From Mobula hypostoma (taxonomy: Eukaryota), in contig NC_086107.1 of NCBI RefSeq assembly GCF_963921235.1, positions 114,454,001 through 114,518,000 of the forward strand: 64,000 nucleotides of DNA, read 5' to 3'. The notes beneath the pieces were generated by a model. The model made no database searches. It had not been told where the DNA came from and saw only the letters and a program-made list of their open reading frames with translations. Below, in pieces: positions 1 to 64,000 of the stretch. The position numbers and the translations under genes were made by a program. Numbering within the stretch: the first letter of the stretch is position 1; each line of letters begins with the position of its first letter.

Positions 1-630
1 CTTCCCGATGGCAGCGGTGAGAAGACAGCATGGCCTGGATGGTGGGGGTCCCTGATGACAGATACTGCTTTCCCACAACGGTACTCCATGTCGATGTGCT
101 CAACGGTGGGGAAGGTTTTACACTTGATGGACTGGACCGTATCCACTACTTTTTGTAGGCTTGTCCATCCAAGGGCATTGATGTTTCCATACCAGGCTGT
201 GACGCAACCGGTCAATATACTCTCCACCATACATCTGTAGAAGTTTGTCAAGGTTTTAGATGACATGCCAAACTTTTGCAAACTTCTAAGAAAATAGAGG
301 CACTGCTGTGCTTCCTTCATAATGGCGCTGGGCTTAGGACAAATCCTCAGAAATGATAACACACTGTGGCAGACCCTCTCCACGTCTGATCCCCTGACGG
401 GCTCGTGGACCTCCTCTCGTGGTCAATAATCAGCTCCTTAGTCTTGCTGACACTGAGTAAGAGGTTGAAATGGCACCACTCAGCCAGGCTTTCAATCACC
501 CTCCTAGACGATGATTTGTCACCACCTTTGATTCGGCCAACAGTACTGGTGTCATCAGCAAGCAGAAATATGATATTGGAGCTGTGCTTATAAAGTGAGT
601 CGAGCAGGGGTCTAAGCACGCAACCTTGTG
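1..630 (-). mobile_element. Decayed Rex1/Babar-type LINE fragment (RT C-terminal part)
   Basis: ORF 347-619: ADDTSTVGRI...LAEWC..N.LLSVSKTKELIID. Confidence 0.8.
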
Positions 631-1589
631 CATCTAATGGAGGAAAATGTCGTTGCCATTCTGAACTGACTGGGAAAGGAGGAAATCAGGGAAATCGAAG
701 GTCCAGTTGCACAAGGATCACTCACCAGTGGGAACCATCCTCAATACCAAATACCTCTTTCACCCTGCCTGCCCGTCCCCCCTCTCCGGGAACTATTTAC
801 CTGTAACCCATTGGACTCTTGTTTCATAACACTTTCATTCACTGTGAAAGTCCTAATCACAGTGCCCATGGTCTCCCTTCAGTCTCATACACTCCAAGGA
901 ATAAAGTTTCAACCTGCCCAGTTTGTAACCCCTCAAATCCCATCAACATCCTCGTAAATCTCCCTCTGCACTTTAGCTTTAGGCAGTGTTAAGGAGGTAA
1001 ATTGTTAGAGGGATGTAAGTTCAAAGTGAATTTTATTATCAGAGTACAAATTGTATGCAACCATATACAACCCTGAGATTCGTACTCAGCAAATCTACAA
1101 AATGGTAACTCTAACAGGATCAGTGAAAGATCAACCAAAGTGCAGAAGACAACAAACGGTGCAGATGCAGATATAAATAAATAGCAATAAATAATGATGT
1201 TATAAGATGATGAGATGTACAGACAGCCAGCACGTTTTTCCCAGGATGGCAATGACTGACTTGAGGAGGCATCATTTTAAGGTAATTGGAGGAAAGCACA
1301 GGGGAATATCAGAGGTAGGTTTGTTGCACAGAGTGGTGGGTGTGAGGAACACGATGCTGGATGCTGGTGGAAGCAGATAAACATATCTTAGACAGTTCTA
1401 AGAGACTTTTAGATGGGCACACGGATGAAAGAAAAATGGAGGGCAAAGTTGCAGCAGAGCATTGTGGGAGGAAAGCATTAGTTTGATCTTAGAGTAGGTA
1501 AAAAAGTGTGGGCCGAAGGGCCTGTATTGTTCTATACACTCTTGCCTATTTAATGGCTCCTCTCCTGTAGCAGGGCGGACCATAATTAA

Positions 1590-1810
1590 ACACGAGTAAC
1601 ACACACACAAAACAGTGAAGGAACTCAGCAGGTCAGGCAGCATCTGTGGAAAGGAGTAAACAGTCGACATTTCAGGCTGAGACCCATCTTCAGGACTGAG
1701 AAGGTGGGGAGAAGATGCCAGAATAAAGAGGTAGGTGGGGGGTGGGAAGGAGTCTAGCTGAAAGGTGACAGGTGAAGCCAGGTAGGTGGGAAAAGTCAAG
1801 GGCTGGAGAG
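1590..1810 (-). mobile_element. Penelope-like element terminal-repeat fragment with hammerhead motif
   Basis: Same sequence family as the segments following GIY-YIG remnants at 47200-47300 and 48450-48600. Confidence 0.65.
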
Positions 1811-2419
1811 CCCAGCATAAAGCCCTGTCTCCAGCCAACATCGCTGTCTGGGTCTTCGAGGCACACAAACCTCCAAACATGACAAGGTTGAGGTCCTCTT
1901 GGAGGACTTTAGCAATCTGAGACACATTGGTTATGCTTCAACAGAGGGGTCCATGAGATATGGTTCAGTTGCAGGTAGATGTGACTAAGCAGAAAATCTA
2001 GTTGACATGGAGCAGATGGGCCAAAAGGCCTGTTTTTGTAATATTCTGAAGCCCTCTTTTGGCCAACCATAGATATTACATCCTAGCCGTCTATGTGTGA
2101 TACACAAGCCAGAGCAGTGAGATATGGAGAGCAAGCTGCTGCCCATGTAGCAGGCTTCCCCTCTCCATGCATCTGATGAATCCAAAGGAATGGCAGAGAC
2201 CCGTGCAGTTTGCCACCAGCCATGTTACAGGAGTTGCCAGTCAGCATAGGACTGCCTTCGGGGCTCCAGCTCTAGACTTTTCCTCAGGGTTTATTCCCAA
2301 AGCCTTCCCCACTAATCAGGATTTAACACCATTAGTAATTCGTCCACCCACTTACCCAGCTGATTAGACACCCCTGCAAGTTTTGATCATCTTTTCACTA
2401 TCTACAGTATCTGGATGAT

Positions 2420-3425
2420 AATGTTCAAGGCACGATTAGTAAATTTGCAGGTAATATTAAAGTGGACTGTGTTGTAGACAGTGACTATGGTTATCAGATC
2501 TGCAGGGAATTTTGATCAGCTGGCTAAGTGTGCCAAGGAATAACAAATGGAGTTTAATTCCGATGTGTGAGGTGTTGCATTTTGGAAAGGCAAACAAGAC
2601 TTTAAGAGTGAACAGCAGGGCCCTAAAGAGCATTGCAGAACAGAGGGACTGTCTGGCTTTCATCAGTCGGGACTGAATACAGGAGTCGGGACGGCACATT
2701 ACAGTTGTACAAGATGTTGGCGAGACTGCACTGGGAGTATTGAACGCACTTTTGCTCTGGAGAGGATGCAGAAACAATTCATGGGGACGTTGATGGGCCT
2801 GAGTTATAAGGAGAGACTGGGCAGGATATTCCCTCAAGAGGAGGAGGCTCAGGAGTGAACTGACAAAGGGGTGTAGATGAGTCGGTTGGACAGTCTTTCC
2901 CCAAGGTAGGGACATCTACCAGAAGTCACTGGTTTAAGGTGAGAGGAGCAACTGTTTTTCCACACAGAGGGTGAGGCTGCACTGGGAGTATTGTGTTCAA
3001 TTTTGGTCACCCTGCTACAGGAGAGATGCCACAAAGATGTACAAAGTGCAGAGGTTTACAATGATGTCGTCAGGATTTGGGGGAACTGGGTTACAAGAAG
3101 AGGTTGGGGCGTTATCCCTTGGAGTGTAGGAGACTGAGAGGTGACCTTATAGAGGTGTATAAAACCACGAGGGGCACAGATAGGGAAATGTGCCGTTTTT
3201 TCTCCCATGGTGGGAAATCAAGAAGAGAGCACAGGTTTAAGGTAAGAGGGGAGATATCTAATAGGAACCCCCTTTCACCCAGAGGGTGGTTAGTATATAG
3301 AATGAGCTACCAGAGGAAGGTATATTTGCAATTAAAATATATTTGGACAGTTATGTGGATAGGAAAATTTTAGAGGGGCACGGGTCAATGTGGGAAAATG
3401 GGTCTAGCTGAGGTAACTGGAAAGA
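2420..3425 (+). mobile_element. Decayed CR1 LINE fragments
   Basis: Remnants such as LECRRLRGDLIEVYK and EHRFKVRG, with many frameshifts. Confidence 0.8.
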
Positions 3426-4384
3426 GGTACCTGCTTTTTTTTCTGGTGGGATTGTTGCTTGCTGCCACTTACGCACAGGAGGGAGGGGAGACTTTGGGGT
3501 TCTACCATTTAGCTGCCATTCATTCTTTGGGGCACTCCTGTTTTCATGGATGGTTGCAAGGAAACAGCATTTCAGGATGTATATTGTATACATTTTTCTG
3601 ATATGAAATGTACCTTTGAACCTTGTGCTGGAGAGGGCACAGAGGAGATGCAGAATCAATCAGCTTTATTATCACTGAAATTTGATGTTTTGTGTCAACA
3701 GTGCAGTGCAAGGCACAGGAAAAAATACCTTTATAATTTACAATATACAAAGAACAGTGCAAAAAAGGAATAGCGAGGCTGTAATTTTTGGTTCATCGAC
3801 CATTCAAAGATCTGCTGGCAGAGTTGAAGAAGCTGTTCCTGAATCGTTGAGTGTGGATCTTCAGCCTTCTATATTTCCACCCCGACAGTAGTAGTGAGAA
3901 GGAATGGCCCGCATGCTGGGCATCGTCATGATTAGAGGGCACTGGAGCCTGTATTCCAACCAGTCTGAATGCTCTCCACCATTTATCTGTAGAAATTTGC
4001 TGGAGTCTTTGGTGTTTGTCTCTTTTTTAAAAAATAGGTTCTTTAGGGTTTCTTTGTTTTGTGGCTGCCTGTAAGAAAATGAATCTCACGGTTGTCTAAT
4101 ATATACATACTTCAATAATAAATGTACTTTGACATATCAAATCTCATAGTGAAGTAAAGCCACTAGCGTCCTTCATTGTGATTGGATAAATGTAGTCAGC
4201 CCAGTATAGATCGTCTGACCAGGAACTTGAGGCTGCCCACCCTTTCCACCAAAAACTCCTCAGAGGGGATTGCTGTGTGCTCTCCCAACTTCCCCTTCCT
4301 GTATTCTGAAATTAGTTCCTTGGTCTTGCTGAGAGCAAGTGCAGTTTGCTCTTTCAACACCACTCAACCAGCCCATTAGCCTTC

Positions 4385-4845
4385 ACAAGATAAAGGAGAA
4401 GTAGGCCATTCGGCCCATCGAGTCTGCTCTGCAGCTCCCCCACGAGCTAAACTATTCACCCATCTAGTTCCAGTTTCGGCTTTTTCCCCATATCCCTTGA
4501 TACCCTGACTAATTAGATACCTGTCAATCTCCTCTTTAAACACCCTCAATGATCGGGCCTCCACAGCTGTATGTGGCAACAAATTCCACAAATCCACGAC
4601 CCTCTGGCTAAAAAAATTTCTCCTCATCTCTGTTTTAAATGGGTACCCTCTAATTCTAAGACTATGGCCTCTTGTCCTGGACTCACCCACCAAGGGAAAC
4701 AACCTTTCCACATCTACTCTGTCCAAACCTTTCAACATTCAAAATGTTTCTATGAGATCCCCTCTCATTCTTCTATACTCTAATGAATACAATCCAAGAG
4801 CCGACAAATGCTCCTCATATGTTAGCCCCAGCATTCCAGGAATCC
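4385..4845 (-). mobile_element. CR1 LINE 3' end, relatively intact
   Basis: [31 protein letters not shown]...RRNFFSQRVVDLWNLLP. Confidence 0.9.
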
Positions 4846-5204
4846 AGCTCTTGCTCATGTATGTCTCCTTGTTGTTGTTTGAAAGAGGAATGGAAAAAAT
4901 AAGGGCGGGGAGGGGTGTGTGATGGGAGAGGGGAAATTACTGGAAGTGGGAGAAATTTCAGTTCATGTCATCAAGTTGGAGGATACCCAGCAGTTGCTCC
5001 TCTAATGGGAGTTTGGCATCATCATGGCAGTACAGACATGTTGGTGTGGAAATGGGAAATCAAATTGAACTGGCTATCTTTGGTATCCCCCCCCAAAAAA
5101 GAGCCTCTTCAGGGTAGTGTCTCTGATGCCAGCACATTTCCAGATTTCCATAAATTGTTACGGGAGGAGGGGAGGGGAAAGATACAACTATACACTCCAT
5201 CTGT

Positions 5205-5610
5205 TCCGTCCTAGCTCTTCCAATATGGCTGTAGACTGTATAGCCAGGCGCAGCTCAAACACCATCCATAACTTTGCAAATGACATCCCTGTTGTTGGCA
5301 GAATTTCAGATGGTGATGAGGAGGTATACGTGTGTGAGATAGATGGGCTGTTTTAAGTTGTGTTACAACAATCACCTCTCACTCCACACCAGCAAAACCC
5401 GAGGAACTGATTGCAAAGTTCAGTAAGGGGTGGTGGAGGGAACACACTCCAGTCCTCATTGAAGGGCCAGCAGCTGCAAGTTCCTGGGCACCAACATCTC
5501 AGAAGATGTGATCATGAAGAAGGCATGACAAAAGCCCTACTTCATTAGGAGCTGGAGGAGGCCTGGGAGGTCTGGTATGCCACCAGAAACTCCTGCAAAT
5601 TTCTACACAT
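5205..5610 (+). mobile_element. Decayed Rex1/Babar-type LINE fragment
   Basis: CIARRSSNTIHNFANDIPVVGRISDGDEEVY, a degenerate FADDT region. Confidence 0.7.
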
Positions 5611-5704
5611 AGGTCTTTTGATAACCTTCCTATTAGTTGTTCTCTCATCCACAAACTTACAAACCATCCCACCTTTATTTTTCATCCATATATATTGCAA
5701 TTAG

Positions 5705-5995
5705 AGGTCTCAGCACAGTGGAGGAGCAGTTATTGAAAAACTTCACAGCACCAGTGACCAGGGTTCAATGCCCACCACTGTCTACAAAGAGCTTTATCTT
5801 CTACCAGTTGCCTTCCCTCGGCTGCTCCAACTTCCTCCCATATTCCAAAGATATGATGTTGGTGCTGGAAGCACAGCAACACTCGCAGGCTGCCCCGAAT
5901 GCATCCTTGGACCATGCTGCTGGTTGACGCAAATCACACACATCACTGTGTATTTTGATGTTGCAATATACTTGTGACAAATAAAGCTAATAATT
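5705..5995 (+). mobile_element. tRNA-derived V-SINE-like element
   Basis: B-box-like GGGTTCAAT followed by a degenerate V-domain-like core; related copies near 38080-38240, 39660-39855 and 52715-52915. Confidence 0.55.
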
Positions 5996-6029
5996 AATCC
6001 TTTTAGCTCTAATTCCTGCACAGTGCCTG

Positions 6030-6285
6030 ATACTTGAGGTTCAAATTGCTGGGTGCAAACCCTGATACAGATTGGGAAGGGACTTTAAGCATTCTCACTC
6101 CATCTGCCACAAAAGGAAGGTTCTCCTAGTGGCTAGCTATTTCAAATCCACTTCCTATTCAACACGTCTGTTCATAGCCTCCTCTAAAGAAAAGATGAGG
6201 CAAAATTCAGGTTGGAAGAGCAACACCTCATTCTGACTGGATAGCTTCCAACTTGGCGTGAACATTGATTGCTCTAACTTCCGTT
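6030..6285 (+). mobile_element. Penelope-like element GIY-YIG endonuclease remnant
   Basis: Degenerate VASYF.S...SVH.LL...RLEEQHLI, homologous to ORF 46787-47164. Confidence 0.65.
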
Positions 6286-6289
6286 GAAG

Positions 6290-7840
6290 GAAGAGAAGTG
6301 AGTGCAGTTGCTATTATGAGAGGAAGGTGCTCAAAAAGCTGAGACATAAAGGTGCATAAATCACACGGACCAGATGAACTGCACCCTTGGGTTCCAAAAG
6401 CAGCAGTAGAGATTGTGGAGATATTAGGAACCCTTCAAAAATATTGGACTCTGGCATGTTTCCGGATGACTACACAACTGCAAATGTCACTCAGCTCTTT
6501 AAGAAAGGAAGGAGGTAGCAGAAAGGAAATTATAGACCAGTTAGCCTGACCTCACAGGTTGGGAAGATGGTAGAGTCAATCATTAAGAATGAGGTTATGG
6601 AGTACTTGGTGACAGAGGACAAAGTCAGCACGGTTTCCTTAAGGGAAGACCTTGCCAGATGAACTTGTTGGAATTCTTTGAAGAGATTACAAGTAGGATA
6701 AAGGGGATGCAGTGGATGTTGTATATTTGGACTCTCAGAAGACCTTTGACAACGTGTCACACATGACGCTGCTTACCAAGTTAAGAGCCAATGGTATTAT
6801 AGGAAAGTTACTGGCATGGTTAGAGACGAGTGGGAATAGATCCTTTTCTGATTGGCTGCCAGTGACTACATGATCTGTAAGGGTCAGTGTTGGGACTGCT
6901 TTTTATGATGTGTATCAATGATTTAGATGACGCAATAGATAGCTTTGTTGCCAAGTTTGTAGATGATACACAGATTAGTAGTGTTGAGGAAACACGTTGG
7001 CTGAAGGAGGACAGGTAAGGAGAATGGGTAAGAAAGTGGCAAATGAAATACAATATTGGAAAATGCATGGTCATGCACTTTGGTAGAAGAAATAAGTGTG
7101 CTGACTATTTTCTAAACAGGGAGAAAATCCAAAAACCTGAGATGCAAAGGGACTTGGGAGTCCTTGTGCAGGACACCCTAAAGGTTAACTTGCAAGTTGA
7201 GTCAGTGGTGAGGAAGGCAAATGCAATGTTAGCATTCATTTCAAGAGGTCTGGAACACAAGAGCTGATGCTTTATAAGGCACCGCTGAGGCCTCACTTTG
7301 AGTATTGTGAACGGTTTTGGGCTCCTCATCGAAGAAAAGATCTGATGGTATTGGAGAGGGTCCAGAGGAGGTTCACAAGGATGATTCCGGGAATGAAAGT
7401 ATTATTATAGGAGCAATGTTTGACCCTGGGCCTGTACTCGCTGGAATTTAGAAGGATGAAGCAGGAATCTCATTGAAACCTTTCGAATATTGAAAGGCCT
7501 ATACAGAATAGATGCGGAAAGGATGCTTCCCATGGTGGGGGAAGTTTAGGACAAGAAGGCACAGCCTCAGGATAGAGGCATACATCAAAAACAGATGTGG
7601 AGAAATTTCTTTAGCCAGAGGGTGGTGAATTTGTGGAATTTGTTACCAAAGGCAGCTGTGAAGGACAAGTCGTTGGGTGTATTTAAGGCAGAGATTAATA
7701 GGTTCTTGATTGGCCATGGCATCGAAGGTTACAGGGAGTGGGGCTGGGGAGGGGAAGAAAGGATCAGCCATGATTGAATGGTGGAGCAGACTTGTTGGGC
7801 CAGATGGCCTAATTCTGCTCCTGTCTTATGGTGTTATAAG
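6290..7840 (+). mobile_element. 5'-truncated CR1 LINE (~1.5 kb) with frameshifted RT
   Basis: KSHGPDELHP, NYRPVSLTS, KFVDDT, MKYNIGKCMVMHFG, RNFFSQRVVNLWNLLP and a CR1 3' UTR. Confidence 0.92.
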
Positions 7841-8814
7841 GACGCTATGAGTTCTTCAAACATTTTGAGAGTTCTGATAAAAATGCCCAAGACTAGCAGA
7901 TGTGCATTTTAGGTAAGAGGGGATAAATTCAAAGATACATATGTGAGGCAGATTTTTTTTCAAAAAGAGATCAGTGGGTGCCTGGAATCCTTGCCAAGGG
8001 TGGTGGTGGATGCAAACATGATAGCAATGTTTAATGAGCCCTTACAAAGGCACATGGTGTGTGAGGAACGCAAACACCAGAAAACCTGCAGATGCTGGAA
8101 TTTCAAGCAACACACATCAAAGTTGCTGGTGGACGCAGCAGGCCAGGCAGCATCTCTAGGAAGAGGTACAGGAGGAAAGCAGGGATATAGACTAAACCAT
8201 GAGACCACACTGGATTTTAAGATTCTCTCTCATGTTCGAACATGGGGCAAGTGGGTTAATCAATCCCAAGTGTACACATGTGAAGGGTAGGAATGGGGGG
8301 GGGGGGCTGGATAGGAGAGAATGGATTAGCTGAACACTTAATTACCAGTTTAGTTAGCTCACCACTGCTTTATGTGACAGTAATAAACTATCACTAGTTA
8401 CTGATCTCCACCCTGGCAACCTTCCCCTCTTCCCCATCAATCCTGACTTTCCCTCTCTGGAAATTATTGACTTTTCCTGACCACAGAAGCTGCTTGACCT
8501 TCGATTTTGCTCTAGATCCAGCTGGAGTCTCTCGTGTCTTGTTTTCATGCCCCTGTCTGTGCCATGAGGACACTCCTCTCTTTATTAAACTAGCATGTCA
8601 CCTTACAGCAGTACAACAACCTGGTAAGACTGCACTTGGGAGTACAAATTGTGTTCAGTTCTGATTACCCAGCTGATTAAGCTGGAGAGGGTGCAGAAAA
8701 GATTCACGCGGATGTTGCTGAGACTGGGGGGATTGAGTGACAAGAAACTGGACAGACCAGTATTGTTTTTCCTGGAGCAAAGGAGGCTGAAGGGTGAAGA
8801 AGGGTTGGTTTAGA

Positions 8815-9620
8815 GGGACTAGATCGGAGTGTCAGCCCCCCAGGGACGGGAGGACAGCACCCCCACCCCCAGGGACGGGAGGGCAGCACGGACCGGATCG
8901 GAGTGTCGGCCCCCCCCCCCCAGGGACGGGAGGGTAGCACGGACTGGATCGGAGTGTCGGGGCCCCCCCCCAGGGACGGGAGGGTAGCACGGACTGGATC
9001 GGAGTGTCGGGGCCCCCCCCCCCCAGGGATGGGAGGGTAGCACGGACTGGATCGGACTGTCGGCCCCCAGGTACGGGGGGGGCAGCACGGACCGGATCGG
9101 ACTGTCAGCCCCCCAGGGGGGATGGGAGGGCAGCACGGACCGGATCGGAGTGTCGGGGCCCCCCCCCCCAGGGATGGGAGGGTAGCACGGACTGGATCGG
9201 ACTGTCGGCCCCCAGGTACGGGGGGGGGGCAGCACGGACCGGATCGGACTGTCAGCCCCCCAGGGGGGATGGGAGGGCAGCACGGACCGGATCGGAGTGT
9301 CGGGGCCCCCCCCCCCCAGGGATGGGAGGGTAGCACGGACTGGATCGGACTGTCGGCCCCCAGGTACGGGGGGGGGCAGCACGGACCGGATCGGACTGTC
9401 AGCCCCCCAGGGGGGATGGGAGGGCAGCACGGACCGGATCGGAGTGTCAGCCCCCCAGGTACAGGGGGGCAGCACGGACCGGATCGGACTGTCAGCCCCC
9501 CAGGGGGGATGGGAGGGCAGCACGGACTGGATCGGAGTGTCAGCCCCCCAGGTACAGGGGGGCAGCACAGACCGGATCGGAGTGTCAGCCTTCCCCCCCC
9601 CAGGGACGGGAGGGCAGCAG
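8815..9620. repeat. GC-rich minisatellite, ~50-60 bp units
   Basis: Repeated (G/C)AGCACGGAC(C/T)GGATCGGA(G/C)TGTC followed by C-runs and G-runs. Confidence 0.95.
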
Positions 9621-9914
9621 ACACCATAACAACAGTATCAGGGCACCTGAGGAGGAATCTCCTGATTTTAAGATTGAGGAGGTTTGAATGTAGGGATGGG
9701 TGCTCCTCACTAATTCTGCTAGCTTTTATAGATTACCTCTGGGATTTATGGCATAGACGCAGATCTCTTCGCCCGTCCGGTGGACAACAGCCCAGCTGAT
9801 GTAAGACAGCCCACCTACCCTCGCCACCCCTCCTCCATAGCTCCACTCCACTCACATCATCCAACAGGACCTCTGGGTCACAGAACACTGCGCAGGAGGG
9901 GAAACCCTGAACAC

Positions 9915-9935
9915 TTTATTGCAGTTGTATTTATT
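9915..9935 (-). terminator. Tandem AATAAA polyadenylation signals, probable FBXL19 3' end
   Basis: tttatt on the plus strand at 9915-9920 and 9930-9935, about 860 nt after the stop codon. Confidence 0.7.
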
Positions 9936-10164
9936 CTGATCCCCCCCCACCCCTCCCCACTCCCAGCTCTGACCCAGAGTCTGTTGTTCCAACAAGTGTA
10001 ACGATTCCGGTTTTCTTTTTTTTTTACAAAGTGGTCTCCACGAAATTTTTCCGTAAAATAAAAAAAAACAAGGAAGGAAACTGGCAAAATGCGGAAAATC
10101 AGAGGGAAAGGTAGGGATGGAGCGTAGGGATCGCAGTCTCTGCGGCGAGATTATTGTCTTTAAA

Positions 10165-10735
10165 ACTGGAGTTTCTTCTGGTGAAACTGTACGCTGTCCC
10201 ATCTCTCTCTCTTTCCTGGTGAATCTCTCTTTCCCGATCGATCTTTCCGGGGCCCAGAGGTCCCATGCCTCTCTGGATGAATCTTTCTACTGTGCCATTG
10301 CCCGAGGAATCTTTCCAGGACGTAGGGGCCCGTCTCTCTCCTGATGAACCTGTCATGCACTGGAGATTGCTTCCATCTTCCGGTGAATCCTTCCGGAATC
10401 TGGACCCCGTCTCCCTCCTGGTAAATGACTCAGATTCCAGATCCTGTCTCTTTCCGGGCGATTTTGCTGGGGTCCAGATCTAGTCTCTCGCCCAGTGCCC
10501 GGGGTCCAGATCTTGCCTCTCTCCTGGGAAACGTCTCTGAGAACCTGGGTCCTCTCTCTCTTCCAGCGAGCATCCCCGGGGTCCTGGATCACGTCCTTCT
10601 CCAGGTGAATCTCCCCGGGATCCCAGACCCTCTCTCCCCACTGGCGAATCTCTCCAGGGGTCCCGGATCCTCTCTCTCTCTCTCCTGGTGAATCACTCTG
10701 GGGCCCGGTTTGCTCTCTCCTGGTGAAGCCCTCAG
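10165..10735. repeat. Degenerate ~38-bp tandem repeat in FBXL19 3' UTR
   Basis: Recurring TCTCTCCTGGTGAATCT-like motif (for example at 10215, 10380, 10417, 10601, 10684, 10719). Confidence 0.75.
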
Positions 10736-10790
10736 CCCCTGTCCTGGGGGACTCAGCGCTCCCTGCCTACCCCCTCCTCAGCAGCCGCCG

Positions 10791-10972
10791 TTAGCTGTTG
10801 CGGAGGATGAGTTTGTCCTCGGCGCAGCGGAAGGAGGCAGGGGGGGCCGAGTCCTCGGCAAAGCGCTGACACGCCTCCACCGTCACCTGTCTGCAGGAGC
10901 GCAGGTCAATGCGACAGAGGTTGGGGCATCGGCGGAACAGGGGCAGGCAGTGGTCTGTGAGCCGAGGGCAGC
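10791..10972 (-). CDS. FBXL19: FBXL19 exon 10, last coding exon
   Basis: ccccag|(G)[37 protein letters not shown]...[30 protein letters not shown] is characteristic of FBXL19. Confidence 0.95.
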
Positions 10973-11193
10973 CTGGGGAGAAAGACACATTAGTGTAAAA
11001 AGGACACAACTAATCAGAGGGAGCGTGAGGGGAGGGGACAGGCGTGCGAAGGGAGAGGCACACATACTTTGCACGGCAGGGGGAGGACTGTGGGCGGACT
11101 GGGGGGAGGGGCCAGTCTAGGGATGGACGGGGGGTGGGGGGCTGGCCTAGGATGGACGAATGGGGGTGGTGGAGGGCCAGTGCGTGGACGTAC

Positions 11194-11412
11194 CAGACAG
11201 GTTGAGCTCCCTCAGGCTCTCGCGCAGTGGACAGGTGACGGCGGTCAGCAGGTTGACCGATTGGTCCCCCACCTGACCACACTGGCTGAGGTCAAGGCGC
11301 CGTAGACGGGGCAGGGTCCGGGCCAGCAGACGCAGCGAGGTGTCTGTCACCTCCAGACCTGACAGGCGCAACTCCATCACGTTCGGCAGCCGTCCCCGGC
11401 CCTCCAGCTGTC
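11194..11412 (-). CDS. FBXL19: FBXL19 exon 9, LRR
   Basis: cacag|(G)[29 protein letters not shown]...[34 protein letters not shown]|gtacgt; 219 nt, phase 1-1. Confidence 0.95.
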
Positions 11413-11530
11413 CTGTGGGGGGTTGGAGAGACAGGATCAGTCATTTAGGTCAACGCTCACCATCCTCCTAACGCATCACCCTCCCAACACGCACCCAATA
11501 CCTCCTCCCCCTCCCACACCTGGCACTGAC

Positions 11531-11692
11531 CTGGCCTGCTGTCAGCCGGAGGGGACAGCAGCTCGCGGAGCTGGGAGTCCTTGACGTCCTGCACCCAGCG
11601 CAGGTCGAGCAGTCGCAGGGATGAGCAGCTGGCGGTGCAGAGGGCCGACACCGAGGACCACGAACAGCCCGACAGGATCAGTTCCCTCAGCC
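11531..11692 (-). CDS. FBXL19: FBXL19 exon 8, LRR
   Basis: ccccag|(G)[53 protein letters not shown]|gtcagt; 162 nt, phase 1-1. Confidence 0.95.
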
Positions 11693-11919
11693 CTGGGGTG
11701 TGGAGTGGTGGGCAAGAGGTGGGGTCAGGTGGGAAAGAGACAGGGAGAGAAGGGCAGTGGGAGGGGGAATGTAGAGGGCACAGGCAGGGAGAAAGTGGGG
11801 GGACAAGGACAGAGGAGAAAAAGAGGGAAACATATGAAGAGAGCGAGGGAGAGGGAGAATGGTGGTGGGGGGGGGAGAGATAGCAACGAGAAAGCTGTTA
11901 AGAAGGCCGGCGAGAAGTA

Positions 11920-14900
11920 ATGGGAGATGGGCGGTGGGGAGGCGGCAGATGTACGGTGGGGAGGTGGGGAGATGGGAGATGGGCGGTGGGGAGGCGGCAG
12001 ATGGGAGGTGGGGAGGTGGGAGATGGGTGGTGGGGAGGTGGGAGATGGGTGGTGGGGAGGTGGGGAGGTGGGAGATGGGCGGTGGGGAGGCGGGGAGATG
12101 GGCGGTGGGGAGGCGGGGAGATGGGCGGTGGGGAGGTGGGGAGATGGACGGTGGGGAGATGGGCGGTGGGGAGGCGGGGGATGGGCAGGTGGGAGATGGG
12201 CGGTGGGGAGGCGGTGGGGAGGGCGGTGGGGAGGTGGGAGATGGGTGGTGGGGAGGTGGGGAGATGGGAGGTGGGGAGGCGGGAGATGGGTGGTGGGGAG
12301 GTGGGAGATGGGTGGTGGGGAGGTGGGGAGGTGGGAGATGGGCGGTGGGGAGGCGGGGAGATGGGCGGTGGGGAGGCGGGGAGATGGGAGGTGGGGAGGT
12401 GGGGAGATGGACGGTGGGGAGGCGGGGAGGTGGGAGATGGACGGTGGGGAGGCGGGGAGATGGGCGGTGGGGAGGTGGGAGATGGGCGGTGGGGAGGCGG
12501 GGAGATGGGCGGTGGGGAGGTGGGGAGATGGGCGGTGGGGAGGCGGGGAGATGGGCGGTGGGGAGGCGGGGAGATGGGCGGTGGGGAGGCAGCAGATGGG
12601 CGGTGGGGAGGTGGGAGATGGGCGGTGGGGAGGTGGGAGATGGGCGGTGGGGAGGCGGGGAGATGGGCGGTGGGGAGGTGGGGAGATGGGCGGTGGGGAG
12701 GTGGGGAGATGGGCGGTGGGGAGGCGGGGAGATGGGCGGTGGGGAGGTGGGGGGCAGCAGATGGGCGGTGGGGAGGCGGGAGGCAGCAGATGGGCAGTGG
12801 GGAGGCGGGAGGCAGCAGATGGGCGGTGGGGAGGTGGGAGATGGGCAGTGGGGAGGCGGGAGGCAGCAGATGGGCGGTGGGGAGGTGGGAGATGGGCAGT
12901 GGGGAGGCGGGAGGCAGCAGATGGGCGGTGGGGAGGCAGCAGATGGGCAGTGGGGAGGCGGGAGGCAGCAGATGGGCGGTGGGGAGGTGGGAGATGGGCG
13001 GTGGGGAGGCAGCAGATGGGCGGTGGGGAGGCGGGAGGCAGCAGATGGGAGGCGGGGAGGTGGGAGATGGACGGTGGGGAGGTGGGGAGATGGACGGTGG
13101 GGAGGCGGGGAGATGGGCGGTGGGGAGGTGGGGAGATGGGCGGTGGGGAGGTGGGGAGATGGGCGGTGGGGAGGCGGGGAGATGGGCGGTGGGGAGGCGG
13201 GGAGATGGGCGGTGGGGAGGTGGGGGGCAGCAGATGGGCGGTGGGGAGGCGGGAGGCAGCAGATGGGCAGTGGGGAGGCGGGAGGCAGCAGATGGGCGGT
13301 GGGGAGGTGGGAGATGGGCAGTGGGGAGGCGGGAGGCAGCAGATGGGCGGTGGGGAGGCAGCAGATGGGCAGTGGGGAGGCGGGAGGCAGCAGATGGGCG
13401 GTGGGGAGGTGGGAGATGGGCGGTGGGGAGGCAGCAGATGGGCGGTGGGGAGGCGGGAGGCAGCAGATGGGAGGCGGGGAGGTGGGAGATGGACGGTGGG
13501 GAGGTGGGGAGATGGACGGTGGGGAGGCGGGGAGGTGGGAGATGGACGGTGGGGAGGCGGGGAGATGGGCGGTGGGGAGGTGGGGAGATGGACGGTGGGG
13601 AGGCGGGGAGGTGGGAGATGGACGGTGGGGAGGCGGGGAGATGGGCGGTGGGGAGGTGGGGAGATGGGCGGTGGGGAGGCGGGGAGATGGGCGGTGGGGA
13701 GGTGGGGAGATGGGCGGTGGGGAGGTGGGGAGATGGGCGGTGGGGAGGTGGGGAGATGGGCGGTGGGGAGGCGGGGAGATGGGCGGTGGGGAGGTGGGGG
13801 GCAGCAGATGGGCGGTGGGGAGGCGGGGAGATGGGCGGTGGGGAGGCGGGGAGATGGGCGGTGGGGAGGCAGCAGATGGGCGGTGGGGAGATGGGGAGGC
13901 AGCAGATGGGCGGTGGGGAGGCGGGGAGATGGGCGGTGGGGAGGCGGGGAGATGGGCGGTGGGGAGGTGGGAGATGGGCGGTGGGGAGGCAGCAGATGGG
14001 CGGTGGGGAGGCGGGGAGGTGGGAGATGGGCGGTGGGGAGGTGGGGAGGTGGGAGATGGGCGGTGGGGAGGTGGGGGGCAGCAGATGGGCGGTGGGGAGG
14101 CGGGGAGGTGGGAGATGGGCGGTGGGGAGGTGGGGGGCAGCAGATGGGCGGTGGGGAGGCAGCAGATGGGCGGTGGGGAGGCAGCAGATGGGCGGTGGGG
14201 AGGTGGGGAGGTGGGAGATGGGCGGTGGGGAGGTGGGGGGCAGCAGATGGGCGGTGGGGAGGCAGCAGATGGGCGGTGGGGAGGTGGGAGATGGGCGGTG
14301 GGGAGGTGGGAGATGGGCGGTGGGAAGGCGGGGAGGTGGGAGATGGGCGGTGGGAAGGCGGGGAGGTGGGAGATGGGCGGTGGGAAGGCAGCAGATGGGC
14401 GGTGGGGAGGCGGGAGGCAGCAGATGGGCGGTGTGGAGGCGGGAGGCAGCAGATGGGCGGTGGGGAGGCGGGAGGCAGCAGATGGGCGGTGGGGAGGTGG
14501 GGGGCAGCAGATGGGCGGTGGGGAGGCAGCAGATGGGCGGTGGGGAGGTGGGAGATGGGCGGTGGGGAGGTGGGAGATGGGCGGTGGGAAGGCGGGGAGG
14601 TGGGAGATGGGCGGTGGGAAGGCGGGGAGGTGGGAGATGGGCGGTGGGAAGGCGGGGAGGTGGGAGATGGGCGGTGGGAAGGCAGCAGATGGGCGGTGGG
14701 GAGGCGGGAGGCAGCAGATGGGCGGTGTGGAGGCGGGAGGCAGCAGATGGGCGGTGGGGAGGCGGGAGGCAGCAGATGGGCGGTGTGGAGGCGGGAGGCA
14801 GCAGATGGGCGGTGGGGAGGCGGGAGGCAGCAGATGGGTGGTGGGGAGGTGGGAGATGGGCGGTGGGGAGGCAGCAGATGGGCGGTGGGGAGGCGGGAGG

Positions 14901-17900
14901 CAGCAGATGGGTGGTGGGGAGGTGGGAGATGGGCGGTGGGGAGGCAGCAGATGGGCGGTGGGGAGGCGGGAGGCAGCAGATGGGCGGTGTGGAGGCGGGG
15001 GGGCAGCAGATGGGCGGTGGGGAGGCGGGGAGGTGAGAGATGGGCGGTGGGGAGGCGGGGAGGTGGGAGATGGACGGTGGGGAGGCAGCAGATGGGCGGT
15101 GGGGAGGTGGGGAGGTGGGAGATGGGCGGTGGGGAGGCGGGAGATGGGCGGTGGGGAGGCGGGAGATGGGCGGTGGGGAGGCGGGAGATGGGCGGTGGGG
15201 AGGCGGGAGATGGGCGGTGGGGAGGCAGCAGATGGGCAGTGGGGAGGCAGCAGATGGGCGGTGGGGAGGCGGGGGGCAGCAGATGGGCGGTGGGGAGGCG
15301 GGGGCAGCATATGGGCGGTGGGGAGGCAGCAGATGGGCGGTGGGGAGGTGGGGAGGTGGGAGATGGGAGGCGGGGGGGCAGCAGATGGGCGGTGGGGAGG
15401 TGGGAGATGGGAGGTGGGGAGGTGGGAGATGGGCGGTGGGGAGGCGGGGAGGCAGCAGATGGGCGGTGGGGAGGTGGGAGATGGGCGGGGGGGAGGCAGC
15501 AGATGGGCAGTGGGGAGGTGGGGAGGTGGGAGATGGGCGGTGGGAAGGCGGGGAGGTGGGAGATGGGCGGTGGGAAGGCAGCAGATGGGCGGTGGGGAGG
15601 CGGGGGACAGCAGATGGGCGGTGGGGAGGCGGGGGACAGCAGATGGGCGGTGGGGAGGCGGGGAGGTGGGAGATGGGCGGTGGGGAGGCGGGGAGGTGGG
15701 AGATGGGCGGTGGGGAGATGGGGAGGTGGGAGATGGGCGGTGGGGAGGCAGCAGATGGGCGGTGGGGAGGTGGGGAGGTGGGAGATGGGCGGTGGGGAGG
15801 CAGCAGATGAGCGGTGGGGAGGCGGGGGGCAGCAGATGGGCGGTGGGGAGGCGGGGAGGTGGGAGATGGGCGGTGGGGAGGCAGCAGATGGGCGGTGGGG
15901 AGGCGGGGAGGTGGGAGATGGGCGGTGGGGAGGTGGGAGATGTGCGGTGGGGAGGCGGGGGGCAGCAGATGGGCGGTGGGGAGGTGGGAGATGTGCGGTG
16001 GGGAGGCGGGGGGCAGCAGATGTATGGTGGGGAGGTGGGGGGCAGCAGATGTATGGTGGGGAGGTGGGGAGATGGGCGGTGGGGAGGCGGGGAGATGGGC
16101 GGTGGGGAGGCGGGGAGGTGGGAGATGGGCGGTGGGGAGGCGGGTAGGTGGGAGGTGGGGAGGCGGGGGGCAGCAGATGGGCGGAGGGGAGGCGGGGAGG
16201 CAGCAGATGGGCGGTGGGGAGGCGGGGAGGTGGGAGATGGGCGGTGGGGAGGCAGCAGATGGGCGGTGGGGAGGCGGGGAGGTGGGAGATGGGCGGTGGG
16301 GAGATGGGGAGGTGGGAGATGGGCGGTGGGGAGGCAGCAGATGGGCGGTGGGGAGGTGGGAGATGGGCGGTGGGGAGGCAGCAGATGAGCGGTGGGGAGG
16401 CGGGGGGCAGCAGATGGGCGGTGGGGAGGCGGGGAGGTGGGAGATGGGCGGTGGGGAGGCAGCAGATGGGCGGTGGGGAGGCGGGGAGGTGGGAGATGGG
16501 CGGTGGGGAGGTGGGAGATGTGCGGTGGGGAGGCGGGGGGCAGCAGATGGGCGGTGGGGAGGTGGGAGATGTGCGGTGGGGAGGCGGGGGGCAGCAGATG
16601 TATGGTGGGGAGGTGGGGGGCAGCAGATGTATGGTGGGGAGGTGGGGAGATGGGCGGTGGGGAGGCGGGGAGGTGGGAGATGGGCGGTGGGGAGGCGGGT
16701 AGGTGGGAGGTGGGGAGGCGGGGGGCAGCAGATGGGCGGAGGGGAGGCGGGGAGGCAGCAGATGGGTGGTGGGGAGGTGGGGAGGTGGGAGATGGGCGGT
16801 GGGGAGGCGGGGAGGTGGGAGATGTGCGGTGGGGAGGTGGGAGATGGGCGGAGGGGAGGCGGGAGATGGGCGGAGGGGAGGCGGGGAGGTGGGAGATGGG
16901 CGGTGGGGAGGTGGGAGATGGGCGGTGGGGAGGTGGGAGATGGGCGGTGGGGAGGTGGGAGATGGGCGGGGAGGCGGGGAGGTGGGAGATGGGAGGCGGG
17001 GGGGCAGCAGATGGGCAGTGGGGAGGTGGGAGATGGGCGGTGGGGAGGCGGGGGGGCAGCAGATGGGTGGTGGGGAGGCGGGGAGGTGGGAGATAGGAGG
17101 CGGGGGGGCAGCAGATGGGTGGTGGGGAGGCGGGGAGGTGGGAGATAGGAGGCGGGGGGGCAGCAGATGGGCGGTGGGGAGGCGGGGAGGTGGGAGATGG
17201 GCGGTGGGGAGGCGGGGGGCAGCAGATGGGCGGTGGGGAGGCGGGGAGGTGGGAGATGGGAGGCGGGGAGCAGCAGATGGGCGGTGGGGAGGTGGGAGAT
17301 GGGCGGTGGGGAGGCGGCAGATGGGTGGTGGGGAGGTGGGAGATGGGCGGTGGGGAGGCGGGGAGGTGGGAGATGGGCGGTGGGGAGGTGGGAGATGGGC
17401 GGTGGGGAGGTGGGAGATGGGCGGAGGGGAGGCGGGGAGGTGGGAGATGGGAGGCGGGGGGGCAGCAGATGGGCAGTGGGGAGGTGGGAGATGGGCGGTG
17501 GGGAGGTGGGGGGGCAGCAGATGGGTGGTGGGGAGGCGGGGAGGTGGGAGATAGGAGGCGGGGGGGCAGCAGATGGGCGGTGGGGAGGCGGCAGATGGGT
17601 GGTGGGGAGGTGGGAGATGGGAGGTGGGGAGGTGGGGAGGTGGGAGATGGGTGGTGGGGAGGTGGGAGATGGGCGGTGGGGAGGTGGGAGATGGGCGGTG
17701 GGGAGGTGGGAGATGGGTGGTGGGGAGGTGGGAGATGGGCGGTGGGGAGGTGGGAGATGGGTGGTGGGGAGGTGGGAGATGGGCGGTGGGGAGGTGGGAG
17801 ATGGGTGGTGGGGAGGTGGGAGATGGGCGGTGGGGAGATGGGTGGTGGGGAGGCGGGGGGCAGCAGATGGGCGGTGGGGAGGCAGCAGATGGGCGGTGGG

Positions 17901-20900
17901 GAGGCAGCAGATGGGCGGTGGGGAGGCGGGGGGCAGCAGATGGGTGGTGGGGAGGCGGGGAGGTGGGAGATGGGCGGTGGGGAGGCGGCAGATGGGTGGT
18001 GGAGAGGCGGGTAGGTGGGGAGGCGGGGGGGCAGCAGATGGGCGGAGGGGAGGCAGAGAGGTGGGAGATGGGAGGCGGGGGGTCAGCAGATGGGCGGTGG
18101 GGAGGTGGGAGATGGGCGGTGGGGAGGCGGCAGATGGGTGGTGGGGAGGTGGGAGATGGGCGGTGGGGAGGCGGGGAGGTGGCAGATGGGCGGTGGGGAG
18201 GTGGGAGATGGGCGGTGGGGAGGTGGGAGACGGGCGGTGGGGAGGCAGGGAGGTGGGAGATGGGCGGTGGGGAAGTGGGAGATGGGCGGTGGGGAAGTGG
18301 GGAGGTGGGAGATGGGCGGTGGGGAGGCGGGAGATGGGCGGTGGGGAGGCGGGGAGGTGGGAGATGGGCGGTGGGGAGGTCGGGAGGTGAGAGATGGGCG
18401 GTGGGGAGGCGGGGAGGTGGGAGATGGGCGGTGGGGAGGCGGGGAGGCAGCAGATGGGTGGTGGGGAGGTGGGGAGGTGGGAGATGGGCGGTGGGGAGGC
18501 GGGGAGGTGGGAGATGTGCGGTGGGGAGGTGGGAGATGGGCGGAGGGGAGGCGGGAGATGGGCGGAGGGGAGGCGGGGAGGTGGGAGATGGGCGGTGGGG
18601 AGGTGGGAGATGGGCGGTGGGGAGGTGGGAGATGGGCGGTGGGGAGGTGGGAGATGGGCGGTGGGGAGGTGGGAGATGGGCGGTGGGGAGGTGGGAGATG
18701 GGTGGTGGGGAGGTGGGAGATGGGCGGTGGAGAGGTGGGAGATGGGCGGTGGGGAGGTGGGAGATGGGCGGTGGGGAGGTGGGAGATGGGCGGTGGGGAG
18801 GTGGGAGATGGGCGGTGGGGAGGTGGGAGATGGGCGGTGGGGAGGTGGGAGATGGGCGGTGGGGAGGCGGGGAGATGGGCGGTGGGGAGGTGGGGAGATG
18901 GGCGGTGGGGAGGTGGGGAGATGGGCGGTGGGGAGGCGGGGAGATGGGCGGTGGGGAGGTGGGGGGCAGCAGATGGGCGGTGGGGAGGCGGGAGGCAGCA
19001 GATGGGCAGTGGGGAGGCGGGAGGCAGCAGATGGGCGGTGGGGAGGTGGGAGATGGGCAGTGGGGAGGCGGGAGGCAGCAGATGGGCGGTGGGGAGGTGG
19101 GAGATGGGCAGTGGGGAGGCGGGAGGCAGCAGATGGGCGGTGGGGAGGCAGCAGATGGGCAGTGGGGAGGCGGGAGGCAGCAGATGGGCGGTGGGGAGGT
19201 GGGAGATGGGCGGTGGGGAGGCAGCAGATGGGCGGTGGGGAGGCGGGAGGCAGCAGATGGGAGGCGGGGAGGTGGGAGATGGACGGTGGGGAGGTGGGGA
19301 GATGGACGGTGGGGAGGCGGGGAGATGGGCGGTGGGGAGGTGGGGAGATGGGCGGTGGGGAGGTGGGGAGATGGGCGGTGGGGAGGCGGGGAGATGGGCG
19401 GTGGGGAGGCGGGGAGATGGGCGGTGGGGAGGTGGGGGGCAGCAGATGGGCGGTGGGGAGGCGGGAGGCAGCAGATGGGCAGTGGGGAGGCGGGAGGCAG
19501 CAGATGGGCGGTGGGGAGGTGGGAGATGGGCAGTGGGGAGGCGGGAGGCAGCAGATGGGCGGTGGGGAGGCAGCAGATGGGCAGTGGGGAGGCGGGAGGC
19601 AGCAGATGGGCGGTGGGGAGGTGGGAGATGGGCGGTGGGGAGGCAGCAGATGGGCGGTGGGGAGGCGGGAGGCAGCAGATGGGAGGCGGGGAGGTGGGAG
19701 ATGGACGGTGGGGAGGTGGGGAGATGGACGGTGGGGAGGCGGGGAGGTGGGAGATGGACGGTGGGGAGGCGGGGAGATGGGCGGTGGGGAGGTGGGGAGA
19801 TGGACGGTGGGGAGGCGGGGAGGTGGGAGATGGACGGTGGGGAGGCGGGGAGATGGGCGGTGGGGAGGTGGGGAGATGGGCGGTGGGGAGGCGGGGAGAT
19901 GGGCGGTGGGGAGGTGGGGAGATGGGCGGTGGGGAGGTGGGGAGATGGGCGGTGGGGAGGCGGGGAGATGGGCGGTGGGGAGGTGGGGGGCAGCAGATGG
20001 GCGGTGGGGAGGCGGGGAGATGGGCGGTGGGGAGGCGGGGAGATGGGCGGTGGGGAGGCAGCAGATGGGCGGTGGGGAGATGGGGAGGCAGCAGATGGGC
20101 GGTGGGGAGGCGGGGAGATGGGCGGTGGGGAGGCGGGGAGATGGGCGGTGGGGAGGTGGGAGATGGGCGGTGGGGAGGCAGCAGATGGGCGGTGGGGAGG
20201 CGGGGAGGTGGGAGATGGGCGGTGGGGAGGTGGGGAGGTGGGAGATGGGCGGTGGGGAGGTGGGGGGCAGCAGATGGGCGGTGGGGAGGCGGGGAGGTGG
20301 GAGATGGGCGGTGGGGAGGTGGGGGGCAGCAGATGGGCGGTGGGGAGGCAGCAGATGGGCGGTGGGGAGGCAGCAGATGGGCGGTGGGGAGGTGGGGAGG
20401 TGGGAGATGGGCGGTGGGGAGGTGGGGGGCAGCAGATGGGCGGTGGGGAGGCAGCAGATGGGCGGTGGGGAGGTGGGAGATGGGCGGTGGGGAGGTGGGA
20501 GATGGGCGGTGGGAAGGCGGGGAGGTGGGAGATGGGCGGTGGGAAGGCGGGGAGGTGGGAGATGGGCGGTGGGAAGGCAGCAGATGGGCGGTGGGGAGGC
20601 GGGAGGCAGCAGATGGGCGGTGTGGAGGCGGGAGGCAGCAGATGGGCGGTGGGGAGGCGGGAGGCAGCAGATGGGCGGTGGGGAGGTGGGGGGCAGCAGA
20701 TGGGCGGTGGGGAGGCAGCAGATGGGCGGTGGGGAGGTGGGAGATGGGCGGTGGGGAGGTGGGAGATGGGCGGTGGGAAGGCGGGGAGGTGGGAGATGGG
20801 CGGTGGGAAGGCGGGGAGGTGGGAGATGGGCGGTGGGAAGGCGGGGAGGTGGGAGATGGGCGGTGGGAAGGCAGCAGATGGGCGGTGGGGAGGCGGGAGG

Positions 20901-23900
20901 CAGCAGATGGGCGGTGTGGAGGCGGGAGGCAGCAGATGGGCGGTGGGGAGGCGGGAGGCAGCAGATGGGCGGTGTGGAGGCGGGAGGCAGCAGATGGGCG
21001 GTGGGGAGGCGGGAGGCAGCAGATGGGTGGTGGGGAGGTGGGAGATGGGCGGTGGGGAGGCAGCAGATGGGCGGTGGGGAGGCGGGAGGCAGCAGATGGG
21101 TGGTGGGGAGGTGGGAGATGGGCGGTGGGGAGGCAGCAGATGGGCGGTGGGGAGGCGGGAGGCAGCAGATGGGCGGTGTGGAGGCGGGGAGGTGGGAGAT
21201 GGGAGGCGGGGAGGCAGCAGATGGGCGGTGTGGAGGCGGGGGGGCAGCAGATGGGCGGTGGGGAGGCGGGGAGGTGAGAGATGGGCGGTGGGGAGGCGGG
21301 GAGGTGGGAGATGGACGGTGGGGAGGCAGCAGATGGGCGGTGGGGAGGTGGGGAGGTGGGAGATGGGCGGTGGGGAGGCGGGAGATGGGCGGTGGGGAGG
21401 CGGGAGATGGGCGGTGGGGAGGCGGGAGATGGGCGGTGGGGAGGCGGGAGATGGGCGGTGGGGAGGCAGCAGATGGGCAGTGGGGAGGCAGCAGATGGGC
21501 GGTGGGGAGGCGGGGGGCAGCAGATGGGCGGTGGGGAGGCGGGGGCAGCATATGGGCGGTGGGGAGGCAGCAGATGGGCGGTGGGGAGGTGGGGAGGTGG
21601 GAGATGGGAGGCGGGGGGGCAGCAGATGGGCGGTGGGGAGGTGGGAGATGGGAGGTGGGGAGGTGGGAGATGGGCGGTGGGGAGGCGGGGAGGCAGCAGA
21701 TGGGCGGTGGGGAGGTGGGAGATGGGCGGGGGGGAGGCAGCAGATGGGCAGTGGGGAGGTGGGGAGGTGGGAGATGGGCGGTGGGAAGGCGGGGAGGTGG
21801 GAGATGGGCGGTGGGAAGGCAGCAGATGGGCGGTGGGGAGGCGGGGGACAGCAGATGGGCGGTGGGGAGGCGGGGGACAGCAGATGGGCGGTGGGGAGGC
21901 GGGGAGGTGGGAGATGGGCGGTGGGGAGGCGGGGAGGTGGGAGATGGGCGGTGGGGAGATGGGGAGGTGGGAGATGGGCGGTGGGGAGGCAGCAGATGGG
22001 CGGTGGGGAGGTGGGGAGGTGGGAGATGGGCGGTGGGGAGGCAGCAGATGAGCGGTGGGGAGGCGGGGGGCAGCAGATGGGCGGTGGGGAGGCGGGGAGG
22101 TGGGAGATGGGCGGTGGGGAGGCAGCAGATGGGCGGTGGGGAGGCGGGGAGGTGGGAGATGGGCGGTGGGGAGGTGGGAGATGTGCGGTGGGGAGGCGGG
22201 GGGCAGCAGATGGGCGGTGGGGAGGTGGGAGATGTGCGGTGGGGAGGCGGGGGGCAGCAGATGTATGGTGGGGAGGTGGGGGGCAGCAGATGTATGGTGG
22301 GGAGGTGGGGAGATGGGCGGTGGGGAGGCGGGGAGATGGGCGGTGGGGAGGCGGGGAGGTGGGAGATGGGCGGTGGGGAGGCGGGTAGGTGGGAGGTGGG
22401 GAGGCGGGGGGCAGCAGATGGGCGGAGGGGAGGCGGGGAGGCAGCAGATGGGCGGTGGGGAGGCGGGGAGGTGGGAGATGGGCGGTGGGGAGGCAGCAGA
22501 TGGGCGGTGGGGAGGCGGGGAGGTGGGAGATGGGCGGTGGGGAGATGGGGAGGTGGGAGATGGGCGGTGGGGAGGCAGCAGATGGGCGGTGGGGAGGTGG
22601 GAGATGGGCGGTGGGGAGGCAGCAGATGAGCGGTGGGGAGGCGGGGGGCAGCAGATGGGCGGTGGGGAGGTGGGAGATGGGCGGTGGGGAGGCAGCAGAT
22701 GGGCGGTGGGGAGGCGGGGAGGTGGGAGATGGGCGGTGGGGAGGTGGGAGATGTGCGGTGGGGAGGCGGGGGGCAGCAGATGGGCGGTGGGGAGGTGGGA
22801 GATGTGCGGTGGGGAGGCGGGGGGCAGCAGATGTATGGTGGGGAGGTGGGGGGCAGCAGATGTATGGTGGGGAGGTGGGGAGATGGGCGGTGGGGAGGCG
22901 GGGAGGTGGGAGATGGGCGGTGGGGAGGCGGGTAGGTGGGAGGTGGGGAGGCGGGGGGCAGCAGATGGGCGGAGGGGAGGCGGGGAGGCAGCAGATGGGT
23001 GGTGGGGAGGTGGGGAGGTGGGAGATGGGCGGTGGGGAGGCGGGGAGGTGGGAGATGTGCGGTGGGGAGGTGGGAGATGGGCGGAGGGGAGGCGGGAGAT
23101 GGGCGGAGGGGAGGCGGGGAGGTGGGAGATGGGCGGTGGGGAGGTGGGAGATGGGCGGTGGGGAGGTGGGAGATGGGCGGAGGGGAGGCGGGGAGGTGGG
23201 AGATGGGAGGCGGGGGGGCAGCAGATGGGCAGTGGGGAGGTGGGAGATGGGCGGTGGGGAGGCGGGGGGGCAGCAGATGGGTGGTGGGGAGGCGGGGAGG
23301 TGGGAGATAGGAGGCGGGGGGGCAGCAGATGGGTGGTGGGGAGGCGGGGAGGTGGGAGATAGGAGGCGGGGGGGCAGCAGATGGGCGGTGGGGAGGCGGG
23401 GAGGTGGGAGATGGGCGGTGGGGAGGCGGGGGGCAGCAGATGGGCGGTGGGGAGGCGGGGAGGTGGGAGATGGGAGGCGGGGAGCAGCAGATGGGCGGTG
23501 GGGAGGTGGGAGATGGGCGGTGGGGAGGCGGCAGATGGGTGGTGGGGAGGTGGGAGATGGGCGGTGGGGAGGCGGGGAGGTGGGAGATGGGCGGTGGGGA
23601 GGTGGGAGATGGGCGGTGGGGAGGTGGGAGATGGGCGGAGGGGAGGCGGGGAGGTGGGAGATGGGAGGCGGGGGGGCAGCAGATGGGCAGTGGGGAGGTG
23701 GGAGATGGGCGGTGGGGAGGTGGGGGGGCAGCAGATGGGTGGTGGGGAGGCGGGGAGGTGGGAGATAGGAGGCGGGGGGGCAGCAGATGGGCGGTGGGGA
23801 GGCGGCAGATGGGTGGTGGGGAGGTGGGAGATGGGAGGTGGGGAGGTGGGAGATGGGCGGTGGGGAGGTGGGAGATGGGCGGTGGGGAGGTGGGAGATGG

Positions 23901-26900
23901 GCGGTGGGGAGGTGGGAGATGGGCGGTGGGGAGGAGGGAGATGGGCGGTGGGGAGGTGGGAGATGGGTGGTGGGGAGGTGGGAGATGGGCGGTGGGGAGG
24001 TGGGAGATGGGTGGTGGGGAGGTGGGAGATGGGCGGTGGGGAGATGGGTGGTGGGGAGGCGGGGGACAGCAGATGGGCGGTGGGGAGGCAGCAGATGGGC
24101 GGTGGGGAGGCAGCAGATGGGCGGTGGGGAGGCGGGGGGCAGCAGATGGGTGGTGGGGAGGCGGGGAGGTGGGAGATGGGCGGTGGGGAGGCGGCAGATG
24201 GGTGGTGGAGAGGCGGGTAGGTGGGGAGGCGGGGGGGCAGCAGATGGGCGGAGGGGAGGCAGAGAGGTGGGAGATGGGAGGCGGGGGGTCAGCAGATGGG
24301 CGGTGGGGAGGTGGGAGATGGGCGGTGGGGAGGCGGCAGATGGGTGGTGGGGAGGTGGGAGATGGGCGGTGGGGAGGCGGGGAGGTGGCAGATGGGCGGT
24401 GGGGAGGTGGGAGATGGGCGGTGGGGAGGGGGGAGACGGGCGGTGGGGAGGCAGGGAGGTGGGAGATGGGCGGTGGGGAAGTGGGAGATGGGCGGTGGGG
24501 AAGTGGGGAGGTGGGAGATGGGCGGTGGGGAGGCGGGAGATGGGCGGTGGGGAGGCGGGGAGGTGGGAGATGGGCGGTGGGGAGGTCGGGAGGTGAGAGA
24601 TGGGCGGTGGGGAGGCGGGGAGGTGGGAGATGGGCGGTGGGGAGGCGGGGAGGCAGCAGATGGGTGGTGGGGAGGTGGGGAGGTGGGAGATGGGCGGTGG
24701 GGAGGCGGGGAGGTGGGAGATGTGCGGTGGGGAGGTGGGAGATGGGCGGAGGGGAGGCGGGAGATGGGCGGAGGGGAGGCGGGGAGGTGGGAGATGGGCG
24801 GTGGGGAGGTGGGAGATGGGCGGTGGGGAGGTGGGAGATGGGCGGAGGGGAGGCGGGGAGGTGGGAGATGGGAGGCGGGGGGGCAGCAGATGGGCAGTGG
24901 GGAGGTGGGAGATGGGCGGTGGGGAGGCGGGGGGGCAGCAGATGGGTGGTGGGGAGGCGGGGAGGTGGGTGATAGGAGGCGGGGGGGCAGCAGATGGGCG
25001 GTCGGGAGGTGGGAGATGGGCGGTGGGGAGGCGGGGGGGCAGCAGAGGGGTGGTGGGGAGGCGGGGAGGTGGGAGATAGGAGGCGGGGGGGCAGCAGATG
25101 GGCGGTGGGGAGGCGGAGAGGTGGGAGATGGGCGGTGGGGAGGCGGGGGGCAGCAGATGGGCGGTGGGGAGGCGGGGAGGTGGGAGATGGGAGGCGGGGA
25201 GCAGCAGATGGGCGGTGGGGAGGTGGGAGATGGGCGGTGGGGAGGCGGCAGATGGGTGGTGGGGAGGTGGGAGATGGGCGGTGGGGAGGCGGGGAGGTGG
25301 GAGATGGGCGGTGGGGAGGTGGGAGATGGGCGGTGGGGAGGTGGGAGATGGGCGGAGGGGAGGCGGGGAGGTGGGAGATGGGAGGCGGGGGGGCAGCAGA
25401 TGGGCAGTGGGGAGGTGGGAGATGGGCGGTGGGGAGGCGGGGGGGCAGCAAATGGGTGGTGGGGAGGCGGGGAGGTGGGAGATAGGAGGCGGGGGGGCAG
25501 CAGATGGGCGGTGGGGAGGCGGCAGATGGGTGGTGGGGAGGTGGGAGATGGGAGGTGGGGAGGTGGGAGATGGGCGGTGGGGAGGTGGGAGATGGGCGGT
25601 GGAGAGGTGGGAGATGGGCGGTGGAGAGGTGGGAGATGGGCGGTGGGGAGGTGGGAGATGGGCGGTGGGGAGGTGGGAGATGGGTGGTGGGGAGGTGGGA
25701 GATGGGCGGTGGGGAGGTGGGAGATGGGTGGTGGGGAGGTGGGAGATGGGCGGTGGGGAGGTGGGAGATGGGCGGTGGGGAGATGGGTGGTGGGGAGGCG
25801 GGGGGCAGCAGATGGGCGGTGGGGAGGCAGCAGATGGGCGGTGGGGAGGCGGGGGGCAGCAGATGGGTGGTGGGGAGGCGGGGAGGTGGGAGATGGGCGG
25901 TGGGGAGGCGGCAGATGGGTGGTGGAGAGGCGGGTAGGTGGGGAGGCGGGGGGGCAGCAGATGGGCGGTGGGGAGGTGGGAGATGGGCGGTGGGGAGGCG
26001 GCAGATGGGTGGTGGGGAGGTGGGAGATGGGCGGTGGGGAGGCGGGGAGGTGGCAGATGGGCGGTGGGGAGGCGGGGGGCAGCAGATGGGCGGTGGGGAG
26101 GCGGGGAGGTGGGAGATGGGCGGTGGGGAGGTGGGAGATGGGCGGTGGGGAGGTGGGAGACGGGCGGTGGGGAGGCAGGGAGGTGGGAGATGGGCGGTGG
26201 GGAAGTGGGAGATGGGCGGTGGGGAAGTGGGGAGGTGGGAGATGGGCGGTGGGGAGGCGGGAGATGGGCGGTGGGGAGGCGGGGAGGTGGGAGATGGGCG
26301 GTGGGGAGGTCGGGAGGTGAGAGATGGGCGGTGGGGAGGCGGGGAGGTGGGAGATGGGCGGTGGGGAGGCGGGGAGGTGGGAGATGGGCGGTGGGGAGGC
26401 GCAGATGGGCGGTGGGGAGGCGGAGGGCAGCAGATGGGCGGTGGGGAGGCAGAGGGCAGCAGATGGGCGGTGGGGAGGCGGAGGGCAGCAGATGGGCGGT
26501 GGGGCGGCGGGGAGGTGGGAGATGGGCGGCGGGGCGGTGGGAGATGGGCGGCGGGGCGGTGGGAGATGGGCGGTGGGGAGGCGGGGAGGTGGGAGATGGG
26601 CGGGGGGGAGGCAGCAGATGGGCAGTGGGGAGGTGGGGAGGTGGGAGATGGGCGGTGGGAAGGCGGGGAGGTGGGAGATGGGCGGTGGGAAGGCAGCAGA
26701 TGGGCGGTGGGGAGGCGGGGGACAGCAGATGGGCGGTGGGGAGGCGGGGGACAGCAGATGGGCGGTGGGGAGGCGGGGAGGTGGGAGATGGGCGGTGGGG
26801 AGATGGGGAGGTGGGAGATGGGCGGTGGGGAGGCAGCAGATGGGCGGTGGGGAGGTGGGGAGGTGGGAGATGGGCGGTGGGGAGGCAGCAGATGAGCGGT

Positions 26901-29900
26901 GGGGAGGCGGGGGGCAGCAGATGGGCGGTGGGGAGGCGGGGAGGTGGGAGATGGGCGGTGGGGAGGCAGCAGATGGGCGGTGGGGAGGCGGGGAGGTGGG
27001 AGATGGGCGGTGGGGAGGTGGGAGATGGGCGGCGGGGCGGTGGGAGATGGGCGGTGGGGAGGCGGGGAGGTGGGAGATGGGCGGGGGGGAGGCAGCAGAT
27101 GGGCAGTGGGAAGGTGGGGAGGTGGGAGATGGGCGGTGGGAAGGCGGGGAGGTGGGAGATGGGCGGTGGGAAGGCAGCAGATGGGCGGTGGGGAGGCGGG
27201 GGACAGCAGATGGGCGGTGGGGAGGCGGGGGACAGCAGATGGGCGGTGGGGAGGCGGGGAGGTGGGAGATGGGCGGTGGGGAGATGGGGAGGTGGGAGAT
27301 GGGCGGTGGGGAGGCAGCAGATGGGCGGTGGGGAGGTGGGGAGGTGGGAGATGGGTGGTGGGGAGGCAGCAGATGAGCGGTGGGGAGGCGGGGGGCAGCA
27401 GATGGGCGGTGGGGAGGCGGGGAGGTGGGAGATGGGCGGTGGGGAGGCAGCAGATGGGCGGTGGGGAGGCGGGGAGGTGGGAGATGGGCGGTGGGGAGGT
27501 GGGAGATGTGCGGTGGGGAGGCGGGGGGCAGCAGATGGGCGGCGGGGCGGTGGGAGATGGGCGGTGGGGAGGCGGGGAGGTGGGAGATGGGCGGGGGGGA
27601 GGCAGCAGATGGGCAGTGGGGAGGTGGGGAGGTGGGAGATGGGCGGTGGGAAGGCGGGGAGGTGGGAGATGGGCGGTGGGAAGGCAGCAGATGGGCGGCG
27701 GGGAGGCGGGGGACAGCAGATGGGCGGTGGGGAGGCGGGGGACAGCAGATGGGCGGTGGGGAGGCGGGGAGGTGGGAGATGGGCGGTGGGGAGATGGGGA
27801 GGTGGGAGATGGGCGGTGGGGAGGCAGCAGATGGGCGGTGGGGAGGTGGGGAGGTGGGAGATGGGCGGTGGGGAGGCAGCAGATGAGCGGTGGGGAGGCG
27901 GGGGGCAGCAGATGGGCGGTGGGGAGGCGGGGAGGTGGGAGATGGGCGGTGGGGAGGTGGGAGATGTGCGGTGGGGAGGCGGGGGGCAGCAGATGGGCGG
28001 TGGGGAGGTGGGAGATGTGCGGTGGGGAGGCGGGGGGCAGCAGATGTATGGTGGGGAGGTGGGGGGCAGCAGATGTATGGTGGGGAGGTGGGGAGATGGG
28101 CGGTGGGGAGGCGGGGAGGTGGGAGATGGGCGGTGGGGAGGCGGGTAGGTGGGAGGTGGGGAGGCGGGGAGGCAGCAGATGGGTGGTGGGGAGGTGGGGA
28201 GGTGGGAGATGGGCGGTGGGGAGGCGGGGAGGTGGGAGATGTGCGGTGGGGAGGTGGGAGATGGGCGGAGGGGAGGCGGGAGATGGGCGGAGGGGAGGCG
28301 GGGAGGTGGGAGATGGGCGGTGGGGAGGTGGGAGATGGGCGGTGGGGAGGTGGGAGATGGGCGGAGGGGAGGCGGGGAGGTGGGAGATGGGAGGTGGGGG
28401 GGCAGCAGATGGGCAGTGGGGAGGTGGGAGATGGGCGGTGGGGAGGCGGGGGGGCAGCAGATGGGTGGTGGGGAGGCGGGGAGGTGGGAGATAGGAGGCG
28501 GGGGGGCAGCAGATGGGCGGTCGGGAGGTGGGAGATGGGCGGTGGGGAGGCGGGGGGGCAGCAGATGGGTGGTGGGGAGGCGGGGAGGTGGGAGATAGGA
28601 GGCGGGGGGGCAGCAGATGGGCGGTGGGGAGGCGGGGAGGTGGGAGATGGGCGGTGGGGAGGCGGGGGGCAGCAGATGGGCGGTGGGGAGGCGGGGAGGT
28701 GGGAGATGGGAGGCGGGGAGCAGCAGATGGGCGGTGGGGAGGTGGGAGATGGGCGGTGGGGAGGTGGGAGATGGGCGGTGGGGAGGCGGCAGATGGGTGG
28801 TGGGGAGGTGGCAGATGGGTGGTGGGGAGGTGGGAGATGGGCGGTGGGGAGGCGGGGAGGTGGGAGATGGGCGGTGGGGAGGTGGGAGATGGGCGGTGGG
28901 GAGGTGGGAGATGGGCGGAGGGGAGGCGGGGAGGTGGGAGATGGGAGGCGGGGGGGCAGCAGATGGGCAGTGGGGAGGTGGGAGATGGGCGGTGGGGAGG
29001 CGGGGGGGCAGCAGATGGGTGGTGGGGAGGCGGGGAGGTGGGAGATAGGAGGCGGGGGGGCAGCAGATGGGCGGTGGGGAGGCGGCAGATGGGTGGTGGG
29101 GAGGTGGGAGATGGGAGGTGGGGAGGTGGGAGATGGGTGGTGGGGAGGTGGGAGATGGGTGGTGGGGAGGTGGGAGATGGGCGGTGGGGAGGTGGGAGAT
29201 GGGTGGTGGGGAGGTGGGAGATGGGCGGTGGGGAGGTGGGAGATGGGCGGTGGGGAGATGGGTGGTGGGGAGGCGGGGGGCAGCAGATGGGCGGTGGGGA
29301 GGCAGCAGATGGGCGGTGGGGAGGCGGGGGGCAGCAGATGGGTGGTGGGGAGGCGGGGAGGTGGGAGATGGGAGGCGGGGGGCAGCAGATGGGCGGTGGG
29401 GAGGTGGGAGATGGGCGGTGGGGAGGCGGCAGATGGGTGGTGGAGAGGCGGGTAGGTGGGGAGGCGGGGGGGCAGCAGATGGGCGGAGGGGAGGCAGAGA
29501 GGTGGGAGATGGGAGGCGGGGGGTCAGCAGATGGGCGGTGGGGAGGTGGGAGATGGGCGGTGGGGAGGCGGCAGATGGGTGGTGGGGAGGTGGGAGATGG
29601 GCGGTGGGGAGGCGGGGAGGTGGCAGATGGGCGGTGGGGAGGCGGGGGGCAGCAGATGGGCGGTGGGGAGGCGGGGAGGTGGGAGATGGGCGGTGGGGAG
29701 GTGGGAGATGGGCGGTGGGGAGGTGGGAGACGGGCGGTGGGGAGGCAGGGAGGTGGGAGATGGGCGGTGGGGAAGTGGGAGATGGGCGGTGGGGAAGTGG
29801 GGAGGTGGGAGATGGGCGGTGGGGAGGCGGGAGATGGGCGGTGGGGAGGCGGGGAGGTGGGAGATGGGCGGTGGGGAGGCCGGGAGGTGAGAGATGGGCG

Positions 29901-32900
29901 GTGGGGAGGCGGGGAGGTGGGAGATGGGCAGTGGGGAGGCGGGGAGGTGGGAGATGGGCGGTGGGGAGGCGCAGATGGGCGGTGGGGAGGCGGAGGGCAG
30001 CAGATGGGCGGTGGGGAGGCGGAGGGCAGCAGATGGGCGGAGGGGAGGCGGAGGGCAGCAGATGGGCGGTGGGGCGGCGGGGAGGTGGGAGATGGGCGGC
30101 GGGGCGGTATGGGCGGCGGGGCGGTGGGAGATGGGCGGCGGGGAGGCGTGGAGGTGGGAGATGGGCGGTGGGGAGATGGGGAGGTGGGAGATGGGCGGTG
30201 GGGAGGCAGCAGATGAGCGGTGGGGAGGCAGGGGGCAGCAGATGGGCGGTGGGGAGGCAGCAGATGGGCGGTGGGGAGGTGGGGAGGTGGGAGATGGGCG
30301 GTGGGGAGGCGGGGGGCAGCAGATGGGCGGTGGGGAGGTGGGAGATGTGCGGTGGGGAGGCGGGGGGCAGCAGATGTACGGTGGGGAGATGGGCGGTGGG
30401 GAGGCGGGGAGGTGGGAGGTGGGCGGTGGGGAGGCGGGTAGGTGGGAGGTGGGCGGTGGGGAGGCGGGGAGGTGGGAGATGGGCGGTGGGGAGGCGGGTA
30501 GGTGGGAGGTGGGCGGTGGGGAGGCGGGGGGCAGCAGATGGGCGGAGAGGAGGCGGGGAGGTGGGAGATGGGAGGCGGGGGGGAGCAGATGGGTGGTGAG
30601 GAGGTGGGGAGGTGGGAGATGGGCGGTGGGGAGGCGGGGAGGTGGGAGATTGGCGGGGGGGCTGCGGGGGGCAGCAGATGGGCGGTGGGGAGGCGGGGAG
30701 GTGGGAGATTGGCGGTGGGGAGGCGGGGGGCAGCAGATGGGTGGTGGGGAGGCGGGGAGGTGGGAGATGGGAGGCGGGGAGCAGCAGATGGGCGGTGGGG
30801 AGGTGGGAGATGGGCGGTGGGGAGGCGGCAGATGGGTGGTGGGGAGGTGGGGAGGTGGGAGATGGGCGGTGGGGAGGCGGGTAGGTGGGGAGGCGGGGGG
30901 GCAGCAGATGGGCGGTGGGGAGGTGGGAGATGGGCGGTGGGGAGGCGGCAGATGGGTGGTGGGGAGGTGGGGAGGTGGGAGATGGGCGGTGGGGAGGCGG
31001 CAGATGGGTGGTGGGGAGGTGGGGAGGTGGGGAGGTGGGAGATGGGCGGTGGGGAGGCGGGGAGGTGGGAGATGGGCGGTGGGGAGGTGGGAGATGGGCC
31101 GTGGGGAGGCGGGGGGCAGCAGATAGGCGGAGGGTAGGCGGGGAGGTGGGAAATGGGAGGCGGGGGGGCAGCAGATGGGCGGTGGGGAGGCGGGGAGGTG
31201 GGAGATGGGCGGTGGGGAGGCGGGGAGATGGGAGATGGGGAGGTGGGGAGGTGGGAGATGGGCGGTGGGGAGGCGGGAGGGAGGTGGGAGATGGGCGGTG
31301 GGGAGGCGGGGGTGGGAGATGGGCGGTGGGGAGGCAGGATGGAGGTGGGAGATGGGAGGCGGGGGGGCAGCAGATGGGCAGTGGGGAGGTGGGAGATGGG
31401 CGGTGGGGAGGTGGCAGATGGGTGTTGGGGAGGTGGGGAGGTGGGAGATGGGCGGTGGAGAGGTGGGGAGGTGGGAGATGGGCGGTGGGGAGGCGGGGGG
31501 CAGCAGATGGGCGGTGGGGAGGCAGCAGATGGGCGGTGGGGAGGCGGGGGGCAGCAGATGGGCGGTGGGGAGGCGGGGGGCAGCAGATGGGCGGTGGGGA
31601 GGCGGGGAGGTGGGAGATGGGAGGCGGGGGGCAGCAGATGGGCGGTGGGGAGGTGGGAGATGGGCGGTGGGGAGGTGGGAGATGGGAGGCGGGGGGCAGC
31701 AGATGGGCGGTGGGGAGGTGGGAGATGGGCGGTGGGGAGGCGGCAGATGGGTGGTGGGGAGGTTGGAGATGGGCGGTGGGGAGGTGGGAGATGGGCGGTG
31801 GGGAGGCGGGAGATGGGCGGTGGGGAGGCGGCAGATGGGCAGGTGGGAGATGGGCGGTGGGGAGGGGGAGATGGGCGGTGGGGAGGCGGGAGTGGGAGGT
31901 GGGGGGGAGATGGGGGTGGGGAGGGGCAGATGGGGGTGGGGAGGTGGGAGTGGGCGGTGGGGAGGCGGGGGGAGGGGGGGGGGGTGGGGAGGCGGGGGCA
32001 GCAGATGGGCGGTGGGGAGGTGGGAGATGGGCGGTGGGGAGGCGGGGAGGTGGGAGATGGGCGGTGGGGAGGCGGGGGGAGGTGGGAGATGGGCGGTGGG
32101 GAGGCAGCAGATGGGCGGTGGGGAGGCGGGGGGTGGGAGCAGATGGGCGGTGGGGAGGCGGGCGGTGGGGAGGCGGGGAGGTGGGAGATGGGCGGTGGGG
32201 AGGTGGGAGATGGGCGGTGGGGAGGCGGGGAGGTGGGAGATGGGCGGTGGGGAGGGGGAGTGGGAGATGGGCGGTGGGGAGGCGGGGGGGAGATGGGCGG
32301 TGGGGAGTGGGGAGGTTGGAGATGGGCGGTGGGGAGGTGGGCAGATGGGTGGTGGGGAGGTGGGAGATGGGCGGTGGGGAGGCGGGGAGGTGGGAGATGG
32401 GCGGCGGGGAGGTGGGAGATGGGCGGTGGGGAGGCGGGGAGGTGGGAGATGGGCGGTGGGGAAGTGGGAGATGGGCGGTGGGGAGGCGGGAGATGGGCGG
32501 TGGGGAGGCGGGAGATGGGCGGTGGGCAGCAGATGGGCGGTGGGGAGGTGGGAGATGGGCGGTGGGGAGGCGGGGAGGTGGGAGATGGGCGGTGGGGAGG
32601 CGGGGAGGCAGCAGATGGGCGGTGGGGAGGCAGCAGGCAGCAGATGGGCGGTGGGGAGGTGGGGAGGTGGGAGATGGGCGGTGGGGAGGCAGCAGATGGG
32701 CAGTGCGGAGGTGGGGAGGTGGGAGATGGGCGGTGGGAAGGTGGGGAGGTGGGAGATGGGCGGTGGGGAGGCGGGGGGCAGCAGATGGGCGGTGGGGAGG
32801 CGGGGAGTGGGAGATGGGCGGTGGGGAGGTGGGGAGGTGGGAGATGGGCGGTGGGGAGGCAGCAGATGAGCGGTGGGGAGGCGGGGGGCAGCAGATGGGC

Positions 32901-35900
32901 GGTGGGGAGGCGGGGAGGTGGGAGATGGGCGGTGGGGAGGCAGCAGATGGGCGGTGGGGAGGTGGGAGATGGGCGGTGGGGAGGCAGCAGATGGGCGGTG
33001 GGGAGGCGGAGAGGTGGGAGATGGGCGGGGGCAGCAGATGGGCGGTGGGGAGGTGGGAGATGTGCGGTGGGGAGGCGGGGGGCAGCAGATGGGAGGTGGG
33101 GGGGCAGCAGATGGGCGGTGGGGAGGCGGGGAGATGGGCGGAGGGGAGGTGGGAGATGTGCGGTGGGGAGGCGGGGGGCAGCAGATGTACGGTGGGGAGG
33201 TGGGGAGATGCGCGGTGGGGAGGCGGGGAGGTGGGAGATGGGCGGTGGGGAGGCGGGGAGGTGGGAGATGGACGGTGGGGAGGCAGCAGATGGGCGGTGG
33301 GGAGGCGGGGAGGTGGGGAGGTGGGGGGCAGCAGATGGGCGGTGGGGAGGCAGCAGATGGGTGGTGGGGAGGTGGGAGATGGGCGGTGGGGAGGCGGGGA
33401 GGTGGGAGATGGGCGGTGGGGAGGTGAGAGATGGGCAGTGGGGAGGCGGGGAGGTGGGAGATGGGCGGTGGGGAGGCGGCGGGCAGATGGGCGGTGGGGA
33501 GGCGGGGAGGTGGGAGATGGGCGGCGGGGAGGTGGGAGATGGGCGGTGGGGAGGTGGGGAGGTGGGAGATGGGCGGTGGGGAGGTGGGAGATGGGCGGTG
33601 GGGAGGCAGCAGATGAGCGGTGGGGAGGTGGGAGATGTGCGGTGGGGAGGCGGGGGGCAGCAGATGAGAGGTGGGGGGGCAGCAGATGGGCGGTGGGGAG
33701 GTGGGAGATGTGCGGTGGGGAGGCGGGGAGGTGGGAGATGGGCGGTGGGGAGGCGGGGAGGTGGGAGATGGGCGGTGGGGAGGCGGGTAGGTGGGAGGTG
33801 GGCGGTGGGGAGGCGGGGGGCAGCAGATGGGCGGAGGGGAGGCGGGGAGGTGGGAGATGGGCGGTGGGGAGGCGGCAGATGGGTGGTGGGGAGGTGGGAG
33901 ATGGGAGGCGGGGGGCAGCAGATGGGCGGTGGGGAGGCGGGGAGGTGGGAGATGGGCGGTGGGGAGGCGGCAGATGGGTGGTGGGGAGGTGGGAGATGGG
34001 TGGTGGGGAGGTGGGAGATGGGCGGTGGAGAGGTGGGGGGGTGGGAGATGGGCGGTGGGGAGATGGGTGGTGGGGAGGCGGGGGGCAGCAGATGGGCGGT
34101 GGGGAGGCAGCAGATGGGCGGTGGGGAGGCGGAGAGGTGGGAGATGGGCGGTGGGGAGGCGGGGAGGTGGGAGATGGGCGGTGGGGAGGCGGGGAGGTGG
34201 CAGATGGGCGGTGGGGAGGTGGGAGATGTGCGGTGGGGAGGCGGGGAGGTGGGAGATGGGCGGTGGGGAGGCGGGGAGGTGGGAGATGGGCGGTGGGGAG
34301 GCGGGTAGGTGGGAGGTGGGCGGATGGGGAGGCGGGGGGCAGCAGATGGGCGGTGGGGAGGCGGGGAGGTGGGAGATGGGCGGTGGGGAGGCGGGGGGCA
34401 GGAGATGGGCGGTGGGGAGGCGGGGAGGTGGGAGATGGGAGGCGGGGGGCAGCAGATGGGCGGTGGGGAGGTGGGAGATGGGCGGTGGGGAGGCGGGTAG
34501 GTGGGAGGTGGGGAGGCGGGGGGGCAGCAGATGGGCGGAGGGGAGGCAGGGAGGTGGGAGATGGGAGGCGGGGGGCAGCAGATGGGCGGTGGGGAGGTGG
34601 GAGGTGGGCGGTGGGGAGGCGGCAGATGGGAGGTGGGGGGGCAGCAGATGGGCGGTGGGGGGGCAGCAGCGGTGGGGGGGCAGCAGATGGGCGGTGGGGA
34701 GGCGGGGGGCAGCAGATGTACGATGGGGAGGTGGGGAGATGGGCGGTGGGGAGGCGGGGAGGTGGGAGATGGGCGGTGGGGAGGTGGGAGATGGACGGTG
34801 GGGAGGCAGCAGATGGGCGGTGGGGAGGCGGGGAGGTGGGGAGGTGGGGGGCAGCAGATGGGCGGTGGGGAGGTGGGGAGGTGGGAGATGGACGGTGGGG
34901 AGGCAGCAGATGGGCAGTGGGGAGGCGGGGAGGTGGGGGGCAGCAGATGTACGATGGGGAGGTGGGGAGATGGGCGGTGGGGAGGTGGGAGATGGGCGGT
35001 GGGGAGGTGGGGAGGTGGGAGATGGACGGTGGGGAGGCAGCAGATGGGCAGTGGTGCGGCGGGGAGGTGGGAGATGGGCGGCGGGGAGGTGGGAGATGGG
35101 CGGCGGGGAGGCGGCAGATGGGTGGTGGGGAGGTGGGAGATGGGCGGTGGGGAGGTGGGAGATGGGCGGTGGAGAGGTGGGGGGGTGGGAGATGGGCGGT
35201 GGGGAGGCGGGGGGCAGCAGATGGGCGGTGGGGAGGCAGCAGATGGGCGGTGGGGAGGCGGAGAGGTGGGAGATGGGCGGTGGGGAGGCGGGGAGGTGGG
35301 AGATGGGCGGTGGGCAGCAGATGGGCGGTGGGGAGGCGGGGAGGTGGGAGATGGGCGGTGGGGAGGCGGGGGGCAGGAGATGGGCGGTGGGGAGGCGGGG
35401 AGGTGGGAGATGGGAGGCGGGGGGCAGCAGATGGGCGGTGGGGAGGTGGGAGATGGGCGGTGGGGAGGCGGGTAGGTGGGAGGTGGGGAGGCGGGGGGGC
35501 AGCAGATGGGCGGAGGGGAGGCAGGGAGGTGGGAGATGGGAGGCGGGGGGCAGCAGATGGGCGGTGGGGAGGTGGGAGGTGGGCGGTGGGGAGGCGGCAG
35601 ATGGGAGGTGGGGGGGCAGCAGATGGGCAGTGGGGGGGCAGCAGATGGGCGGTGGGGGGGCAGCAGATGGGCGGTGGGGAGGCGGGGAGGTGGGAGATGG
35701 GCGGTGGGGAGGTGGGAGATGGACGGTGGGGAGGCAGCAGATGGGCGGTGGGGAGGCGGGGAGGTGGGGAGGTGGGGGGCAGCAGATGGGCGGTGGGGAG
35801 GTGGGGAGGTGGGAGATGGACGGTGGGGAGGCAGCAGATGGGCAGTGGGGAGGCGGGGAGGTGGGGGGCAGCAGATGTACGATGGGGAGGTGGCGAGATG

Positions 35901-36265
35901 GGCGGTGGGGAGGTGGGAGATGGGCGGTGGGGAGGTGGGGAGGTGGGAGATGGACGGTGGGGAGGCAGCAGATGGGCAGTGGGGCGGCGGGGAGGTGGGA
36001 GATGGGCGGCGGGGAGGTGGGGAGGTGGGAGATGGGCGGTGGGGAGGTGGGAGATGGACGGTGGGGAGGCAGCAGATGGGCGGTGGGGAGGTGGGGAGGT
36101 GGGAGATGGGCGCTGGGGAGGTGGGAAGGCAGCAGATGGGCGGTCGGGAGGTGGGGAGGTGGGAGATGGGCGGTGGGGAGGTGGGAGATGGGGAGATGGG
36201 GAGGCGGGGGGCAGCAGATGGGCGGTGGGGAGGCAGCAGATGGGCGGTGGGGAGGCGGGAGATGA
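11920..36265. repeat. ~24.3-kb G-rich compound minisatellite filling FBXL19 intron 7
   Basis: Core AGATGGGCGGTGGGGAGG in ~22-30 bp units with interchangeable spacers (TGGG, CAGC, CGGGGAGGTGGG, CGGGGGGCAGC). Confidence 0.99.
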
Positions 36266-36296
36266 GGGACAATGAGGAACTCAGTCCCACACTCAC

Positions 36297-36460
36297 CTTG
36301 CAGCCGGTTCAGGAGCCACATGAGCTGCTTACTGGAGATGCAGGCCCAGCTGAGGTCGAGCAGGGCGGGCTGCCGCCGGATGATGCCACTCAGCATGGCT
36401 GGCGTAATCGACTTCTGCCGGCTCAGGTCAATTCTGGTCCACAGCTGCTTGTCGCAGCAC
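36297..36460 (-). CDS. FBXL19: FBXL19 exon 7, end of F-box and LRR start
   Basis: ccccag|[54 protein letters not shown](G)|gtgagt; 164 nt, phase 2-1. Confidence 0.96.
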
Positions 36461-36931
36461 CTGGGGAGATGGGGGGAAGGAGGCAAGGCCCAAGGGGAGG
36501 CACAGGTCAGGATGCAGCCATGTTAACTGACTTGTTTTCCCCTCCATCCTTGTCCAGCCCCAGGGCCGATCAAAACCACTGCCACCCTCATGAAATAGTG
36601 AATGCCCTGCCCTGGGTGGGGACTACCTGACCCAATCACTCCCCTGACTTCACAGTGCTCCCACCCCATGCACCGACAATGCTACACCATCCCACTCACC
36701 CCCACAGCCCCTCTCCACTCCCAATACACCAATACTTCACCAACAACCAACACCCACACTGTGAGGAATTACAGCATGGAAAATATGTAAACAAAAAGAT
36801 AGAGAAAGATGGGGGGGGCAGGCACAGAGAAGGGAGAGGATACAGAGGGTGGGGTGTTGCAGGAGTCAGAGGGGAGTGGGGTGTAACCCACAGCAGACGT
36901 GCCCACCCCCACAACCCCGTCCCTGACTCAC

Positions 36932-37698
36932 CACCGGTTCAGTGTCCGGCAAACCCTCATGCAGACGCAGAGGTCTCGCTGGCTCAGGTAGCGAAAGACG
37001 GCAAGCCAGGCGTGACGCTGGAGTACATGGTCGGTCCCTGAGTCCAGGGGCAGAGAGTCTGGCTCCGGGCTGTCAGGGGGAGGCTTCACCACGTGCCTCT
37101 CCATCTGCAGGGGCCTGGGAGGCGAGGAGATGGGTGGCCGGCTCAGGAACGGACTGCGGGGTGCCGGCACCTGGGGGCGAGGGGGCTTGAGACGCCCTGA
37201 CCCCTGGGCCGCCCCCTGCCCCTGACCTGGGCCCTGCCTCATCCGTTCCCGGCGGGATCCCGGCTGCCCCTCCTTCCCCTGCGGCTGCTCCCTCAGCCGG
37301 GCCCTGCCGTTGCGGGGAGGGTCTGCCTCCTCCCCACGACCCTCCTCCTCCTCCGCCTCTTCCTCCTCTTCTTCATCCTCCTCACTGGCACTGAAGCCCA
37401 GGGCAGCTGCCGTGGTCCCGCGTTCCCTCCCATTGGAGCCGAGCCTGCCCCCTCCATCGCTGCTCTCCTCTTCCTCCTCCTCCTCGTCTTCCTCCTCCTC
37501 ACCACCCCTCCCTTCCTCAGAGTCCTGGGAGTCGGAATCGGAGTCGGAGGCCGAGCTGGAGCTGGAGCTGGAGCTGCGGGTCTGGCTCACCCGCTCCAGC
37601 ATCTGGCACATGCGCTTGAAGTGCTCCAGCTTCTCGCGCTGGGGAGTGCGCTCACTGGCCAGGGCGCCGTCCTCCGGCCCGCGGACCACCTTCTGTTT
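36932..37698 (-). CDS. FBXL19: FBXL19 exon 6, Ser/acidic linker and F-box
   Basis: cacag|KQKVV...[19 protein letters not shown]...[22 protein letters not shown]...[25 protein letters not shown](W)|gtgagt; 767 nt, phase 0-2. Confidence 0.95.
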
Positions 37699-37759
37699 CT
37701 GTGGGGTGGGGGTGGAGAGTGAGGGAGGTGAAAGCAATCCAGGTCCCCCACCCAAACAC

Positions 37760-38040
37760 ACACCCGCCCACGTGCAGGGGTCTCTCACAGTCCAGTCACA
37801 CCCACCCCCAAGTGCAGGGGTCTGTCACAGTCCAGTCCCCCCCCCCACGTGCAGGGGTCTCTCACAGTCCAGTCACCCCCCCCAACACCCCAAAACACAC
37901 ACACACACACACACACCCCCCCACGTGCAGGGGTCTCTCACAGTCCAGTCACCCACCCCCAAACACACACACACACCCCCACGTGCAGGGGTCGCTCACA
38001 GTCCAGTCACACACACCCCCACGTGCAGGGGTCTCTCACG
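37760..38040. repeat. Minisatellite, ~6 units, with variable (CA)n
   Basis: CCCACGTGCAGGGGTCTCTCACAGTCCAGTCAC repeated just upstream of the exon 6 acceptor. Confidence 0.92.
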
Positions 38041-38289
38041 TAGAGAGTGACACAGCCTATGAAGATTTATTTATTGGCCTTCAGGCACTTTGAGCAGCAC
38101 CGGCCAGCAGTTGCCCAATTTAACCCTCGCCAAACCGTGGAACAATTTACCCTGAACCGCACGGGGTCACAGGGAGGAGGTACAAACACCTGACAGGCAG
38201 CGGTGGGTGGCTGGTTCTGTAAAGAGTTGTGCTAACCACCCTGCTGATAATCCTCCCCCACCACACACATCATATGCACTGTCCCACTT

Positions 38290-39625
38290 GGTCATGGGTC
38301 TATCTAAATGGCTCATAAGCATTTCTAACCATTACCCGTCCTGGCTGCAAATTTCAGGCACCCACCACTCCCTGTGCACAGAACAGATTTTTTTCTCCTT
38401 TTAAGTATTACCTCTTTCACTGTAAACCTCTGGTATTTGTCATTTAGATCTTGGGAAAAGGGTGTACGTTTAGTAGGCTAATTGTATTAATGCCTCTCAG
38501 CATCCTGGTGAAGCCCTGAACCATTTCTGCATCCTCTCCAAAGCCTCCACATCCTTCCTGTAAACGGGCAACCAGAACTGTACAGAATATTCCAAGTTGT
38601 TTAACTAAAGCTTTCTACACCTTGCCGACTTTTACACTCAAATCTCCTAGCAACGAAGACAAGCACACTTTACATCTTCATTAGCATCGCTACTTGCAGG
38701 GAGCTAAGGACTTGGACCTCAACAACTTTCTTTTTGCACTATTTTGAAAATAAAACAGTGCAACACAATACAGGCCCTTCGGCCCACAATGTTGTGCCAA
38801 ACCTTTAGTCTACTCCACAATCAATCTAACCCTTCCCTCTCACATATGCTTTCTTAACAATTCTACCAAGTTGCCTGGCAGCTTTGAGGTATCTATGGAC
38901 CAAGGTCCCTCTGTTCCTCCGTGTGGTTAAGAATCCTGCCATTAAACTTGTGCTCTGCCTTCATGTTCCACCTTCCTGAGTTTATCGCTTCTCACTTTTC
39001 CAGACTGCAGGTCATCTGCCACGTCTCAGCCTAGCTTTGCATCCTATCAATGTCCTGTTGTAACCTACGACAACCTTCTTCACTATCCACCCCACCACCA
39101 CCCTTTGTGTCATCTGCAAACTTACTAAACCCACCTTGTACTTCCTCATCAAGTTCATTTACAAAAATCACAGAGAGCAGGCATCCCCTAACAGATCCCT
39201 GAGGAGTACCACGGATCACCGACTAGTTCCACCTACAACCATCCTCTGCCTTCTGTGGAGAAGCCAATTCCAAATTCATGCTGCTACGTTTCCACTGATC
39301 CCATGCTTCCTAACTGTATGAATGAGGTTTCCATATGGAACACCTTTAAATAAGTTAATAAATCCCATATACACCCTGTCCACTGCTCGACCTTCACCAC
39401 TTCAATTCATCACTTCCTTGAAAAGGTCAGTCAGGCTCGAGAAGCACGACCTGCCCCTCACAAGGCCATGCTAATTATTCCTGGTAAGACTATTCCTATC
39501 CAAATGCTCGAAAATCTGTCATTAAGAATCCTCTCCATTAGTTTGCCCATCACTGATTTACAATTCTCAGGATTACCTTCCTGAGCAGAGGAATGTCATT
39601 TGCAGGGTACTACTCCTGTGGCCAG
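38290..39625 (-). mobile_element. Decayed CR1 LINE
   Basis: GTPQGSVRGCLLSVIFVNELD...SKFADDTK...RLQQDID (ORF 39031-39219). Confidence 0.88.
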
Positions 39626-40324
39626 GAAGCACACAGAAAATTATTATTTTATAAAAATTTGTTGAGATACAGTGTAGAATAGGCCCTTCCAGCCCTTCAA
39701 GCTGTGTTGCCCAGCAATCCCTGATTAAATCCTAGCCTAGTCACAGGACAATTTACAATGACCAATTAACTTAACAACCAGTACGCCTTTGGACTGTGGG
39801 AGGAAACCCATGCACTGACGGGGAGACTGTACAAGTTCCTTACAGACAGCAGGGTTTTGTAATTTAGACTACTGCAACTGCACCATGGGCAATCTCAAGC
39901 CCAGCTGCAAAAAGAGGAAGGTTGGACATGGGGCCAGCAACCCCATCCTGTAAAAAGCCAGAGGTACAGAAACACCAAAGACCTCACCCCGGGAGAAGAA
40001 GACATGTGAAGTCATTTGGTGAAAGTGGAAGCCACAGAGTCGATCAACCTTGAATCGGTCCAAGTCAGAGGAGTCTGATGAGCTGCTGACAGTGGCCTAT
40101 GCCCCAGAAGACAATGACTTGTGCCGCAAAACAAGTTTCACATCAGCTGTCAGTAATAACAAATCTGACTCTGCCTCCACGGATGCTGCTCGACCCAGAG
40201 ATTTGTTTCAGCTTGTTCCAGTCTGTTCAGTCTTTAATCCCCTGCCTGTGCTCTGGAACAGCACGTTAAAGTGGAGCGCCATGTTATGTCAATTGGCGAG
40301 ACCGCACTGAGAAAGTCAGACGTT

Positions 40325-40770
40325 AAGAGAAGAATTAGACCATTAATGCTCCGCCATTCCATCATGGCTGACTTAATTTCCCCCTCTCCCCATTCTCCTG
40401 TCTTCTCCTCATAACCTTTCATAATATGACTAATCAAGAACATCGACCACTACTTTAAATATACCCAATGACTTAGCTTCCACAGCAGTCTTTAGAAATG
40501 AATCCCACAGACTCACCACACTCTGCCTAAAGAAATTCTCTATCTTAAACAGATGTCCTTCTATTCTGAGGCTGAGGCCGTGCTCTCTGGTCCCAGACTC
40601 TCCCGCTGTAGGAGAGATCCATCCACATCCACTCTATCTAGGCCTTTCAATATTTAATGGGTTTCAATGAGATCCCCCCTCATTCTTCTGAACTCCAGTG
40701 AGTAAACCCCGGGACAGCCAAACATTCCCCGTACGTTAACTTTTTCATCCCCAGGATCACTCTCGTAAAT
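40325..40770 (-). mobile_element. CR1 LINE 3' fragment
   Basis: Reverse-complement homology to the CR1 3' ends at 7400-7840 and 42000-42390. Confidence 0.8.
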
Positions 40771-40944
40771 GGGAGAATTATGTGCAGCTCTTGTCACCCC
40801 ATTACAGGATGGGTGAGGTTAAGCTGGAGAGGATGCAGAAGATGATTCACAGGGATTGTGCTCAAATTAGGAGGAGAGACTGGACCGGCCGGAGCTGTGA
40901 TGATCCGGACGGTAACAGAGGGGACAACGGGTGGTTTCTCTCAC

Positions 40945-41136
40945 CTTCTTCCGGGGCCCGGCATCCACTGGCCCATCCCTCTCCTTTTTCCTCTTGTGAC
41001 CCTCTTCGCCTTTCCTGTGGTTGGGGGCCAGATACTCATCCGTCCGATGCCTGCTACCCTCCTCGAGCTTCCAGCGGGGTCCCTCCTCACCATCAGAGCG
41101 TCTCTTCCCTCCGCCCTCCGTCTGGTCCTTCCCGTC
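40945..41136 (-). CDS. FBXL19: FBXL19 exon 5, charged linker with basic NLS-like clusters
   Basis: ccccag|DGKDQTEGGGKRRSDGEEGPRWKL...HKRKKERDGPVDAGPRKK|gtgaga; 192 nt, phase 0-0. Confidence 0.88.
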
Positions 41137-41472
41137 CTGGGGGGCAGGGGCGAAAGAGAGGGCAGCAGAATGAGAGGTCAAGTGAGAGGGAGCGTGGGGC
41201 ACTACGGCAGAACTGGAAGGATGAACTGAGGAAGAGAGTGAGGGGAAGAGGCGGGACAGACCACAGAGCTTGTGAATGAGGAAACGCCAGCTGGGAGAGA
41301 GTGCAGGGGAGACTAGGAGAAAGAAGGGGGATAGAGAGAAGAACAGGGAGAGTGGGTGGTTAGGCAAGAGGGCTGGGATGTGGTCTGGGGAAAGGCTAGT
41401 GGGAGGGTGGGGACGGCATCACTCTCTGCCCTGCACGTACTGACTGAGCTCTGCTTTGCGATTAGGACCCAC

Positions 41473-41559
41473 CTTGCTCGACCTGCCTTCCTTCCGACAC
41501 TTGGGACATTCCCAGCAGTTGGGAATCTCATCGTTGATGATGCCCTCGACGTCGTAAAC
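41473..41559 (-). CDS. FBXL19: FBXL19 exon 4, PHD finger C-terminal part
   Basis: ttcag|[29 protein letters not shown]|gtgggt; 87 nt, phase 0-0. Confidence 0.95.
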
Positions 41560-41688
41560 CTGAACACAGAGGTGAAACACAGCAGTGAGATTAGGACGGG
41601 TTGTTGGGGGGGCGGGGGAATGAATGGAGGAGGGAGGTGAACGGAGGGGTTTGAGGGCAGAGGAGGAAAGGAAGAGGAGGATGAAGAG

Positions 41689-42398
41689 GGACCAGTCATT
41701 GAAAGTGGGCATGCAGGTACAGCAGGCGGTGAAAAAGGCGAATGGTATGCTGGCATTTATAGCGAGAGGATTCGAGTACAGGAGCAGGGAGGTACTACTG
41801 CAGTTGTACAAGGCCTTGGTGAGACCACACCTGGAGTATTGTGTGCAGTTTTGGTCCCCTAATCTGAGGAAAGACATCTTTGTCATAGAGGGAGTACAAA
41901 GAAGGTTCACCAGATTGATTCCTGGGATGGCAGGACTTTCATATGAAGAAAGACTGGATGAATTGGGCTTGTACTCGTTGGAATTTAGAAGATTGAGGGA
42001 GGAATCTGATTGAAACGTATAAGATCCTAAAGGGATTGGACAGGCTAGATGCAGGAAGATTGTTCCCGATGTTGGGGAAGTCCAGAACGAGGGGTCACAG
42101 TTTGAGGACAGAGGGGAAGCCTTTTAGGACCGAGATTAGGAAAAACTTCTTCACACAGAGAGTGGTGAATCTGTGGAATTCTCTGCCACAGGAAACAGTT
42201 GAGGCCAGTTCATTGGCTATATTTAAGAGGAAGTTAGATATGGCCCTTGTGGCTAAATGGATCGGGGGTATGGAGAGAAGGCAGGTACAGGGTTCTGAGT
42301 TGGATGATCAGCCATGATTGTACTGAATGGCGATGCAGGCTCGAAGGGCCGAATGGCCTACTCCTGCACCTATTTTCTATGTTTTCTATGTTTCTATG
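41689..42398 (+). mobile_element. Young 5'-truncated CR1 LINE with (TTTCTATG)n tail
   Basis: [19 protein letters not shown]...RKNFFTQRVVNLWNSLP; tail repeats; candidate target-site duplication ATGAAGAG at 41681 and 42396. Confidence 0.93.
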
Positions 42399-42817
42399 AA
42401 GAGAGAGGGGAATGCTCTGCCAAACGCGACCCCTGTGCCTAAGGATATGTGTGGGGGCAGTTAGCTAGGAAATACAGGCCCACGTGAGCAGGAAGACGCA
42501 GATGCATGCAAGCAGCAGAGAAACACGGCTCCAGCATAAAATGAGTTGGGGCTAAAGTGCAGTCTCTGAATAGAGAGGCACTGGGGGAGTGGGTCTGAGG
42601 TAAGGGCAGAGAGAGGGAGGATGGACTGAGAATGAGAGTGAAAACAGAGGGACAGTGACGGCAGCACTGAGGGAGGAGGGTAGGCAGGTAAAACTATGAG
42701 GCAGCAGTGTGAGAAGACACCAATATCAAGGATATTGAGCTTAAACCCCAATCCTCTCCCCACCACCCTGGATCCATGCGCTCTCTCCATCGACTCACCT
42801 CCCCACGCCTCACCCAC

Positions 42818-42961
42818 CTTCAGACAGCCCGGGTGGACGATCTCATTACAGATGGTGCACTCCATCAGGGACAGGTTAAACTTCTCGGATTCTCCTTCCA
42901 CTGAATCCTCTTTGCCTGCTTCCCAACACATTAGGCAGACGGCTGTATGAGGGAGCACCGG
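42818..42961 (-). CDS. FBXL19: FBXL19 exon 3, PHD finger N-terminal part
   Basis: cag|[48 protein letters not shown]|gtgggt; 144 nt, phase 0-0; EAGKED..EG and [19 protein letters not shown] are FBXL19-like. Confidence 0.96.
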
Positions 42962-43074
42962 CTGTTGGGGTAAGAACAGGTCAGTGCAGGGACCCAGGAG
43001 CAGATGGAGGTACTGCCTTGCAGTTAGCTAGTCCTGACTGCCTGCACTGCTTGAGAAGACAAGGAGTAAGAGTG

Positions 43075-44520
43075 AGCTTCACTCTGTGTCTGACCCCGGG
43101 AGTGTGTGATGGGACGGTGCAGAGGGAGCTTCACTCTGTGTCTGACCCCGGGAGTGTGTGATGGGACGGTGTGGAGGGAGATTCACTCAGTGTCTGACAC
43201 CGGGAGTGTGTGATGGGACAGTGTGGAGGGAGCTTCACTCTGTGTCTGACCCCGGGAGTGTGTGATAGGACGGTATAGAAGGAGCTTCACTCTGTGTCTG
43301 ATCCCGGGAGTGTGTGATGGGACGGTGTGGAGGGAGATTCACTCTGTGTCTGACCCCGGGAGTGTGTGATGGGACGGTGTGGAGGGAGTTTCACTCTGTG
43401 TCTGACCCCGGGAGTGTGTGATGGGACGGTGTGGAGGGAGCTTCACTCTGTGTCTGACCCCGGGAGTGTGTGATGGGACGGTGTGGAGGGAGATTCACTC
43501 TGTGTCTGACCCCGGGAGTGTGTGATGGGACGGTGTGGAGGGAGTTTCACTCTGTGTCTGACCCCGGGAGTGTGTGATGGGACGGTGTGGAGGGAGTTTC
43601 ACTCTGTGTCTGACCCCGGGAGTGTGTGATGGGACGGTGTGGAGGGAGATTCACTCTGTGTCTGACCCCGGGAGTGTGTGATGGGACGGTGTGGAGGGAG
43701 TTTCACTCTGTGTCTGACCCCGGGAGTGTGTGATGGGACGGTGTGGAGGGAGATTCACTCAGTGTCTGACACCGGGAGTGTGTGATGGGACAGTGTGGAG
43801 GGAGATTCACTCTGTGTCTGACCCCGGGAGTGTGCAATGGGACGGTGAGGAGGGAGATTCACTCTGTGTCTGACCCCGGGAGTGTGTGATGGGACGGTGT
43901 GGAGGGAGCTTCACTCTGTGTCTGACCCCGGCAGTGTGTGATGGGACCGTGTGGAGGAAGATTCACTCTGTGTCTGACCCCGGGAGTGTGTGATGGGACG
44001 GTATGGAAGGAGCTTCACTCTGTGTCTGATCCCGGGAGTGTGTGATGGGACGGTGTGGAGGGAGATTCACTCTGTGTCTGACCCCGGGAGTGTGTGATGG
44101 GACGGTGTGGAGGGAGATTCACTCTGTGTCTGACCCCGGGAGTGTGTGATGGGACGGTGTGGAGGGAGTTTCACTCTGTGTCTGACCCCGGGAGTGTGTG
44201 ATGGGACGGTGTGGAGGGAGATTCACTCTGTGTCTGACCCCGGGAGTGTGTGATGGGACGGTGTGGAGGGAGATTCACTCTGTGTCTGACCCCGGGAGTG
44301 TGTGATGGGACGGTGTGGAGGGAGTTTCACTCTGTGTCTGACCCCGGGAGTGTGTGATGGGACGGTGTGGAGGGAGTTTCACTCTGTGTCTGACCCCGGG
44401 AGTGTGTGATGGGACGATCTGGAGGGAGATTCACTCTGTGTCTGATCCCGGGAGTGTGTGATGGGACGGTGTGGAGGGAGATTCACTCTGTGTCTGACCC
44501 CGGGAGTGTGCGATGGGACG
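43075..44520. repeat. 52-bp minisatellite, ~28 copies, FBXL19 intron 2
   Basis: TTCACTCTGTGTCTGACCCCGGGAGTGTGTGATGGGACGGTGTGGAGGGAGA in highly homogeneous tandem copies. Confidence 0.98.
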
Positions 44521-44615
44521 ATGCAGTAGGAGCCTCATTTGGAGTGTGACGCATGAGATCACCATGTCCCTCCCCGAGACAGAGACCAACACCGCACTCC
44601 CCCCATCCCACTCAC

Positions 44616-44834
44616 TGCCGTGCACTGTCGCAGAAGGCAGGACTGCTTCATGCGGCCGGGACCCCCGAACTTCTTCATGTCCTTGCAGAAGTGGCACTCG
44701 CCGCACTCGCTCTTCTGGCAGGCATCGCACTTTCGGCAGCGGGTCCTTCTGCGCCGGGCCCCGCTCGCTCCCTTGCTGGAGGGCACCTTCGGTGCTGAGG
44801 ACATTGGTGCTTTCGGCTTTACCTTGGCCTTGGA
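44616..44834 (-). CDS. FBXL19: FBXL19 exon 2, CxxC zinc finger
   Basis: ctgcag|[16 protein letters not shown]...[49 protein letters not shown]|gtgagt; KDM2/FBXL19-type CxxC; internal ATG at 44804. Confidence 0.96.
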
Positions 44835-45229
44835 CTGCAGGGAGGAGGGGCAGCAATCAATGGGGTGGGGCACAGAGCAGACACCTTCCCGTATCAACCT
44901 GGTTGGACTCATCTCTCCCAACACTAGCCCCCCGCCCCTCCCACCTTCCCTACCCCAGACTTATTCACGAGGGTCTGGCGAGGGACAGCTTCAGGAAGCC
45001 AGACGGGTGGGAGCAGCCAGAACACCAGGTTGAGAGCTGGCCCAGGGCAAGGTAAGATTTCACTTTTCACACTGTGTGGGCTGTCGGGATACGTGGTGGG
45101 TGGGTGGGCGAAGAAACAGAGTATTGCCAAGTCAACGTAGAGACTGTTGGTCGGGGGTGAGAGAAAGAGGATCTGCACTGGAAGGATTGGAGGGGTAGGT
45201 GGAGAGAGCTTTGAATAAATTGCAGTGGA

Positions 45230-45730
45230 TGATTAGAACTGGCCAGTCAAGGGACATCCGTCTATTTTGAGGCTGTGTCCTCTGGATCCAGAGTGCCCCA
45301 CTATAGGAAACATCCACACATTCACTCTATCCAGGTTGCAAGGAGATCCCCTCCTCATTCTTCTAAGCTCTAATGAATATAGGCCCAGAGACAACAAATA
45401 CTCCTTGTATGTTAATCCTTTTCTGATCATTGCTGTGAACCTCCAATGCCAGTACATCTTTTCTTGGTTATGGAGCCCAAAACTGCTCAGAATACTGTAG
45501 ATGTTGTCTGACCTGCATGTTATAAAGCCTCAGCATTACATCCTTGCTCATATATTCTAGTCCTCTCAAATGAATGCGAACACTGCATTTGCCTTCCTCA
45601 TCACCAACTCCACTTGCAAGTTAACCCTTCGGGAATCCAGCACAAGGGACTCACAAGTCCCTTGCAGCTCTGATTTTTGGAATTTGCTCCCTGTCTAGAA
45701 CACTGCCTTCGTCTTTGCTTTCTTTATGAA
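45230..45730 (-). mobile_element. Decayed CR1 fragment interrupted by a younger LINE
   Basis: KGLTYKEYLLSLGLYSLELRRMR; homology appears to resume briefly at about 46531-46560. Confidence 0.8.
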
Positions 45731-45732
45731 AT

Positions 45733-46530
45733 GTGTGCCGACAACAACCTGGCCCTTAACACCCAGAAGACCAAGGACATTGTGGACTTCAGGCATGCTA
45801 GGAGTCACAGTCATGTCCCCATCTATATCAACGGAGCTGTAGTGGAGCGTGTATCAAGCTTCAAATTCCTTGGTGCCCACATTTCCAATGATCTCACCTG
45901 GTCCCTGAACTCCTCCATCCTGATCAAAAAGACACAACAGTGCCTTTATTTCCTGCGGAGCATCAAGAAAGCTCACCTCTGTCCCAGGATACTGACGGAC
46001 CTTTACCGCTGTACCATTGAGAGTATACTCATCAACTGCATCTCAGTGTGGTATGGCAATTGTCCCGTATCGGACCGCAAAGCACTCCAGCGTGTGGTGA
46101 AAACTGCCCAGCGGATTATCAGCACCCAGTTGCCCACTATTGAGAACATCTACCATAAACGCTGCCTGGGCAGGGTAAAACGCATTATCAAGGATGCATC
46201 TCACCCTAACCATGGACTTTTTACTCTCCTCCCATCCGGTAGGCGCTACAGGAGCCTCCGCTCCCGCACCAGCAGGCACAGGAAGAGCTTCTTCCCTGAG
46301 GCTGTGACACTGCTGAACCTCACATCACAGCGCTAAGCAGTATTGCACCCATATTGTACTGTCTCAGTACTTTTATATTTGTGTGCTGTAGCACTTAATT
46401 TTTATTCCCAGTTATTTTGTAAATAACACTATTCTTTGCATTTCTGGTCAGATACTAACTGCATTTCAGTGACTTTGTATCTGTACTCGGCACAATGACA
46501 ATAAAGTTGAACCTAATCTAATCTAATCTA
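45733..46530 (+). mobile_element. Young Rex1/Babar-type LINE 3' end with (AATCT)n tail
   Basis: Open ~200 aa: CADNNLALNTQKTK.IVDFR...VERVSSFKFLG...YRCTIESIL..CISVWYGN...LFTLLPSGRRYRS; AATAAA then CTAAT repeats. Confidence 0.92.
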
Positions 46531-46819
46531 GCATCATCTTACACTTCCTTACACTGTGCCTTAAATTTGTGGGAATACTTTCTAATTAAAATGAATAGCA
46601 TCAGGACAACAGGGGTATTTTTGTGACGGAATAATTTCTCAATGGCATATGGGATGTCCACTGTTGGGGACTATTCTGGAATTATGACATTATGGATAGC
46701 CAAATTATGGATGAACAAAAGTGCTCACTAGTCTTCAAGAAAAAAAACCTGTAAATAATTTTGCGTAGCATTCGGATACTATCCTATTGAAACTAACAGG
46801 GAAGTCAATAGATAGTGCA

Positions 46820-47295
46820 GGACACATTTCCCATTTTAATTCCATTCCCCATTCCGACATGTCGATCCATGGCCTCCTCTTCTGCCATGATGTGGAGCAA
46901 CACCTCAGATTCCATCTGGGTACCCTCAAACCTGATGGCATGAACATCGAATTCTCTAATGTGCAGTATTTTTCCCCCTGTTCCCCTTCCCTCTTTAATT
47001 CCCCACTCTGGACCCCCATCTTACCTCCTCTCACCTGCCTATCACCTCTCCCTGGTTCCCCTCCCCCCGTCTTTCTGCCTTGGTCCACTCTCCTTTCCCA
47101 TCGGACTCCTTCCTCTCCAAGCTTCTTCCTTCATCGCTGCTCACCCACCTTCCCCCTCAACTGACAGTTGTACTCTTCCCACCCTCCTCACCATCTTCCA
47201 CCTTCCCCTCCCGCCCTGCAGAAGGGTCTCAGACTGAAACATTGACTGTTTAATCATTTCCATTGATGCTGTCTGACCCGCTGAGTTCCTGCAGC

Positions 47296-47297
<2 letters not shown>
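46820..47297 (+). mobile_element. Penelope-like element 3' fragment (GIY-YIG C-terminus plus terminal repeat)
   Basis: SHFNSIPHSDMSIHGLLFCHDVEQHLRFHLGTLKPDGMNIEFSN, followed by a pyrimidine-rich UTR and a degenerate hammerhead at 47216-47249. Confidence 0.75.
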
Positions 47298-47331
<34 letters not shown>

Positions 47332-47388
47332 TGTGAGAGAGAGTGTGTGTGTGTGTGTGTGGAGTGTGTGTGTGAGTGTGAGAGTGTG

Positions 47389-47419
<31 letters not shown>

Positions 47420-47529
47420 GAGTGTGTGTGGAGTGTGTGTGGAGTGTGTGTGTGTGTGTGTGTGTGAGTGAGTGTGTGTGGAGTGTGAGTGAGTGTGTGT
47501 GTGTGTGTGTGAGTGAGTGAGTGTGTGTG

Positions 47530-47567
<38 letters not shown>

Positions 47568-47617
47568 AGTGTGTGTGGAGTGTGTGTGTGTGTGTGTGTG
47601 TGTGTGGAGTGTGTGTG

Positions 47618-47664
<47 letters not shown>

Positions 47665-47680
47665 AGTGAGTGTGGAGTGT

Positions 47681-47715
<35 letters not shown>

Positions 47716-47757
47716 GAATCTGTGTGTGTGTGTGTGTGTGGAATCTGTGTGTGTGTG

Positions 47758-47789
<32 letters not shown>

Positions 47790-47795
47790 TGCGTG
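47298..47795. repeat. Compound (GT)n/(GCGT)n microsatellite
   Basis: About 500 bp of GT repeats interrupted by GGA/GA, grown from the end of a Penelope-like fragment. Confidence 0.98.
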
Positions 47796-48259
47796 CAACA
47801 GATCTGTTCTCTCTCCCACCTGGTGAGTTGTACATTCACGGAGCTGTGCTTCAATGCTGTAACAAAGAGGGTATATTTTGGGAGGCTGGTTTTAGGAACA
47901 GACACCAGTATTGAATATTCAAAGGGGTTCTGCCAGTTGGGATGTGCTGCCAATGTAATTCAGTGAATTTACCTGACTACACTGTAAATGTTAAAGTGGG
48001 CAATTATAGCAATTGAAACTGTAGCTGATCCTATATTGTTTCATTTGTGTTAAATAAATATAAAGCATTCTATCAGGAGAGTGTGTTTCTCCTGGATTCT
48101 CTCTCCTGAAGGTTCGCTGTGTGAATAAAGACTTGTGTTTCCCAGTAATGGCTTCCATGTGATTCAGTTTTAGTTCAGTCACAGCATGGTTAACACTATG
48201 CTTTACAGTACCCACCACCTGGGCTCCATGCCAGCCCGTGCCAGAAGGGCAAAGGGCAT

Positions 48260-48995
48260 CACACACAAAATGCTGGAGGAACACAGATCAGGCAGCATCA
48301 ATGGAACCTACCAGCCTTCTCCTTCGCACCCTCCCCCCACCTTCTGCCCCTTCCCTCTACAGTCCTGATGAAGGGTTCCGGCCCGAAACGTTGACCGATC
48401 TTTTACACGGATGCTGCCCGACCTGCTGAGTTCCTCCAGCGGGTTGTGAGTGTATCAATGGAGATGAATACATAGTTGATGTTGGGCCAAGACACTTCTT
48501 CAGGACTGCAAAGGAAGGGGGTAGATGCCAGAATAAAGAGGTGGGGAGAAGGGAAGGAGGGCCATCTAAAAGGTGATAGGTGGAAAAGGTAAAGGTACTG
48601 AATATGACAGGAGAGAGGACCATGGAAGAAAGGGAAGGCGGGGGGGGGGGGATCAGGGAGAGAAAAGAGGCTGGAGTGGGGAAGAGAAGACGGAACAAGA
48701 ATTTGATGGTCATGCCATCAGGATGGAGGTTACTTATGAGGTGTTGCTCCTCCACCCTGAGAGTGGCCTCTTGGATGCGTTTGTGTTCATTAGTTGAGGC
48801 ACTGAGCCCAAGATTTACCATACAAAACACTGGGAAAACTCAGCAGGTTAGACAGCATCTAAGGAGGGGGATAAACAGTCGATGGTTTAGGGGGTGATTC
48901 TGGAAATGAAGGAGACAGAAGCCCGAATAAGGTGGTGGGGGGGCGGGGGTCAGCATTTTGTGATTTCCCGCATCTGCAGAATCTCTTCAGTCTGC
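48260..48995. mobile_element. Cluster of oppositely oriented Penelope-like fragments
   Basis: Minus-strand EATLRVEEQHLISNLHPDGM remnant; hammerhead-bearing terminal repeats on both strands. Confidence 0.7.
48360..48397 (+). ncRNA. Minimal type I hammerhead ribozyme motif
   Basis: CAGTC-CTGATGA-A-GGG ttccgg CCC-GAAA-C-GTT-GACCG: conserved core, stem II, and stem I with one mismatch. Confidence 0.6.
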
Positions 48996-50699
48996 GATTC
49001 AGAAAGTTCCTCTGCATCGGGATTGCTGCATTCAGATCTGGTCACCCCCATTACAGGGAGAGTGTGGCGGCTTTGGCAGGGTGGAGAAGAGGCTGACCAG
49101 GATGCTGCTTGGCTTAGAGGGCGTAAGTGTTAAGGAGAGGTCAGACAAACGTGGGTTGTTTTCTCTGGAGTGACAGAGGCTGAGGGGAGATCTGACAGGT
49201 CTGTAAGATTATGAAAGGCACAGAACAGACAGCTGTTATCTTTCATTTGTACTTGTACAATTGAACCACTCTTATCTCCATGATTTCAGAACAGCTTCTT
49301 CCCCTCTGTAATCACATTTCTGAACGGTCCATTACGGCTTATGAGAGGCATAGAGAGAAATAAAAGATACTCTATCTCTACAGGTTATCTCCAAGCCTTT
49401 CTTATCTTAAACTTTCGGAACACTCAACGATTCCAGAAGAGCATTGTCCTCTCCTCCACTAGATTTCCAAAAGGTCCAAGAACTCGTGAACACTACCTCG
49501 TTATTTCATTTTACACGTCTGAACTGAACTGCCACCACAAAACAAACTTCACATTGTAACAAACCTGATTCCACTTCCCGTTACCCTCCAAGAACCACTG
49601 CACAATGCTCGTCACACATTTTACTCATTGGCGGTGGGGCTACCAGTGGGTGGGGAAGTTCAGAACACACCAGGAGGGATAAGGCACATCAGCCTCAACG
49701 GGGATGGGGGTCCAGGCAGAAAACACAGTACAAAGTAGTACAACTTCACTACTTTGTACACCCCCCGGTCCTTAGGGATACCGCACCCTGTCCTTTCCTC
49801 ACCACGCCCACCCCCCCACAAACCATGCACCTCAGAATCAGAATATCACTGACACAGACCATGAAATCTGTTACTTTGCTGCAGCAACTCCAGGATGTTC
49901 GTAAGTTACAAAAATAAATGAATACTGCAAAGGAGCCATAACAAGGTGGTGTTCACATGTGCATGGTCTGATAGCAGAGGAGAAGAAACTGTTCCTACAA
50001 CATTGAGTGTGGGTCTTCAGGCTCCTGCACTCTCCCCGATGGTAGTAATGAGACGAGGGTCCTTAATGATGGATGCTACCTAACGGAGGTACTGTCACTT
50101 GAAGAAGGGCAGAAGAGTTGTGCAGCCCACCCACTCACTCCAGCACCGGGACACGGCAGCAGCCTGTACCATCTACAGGAGGCACTGCAGCAGCTCACCA
50201 AGGCCTCTCGGAGAGACACCTCACAACCCAACAACTCTCCCACCAAGGACATGGACAGCAAAAGCACAGAGAACACCAGGCCTGCCGGAGGTTGCCCTCC
50301 AAGCAACGCAGCACCCAGACTTGGAAAAACGTCACCCTTCCTTCACTATCGCTGGGTGGCAAGCCCACAACTCCCTCCCACCTGCCATCAACTGACTACT
50401 CAACAGCAACTAAATGCTGCCCCAGCTGGTGAAGACCACACCCATGAATAAATACAAGAGAAATATATTTGGCAGGTTGGGAAAACTGAAGAAAAACTGT
50501 CCCATTTCTGTCCAGATCCACAAACCCAGCCCCAATTCCTGGATCATTTGAAAAAATAGATCAACTTTCTCTTTTGATACCTCAACAATCCAACCTTCAC
50601 AACCAGCCAAGATGGAGAATTCCAGCCTCCTGAGAGAGGTTAGTGCATACTTCAGTTTTAACCGATTACTCCCTTATAACCACCCCTGTGATGCTGAAT

Positions 50700-51435
50700 A
50701 TGTACTTTCTCATGGCCTCAGGATGCAAAGCGATACCCCTTATTCTTCTAAATGATGCATCGGTACATCGTCCACTCACCGATAATCAACACAGGTGCAC
50801 ATCAAGGATGCCTGCTCTCATGACGTGGGGGTAAACTCAGCTCAAACACCATCTATAAATTCACCAACAGCACCATTGTTATTGGTAGACGAGGTGGTGT
50901 ACAGGAGTGAGAAAGATGAGCTGGTTGAAAGGAGTAGCAGTAACCACAACGCACTCGATGTCAGCAAGATCAAGGAATTGATTGTGAACCTCAGGGTGAA
51001 CACACACCAGTACTCATCCAGGGATCAGCAGTGGAAATGGAGAGCAGCTTCAAGTTCTTGGATGTCAACATCTTTGGGCCCAACATATTGATGCAATCAT
51101 TAAGAAAGCACACCAGCGACGATACTTAATTAGGAGTTTGAGGAGATTTGGTGTGTCAACAAAGGCACTCACAGATTTGCTTACGTACACGGTGCAGAGC
51201 ATTCAGAGTTACATCACTACGTGGCATCATTCTAATACAAAGGATCAAGAGACTGCGGAGTATCACAAACTCAGCCAGCAACATCATGGTCACCTTCATC
51301 AGGCTGTGCTGCAAGAAGGCAATATCCACCGCTAAGGACGTGCCTTCTTCTCACTACTACTATCAGAAAGGAAGTACAAGAGCCTGAAGACTCACTCAGC
51401 GATTCACGCAGCTTCTTTCCTTCTAAATGGTTCAC
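50700..51435 (+). mobile_element. Decayed Rex1/Babar-type LINE
   Basis: NHNALDVSKIKELIVN and RRFGVSTKALT remnants. Confidence 0.75.
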
Positions 51436-51449
51436 AAAACCACAAACAC

Positions 51450-52390
51450 TACTCTGAATCAGGTTTATTATTAACGGCATGTTATGTGTCGTGAAATTTG
51501 TTAGCAGTTCAATGCAATACGTAACATAGAACAAAAAAAGAGTAAATCAATTACTGTATATGTATACTGAATAGATTCAAAATCCTGCAAAAACAGAATA
51601 TATTTTTAAAAAAGTGAGGTAGTGTTCACTGGTTCAATGTCCATTTAGGAATCGGATGGCAGAGGGGAAGAAGCTGTTCCTGAATCGCTGAGTGTGTGTC
51701 TTCAGGCTTCTGTATCTCCTACCTGATGGTAACAGTGAGAAAAGGGCATGCCCTGGGTGCTGGAGATCTTTAATAATGGACGCTGCCTTTCTGAGATACC
51801 GCTCCGTGAAGATGTCCTGGGTACTTTGTAGGCTAGTGCCCAAGATGGAGCTGACATTCACAACGCTCTGCAGCTTCTTTTGGTCCTGTGCAGCAGCCCC
51901 TCCATACCAGACAGTGATGCAGCCTGTCAGAATGCTCTCCACAGTACATCTACAGTCGTTTTTGAGTGTTTTTGTTGACGTACCAAATCTCTTCAAACTC
52001 CATTCTAATGAAGTATAGCCACTGTCTTGCCTTCTTTATGACTGCATCGATATGTTGGAACCAGGTTAGATCCTCAGAGATCTTGACACCGAGAAACTTG
52101 AAGCTGCTCACTCTCTCCACTTCTGATCCCTCTATGAGGATTGGTATGTGCATCTTCGTTTTACCCTTCCTGAAGTCCACAATCAGCTCTTTCGTCTCAC
52201 TGACGTTGTGCCAGGTTGTTGCTGTGCCACCACCTGACTAGTCGGCTTATCTCGCTCCTGTAATCCCTCTCGCCACTACCTGAGATTCTACCAACAATGG
52301 TTCTATTGTCAGCAAACGTATAGATGGTATTTGAGCTATGCCTAGCCAGACAGTCATGGGCATAGAGAGAGTAGAGCAGTGGGCTTCACC
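51450..52390 (-). mobile_element. Rex1/Babar-type LINE 3' part
   Basis: DFRKGK...VERVSSFKFLGVKISEDLTW; RCTVESILTGCITVWYG...HPGHALFSLLPSGRRYRSLKTHTQRFRNSFFPSAIR. Confidence 0.9.
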
Positions 52391-53299
52391 ATTCCTTTCT
52401 CATGCACCATTCAGTTTTATAATTTACGGTAATTACACGTCACTGCAGCCACAAAACAACAAATTTCACAGCATACAAGTCAGTGATAATAAAGCCAATT
52501 CGTGGACCGAAATCTCAGCTGCTGGTCCAAGACGTCTGCTGCTCAGCAGGACTCAAGTGTGGCCCCAGGTATACACAGACGAATTATTTTACCTGATGCA
52601 GGAGGGAGAATGGTGGAAAAAGTAATCTAGCTGGAGAGGATGCAGAAGATATTCGAAATCTATCTTACTGCCTTCTCCCATATACCTGCATCCTCACCAC
52701 ATCCCTCCCATCCAGGTCCCGCCACTGCCTTGTAAGGAGTTTGTATGTTCTCCCCGTGACCGTGCGAGTTTCCTCCCACAATCCAAGGACGTAGATTGTT
52801 AGCAGACTGATTGATCACTGTAAATTGTCCCATGGTCAGGTTGTGATTAAATCAGCGGTTGCTGGGCAATGTAGCTTGAAGGGCTGGACCGGCCTATTCT
52901 GCACTGTACATTAACAACAAAATACACCTATCCAGGCTTCTCATTAATGCTACAATTGATCCCACTTCAACTATTTCCACTGGCAGCTCGTGCACACTGA
53001 GTAAGAAAGATCCCCCTCAGATTCTCCTTAAACATTTCACCTTTCACCCTAAACCTATGACCTCTAGCTCACCCAAGCTGAGGAGGAAAAGGCCTGCATG
53101 CATTCATATACTCCTCCTAATGTTGTAAACCTCTCAATAAGATCGCCCCTCATTCTCCAGTGCTTCAAGGGTCTAACCCCGCTGAGTTTAACCCCTACCC
53201 CTGTATTCAATTCCCCTCCCTCCCCTTGTTCTCTCAAGTTTTTAACCCCTTCCCATCTCCCTCCTCCGGGGTTGCACCCCCTCACCCCTTCTCCTCCAG

Positions 53300-54600
53300 G
53301 AGCTTCATCCCGCGATTTAACCTCCCCCTCCCTACCACCAGCACCCCCTTTCTCCGCTCACCTGTCCGCCGCTCTCCTGCTCCTCATCCTCGGGCCCCAG
53401 CGCCATGTCAGGGCGATGCGGCGGAGCGGGCCTGGGCCATTTCCCCTGCTCGGCCGGCCGGCCGGCTCCGGGGGGAGGGGGGTGGCGTGTGCCCCGGTCC
53501 CCCACCACCCGCCGCCGCCAGGAGAATTTAAAAACCAGACGATGTCTCTCACCCCCACTTCACCTCAAGCACTGAGCGACAAAATTTTTTAAAAAGTAAC
53601 TTTCCCCTCCCCACCACCCCACCCCCCTGGTGGGACGGCGGCTCTGCGCAGCCCCACCCGCCTTCACATCGCCCCCCTGCCCCTCAGCTACCGCCCGCAG
53701 CACCGCGGCCCCTTCGCCGCTCCTCCGCTTCGCTCCATTATGTCTCCATCATGGCGGCGGCTGGCCTTCCGTCGGTCCGTACTCCCTCCCTCCCCGCCCG
53801 CCCGCCCCAACTTCCCAGACAGCACGCAGATGCCGAGCGCCAGAGGGCCGTCGGGAAATGTGGTTCATACGGCAGACAGCGGACTGGGGGCAAGGGCAAA
53901 GTGGACTACACTTCCCGGCGGGCACTACGGTCAGAGCACTGAGCGGGCAGCCGGCTGTCCCCACGTGCGGTGGCCAACGGGAAGTGTAGTTCAATAGCCT
54001 AGGAGCCTAGCGAAGTGTAGTGGGCAGTTGACAACATTTCCCGGCGGGCACCACGGCTACGGAAGCTGGGCAGGTAGCAGACGCTCCTCTAACCACGGTG
54101 TCCGTCGGTAAGTGCAGTCCTGCCAGCCACCCTCTCCTATACAGTAATTGCCTTCAGCCTTCCAAAATACATTCCCGCCCGGCATTTTGGTAAGAGAGCC
54201 TCGCTGACGGAGCTGGCAGTACGGCCATGGGGGCTGGGCAGGCGGCGGAATCTCCGCCGGGCGTGGTGTCCACTGGGAAGTATAGTTTACGACGGTGGAT
54301 AGGTTTAAACGACAACAAATCCCGGTGGGCAACTTGGCACTGAGAAATGGACAGGTCGCAGACTCAAATCGCGCGGTGACCGCCGGGATATGTAGTTTTC
54401 TTAGCCTGTAGAAACGGGAAGAGTGTGGGAGCAGAACTGCAACCCCCAGCGGCCACCGCGGGAATCTAGCACCGCCCGTCCCTGGCCCTCCGAGTGCCCC
54501 GGGACCACCAGAGCAGTAACTGCAACATCCCATTGACTGGCATCGCCTCATCTCCGGCTGATGGCACCGGTGTCTCCGTCAGCCTTCAGCATCTGTCCAC
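53300..54600. promoter_or_regulatory. CpG-island promoter of FBXL19 with ZNF143/THAP11-type, YY1-like and E-box motifs
   Basis: High GC and CpG density around exon 1; ACTACAnnTCCC-like motifs at 53905, 53979, 54031, 54273, 54312, 54385; catcATGGCGGC at 53747; CACGTG at 53962. Confidence 0.85.
53362..53406 (-). CDS. FBXL19: FBXL19 putative coding exon 1 (MALGPEDEEQESGGQ)
   Basis: ATG in strong context (gacATGG) inside a CpG island; ends CAG|gtgagc in phase 0, in frame with the acceptor at 44834. Confidence 0.75.
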
Positions 54601-54854
54601 TTGCAAACACGTCCCAACAGGTTCAAGCTCAAGTACGCCGAGCTCTTAACCACACACACAATCTACGGTGATATGATCTTAACCTTGTCCACCGCCCTTG
54701 TACAGTTTATGTTGCATTTTGTTCTTTGGTTCCTTTTAGCCGAGTCTGCTCCTGGGGATAAGCTCCCACTGCCTATGAAATGCTCCCAATCAACACACAC
54801 AAAAATGCTGGAGGAAAGCAGGTCGGACAGCACGGATGGAAATGAATAAAGTCC

Positions 54855-55720
54855 TCATTTAAATAAAGTTCATCTTCAAAAACCTAAAAAGTCTGGAGGT
54901 TTAGCCTTACCCAATTTTAGGTTTTATTACTGGGCAGTTAATATACGATATCTTACGTTTTGGCTATATTATATTAATCGTGTCGACTGTCCGGTATGGG
55001 TTTCTTTGGAAGCTAACTCTGCTAATAAATTTTCTATTATTTCTCTTCTTGGATCCTCAATTCCTTTATTTGTAAGTAAACTAACTGATAATTTAATAGT
55101 TAAACATACTGAGAATTTTGGATACAATTTAGAAAACATTTAGGTATATTGAGATTTTCCCTTTCTAGTCCCACTTATTCTAATTTTTTTAAACCCTCCA
55201 TGACTGACATATTTTGGCCTTTAGCTCTCTTATAGCTAGGAGGGTGCTTTTGTTTAAATGGGAAGATGTTTTTCCTCCTACTCATGCTCAATGGTTATGT
55301 GATGTTATGTCATGCTTAGATTTAGAGGTTCATTGTTCAATTTCTGAATCTCGTCAAGACTTTCAAACATTTTGGGGACCCTTTCTGAATTATTTTCAAA
55401 ACTTTCAAAACCCTCAACTCATTGTTTAAATTCAGATGTTGGCTATTATTAAATTTTTTATTATACGAGAAAGTATTTTACCTTTTTTCTCCTTAATAAA
55501 CAGCTTCAGTCTTAGTAGGGGTTAGACTTTTTTTGTAATGAATTAGTGTATTTTAATATAACTACTGACTAACTTACATGAATACAGGGTAATGAGATTG
55601 TTATTATGAATAGATATAACATAATTGGTAGGTTTTTAAAAAATTTTTTTTGACCTTTTATATACACTTTCTTGTACTCTGTATTCTTCTATGTAGAAAC
55701 CAATAAAAAAAAATTGAAAC
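54855..55720 (+). mobile_element. Internally deleted L1/Tx1-type LINE 3' fragment
   Basis: GGLALPNFRFYYWA at ~54895; LIARRVLLFKW...PPTHAQW...WGPFLNYF; ends in AATAAAAAAAAA. Confidence 0.8.
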
Positions 55721-55729
55721 AGTAAGCTC

Positions 55730-55995
55730 ATGTAGGTGAGGGAAATCCCTGATCCCAAACCTCCGCTGCCTTGCGGCTACACCCACTCATGGGGAAGGCT
55801 TTGGGAGTAAACCCTGGGGGGGGGGGGAAGAACTGGGAGCTGGAGTCCCTCAGGCATTCCGACATTGAGTTAACTCCTGTGACGCTGTATTGGTCTCTGC
55901 CGTTCCTTTGGGATTCATCAAATGTGTGGAGAGGGGGAGCTTGCTCACCATATTGTACTGCCCTGGCTTTACTCAACATCCAGGGTCAACCCTGA
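55730..55995 (+). mobile_element. Unclassified dispersed repeat, possibly RTE-related; copies at 62520-62870 (+) and 2100-2310 (-)
   Basis: Shared CAAACCTC.GCTGCCTTGC and GGTCTC.GCCGTTCCTTTGGG.TTCATC blocks in three places. Confidence 0.65.
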
Positions 55996-58504
55996 CCAAC
56001 GGGGGGGGGGGGGGCTCAAGTTGTTTTTCCTTGTCCGACCTCAGTGTGCAAGAAATTGAGCAGCATGGCTGGCGCACAAAAGAGTTTCCCACTGCACATG
56101 GCACATACAAACCAATTTATTTGATGCTGTGATGCTACTGTGAGGAGTCATTCACTACACTTGTGCACATCACAATGAACTTTGACTTTAATGCATTCTA
56201 CTAGCTAGTATAGAAAAATAGACTCAACCTTACAACCCAGCTCATCTTAGACACCAGCACTGCACTTTCTCTGTAGCTGTTGCACTTTATTCTGCATTCT
56301 GTTATCACTTTACCTCGTTCTACCTCGATGCACTGAGTAAAGAATTCATTCGTTCCATTTAATATCAGGGAAATGTTTAAAATATACATCCTGAAATTCT
56401 TGTTCTTCGCAGACAGCCACGAAAACAGAAGAGTGCCCCAAAGAATGAGTGACAGTAAAAACGTTAGATTCCCAAAGCCCCCTCTACTCCTCCCACCCAA
56501 GCACAAACAGCAAAGCAACGACTCCCCCCACCCCCACTAACTTCAGCAAAAGAAGCATCAGCACCCTCCACCTAACAAGCAATAGCAAAGCCCCCGAGAA
56601 AGACCATGGTCTGCAGTAAAGCAGAAACTAATTGTTCCCCCCACCAGACTCTACCTCTCCCTAATAAAGGGACAGGGAACTGTTTGCTATTGAAGCTTCG
56701 TACAGGTGACAATAATAGGCCCAATTAACACCGAGTATCCAGGACATCTTCAAGGAACAACGCCTCAAAAAGTTGGCGACCATTATTAAGGACCCCCATC
56801 GCCCAGGTCATACCCTGTTCTCATTGTTGCCATCTGGAAGGAGGTGAGAAGGCACACACTCAACAATTCAGACACAGATTCTTTTACCAGAAGGAGATAT
56901 CGATATATCATCAGGTTGGAGGTTACCCACTCAGAATATAAAGTGTTGCTCCTCCACTTTGAGGGTCATCTAATCTGTATGTACTTTCATTATCTTAGAA
57001 GCCTCAATCACATCTGCCCTCAGCCTCTGCCGTGCCAGAGAGAAAAAACAAAACCAGTTTGCACAACCTTTCCTTGCAGTTTATAGCTTCTAATCCAGGC
57101 AGCATCCTCAGCATAGACTCAATACCTCCCACAGGGCAGCCACAACTTCATACAAAGCTCCCAATGCAGCCTGCAGCCTCAATGTGATGTCCCAACTCTG
57201 TATTCAACGCCTCGACCGATGAAAGCAAGTGTGCTTGCACGCACCTTACCTTCTTTGAGCATTTTCTGGGAGACGTGGACGTGGACCACAAGATGCCTCT
57301 CTACAGTGACACTGTAGATGGTTCCAGCCATTACAGTGTACTCTTGCTGCACACTTGACCACAGCAACAAATCACCGCTCCCCAACATGGACCAACTACC
57401 CACAGACTGTGCTGCTACTGGCCCTTCAGCCTGTGCGCTCTGTGCTGGCGTTGGGTAAAGTGGTTTGGAGCCACACAAGTCACACACCTCCACTCCTCGG
57501 TCTCCAGGAGCCCCCCGAAAGCCCATCAATGCTTAGTGTTACTGTTTCATTCCCTCCATCCCCCTTACGTCCCATCCACCCTCCCTCTTTCACTCTAAAC
57601 CATCCTACTCCACCTTCCTCTCTCTCCCTGTCCCTCCTTCCTTCCACCCCCTCCCCCACCTCCCCAGCCCCCTCCCTCCCCCCACCTACACCCGCCCCTT
57701 CCTCCCCCACTCCCCAACACCCCTCCCTCCCAGCCTCCTTCTTCCCCCTCCCCAGTCCCCCTCTGTTCCTCCCCAGCCCCCTCCCTTCCTCCCCCTCCCT
57801 CCCTAGCCCCCCCTCCATTATATCACATTCTCCCTGCCTCCCCCCACCCCTTTCCCCTTTTCAATCACGTCACATTGTTCCTGCCTCCCCCCCCCCCACC
57901 CCGGCCCGTCCCAAACAGAGAAAGCAGGATGCGGGATTGGAGACGCTATGGTTTAATGAGTTAGAGGGTGTCTTGCCGTGCCAGGAAGGCAGGTGTGTAG
58001 CAAGGCTGGGCCAGCGGCGGAGGACGGAGTGCGGTGTGGTGGGGAATGTGTCCTCGCCACCCTCGGTACAGGATCCCAGTGGGAGCAGACTCCTAGCTGC
58101 AAGCAGTTGGGGTGGGGAAAGGGAGATTCGGTTAACCCCCTCCCTGTGCTCCTGCATCAACTCCCAGCTCACTCTCTGCACCCCACCCCCATACAGGCCC
58201 CATTTTTCCAGCCAGAATCCAGGGGAGAGCAGTGGGGTAAGAGGTGAGCCTGTGAAGGGAAGGGGGAAAGGGAGGGAGGAGATTCTGGAGTTGAGATCCT
58301 GAAAATGGAGAGGGGAGGGGATAAGGCAGGTAAGATAAGAAGCTGAAGAAGGAGGGAGGGGAGGAGACTGGGGCAAAGGAGCAGTCGGGGAGAGCGGGGT
58401 GGGTGGAGGCAAGAAGAGGGTGGAAGAGAAAGGGAGGGGCAAGGGGGCAAGAGGAGTGGGCCCCCGATACCCCAACTTCCACAGACCCGTGTCGGTGTTA
58501 GAGA

Positions 58505-59215
58505 GAGACAGTGTGGAGGTTTCCACACGTGTGTTGAAGGGAAAGGCGTGGGAATTCCTGCATTCAGAGCGGAACAGTGTGGAAATTTCTTCTCCGGTCA
58601 GAGGGAACACTCGAATGATACACACAGAGGAGTAGTCAGGAAATTCCCACATACACGTTGAGAAATGGTCTATGAATTTCTGCATGCTCGTCAGAGGCAA
58701 ATGGTCAGGAAATTCCAACACGTGACTTGGAGAGGAATAATATGGAAATTCCTACTCGCCTGCTGGAGAGGCACATGCAGAAAATTGCTATTTGGGAATG
58801 ATCGGGAAATTTCTACGAGTAGGTCAGAAGGGAATGGAATGGAATCGCCTACATGCGTTGGAAAGGCACAGGCAGAAAATATCTACACATTTAGGAAGGC
58901 AATGGTGTGGAAACGTCCACACGAACCAGGGAAGGGGTGGAAGTTCCTACGTGTGGCAGAGTAGAGTATCAGGAAGTACCCACATACATGTTTGTGGAGA
59001 ATGCTTAATCTTCCACACTCACACCTGAGGGAAATGGAAATTTCCCACATGTGTGTTGTGGGAATAAGGAAATCCCCTCATGCACGTCAGGAGGTAGTGA
59101 TGCAGAAACCTTCACATGTCAGAAGTGAATGTTGCAGGAATTCCCATAGGGGTGTTGTGTGATTGTGCACAGATTCCCACATGTCGGAAGGGAATGGCAA
59201 GAACCCTTCTGTCTC
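58505..59215. repeat. Degenerate ~33-bp tandem repeat with GGAAATTCC core
   Basis: Cores at 58550, 58581, 58639, 58708, 58744, 58804, 58939, 59036, 59068, 59136, with weaker copies in between. Confidence 0.75.
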
Positions 59216-59574
59216 ATGTCAGTGGCGTAGAGGACCCAACACTCCCACCGTGGAGTGTACAGTCCAGGAAGCTCTCCCTGGCCAAGCCAACTCCTTTGCC
59301 CTCCCACAATGGAGTGGATACAGGAGGTGGGTGGTCCTGAGAACATTAGTGATTCCAGAGAGGCCGCGATATTGTCGATCCGGAAGCAGCCTTGACGATT
59401 GGGATGGGGGGAGTGGGTGGATGGATGGTGGTCTAGGAGCCTCCGAACAACTGGGGAGACCATATCCTCACTGGCAACGAGTCCATTGGAGAGGAGATTG
59501 TGCTGGGGAGCCTGTTTAATTCAGTGTCCCTCGAGAACAGGGAGGGATGTAGGAACTTGGAAACGGCCTCACCA

Positions 59575-60510
59575 GTCATGAATTAGTTGAAGTTGGAGGA
59601 TTGAGGTGGTGTGGTTGGTGATGGAATGGTGTTGGACGATTGAGACGGCTGGTTGGAGGATGAAGAGTGGTCTGGGATTTCAGAACAGCCTCATTGGCAA
59701 TGTATCAGTCACAGAGGAAATGATGTAGGAGGACTGGCAATCAATTAGTTGGAGGAACTTGATGAACTGGTCTGGGGATGGGGAGATTCTGACACAACCT
59801 CATGGGTGATGGACTAGTTAGAGACAAAGCTTTGTCGGGGTATTGTGATCTTCTGGCTAGCGATTTATTAATTGGAGATGGAATGTTGCTGGAGGACTGT
59901 TCAAGTCCATGGTCATTTAGGGATGGAGAATGGTCCAAGGATTTTGATACAGTCGCATTGGCGATAAAGTAGTTGGATACAAAATGGCAATGGAGGATGG
60001 ATTTGGTCTGGCTGAGTCAGTATCCAATATTGATATGGCCTAGTTGGTGATGTACTAACTGACAAAGAAATGCTGTCGAAGGATTGAAATGGCCTGGTTT
60101 GGGTCCATGGTCATTTGGGACAGGAAAGAGTCCCAAGAACTTTGATATAGCTCCTCGGTGATAAACTAGTTGGAGAACAAATTATTTTGGAAGATGGAAT
60201 TAGTCTGGTTGGGTCAGTGTTCATTTGGAAACAGCACTGAAGGACTGAAATGGCCTCATTGATGTAGTAGTAGTTGGAAGTGAAATGCTGTTGGAAGATC
60301 GAATTGGCCTGGTTGGATCAGTGGTCATTTGGGGATGAGGAATGGTACATGAATATTGATACAGCCTTATTGGCAAAGAACTCGTTGAAGAAGCAGTGGT
60401 AGCATATTGAGATTGCCTTCCAGATGATATATTAGTTGCAGAGAAAATGGTACTGGATGACTGGGATTCCTTGGTTGGGGTGGGTGGTGCTGATATTTTG
60501 ATATGGTCTC
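59575..60510. repeat. Old degenerate tandem repeat, ~85-140 bp irregular units
   Basis: Recurring TAGTTGGA, GGCCTGGTTGG, GTGGTCATTTGG and TTGATA(C/T)AG blocks. Confidence 0.6.
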
Positions 60511-60920
60511 CTTGCTGACGTATCAGTTGGTGAGAGGGTGCTGTTGGGAGTACTGTAAGAGGCCCGCTGGCCGGCGGTGAGCCGAAAAGGAGTAGCAAGC
60601 TGGCCCTGGCTGGCAGTGAATTGACCGGGACTGGGAGGGATGACCAGAGGTTGAGTGGATGCTAGCAGCTCAAGGCTTTCCCAGTGGACTCCTCAGCTTC
60701 AGAGATATCGAGGTACAAAGCCTGAAGCAGCCTTCCTGACGAGGGTCTAATGGGGAGGGAATGGGGGTGGAGGTGGGTTGGAAGGGATGCCTGATCTCTA
60801 CCTGGTCTTGTTGACCAATGATAATGAGAAGGGATGCCTGAGAGTCTGCTTAACTTCTCTCTCCCTCTCTGTCCCAGGGCACACCACAGCACGGTGGGGA
60901 GAGTCCGAGGGTCTCCCAGG

Positions 60921-61097
<177 letters not shown>

Positions 61098-61204
61098 TCA
61101 AGCAGGGGAGTGGAAAGGAGGACAGGTTTAGCACGCAAGGTGGGGTGGCAGAACTACGGGAAGGTGGGGGAGTGGTGCAGGATAGGCCGATTGGGTGGGA
61201 TTCT

Positions 61205-62205
61205 GTTGGGGGTGCGAACGGCAGGAATACATGGGAAAGGATGGTGTCCTGTTGGGAGTGCGGACAGTGGGAATGAACGGGAAAGGATGGTGTCCTGGTG
61301 GGAGTGCGGACGGTGGGAATGAACGGGAAAGGATGGTGTCCTGGTGGGAGTGCGGACGGTGGGAATGAACAGGAAAGGATGGTGTCCTGTTGGGAGTGCA
61401 GACAGTGGGCATGAATGGGAAAGGATGGTGTCCTGGTGGGAGTGCGGACGGTGGGAATGAACGGGAAGGGGTGAGATTCATCAGGAGTGCGGACGGTGGG
61501 AATGAACAGGAAAGGATGGTGGCCTGTTGGGAGTGCGGACGGTGGGAATGAACGGGAAAGGATGGTGTCCTGGTGGGAGTGCGGACGGTGGGAATGAACG
61601 GGAAGGGGTGAGATTCATCAGGAGTGCGGACAGTGGGAATGAACAGGAAAGGAAGGTGTCCTGTTGGGAGTGCGGACGGTGGGAATGAACCGGAAAGGAT
61701 GGTGTCCTGGTGGGAGTGCGGACGGTGGGAATGAACGGGAAGGGGTGAGATTCATCAGGAGTGCGGACAGTGGGAATGAATGGGAAAGGATGTTGTCCTG
61801 GTGGGAACAAATGGGAAAGGATGGGGTCCTGGTGGGAATGAATGGAAAAGGATGGTGTCCTGGTGGGAGTGCGGACGGTGGGAATGAACGGGAAAGGATG
61901 GTGTCCCGTTGGGAGTGCGGACAGTGGGAATGAATGGGAAAGGATGGTGTCCTGGTGGGAGTGCGGACGGTGGGAATGAACGGGAAAGGATGGTGTCCCG
62001 TTGGGAGTGCGGACGGTGGGAATGAACGGGAAGGGGTGAGATTCATCAGGAGTGCGGACCGTGGGAATGAATGGTAAGGGATGGGGTCCCGTTGGGAGTG
62101 CGCACAATGGGAGCAAACCGAAAGGGGTGACATCCCACTGGGAGTGCAGACGGTGGAAGAGAATGAAAAGGGCTGGGTCACATTGGGAGTGCCGTTGATG
62201 GGAGT
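61205..62205. repeat. 46-bp minisatellite in last BCKDK coding intron
   Basis: GGGAGTGCGGACGGTGGGAATGAACGGGAAAGGATGGTGTCCTGGT tandem copies with an AGGGGTGAGATTCATCA variant. Confidence 0.96.
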
Positions 62206-62225
62206 CAGTGAGATGGGACACTTAC

Positions 62226-62387
62226 CCGTGCATGGGGCTGGACTGGCCACTGTTAACCATGTCCACCATGTTTCCCAGCATGGTGTTGCACAGCAGGTCC
62301 TGGTTGCTGGATCCTGCCGTTGTGAAGTGGTAGTCCATCACCCTGTGGAGGCTCTCGTGTGGAATCCCTCCTCCTCGGTCTGAAATC
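62226..62387 (-). CDS. BCKDK: BCKDK penultimate coding exon (GHKL ATP-binding domain)
   Basis: cccag|(R)[25 protein letters not shown]...GQSSPMH(G)|gtaagt; DxGGG G1 box and VMDYHFTTA match BCKDK; 162 nt, phase 2-2. Upstream exons lie beyond the window. Confidence 0.95.
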
Positions 62388-63404
62388 CTGGGAACGATAG
62401 CGGGGGCACATTTGACGGAACTCCCTATGTTACCCTTCACGTGTGGTTCAGCTAGTAAGCCTGGAGCAACCGTTTCTACTGAGAGGAGAAGGGGCAAGGG
62501 TGGGCTATTGGCACCTTAAAACCAGTTGCTTCAGGCAAATAGGACTCGACAGCCATGGTTGGCAGCTCAGCTAGGAGATGAAAATTCTGATCTCAAACCT
62601 CTGCTGCCTTGCCGCTACACCCTACGCTCCAAGGGAAAGGTCCAGAGCTGGGGTCCCCAGGGCAGTCCTACAGAGTTCAACGCTGACTGGCAACTCCTGT
62701 GACGCTGCTGCTGCCAAACTGTATCGGTCTCCGCCGTTCCTTTGGGTTCATCGGATACGTAGAGAGGGGGAGCCTACTGCATGGGCAACAGCTTGCTCTC
62801 CATATCACACTGCCCAGGCTTGTGTACTCAGACTGCTAGGACCCAATATCCATAGTCAGCTCTGACCGTCAGAAGCCCTCACTTCACCTCTCATTACCTA
62901 TACAGTCACTCATTGAAGATAAACGCCCTCTGGCCCAACCAAACCCTGCTGCCCAAAGTGCTCACCCAGCTAGGCCCAGTCTCCTGTTTTTGCCCCCTAT
63001 CCTTCGAAACGCTTATCAAGTGCTTCTTAAATGATGCAGTTGTACCTACCTCAACCACTTCCATAAACCCTCCACCCTCGAACAAAAAAAGCTGCCCCTT
63101 GGGTCCCTGTCTCTTCATTACTCTGGGAAAAGACCGTGACCGTCCACCTTCTCTCTGCCCCGCATGATTTTGTGAAAGTATAAGGCTGCTTCTCATTGTC
63201 CAATGTTGCCTGGATACCCGTTCCCTCTAACTCAGGCCGTCCAGTTCAGGCAACGTGCTGGTAAACCTGTTCTGAATTCCTTTCTGGTTTCAGTATGTCC
63301 CTCCCATCACAGGGTCACCAAACCTGCTCACAACATTCCTTGTGTGGCCTCATGTACCCACACGTAACTGTTCTATAGCGAGCACGGTGCTCACAGGAGG
63401 GAGA

Positions 63405-64000
63405 GATTGTGTGGGGGAATCTGTATTAATGTCAGCAGGGATACAGCAGTGACAGTGCAGGGGGAGAGGGGTCACTGAGGGATGGTGTGAGGGAGCTGGA
63501 TTAACGTCAGTGGGGATACAGTCAGTGACAGTGCAGGGGGAGAGGGGTCACTGAGGGACAGTGTGGGGGAGCTGGATTAACGTCAGTGGGAATACTGTTA
63601 GTGACAGTGCAGGAGAGAGGGGTCACTGAGGGACAGTGTGGGGGAATCTGTATTAATGTCAGCAGGGATACAACAGTGACAGTGCAGGGGGAGAGGGGTC
63701 ACTGAGGGATGGTGTGAGGGAGCTGGATTAACGTCAGTGGGGATACAGTCAGTGACAGGATGCTGGGGGAGAGGGGTCACTGAGGGATGGTGTGGGGGAG
63801 CTGGATTAACGTCAGTGGGGATACAGTCAGTGACAGTGCGCTGGGGGAGAGGGGTCACTGAGGGACGGTGTGAGGGAGCTGGATTAACATCAGTGGGGAT
63901 ACAGTCAGTGACAGGATGCTGGGGGAGAGGGGTCACTGAGGGATGGTGTGGGGGAGCTCGATTAACGTCAGTGGGGATACAGTCAGTGACAGGATGCTGG
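63405..64000. repeat. 75-78 bp minisatellite in BCKDK intron, runs off window
   Basis: GAGAGGGGTCACTGAGGGA...GGATTAACGTCAGTGGGGATACAGTCAGTGACAG repeated at 75-78 bp spacing. Confidence 0.95.

What the first reader, a model, noticed from the sequence alone, without database searches (positions are those of the whole stretch)
53362..53406. FBXL19 begins with an acidic leader exon resembling the KDM2B short-isoform first exon
Seen: a 15-codon exon MALGPEDEEQESGGQ in the CpG island splices in phase 0 to [30 protein letters not shown]. Recalled knowledge: the JmjC-less short KDM2B isoform starts from an internal promoter with an acidic leader (approximately MAMSVSAEDDDYESEPDQ) joined to NRAVGRPKGKLGPASAVKL...GARRRR, while mammalian FBXL19 is usually annotated from the MSS start. 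Inference: this gene retains the ancestral internal KDM2 promoter and leader. FBXL19 would then be a fixed short isoform of a KDM2 paralogue that lost its JmjC half. The next upstream gene is BCKDK, with no JmjC exons in between.
Basis: partly seen in the sequence, partly recalled or inferred. Interest (0 to 1): 0.7.

Follow-up and report, generated by a model that had tools for sequence, protein, structure and literature searches.

The report
FBXL19 keeps ancient short-isoform leader exon
In this ray the chromatin gene FBXL19 starts with a short acidic exon matching the one that opens the enzyme-less short form of its relative KDM2B, which suggests FBXL19 arose as a gene copy that kept only that short form.

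Summary
The exon is real and already annotated. The window encodes RefSeq XP_062919017.1 letter for letter, including the 15 codons. One contig in 1 of 4 laid runs joins 53362 to the start of exon 2. The leader occurs in FBXL19 models of 12 of 13 elasmobranch species and in none of 86 bony-vertebrate models. A matching leader, joined at the same point before the CxxC exon, opens KDM2B short forms from shark to mammal and lamprey and hagfish KDM2. Pairwise likeness is modest; position and intermediates carry the case. No JmjC remnant lies before BCKDK. Two further results. Cartilaginous fishes hold a fourth, JmjC-less KDM2 gene with the same leader, sister to FBXL19 (100/99). Teleost kdm2ba looks like a repeat of the loss: 0 of 99 models are JmjC-sized against 86 of 93 for kdm2bb. 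That FBXL19 resembles the short forms is published; I found no paper on the exon homology or the fourth gene. Synteny was not tested, so whole-gene loss versus partial duplication stays open.

The parts
53251..54500 (.). CpG island holding the leader exon and presumed promoter
   Evidence: GC 0.59-0.67, CpG o/e 0.76-0.83 in 500-base windows
53362..53406 (-). Coding part of the leader exon, 15 codons, phase-0 donor
   Evidence: residues 1-15 of P0004; contig loose end at 53362 in run X5
53407..53557 (-). 5' untranslated part of the same exon, minimum extent
   Evidence: contigs of run X5 cover 53387-53446 and 53448-53557; true start not shown
53408..53440 (-). Upstream ORF of 10 codons plus stop, ending one base before the leader ATG
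   Evidence: sequence only, use not shown
44835..53361 (-). Intron 1, GT..AG, 8,527 bases
44616..44834 (-). Exon 2: basic linker and zf-CXXC; in-frame ATG at 44804 (Met26) is a possible second start
40945..42961 (-). Three exons, PHD finger and start of linker (about 42961-42815, 41556-41473, 41136-40945)
   Evidence: exact-match segments of P0004, ends may be off by a few bases; Pfam
36295..37698 (-). Two exons, acidic linker and F-box (about 37698-36931, 36459-36295)
10791..11690 (-). Three LRR exons and stop (about 11690-11526, 11407-11192, 10970-10791)
60921..61065 (-). Last coding exon of BCKDK, the upstream neighbour; bounds the space for JmjC exons to about 7.4 kb
   Evidence: E 8e-23 to solved BCKDK chains; splice site read

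Best explanation
The exon is the FBXL19 copy of the alternative first exon (exon 1b) that gives KDM2B its JmjC-less short form. An early vertebrate KDM2 gene had JmjC exons, then an internal promoter with this acidic leader exon, then the CxxC-PHD-F-box-LRR exons. After whole-gene duplication one copy lost the upstream promoter and JmjC exons, so the internal promoter became its only one. That copy duplicated again into FBXL19 and a fourth gene kept only in cartilaginous fishes. In FBXL19 the leader then relaxed (Tyr lost, Gly/Pro insertions in sharks) and disappeared from bony-vertebrate models, which start at a downstream MSS. In this ray the exon supplies the start codon and a 15-residue acidic tail ahead of the basic linker and CxxC finger; the protein should work as a non-catalytic CpG-island adaptor like mouse FBXL19. 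Shown: exon, splice, conservation, matching position, missing JmjC, sister relation. Inferred: whole-gene duplication, single loss, promoter homology, translation and role of the peptide.
For: Same position: KDM2B long and short models diverge exactly where the leader joins (long ...WPKK-x-x-K then NRAV; short leader-Q then NRAV), and the window's junction aligns there. Teleost models differing by one Gln at the junction fit a phase-0 tandem acceptor (inference). Same motif M-x(1-3)-[LV]-S-x-D/E-acidic run in KDM2B short forms of basking shark, bird, marsupial, placentals and teleosts, in the fourth gene (20 of 20 identical), and in lamprey (P0294, P0451) and hagfish (P0325, P0452). Against four leaders from JmjC-bearing KDM2B genes, shuffles reach the window's score in 2 of 2000 (Met fixed) and 19 of 2000 (Met and Gln fixed); against the fourth gene's leader 0 of 3000. 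Hemichordate and echinoderm outgroups carry JmjC and CxxC-PHD-F-box in one chain, so the JmjC-less state is derived. FBXL19 and the fourth gene are sisters at 100/99; AU tests reject FBXL19+KDM2B (p 0.001) and fourth+KDM2B (p 0.002) and do not reject KDM2A+KDM2B (p 0.29). Internal promoters in both KDM2A and KDM2B are published (PMC7000146, PMC6753492; passages).
Against: Pairwise likeness to KDM2B is modest: 5 of 114 acid-rich Met-started 15-mers from elsewhere in KDM2-family proteins score as high (5 of 2420 overall), and one shuffle test gave 67 of 3000. Two short KDM2A models (P0301, P0417) show no acidic leader. The careful tree leaves the order of KDM2A, KDM2B, cyclostomes and FBXL19+fourth gene open, and cyclostome placement is unresolved (p 0.41). 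No promoter DNA from other species and no synteny were compared. The splice evidence is one contig of one run whose RNA status is a guess. All other N-termini are gene models, not protein data.
Confidence: 0.68

Rival explanations
1. Same exon homology, different route: only the 3' half of an ancestral KDM2 gene, from the internal promoter on, was duplicated, so this lineage never had JmjC exons to lose.
For: No JmjC remnant in the window. The tree does not fix a symmetric two-by-two topology.
Against: Four jawed-vertebrate paralogues, two of them on different large contigs of one species (117 and 61 Mb), fit two genome doublings. Eel kdm2ba keeps about 220 post-JmjC residues upstream of the linker (P0097, P0102), which looks like stepwise loss after a later doubling. 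Paralogous neighbours (ORAI, SETD1, BCL7) are recalled, not tested.
Confidence: 0.17
2. The exon is homologous but in ray FBXL19 acts mainly as a 5' UTR: the uORF ending one base before the leader ATG diverts ribosomes and most protein starts at Met26. This does not exclude the best explanation.
For: uORF 53440-53408 in a strong context. 4 of 26 elasmobranch records start at the internal MSS. The leader is looser in FBXL19 than in the fourth gene and absent from 86 bony models.
Against: Frame and the core L-x-P-E-D-E..E-Q-E-S are kept in 12 species, with length changes in whole residues. The leader ATG has G at -3 and +4; Met26 has C and T.
Confidence: 0.2
3. Convergence: each JmjC-less KDM2 transcript recruited its own short acidic first exon.
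For: Short, compositionally biased peptide; 5 of 114 acid-rich control 15-mers score as high.
Against: Same join point, same length class, shared terminal Gln in jawed vertebrates, a graded series through the fourth gene, and cyclostome copies.
Confidence: 0.05

Closest known systems
KDM2B-SF (short form from exon 1b)
   Same: Acidic Met-started leader joined to the basic linker before CxxC; CxxC-PHD-F-box-LRR without JmjC. Internal promoter described in PMC7000146 and PMC6753492 (passages).
   Different: There it is an alternative exon inside a JmjC gene; here it is the gene's first coding exon. The ray leader is 15 residues, not 16-18, and lacks the Ser and Tyr of the KDM2B motif.
Mammalian FBXL19
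   Same: Orthologue: one clade at 100/99 or 100; same domains. CpG-island binding and CDK-Mediator recruitment shown in mouse (PMC5997449, passages).
   Different: 0 of 86 bony-vertebrate models carry the leader; 72 of 86 have 20 or fewer residues before the CxxC arginines.
Chondrichthyan 'KDM2B-like' gene (fourth KDM2 paralogue, e.g. XP_062887479.1, XP_042194698.1)
   Same: JmjC-less models of 612-841 aa with the closest leader; sister to FBXL19.
   Different: Separate gene in the same species; leader invariant in 20 of 20 models; no bony-vertebrate member appeared among the listed hits.
KDM2A-SF
   Same: Internal promoter at about the same intron, JmjC-less product (PMC7000146, PMC7588095, passages).
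   Different: The two short KDM2A models seen have no acidic leader.
Pax10 versus paired-less Pax6 isoform
   Same: A 2R paralogue that mirrors a domain-less, alternative-promoter isoform of its sister (PMC4122933, passages).
   Different: Unrelated family; the passages read note the structural likeness but show no shared first exon.

Membership tests
FBXL19 | zf-CXXC, PHD, F-box, LRR and no JmjC | tested here: met
   Pfam on P0004 (LRR below its cut-off but aligned by tblastn)
FBXL19 | Groups with bony-vertebrate FBXL19, not KDM2A or KDM2B | tested here: met
   100/99; AU rejects FBXL19+KDM2B, p 0.001
FBXL19 | CpG-island binding and CDK-Mediator recruitment | not testable with these tools
   shown for mouse only (PMC5997449, passages)
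KDM2B exon 1b homologue | Met-started acidic leader motif | tested here: met
   rank 1 of 1376; shuffles 2 and 19 of 2000; but 5 of 114 acid-rich controls match
KDM2B exon 1b homologue | Joins the pre-CxxC exon at the point where long and short forms diverge | tested here: met
   protein-level alignment
KDM2B exon 1b homologue | Same intron phase in KDM2B | tested here: inconclusive
   phase 0 here; KDM2B phase only inferred from single-Gln variants
KDM2B exon 1b homologue | Homologous promoter DNA | not testable with these tools
   no vertebrate genomic DNA beyond the window was held
KDM2B-SF in the strict sense | Alternative exon inside a gene with upstream JmjC exons | tested here: not met
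   no JmjC match before BCKDK; it works like a short form but is a separate gene
2R ohnologue quartet (KDM2A, KDM2B, FBXL19, fourth gene) | Four jawed-vertebrate clades in a two-by-two tree | tested here: inconclusive
   four clades at 99-100; FBXL19+fourth 100/99; KDM2A+KDM2B 80 in the quick tree, open in the careful one, AU p 0.29
2R ohnologue quartet (KDM2A, KDM2B, FBXL19, fourth gene) | Loci on paralogous chromosome segments | not testable with these tools
   no genome held; ohnologue tables not found in three papers' supplements

The most novel reading that the evidence does not exclude
The KDM2 short isoform is a vertebrate-wide unit with its own conserved N-terminal peptide, older than the lamprey-jawed split. 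Genome doublings turned it into a free-standing gene at least twice: once giving FBXL19 plus an undescribed fourth KDM2 paralogue kept in sharks, rays and chimaera, and again giving teleost kdm2ba, with eels showing a half-lost stage. The acidic leader is a functional element specific to short forms, for example a phosphorylated tail that tunes the basic linker and CxxC finger.
Probability: 0.45. Interest if true: 0.68.

Novelty: new variant of a known kind. Interest (0 to 1): 0.5.

Why it matters
It turns a noted resemblance (FBXL19 looks like KDM2-SF) into a testable descent, with an exon as the marker. PMC7000146 asks whether demethylase-dead short isoforms are an old conserved device; the leader in lamprey and hagfish models suggests they are. 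PMC5997449 counts three vertebrate KDM2 paralogues; cartilaginous fishes seem to hold four. PMC7588095 states that short forms have no sequence of their own and so allow no specific antibody, yet stored KDM2B short models carry a unique 16-19 residue leader, which is both an epitope and a candidate functional element. If teleost kdm2ba is a short-form-only gene, fish offer a natural separation of catalytic and non-catalytic KDM2B roles.

Tried and rejected
Run search: no RNA holder listed; 22 rows, none on record as RNA. Of four runs laid on 52900-54800, X1, X2 and X19 gave no cover of the leader exon, and no run covered 53604-53859; lack of cover says nothing either way, so the start site is not fixed. 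The heavy cover at 53007-53071 and beyond 54750 is from repeats. Logan protein P0007 has leader plus exon 2 in one frame but continues into an unrelated CxxC protein, so it looks like an assembly chimera and is not counted as support. No hidden gene between the CpG island and BCKDK: 53 open frames of 55 aa or more gave no Pfam hit above cut-off (15 of the 68 listed frames, at the two ends or overlapping others, were not scanned; exons shorter than 55 codons are covered only by the tblastn). A leader profile over 53 pre-CxxC regions and cluster members hit four cyclostome proteins and one unnamed protein (P0291), and nothing else; long forms cannot show the leader, so this does not date its origin. 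No JmjC-bearing cyclostome KDM2 appeared among the 120 listed of 761 hits (547-1742 aa), but lamprey isoforms X1-X2 were not retrieved, so the JmjC state of that gene is open. Ohnologue assignments were not found in supplements of PMC13450315, PMC4504502 and PMC13489949 (two files of the last were not searched). Earlier findings of the scan: none. No structure model was obtained, so disorder of the leader is assumed, not predicted. Trees used 49 and then 29 hand-picked rows, cut to start at the CxxC, so the leader itself did not enter the tree.

Full report
Observation. On the minus strand 53406..53362 reads ATG plus 14 codons followed by GTGAGC. Exon 2 starts at 44834 after a pyrimidine tract and CAG, so the join is phase 0 over 8,527 bases. 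The exon lies in a CpG island at 53251-54500. A search with exon 2 returned RefSeq XP_062919017.1 (FBXL19-like, Mobula hypostoma, P0004) at 100%. All 726 residues map without mismatch to ten window segments, the first being this exon. The exon is therefore already annotated. In 1 of 4 laid runs (X5, RNA status guessed by the tool) one contig leaves the window exactly at 53362 and continues with the first 30 bases of exon 2. X5 contigs also cover up to 53557, a minimum 5' UTR of 151 bases.

Upstream. The last BCKDK exon lies at 61065-60921 on the same strand (E 8e-23 to solved BCKDK). tblastn with five KDM2B N-terminal halves gave nothing better than E 0.43 in the window, while a C-half control gave 8 matches at E<=1e-9. 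53 open frames between the island and BCKDK had no Pfam hit above cut-off.

Conservation in FBXL19. Of 26 elasmobranch FBXL19 records, 17 start with the leader, from 12 of 13 species. Four start at the internal MSS, three are fragments and two have other starts. None of 86 bony-vertebrate FBXL19 models carries it (best local score 16 against 30-35 for elasmobranchs). Bony models start 10 or so residues before the CxxC arginines, the ray's Met26 16 before. Carpet sharks show the shorter spacing too, so the bony start is either the same Met after a six-codon deletion or a new ATG.

Homology to KDM2B exon 1b. Short KDM2B models start with a 16-19 residue acidic leader in narwhal, gerbil, squirrel, pig, opossum and basking shark (MAMSVSAEDDDYESEPDQ in P0248, MSLSADDEEYDSDPEQ in P0254), with a longer variant in a bird and close variants in teleosts. 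Long models replace it at the same residue. Lamprey (XP_061417833.1) and hagfish models carry the motif too. The window's leader ranks 1 of 1376 possible mini-exons against KDM2B-type leaders, with shuffles reaching it in 9 and 67 of 3000. Against four leaders from JmjC-bearing genes the counts are 2 and 19 of 2000. Against this, 5 of 114 acid-rich control peptides score as high, so sequence alone is suggestive. The shared join point and the intermediates make the case. Two short KDM2A models lack the leader.

A fourth paralogue. The searches returned a second JmjC-less gene, labelled KDM2B or KDM2B-like, in 18 cartilaginous fish species including Callorhinchus and this ray (XP_062887479.1, on a 61-Mb contig against 117 Mb for FBXL19). 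Models are 612-841 aa, and those labelled X1 are 739-742 aa except one of 841. The two scanned have no JmjC. The leader is identical in 20 of 20 models and bridges FBXL19 and KDM2B (pairwise 34 and 42, against 26 direct). One search excluded proteins over 1271 aa, so a long form is not strictly excluded. In trees built from the CxxC onward this gene is sister to FBXL19: 97 (quick, 49 rows) and 100/99 (careful, 29 rows, 381 columns). AU tests reject joining either gene alone to KDM2B (p 0.002 and 0.001) and leave KDM2A+KDM2B (p 0.29) and the cyclostome position (p 0.41) open. Hemichordate and sea-cucumber outgroups have JmjC in the same chain.

A likely repeat in teleosts. Among hits of 600 aa or more, where long forms were allowed, 0 of 99 proteins with the kdm2ba-type linker have 400 or more residues before the CxxC, against 86 of 93 with the kdm2bb-type linker. 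These are related gene models sorted by a motif of mine, not independent events. Eel kdm2ba models keep about 220 post-JmjC residues without a JmjC hit.

Mechanism. Most likely an early vertebrate KDM2 gene already had an internal promoter with this leader exon. One duplicate lost the JmjC half and later split into FBXL19 and the fourth gene. The leader stayed strict in the fourth gene, loosened in elasmobranch FBXL19 and was dropped in bony FBXL19. A uORF ending one base before the leader ATG (53440-53408) could push initiation downstream; that is speculation. The protein should act as a non-catalytic CpG-island adaptor, by orthology to mouse FBXL19 (PMC5997449, passages). The leader's own role is untested; an acidic, possibly phosphorylated tail acting on the adjacent basic linker is my guess. 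Rivals are partial duplication (0.17), mainly untranslated use (0.2, compatible with the main reading) and convergence (0.05).

What is known. PMC3685328 says the short forms closely resemble FBXL19, and PMC7000146 says the same and asks whether short forms are conserved (passages). PMC6753492 describes the internal start sites (passages). PMC5997449 names KDM2B and FBXL19 as the two paralogues of KDM2A. PMC7588095 says short forms have no unique sequence (passages). PMC4122933 gives Pax10 as a parallel case (passages). PMC9916924, PMC10912607 and PMC2579438 (passages) added nothing on this point. Searches (listings) showed no paper on the leader homology, the fourth gene or JmjC loss in kdm2ba. 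The library lacks most subscription papers; Katoh and Katoh 2004 and Balow et al. 2013 were not seen and may cover synteny or the kdm2ba domain loss. Ohnologue tables were not in the supplements I could search. Isoform-to-paralogue partition after duplication is a known kind of event (also mitf and synapsin in teleosts; recalled, no call).

Verdict. Observation confirmed and interpretation supported, with the route of origin untested. New variant of a known kind, interest 0.5.

Noticed in passing
window 54024-54188 and 54739-54800 (+): One contig of run X1 (depth 6.8) skips 550 bases with GT..AG ends on the plus strand, pointing to a spliced divergent transcript from the same CpG island. A human FBXL19-AS1 exists (search listing); homology not tested.
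   Followed up: partly
window 11922-36264: A 24-kb G-rich tandem array (GC 0.74, units of 11-52 bases, CpG o/e near 0.9) fills one FBXL19 intron between the F-box and LRR exons.
   Followed up: no
window 53440-53408 and 53752-53738 (-): A uORF ends one base before the leader ATG; further upstream a GCCGCC-preceded ATG opens a four-codon ORF overlapping a third ATG.
   Followed up: partly
P0197, P0463-P0465 (Callorhinchus): The chimaera gene was labelled FBXL19 in an older annotation and KDM2B in the current one, but groups with the fourth paralogue.
   Followed up: yes
P0127 (Mobula birostris isoform X2): A model joins the leader directly to the PHD exon, skipping the CxxC exon, which would give a DNA-binding-less FBXL19.
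   Followed up: no
P0097, P0102 (eels): kdm2ba-type models keep about 220 residues of the post-JmjC region but no JmjC hit, a possible intermediate of loss.
   Followed up: partly
window 43070-44520, 47298-47795, 8860-9619, 61203-62102, 63401-63992: Further minisatellites (52, 2, 48, 46 and 78-base units) in introns and flanks.
   Followed up: no
window 60921-61065: BCKDK directly precedes FBXL19 here; in human other genes such as CTF1 lie next to FBXL19 (recalled). No such gene was found in the 7.4 kb between.
   Followed up: partly
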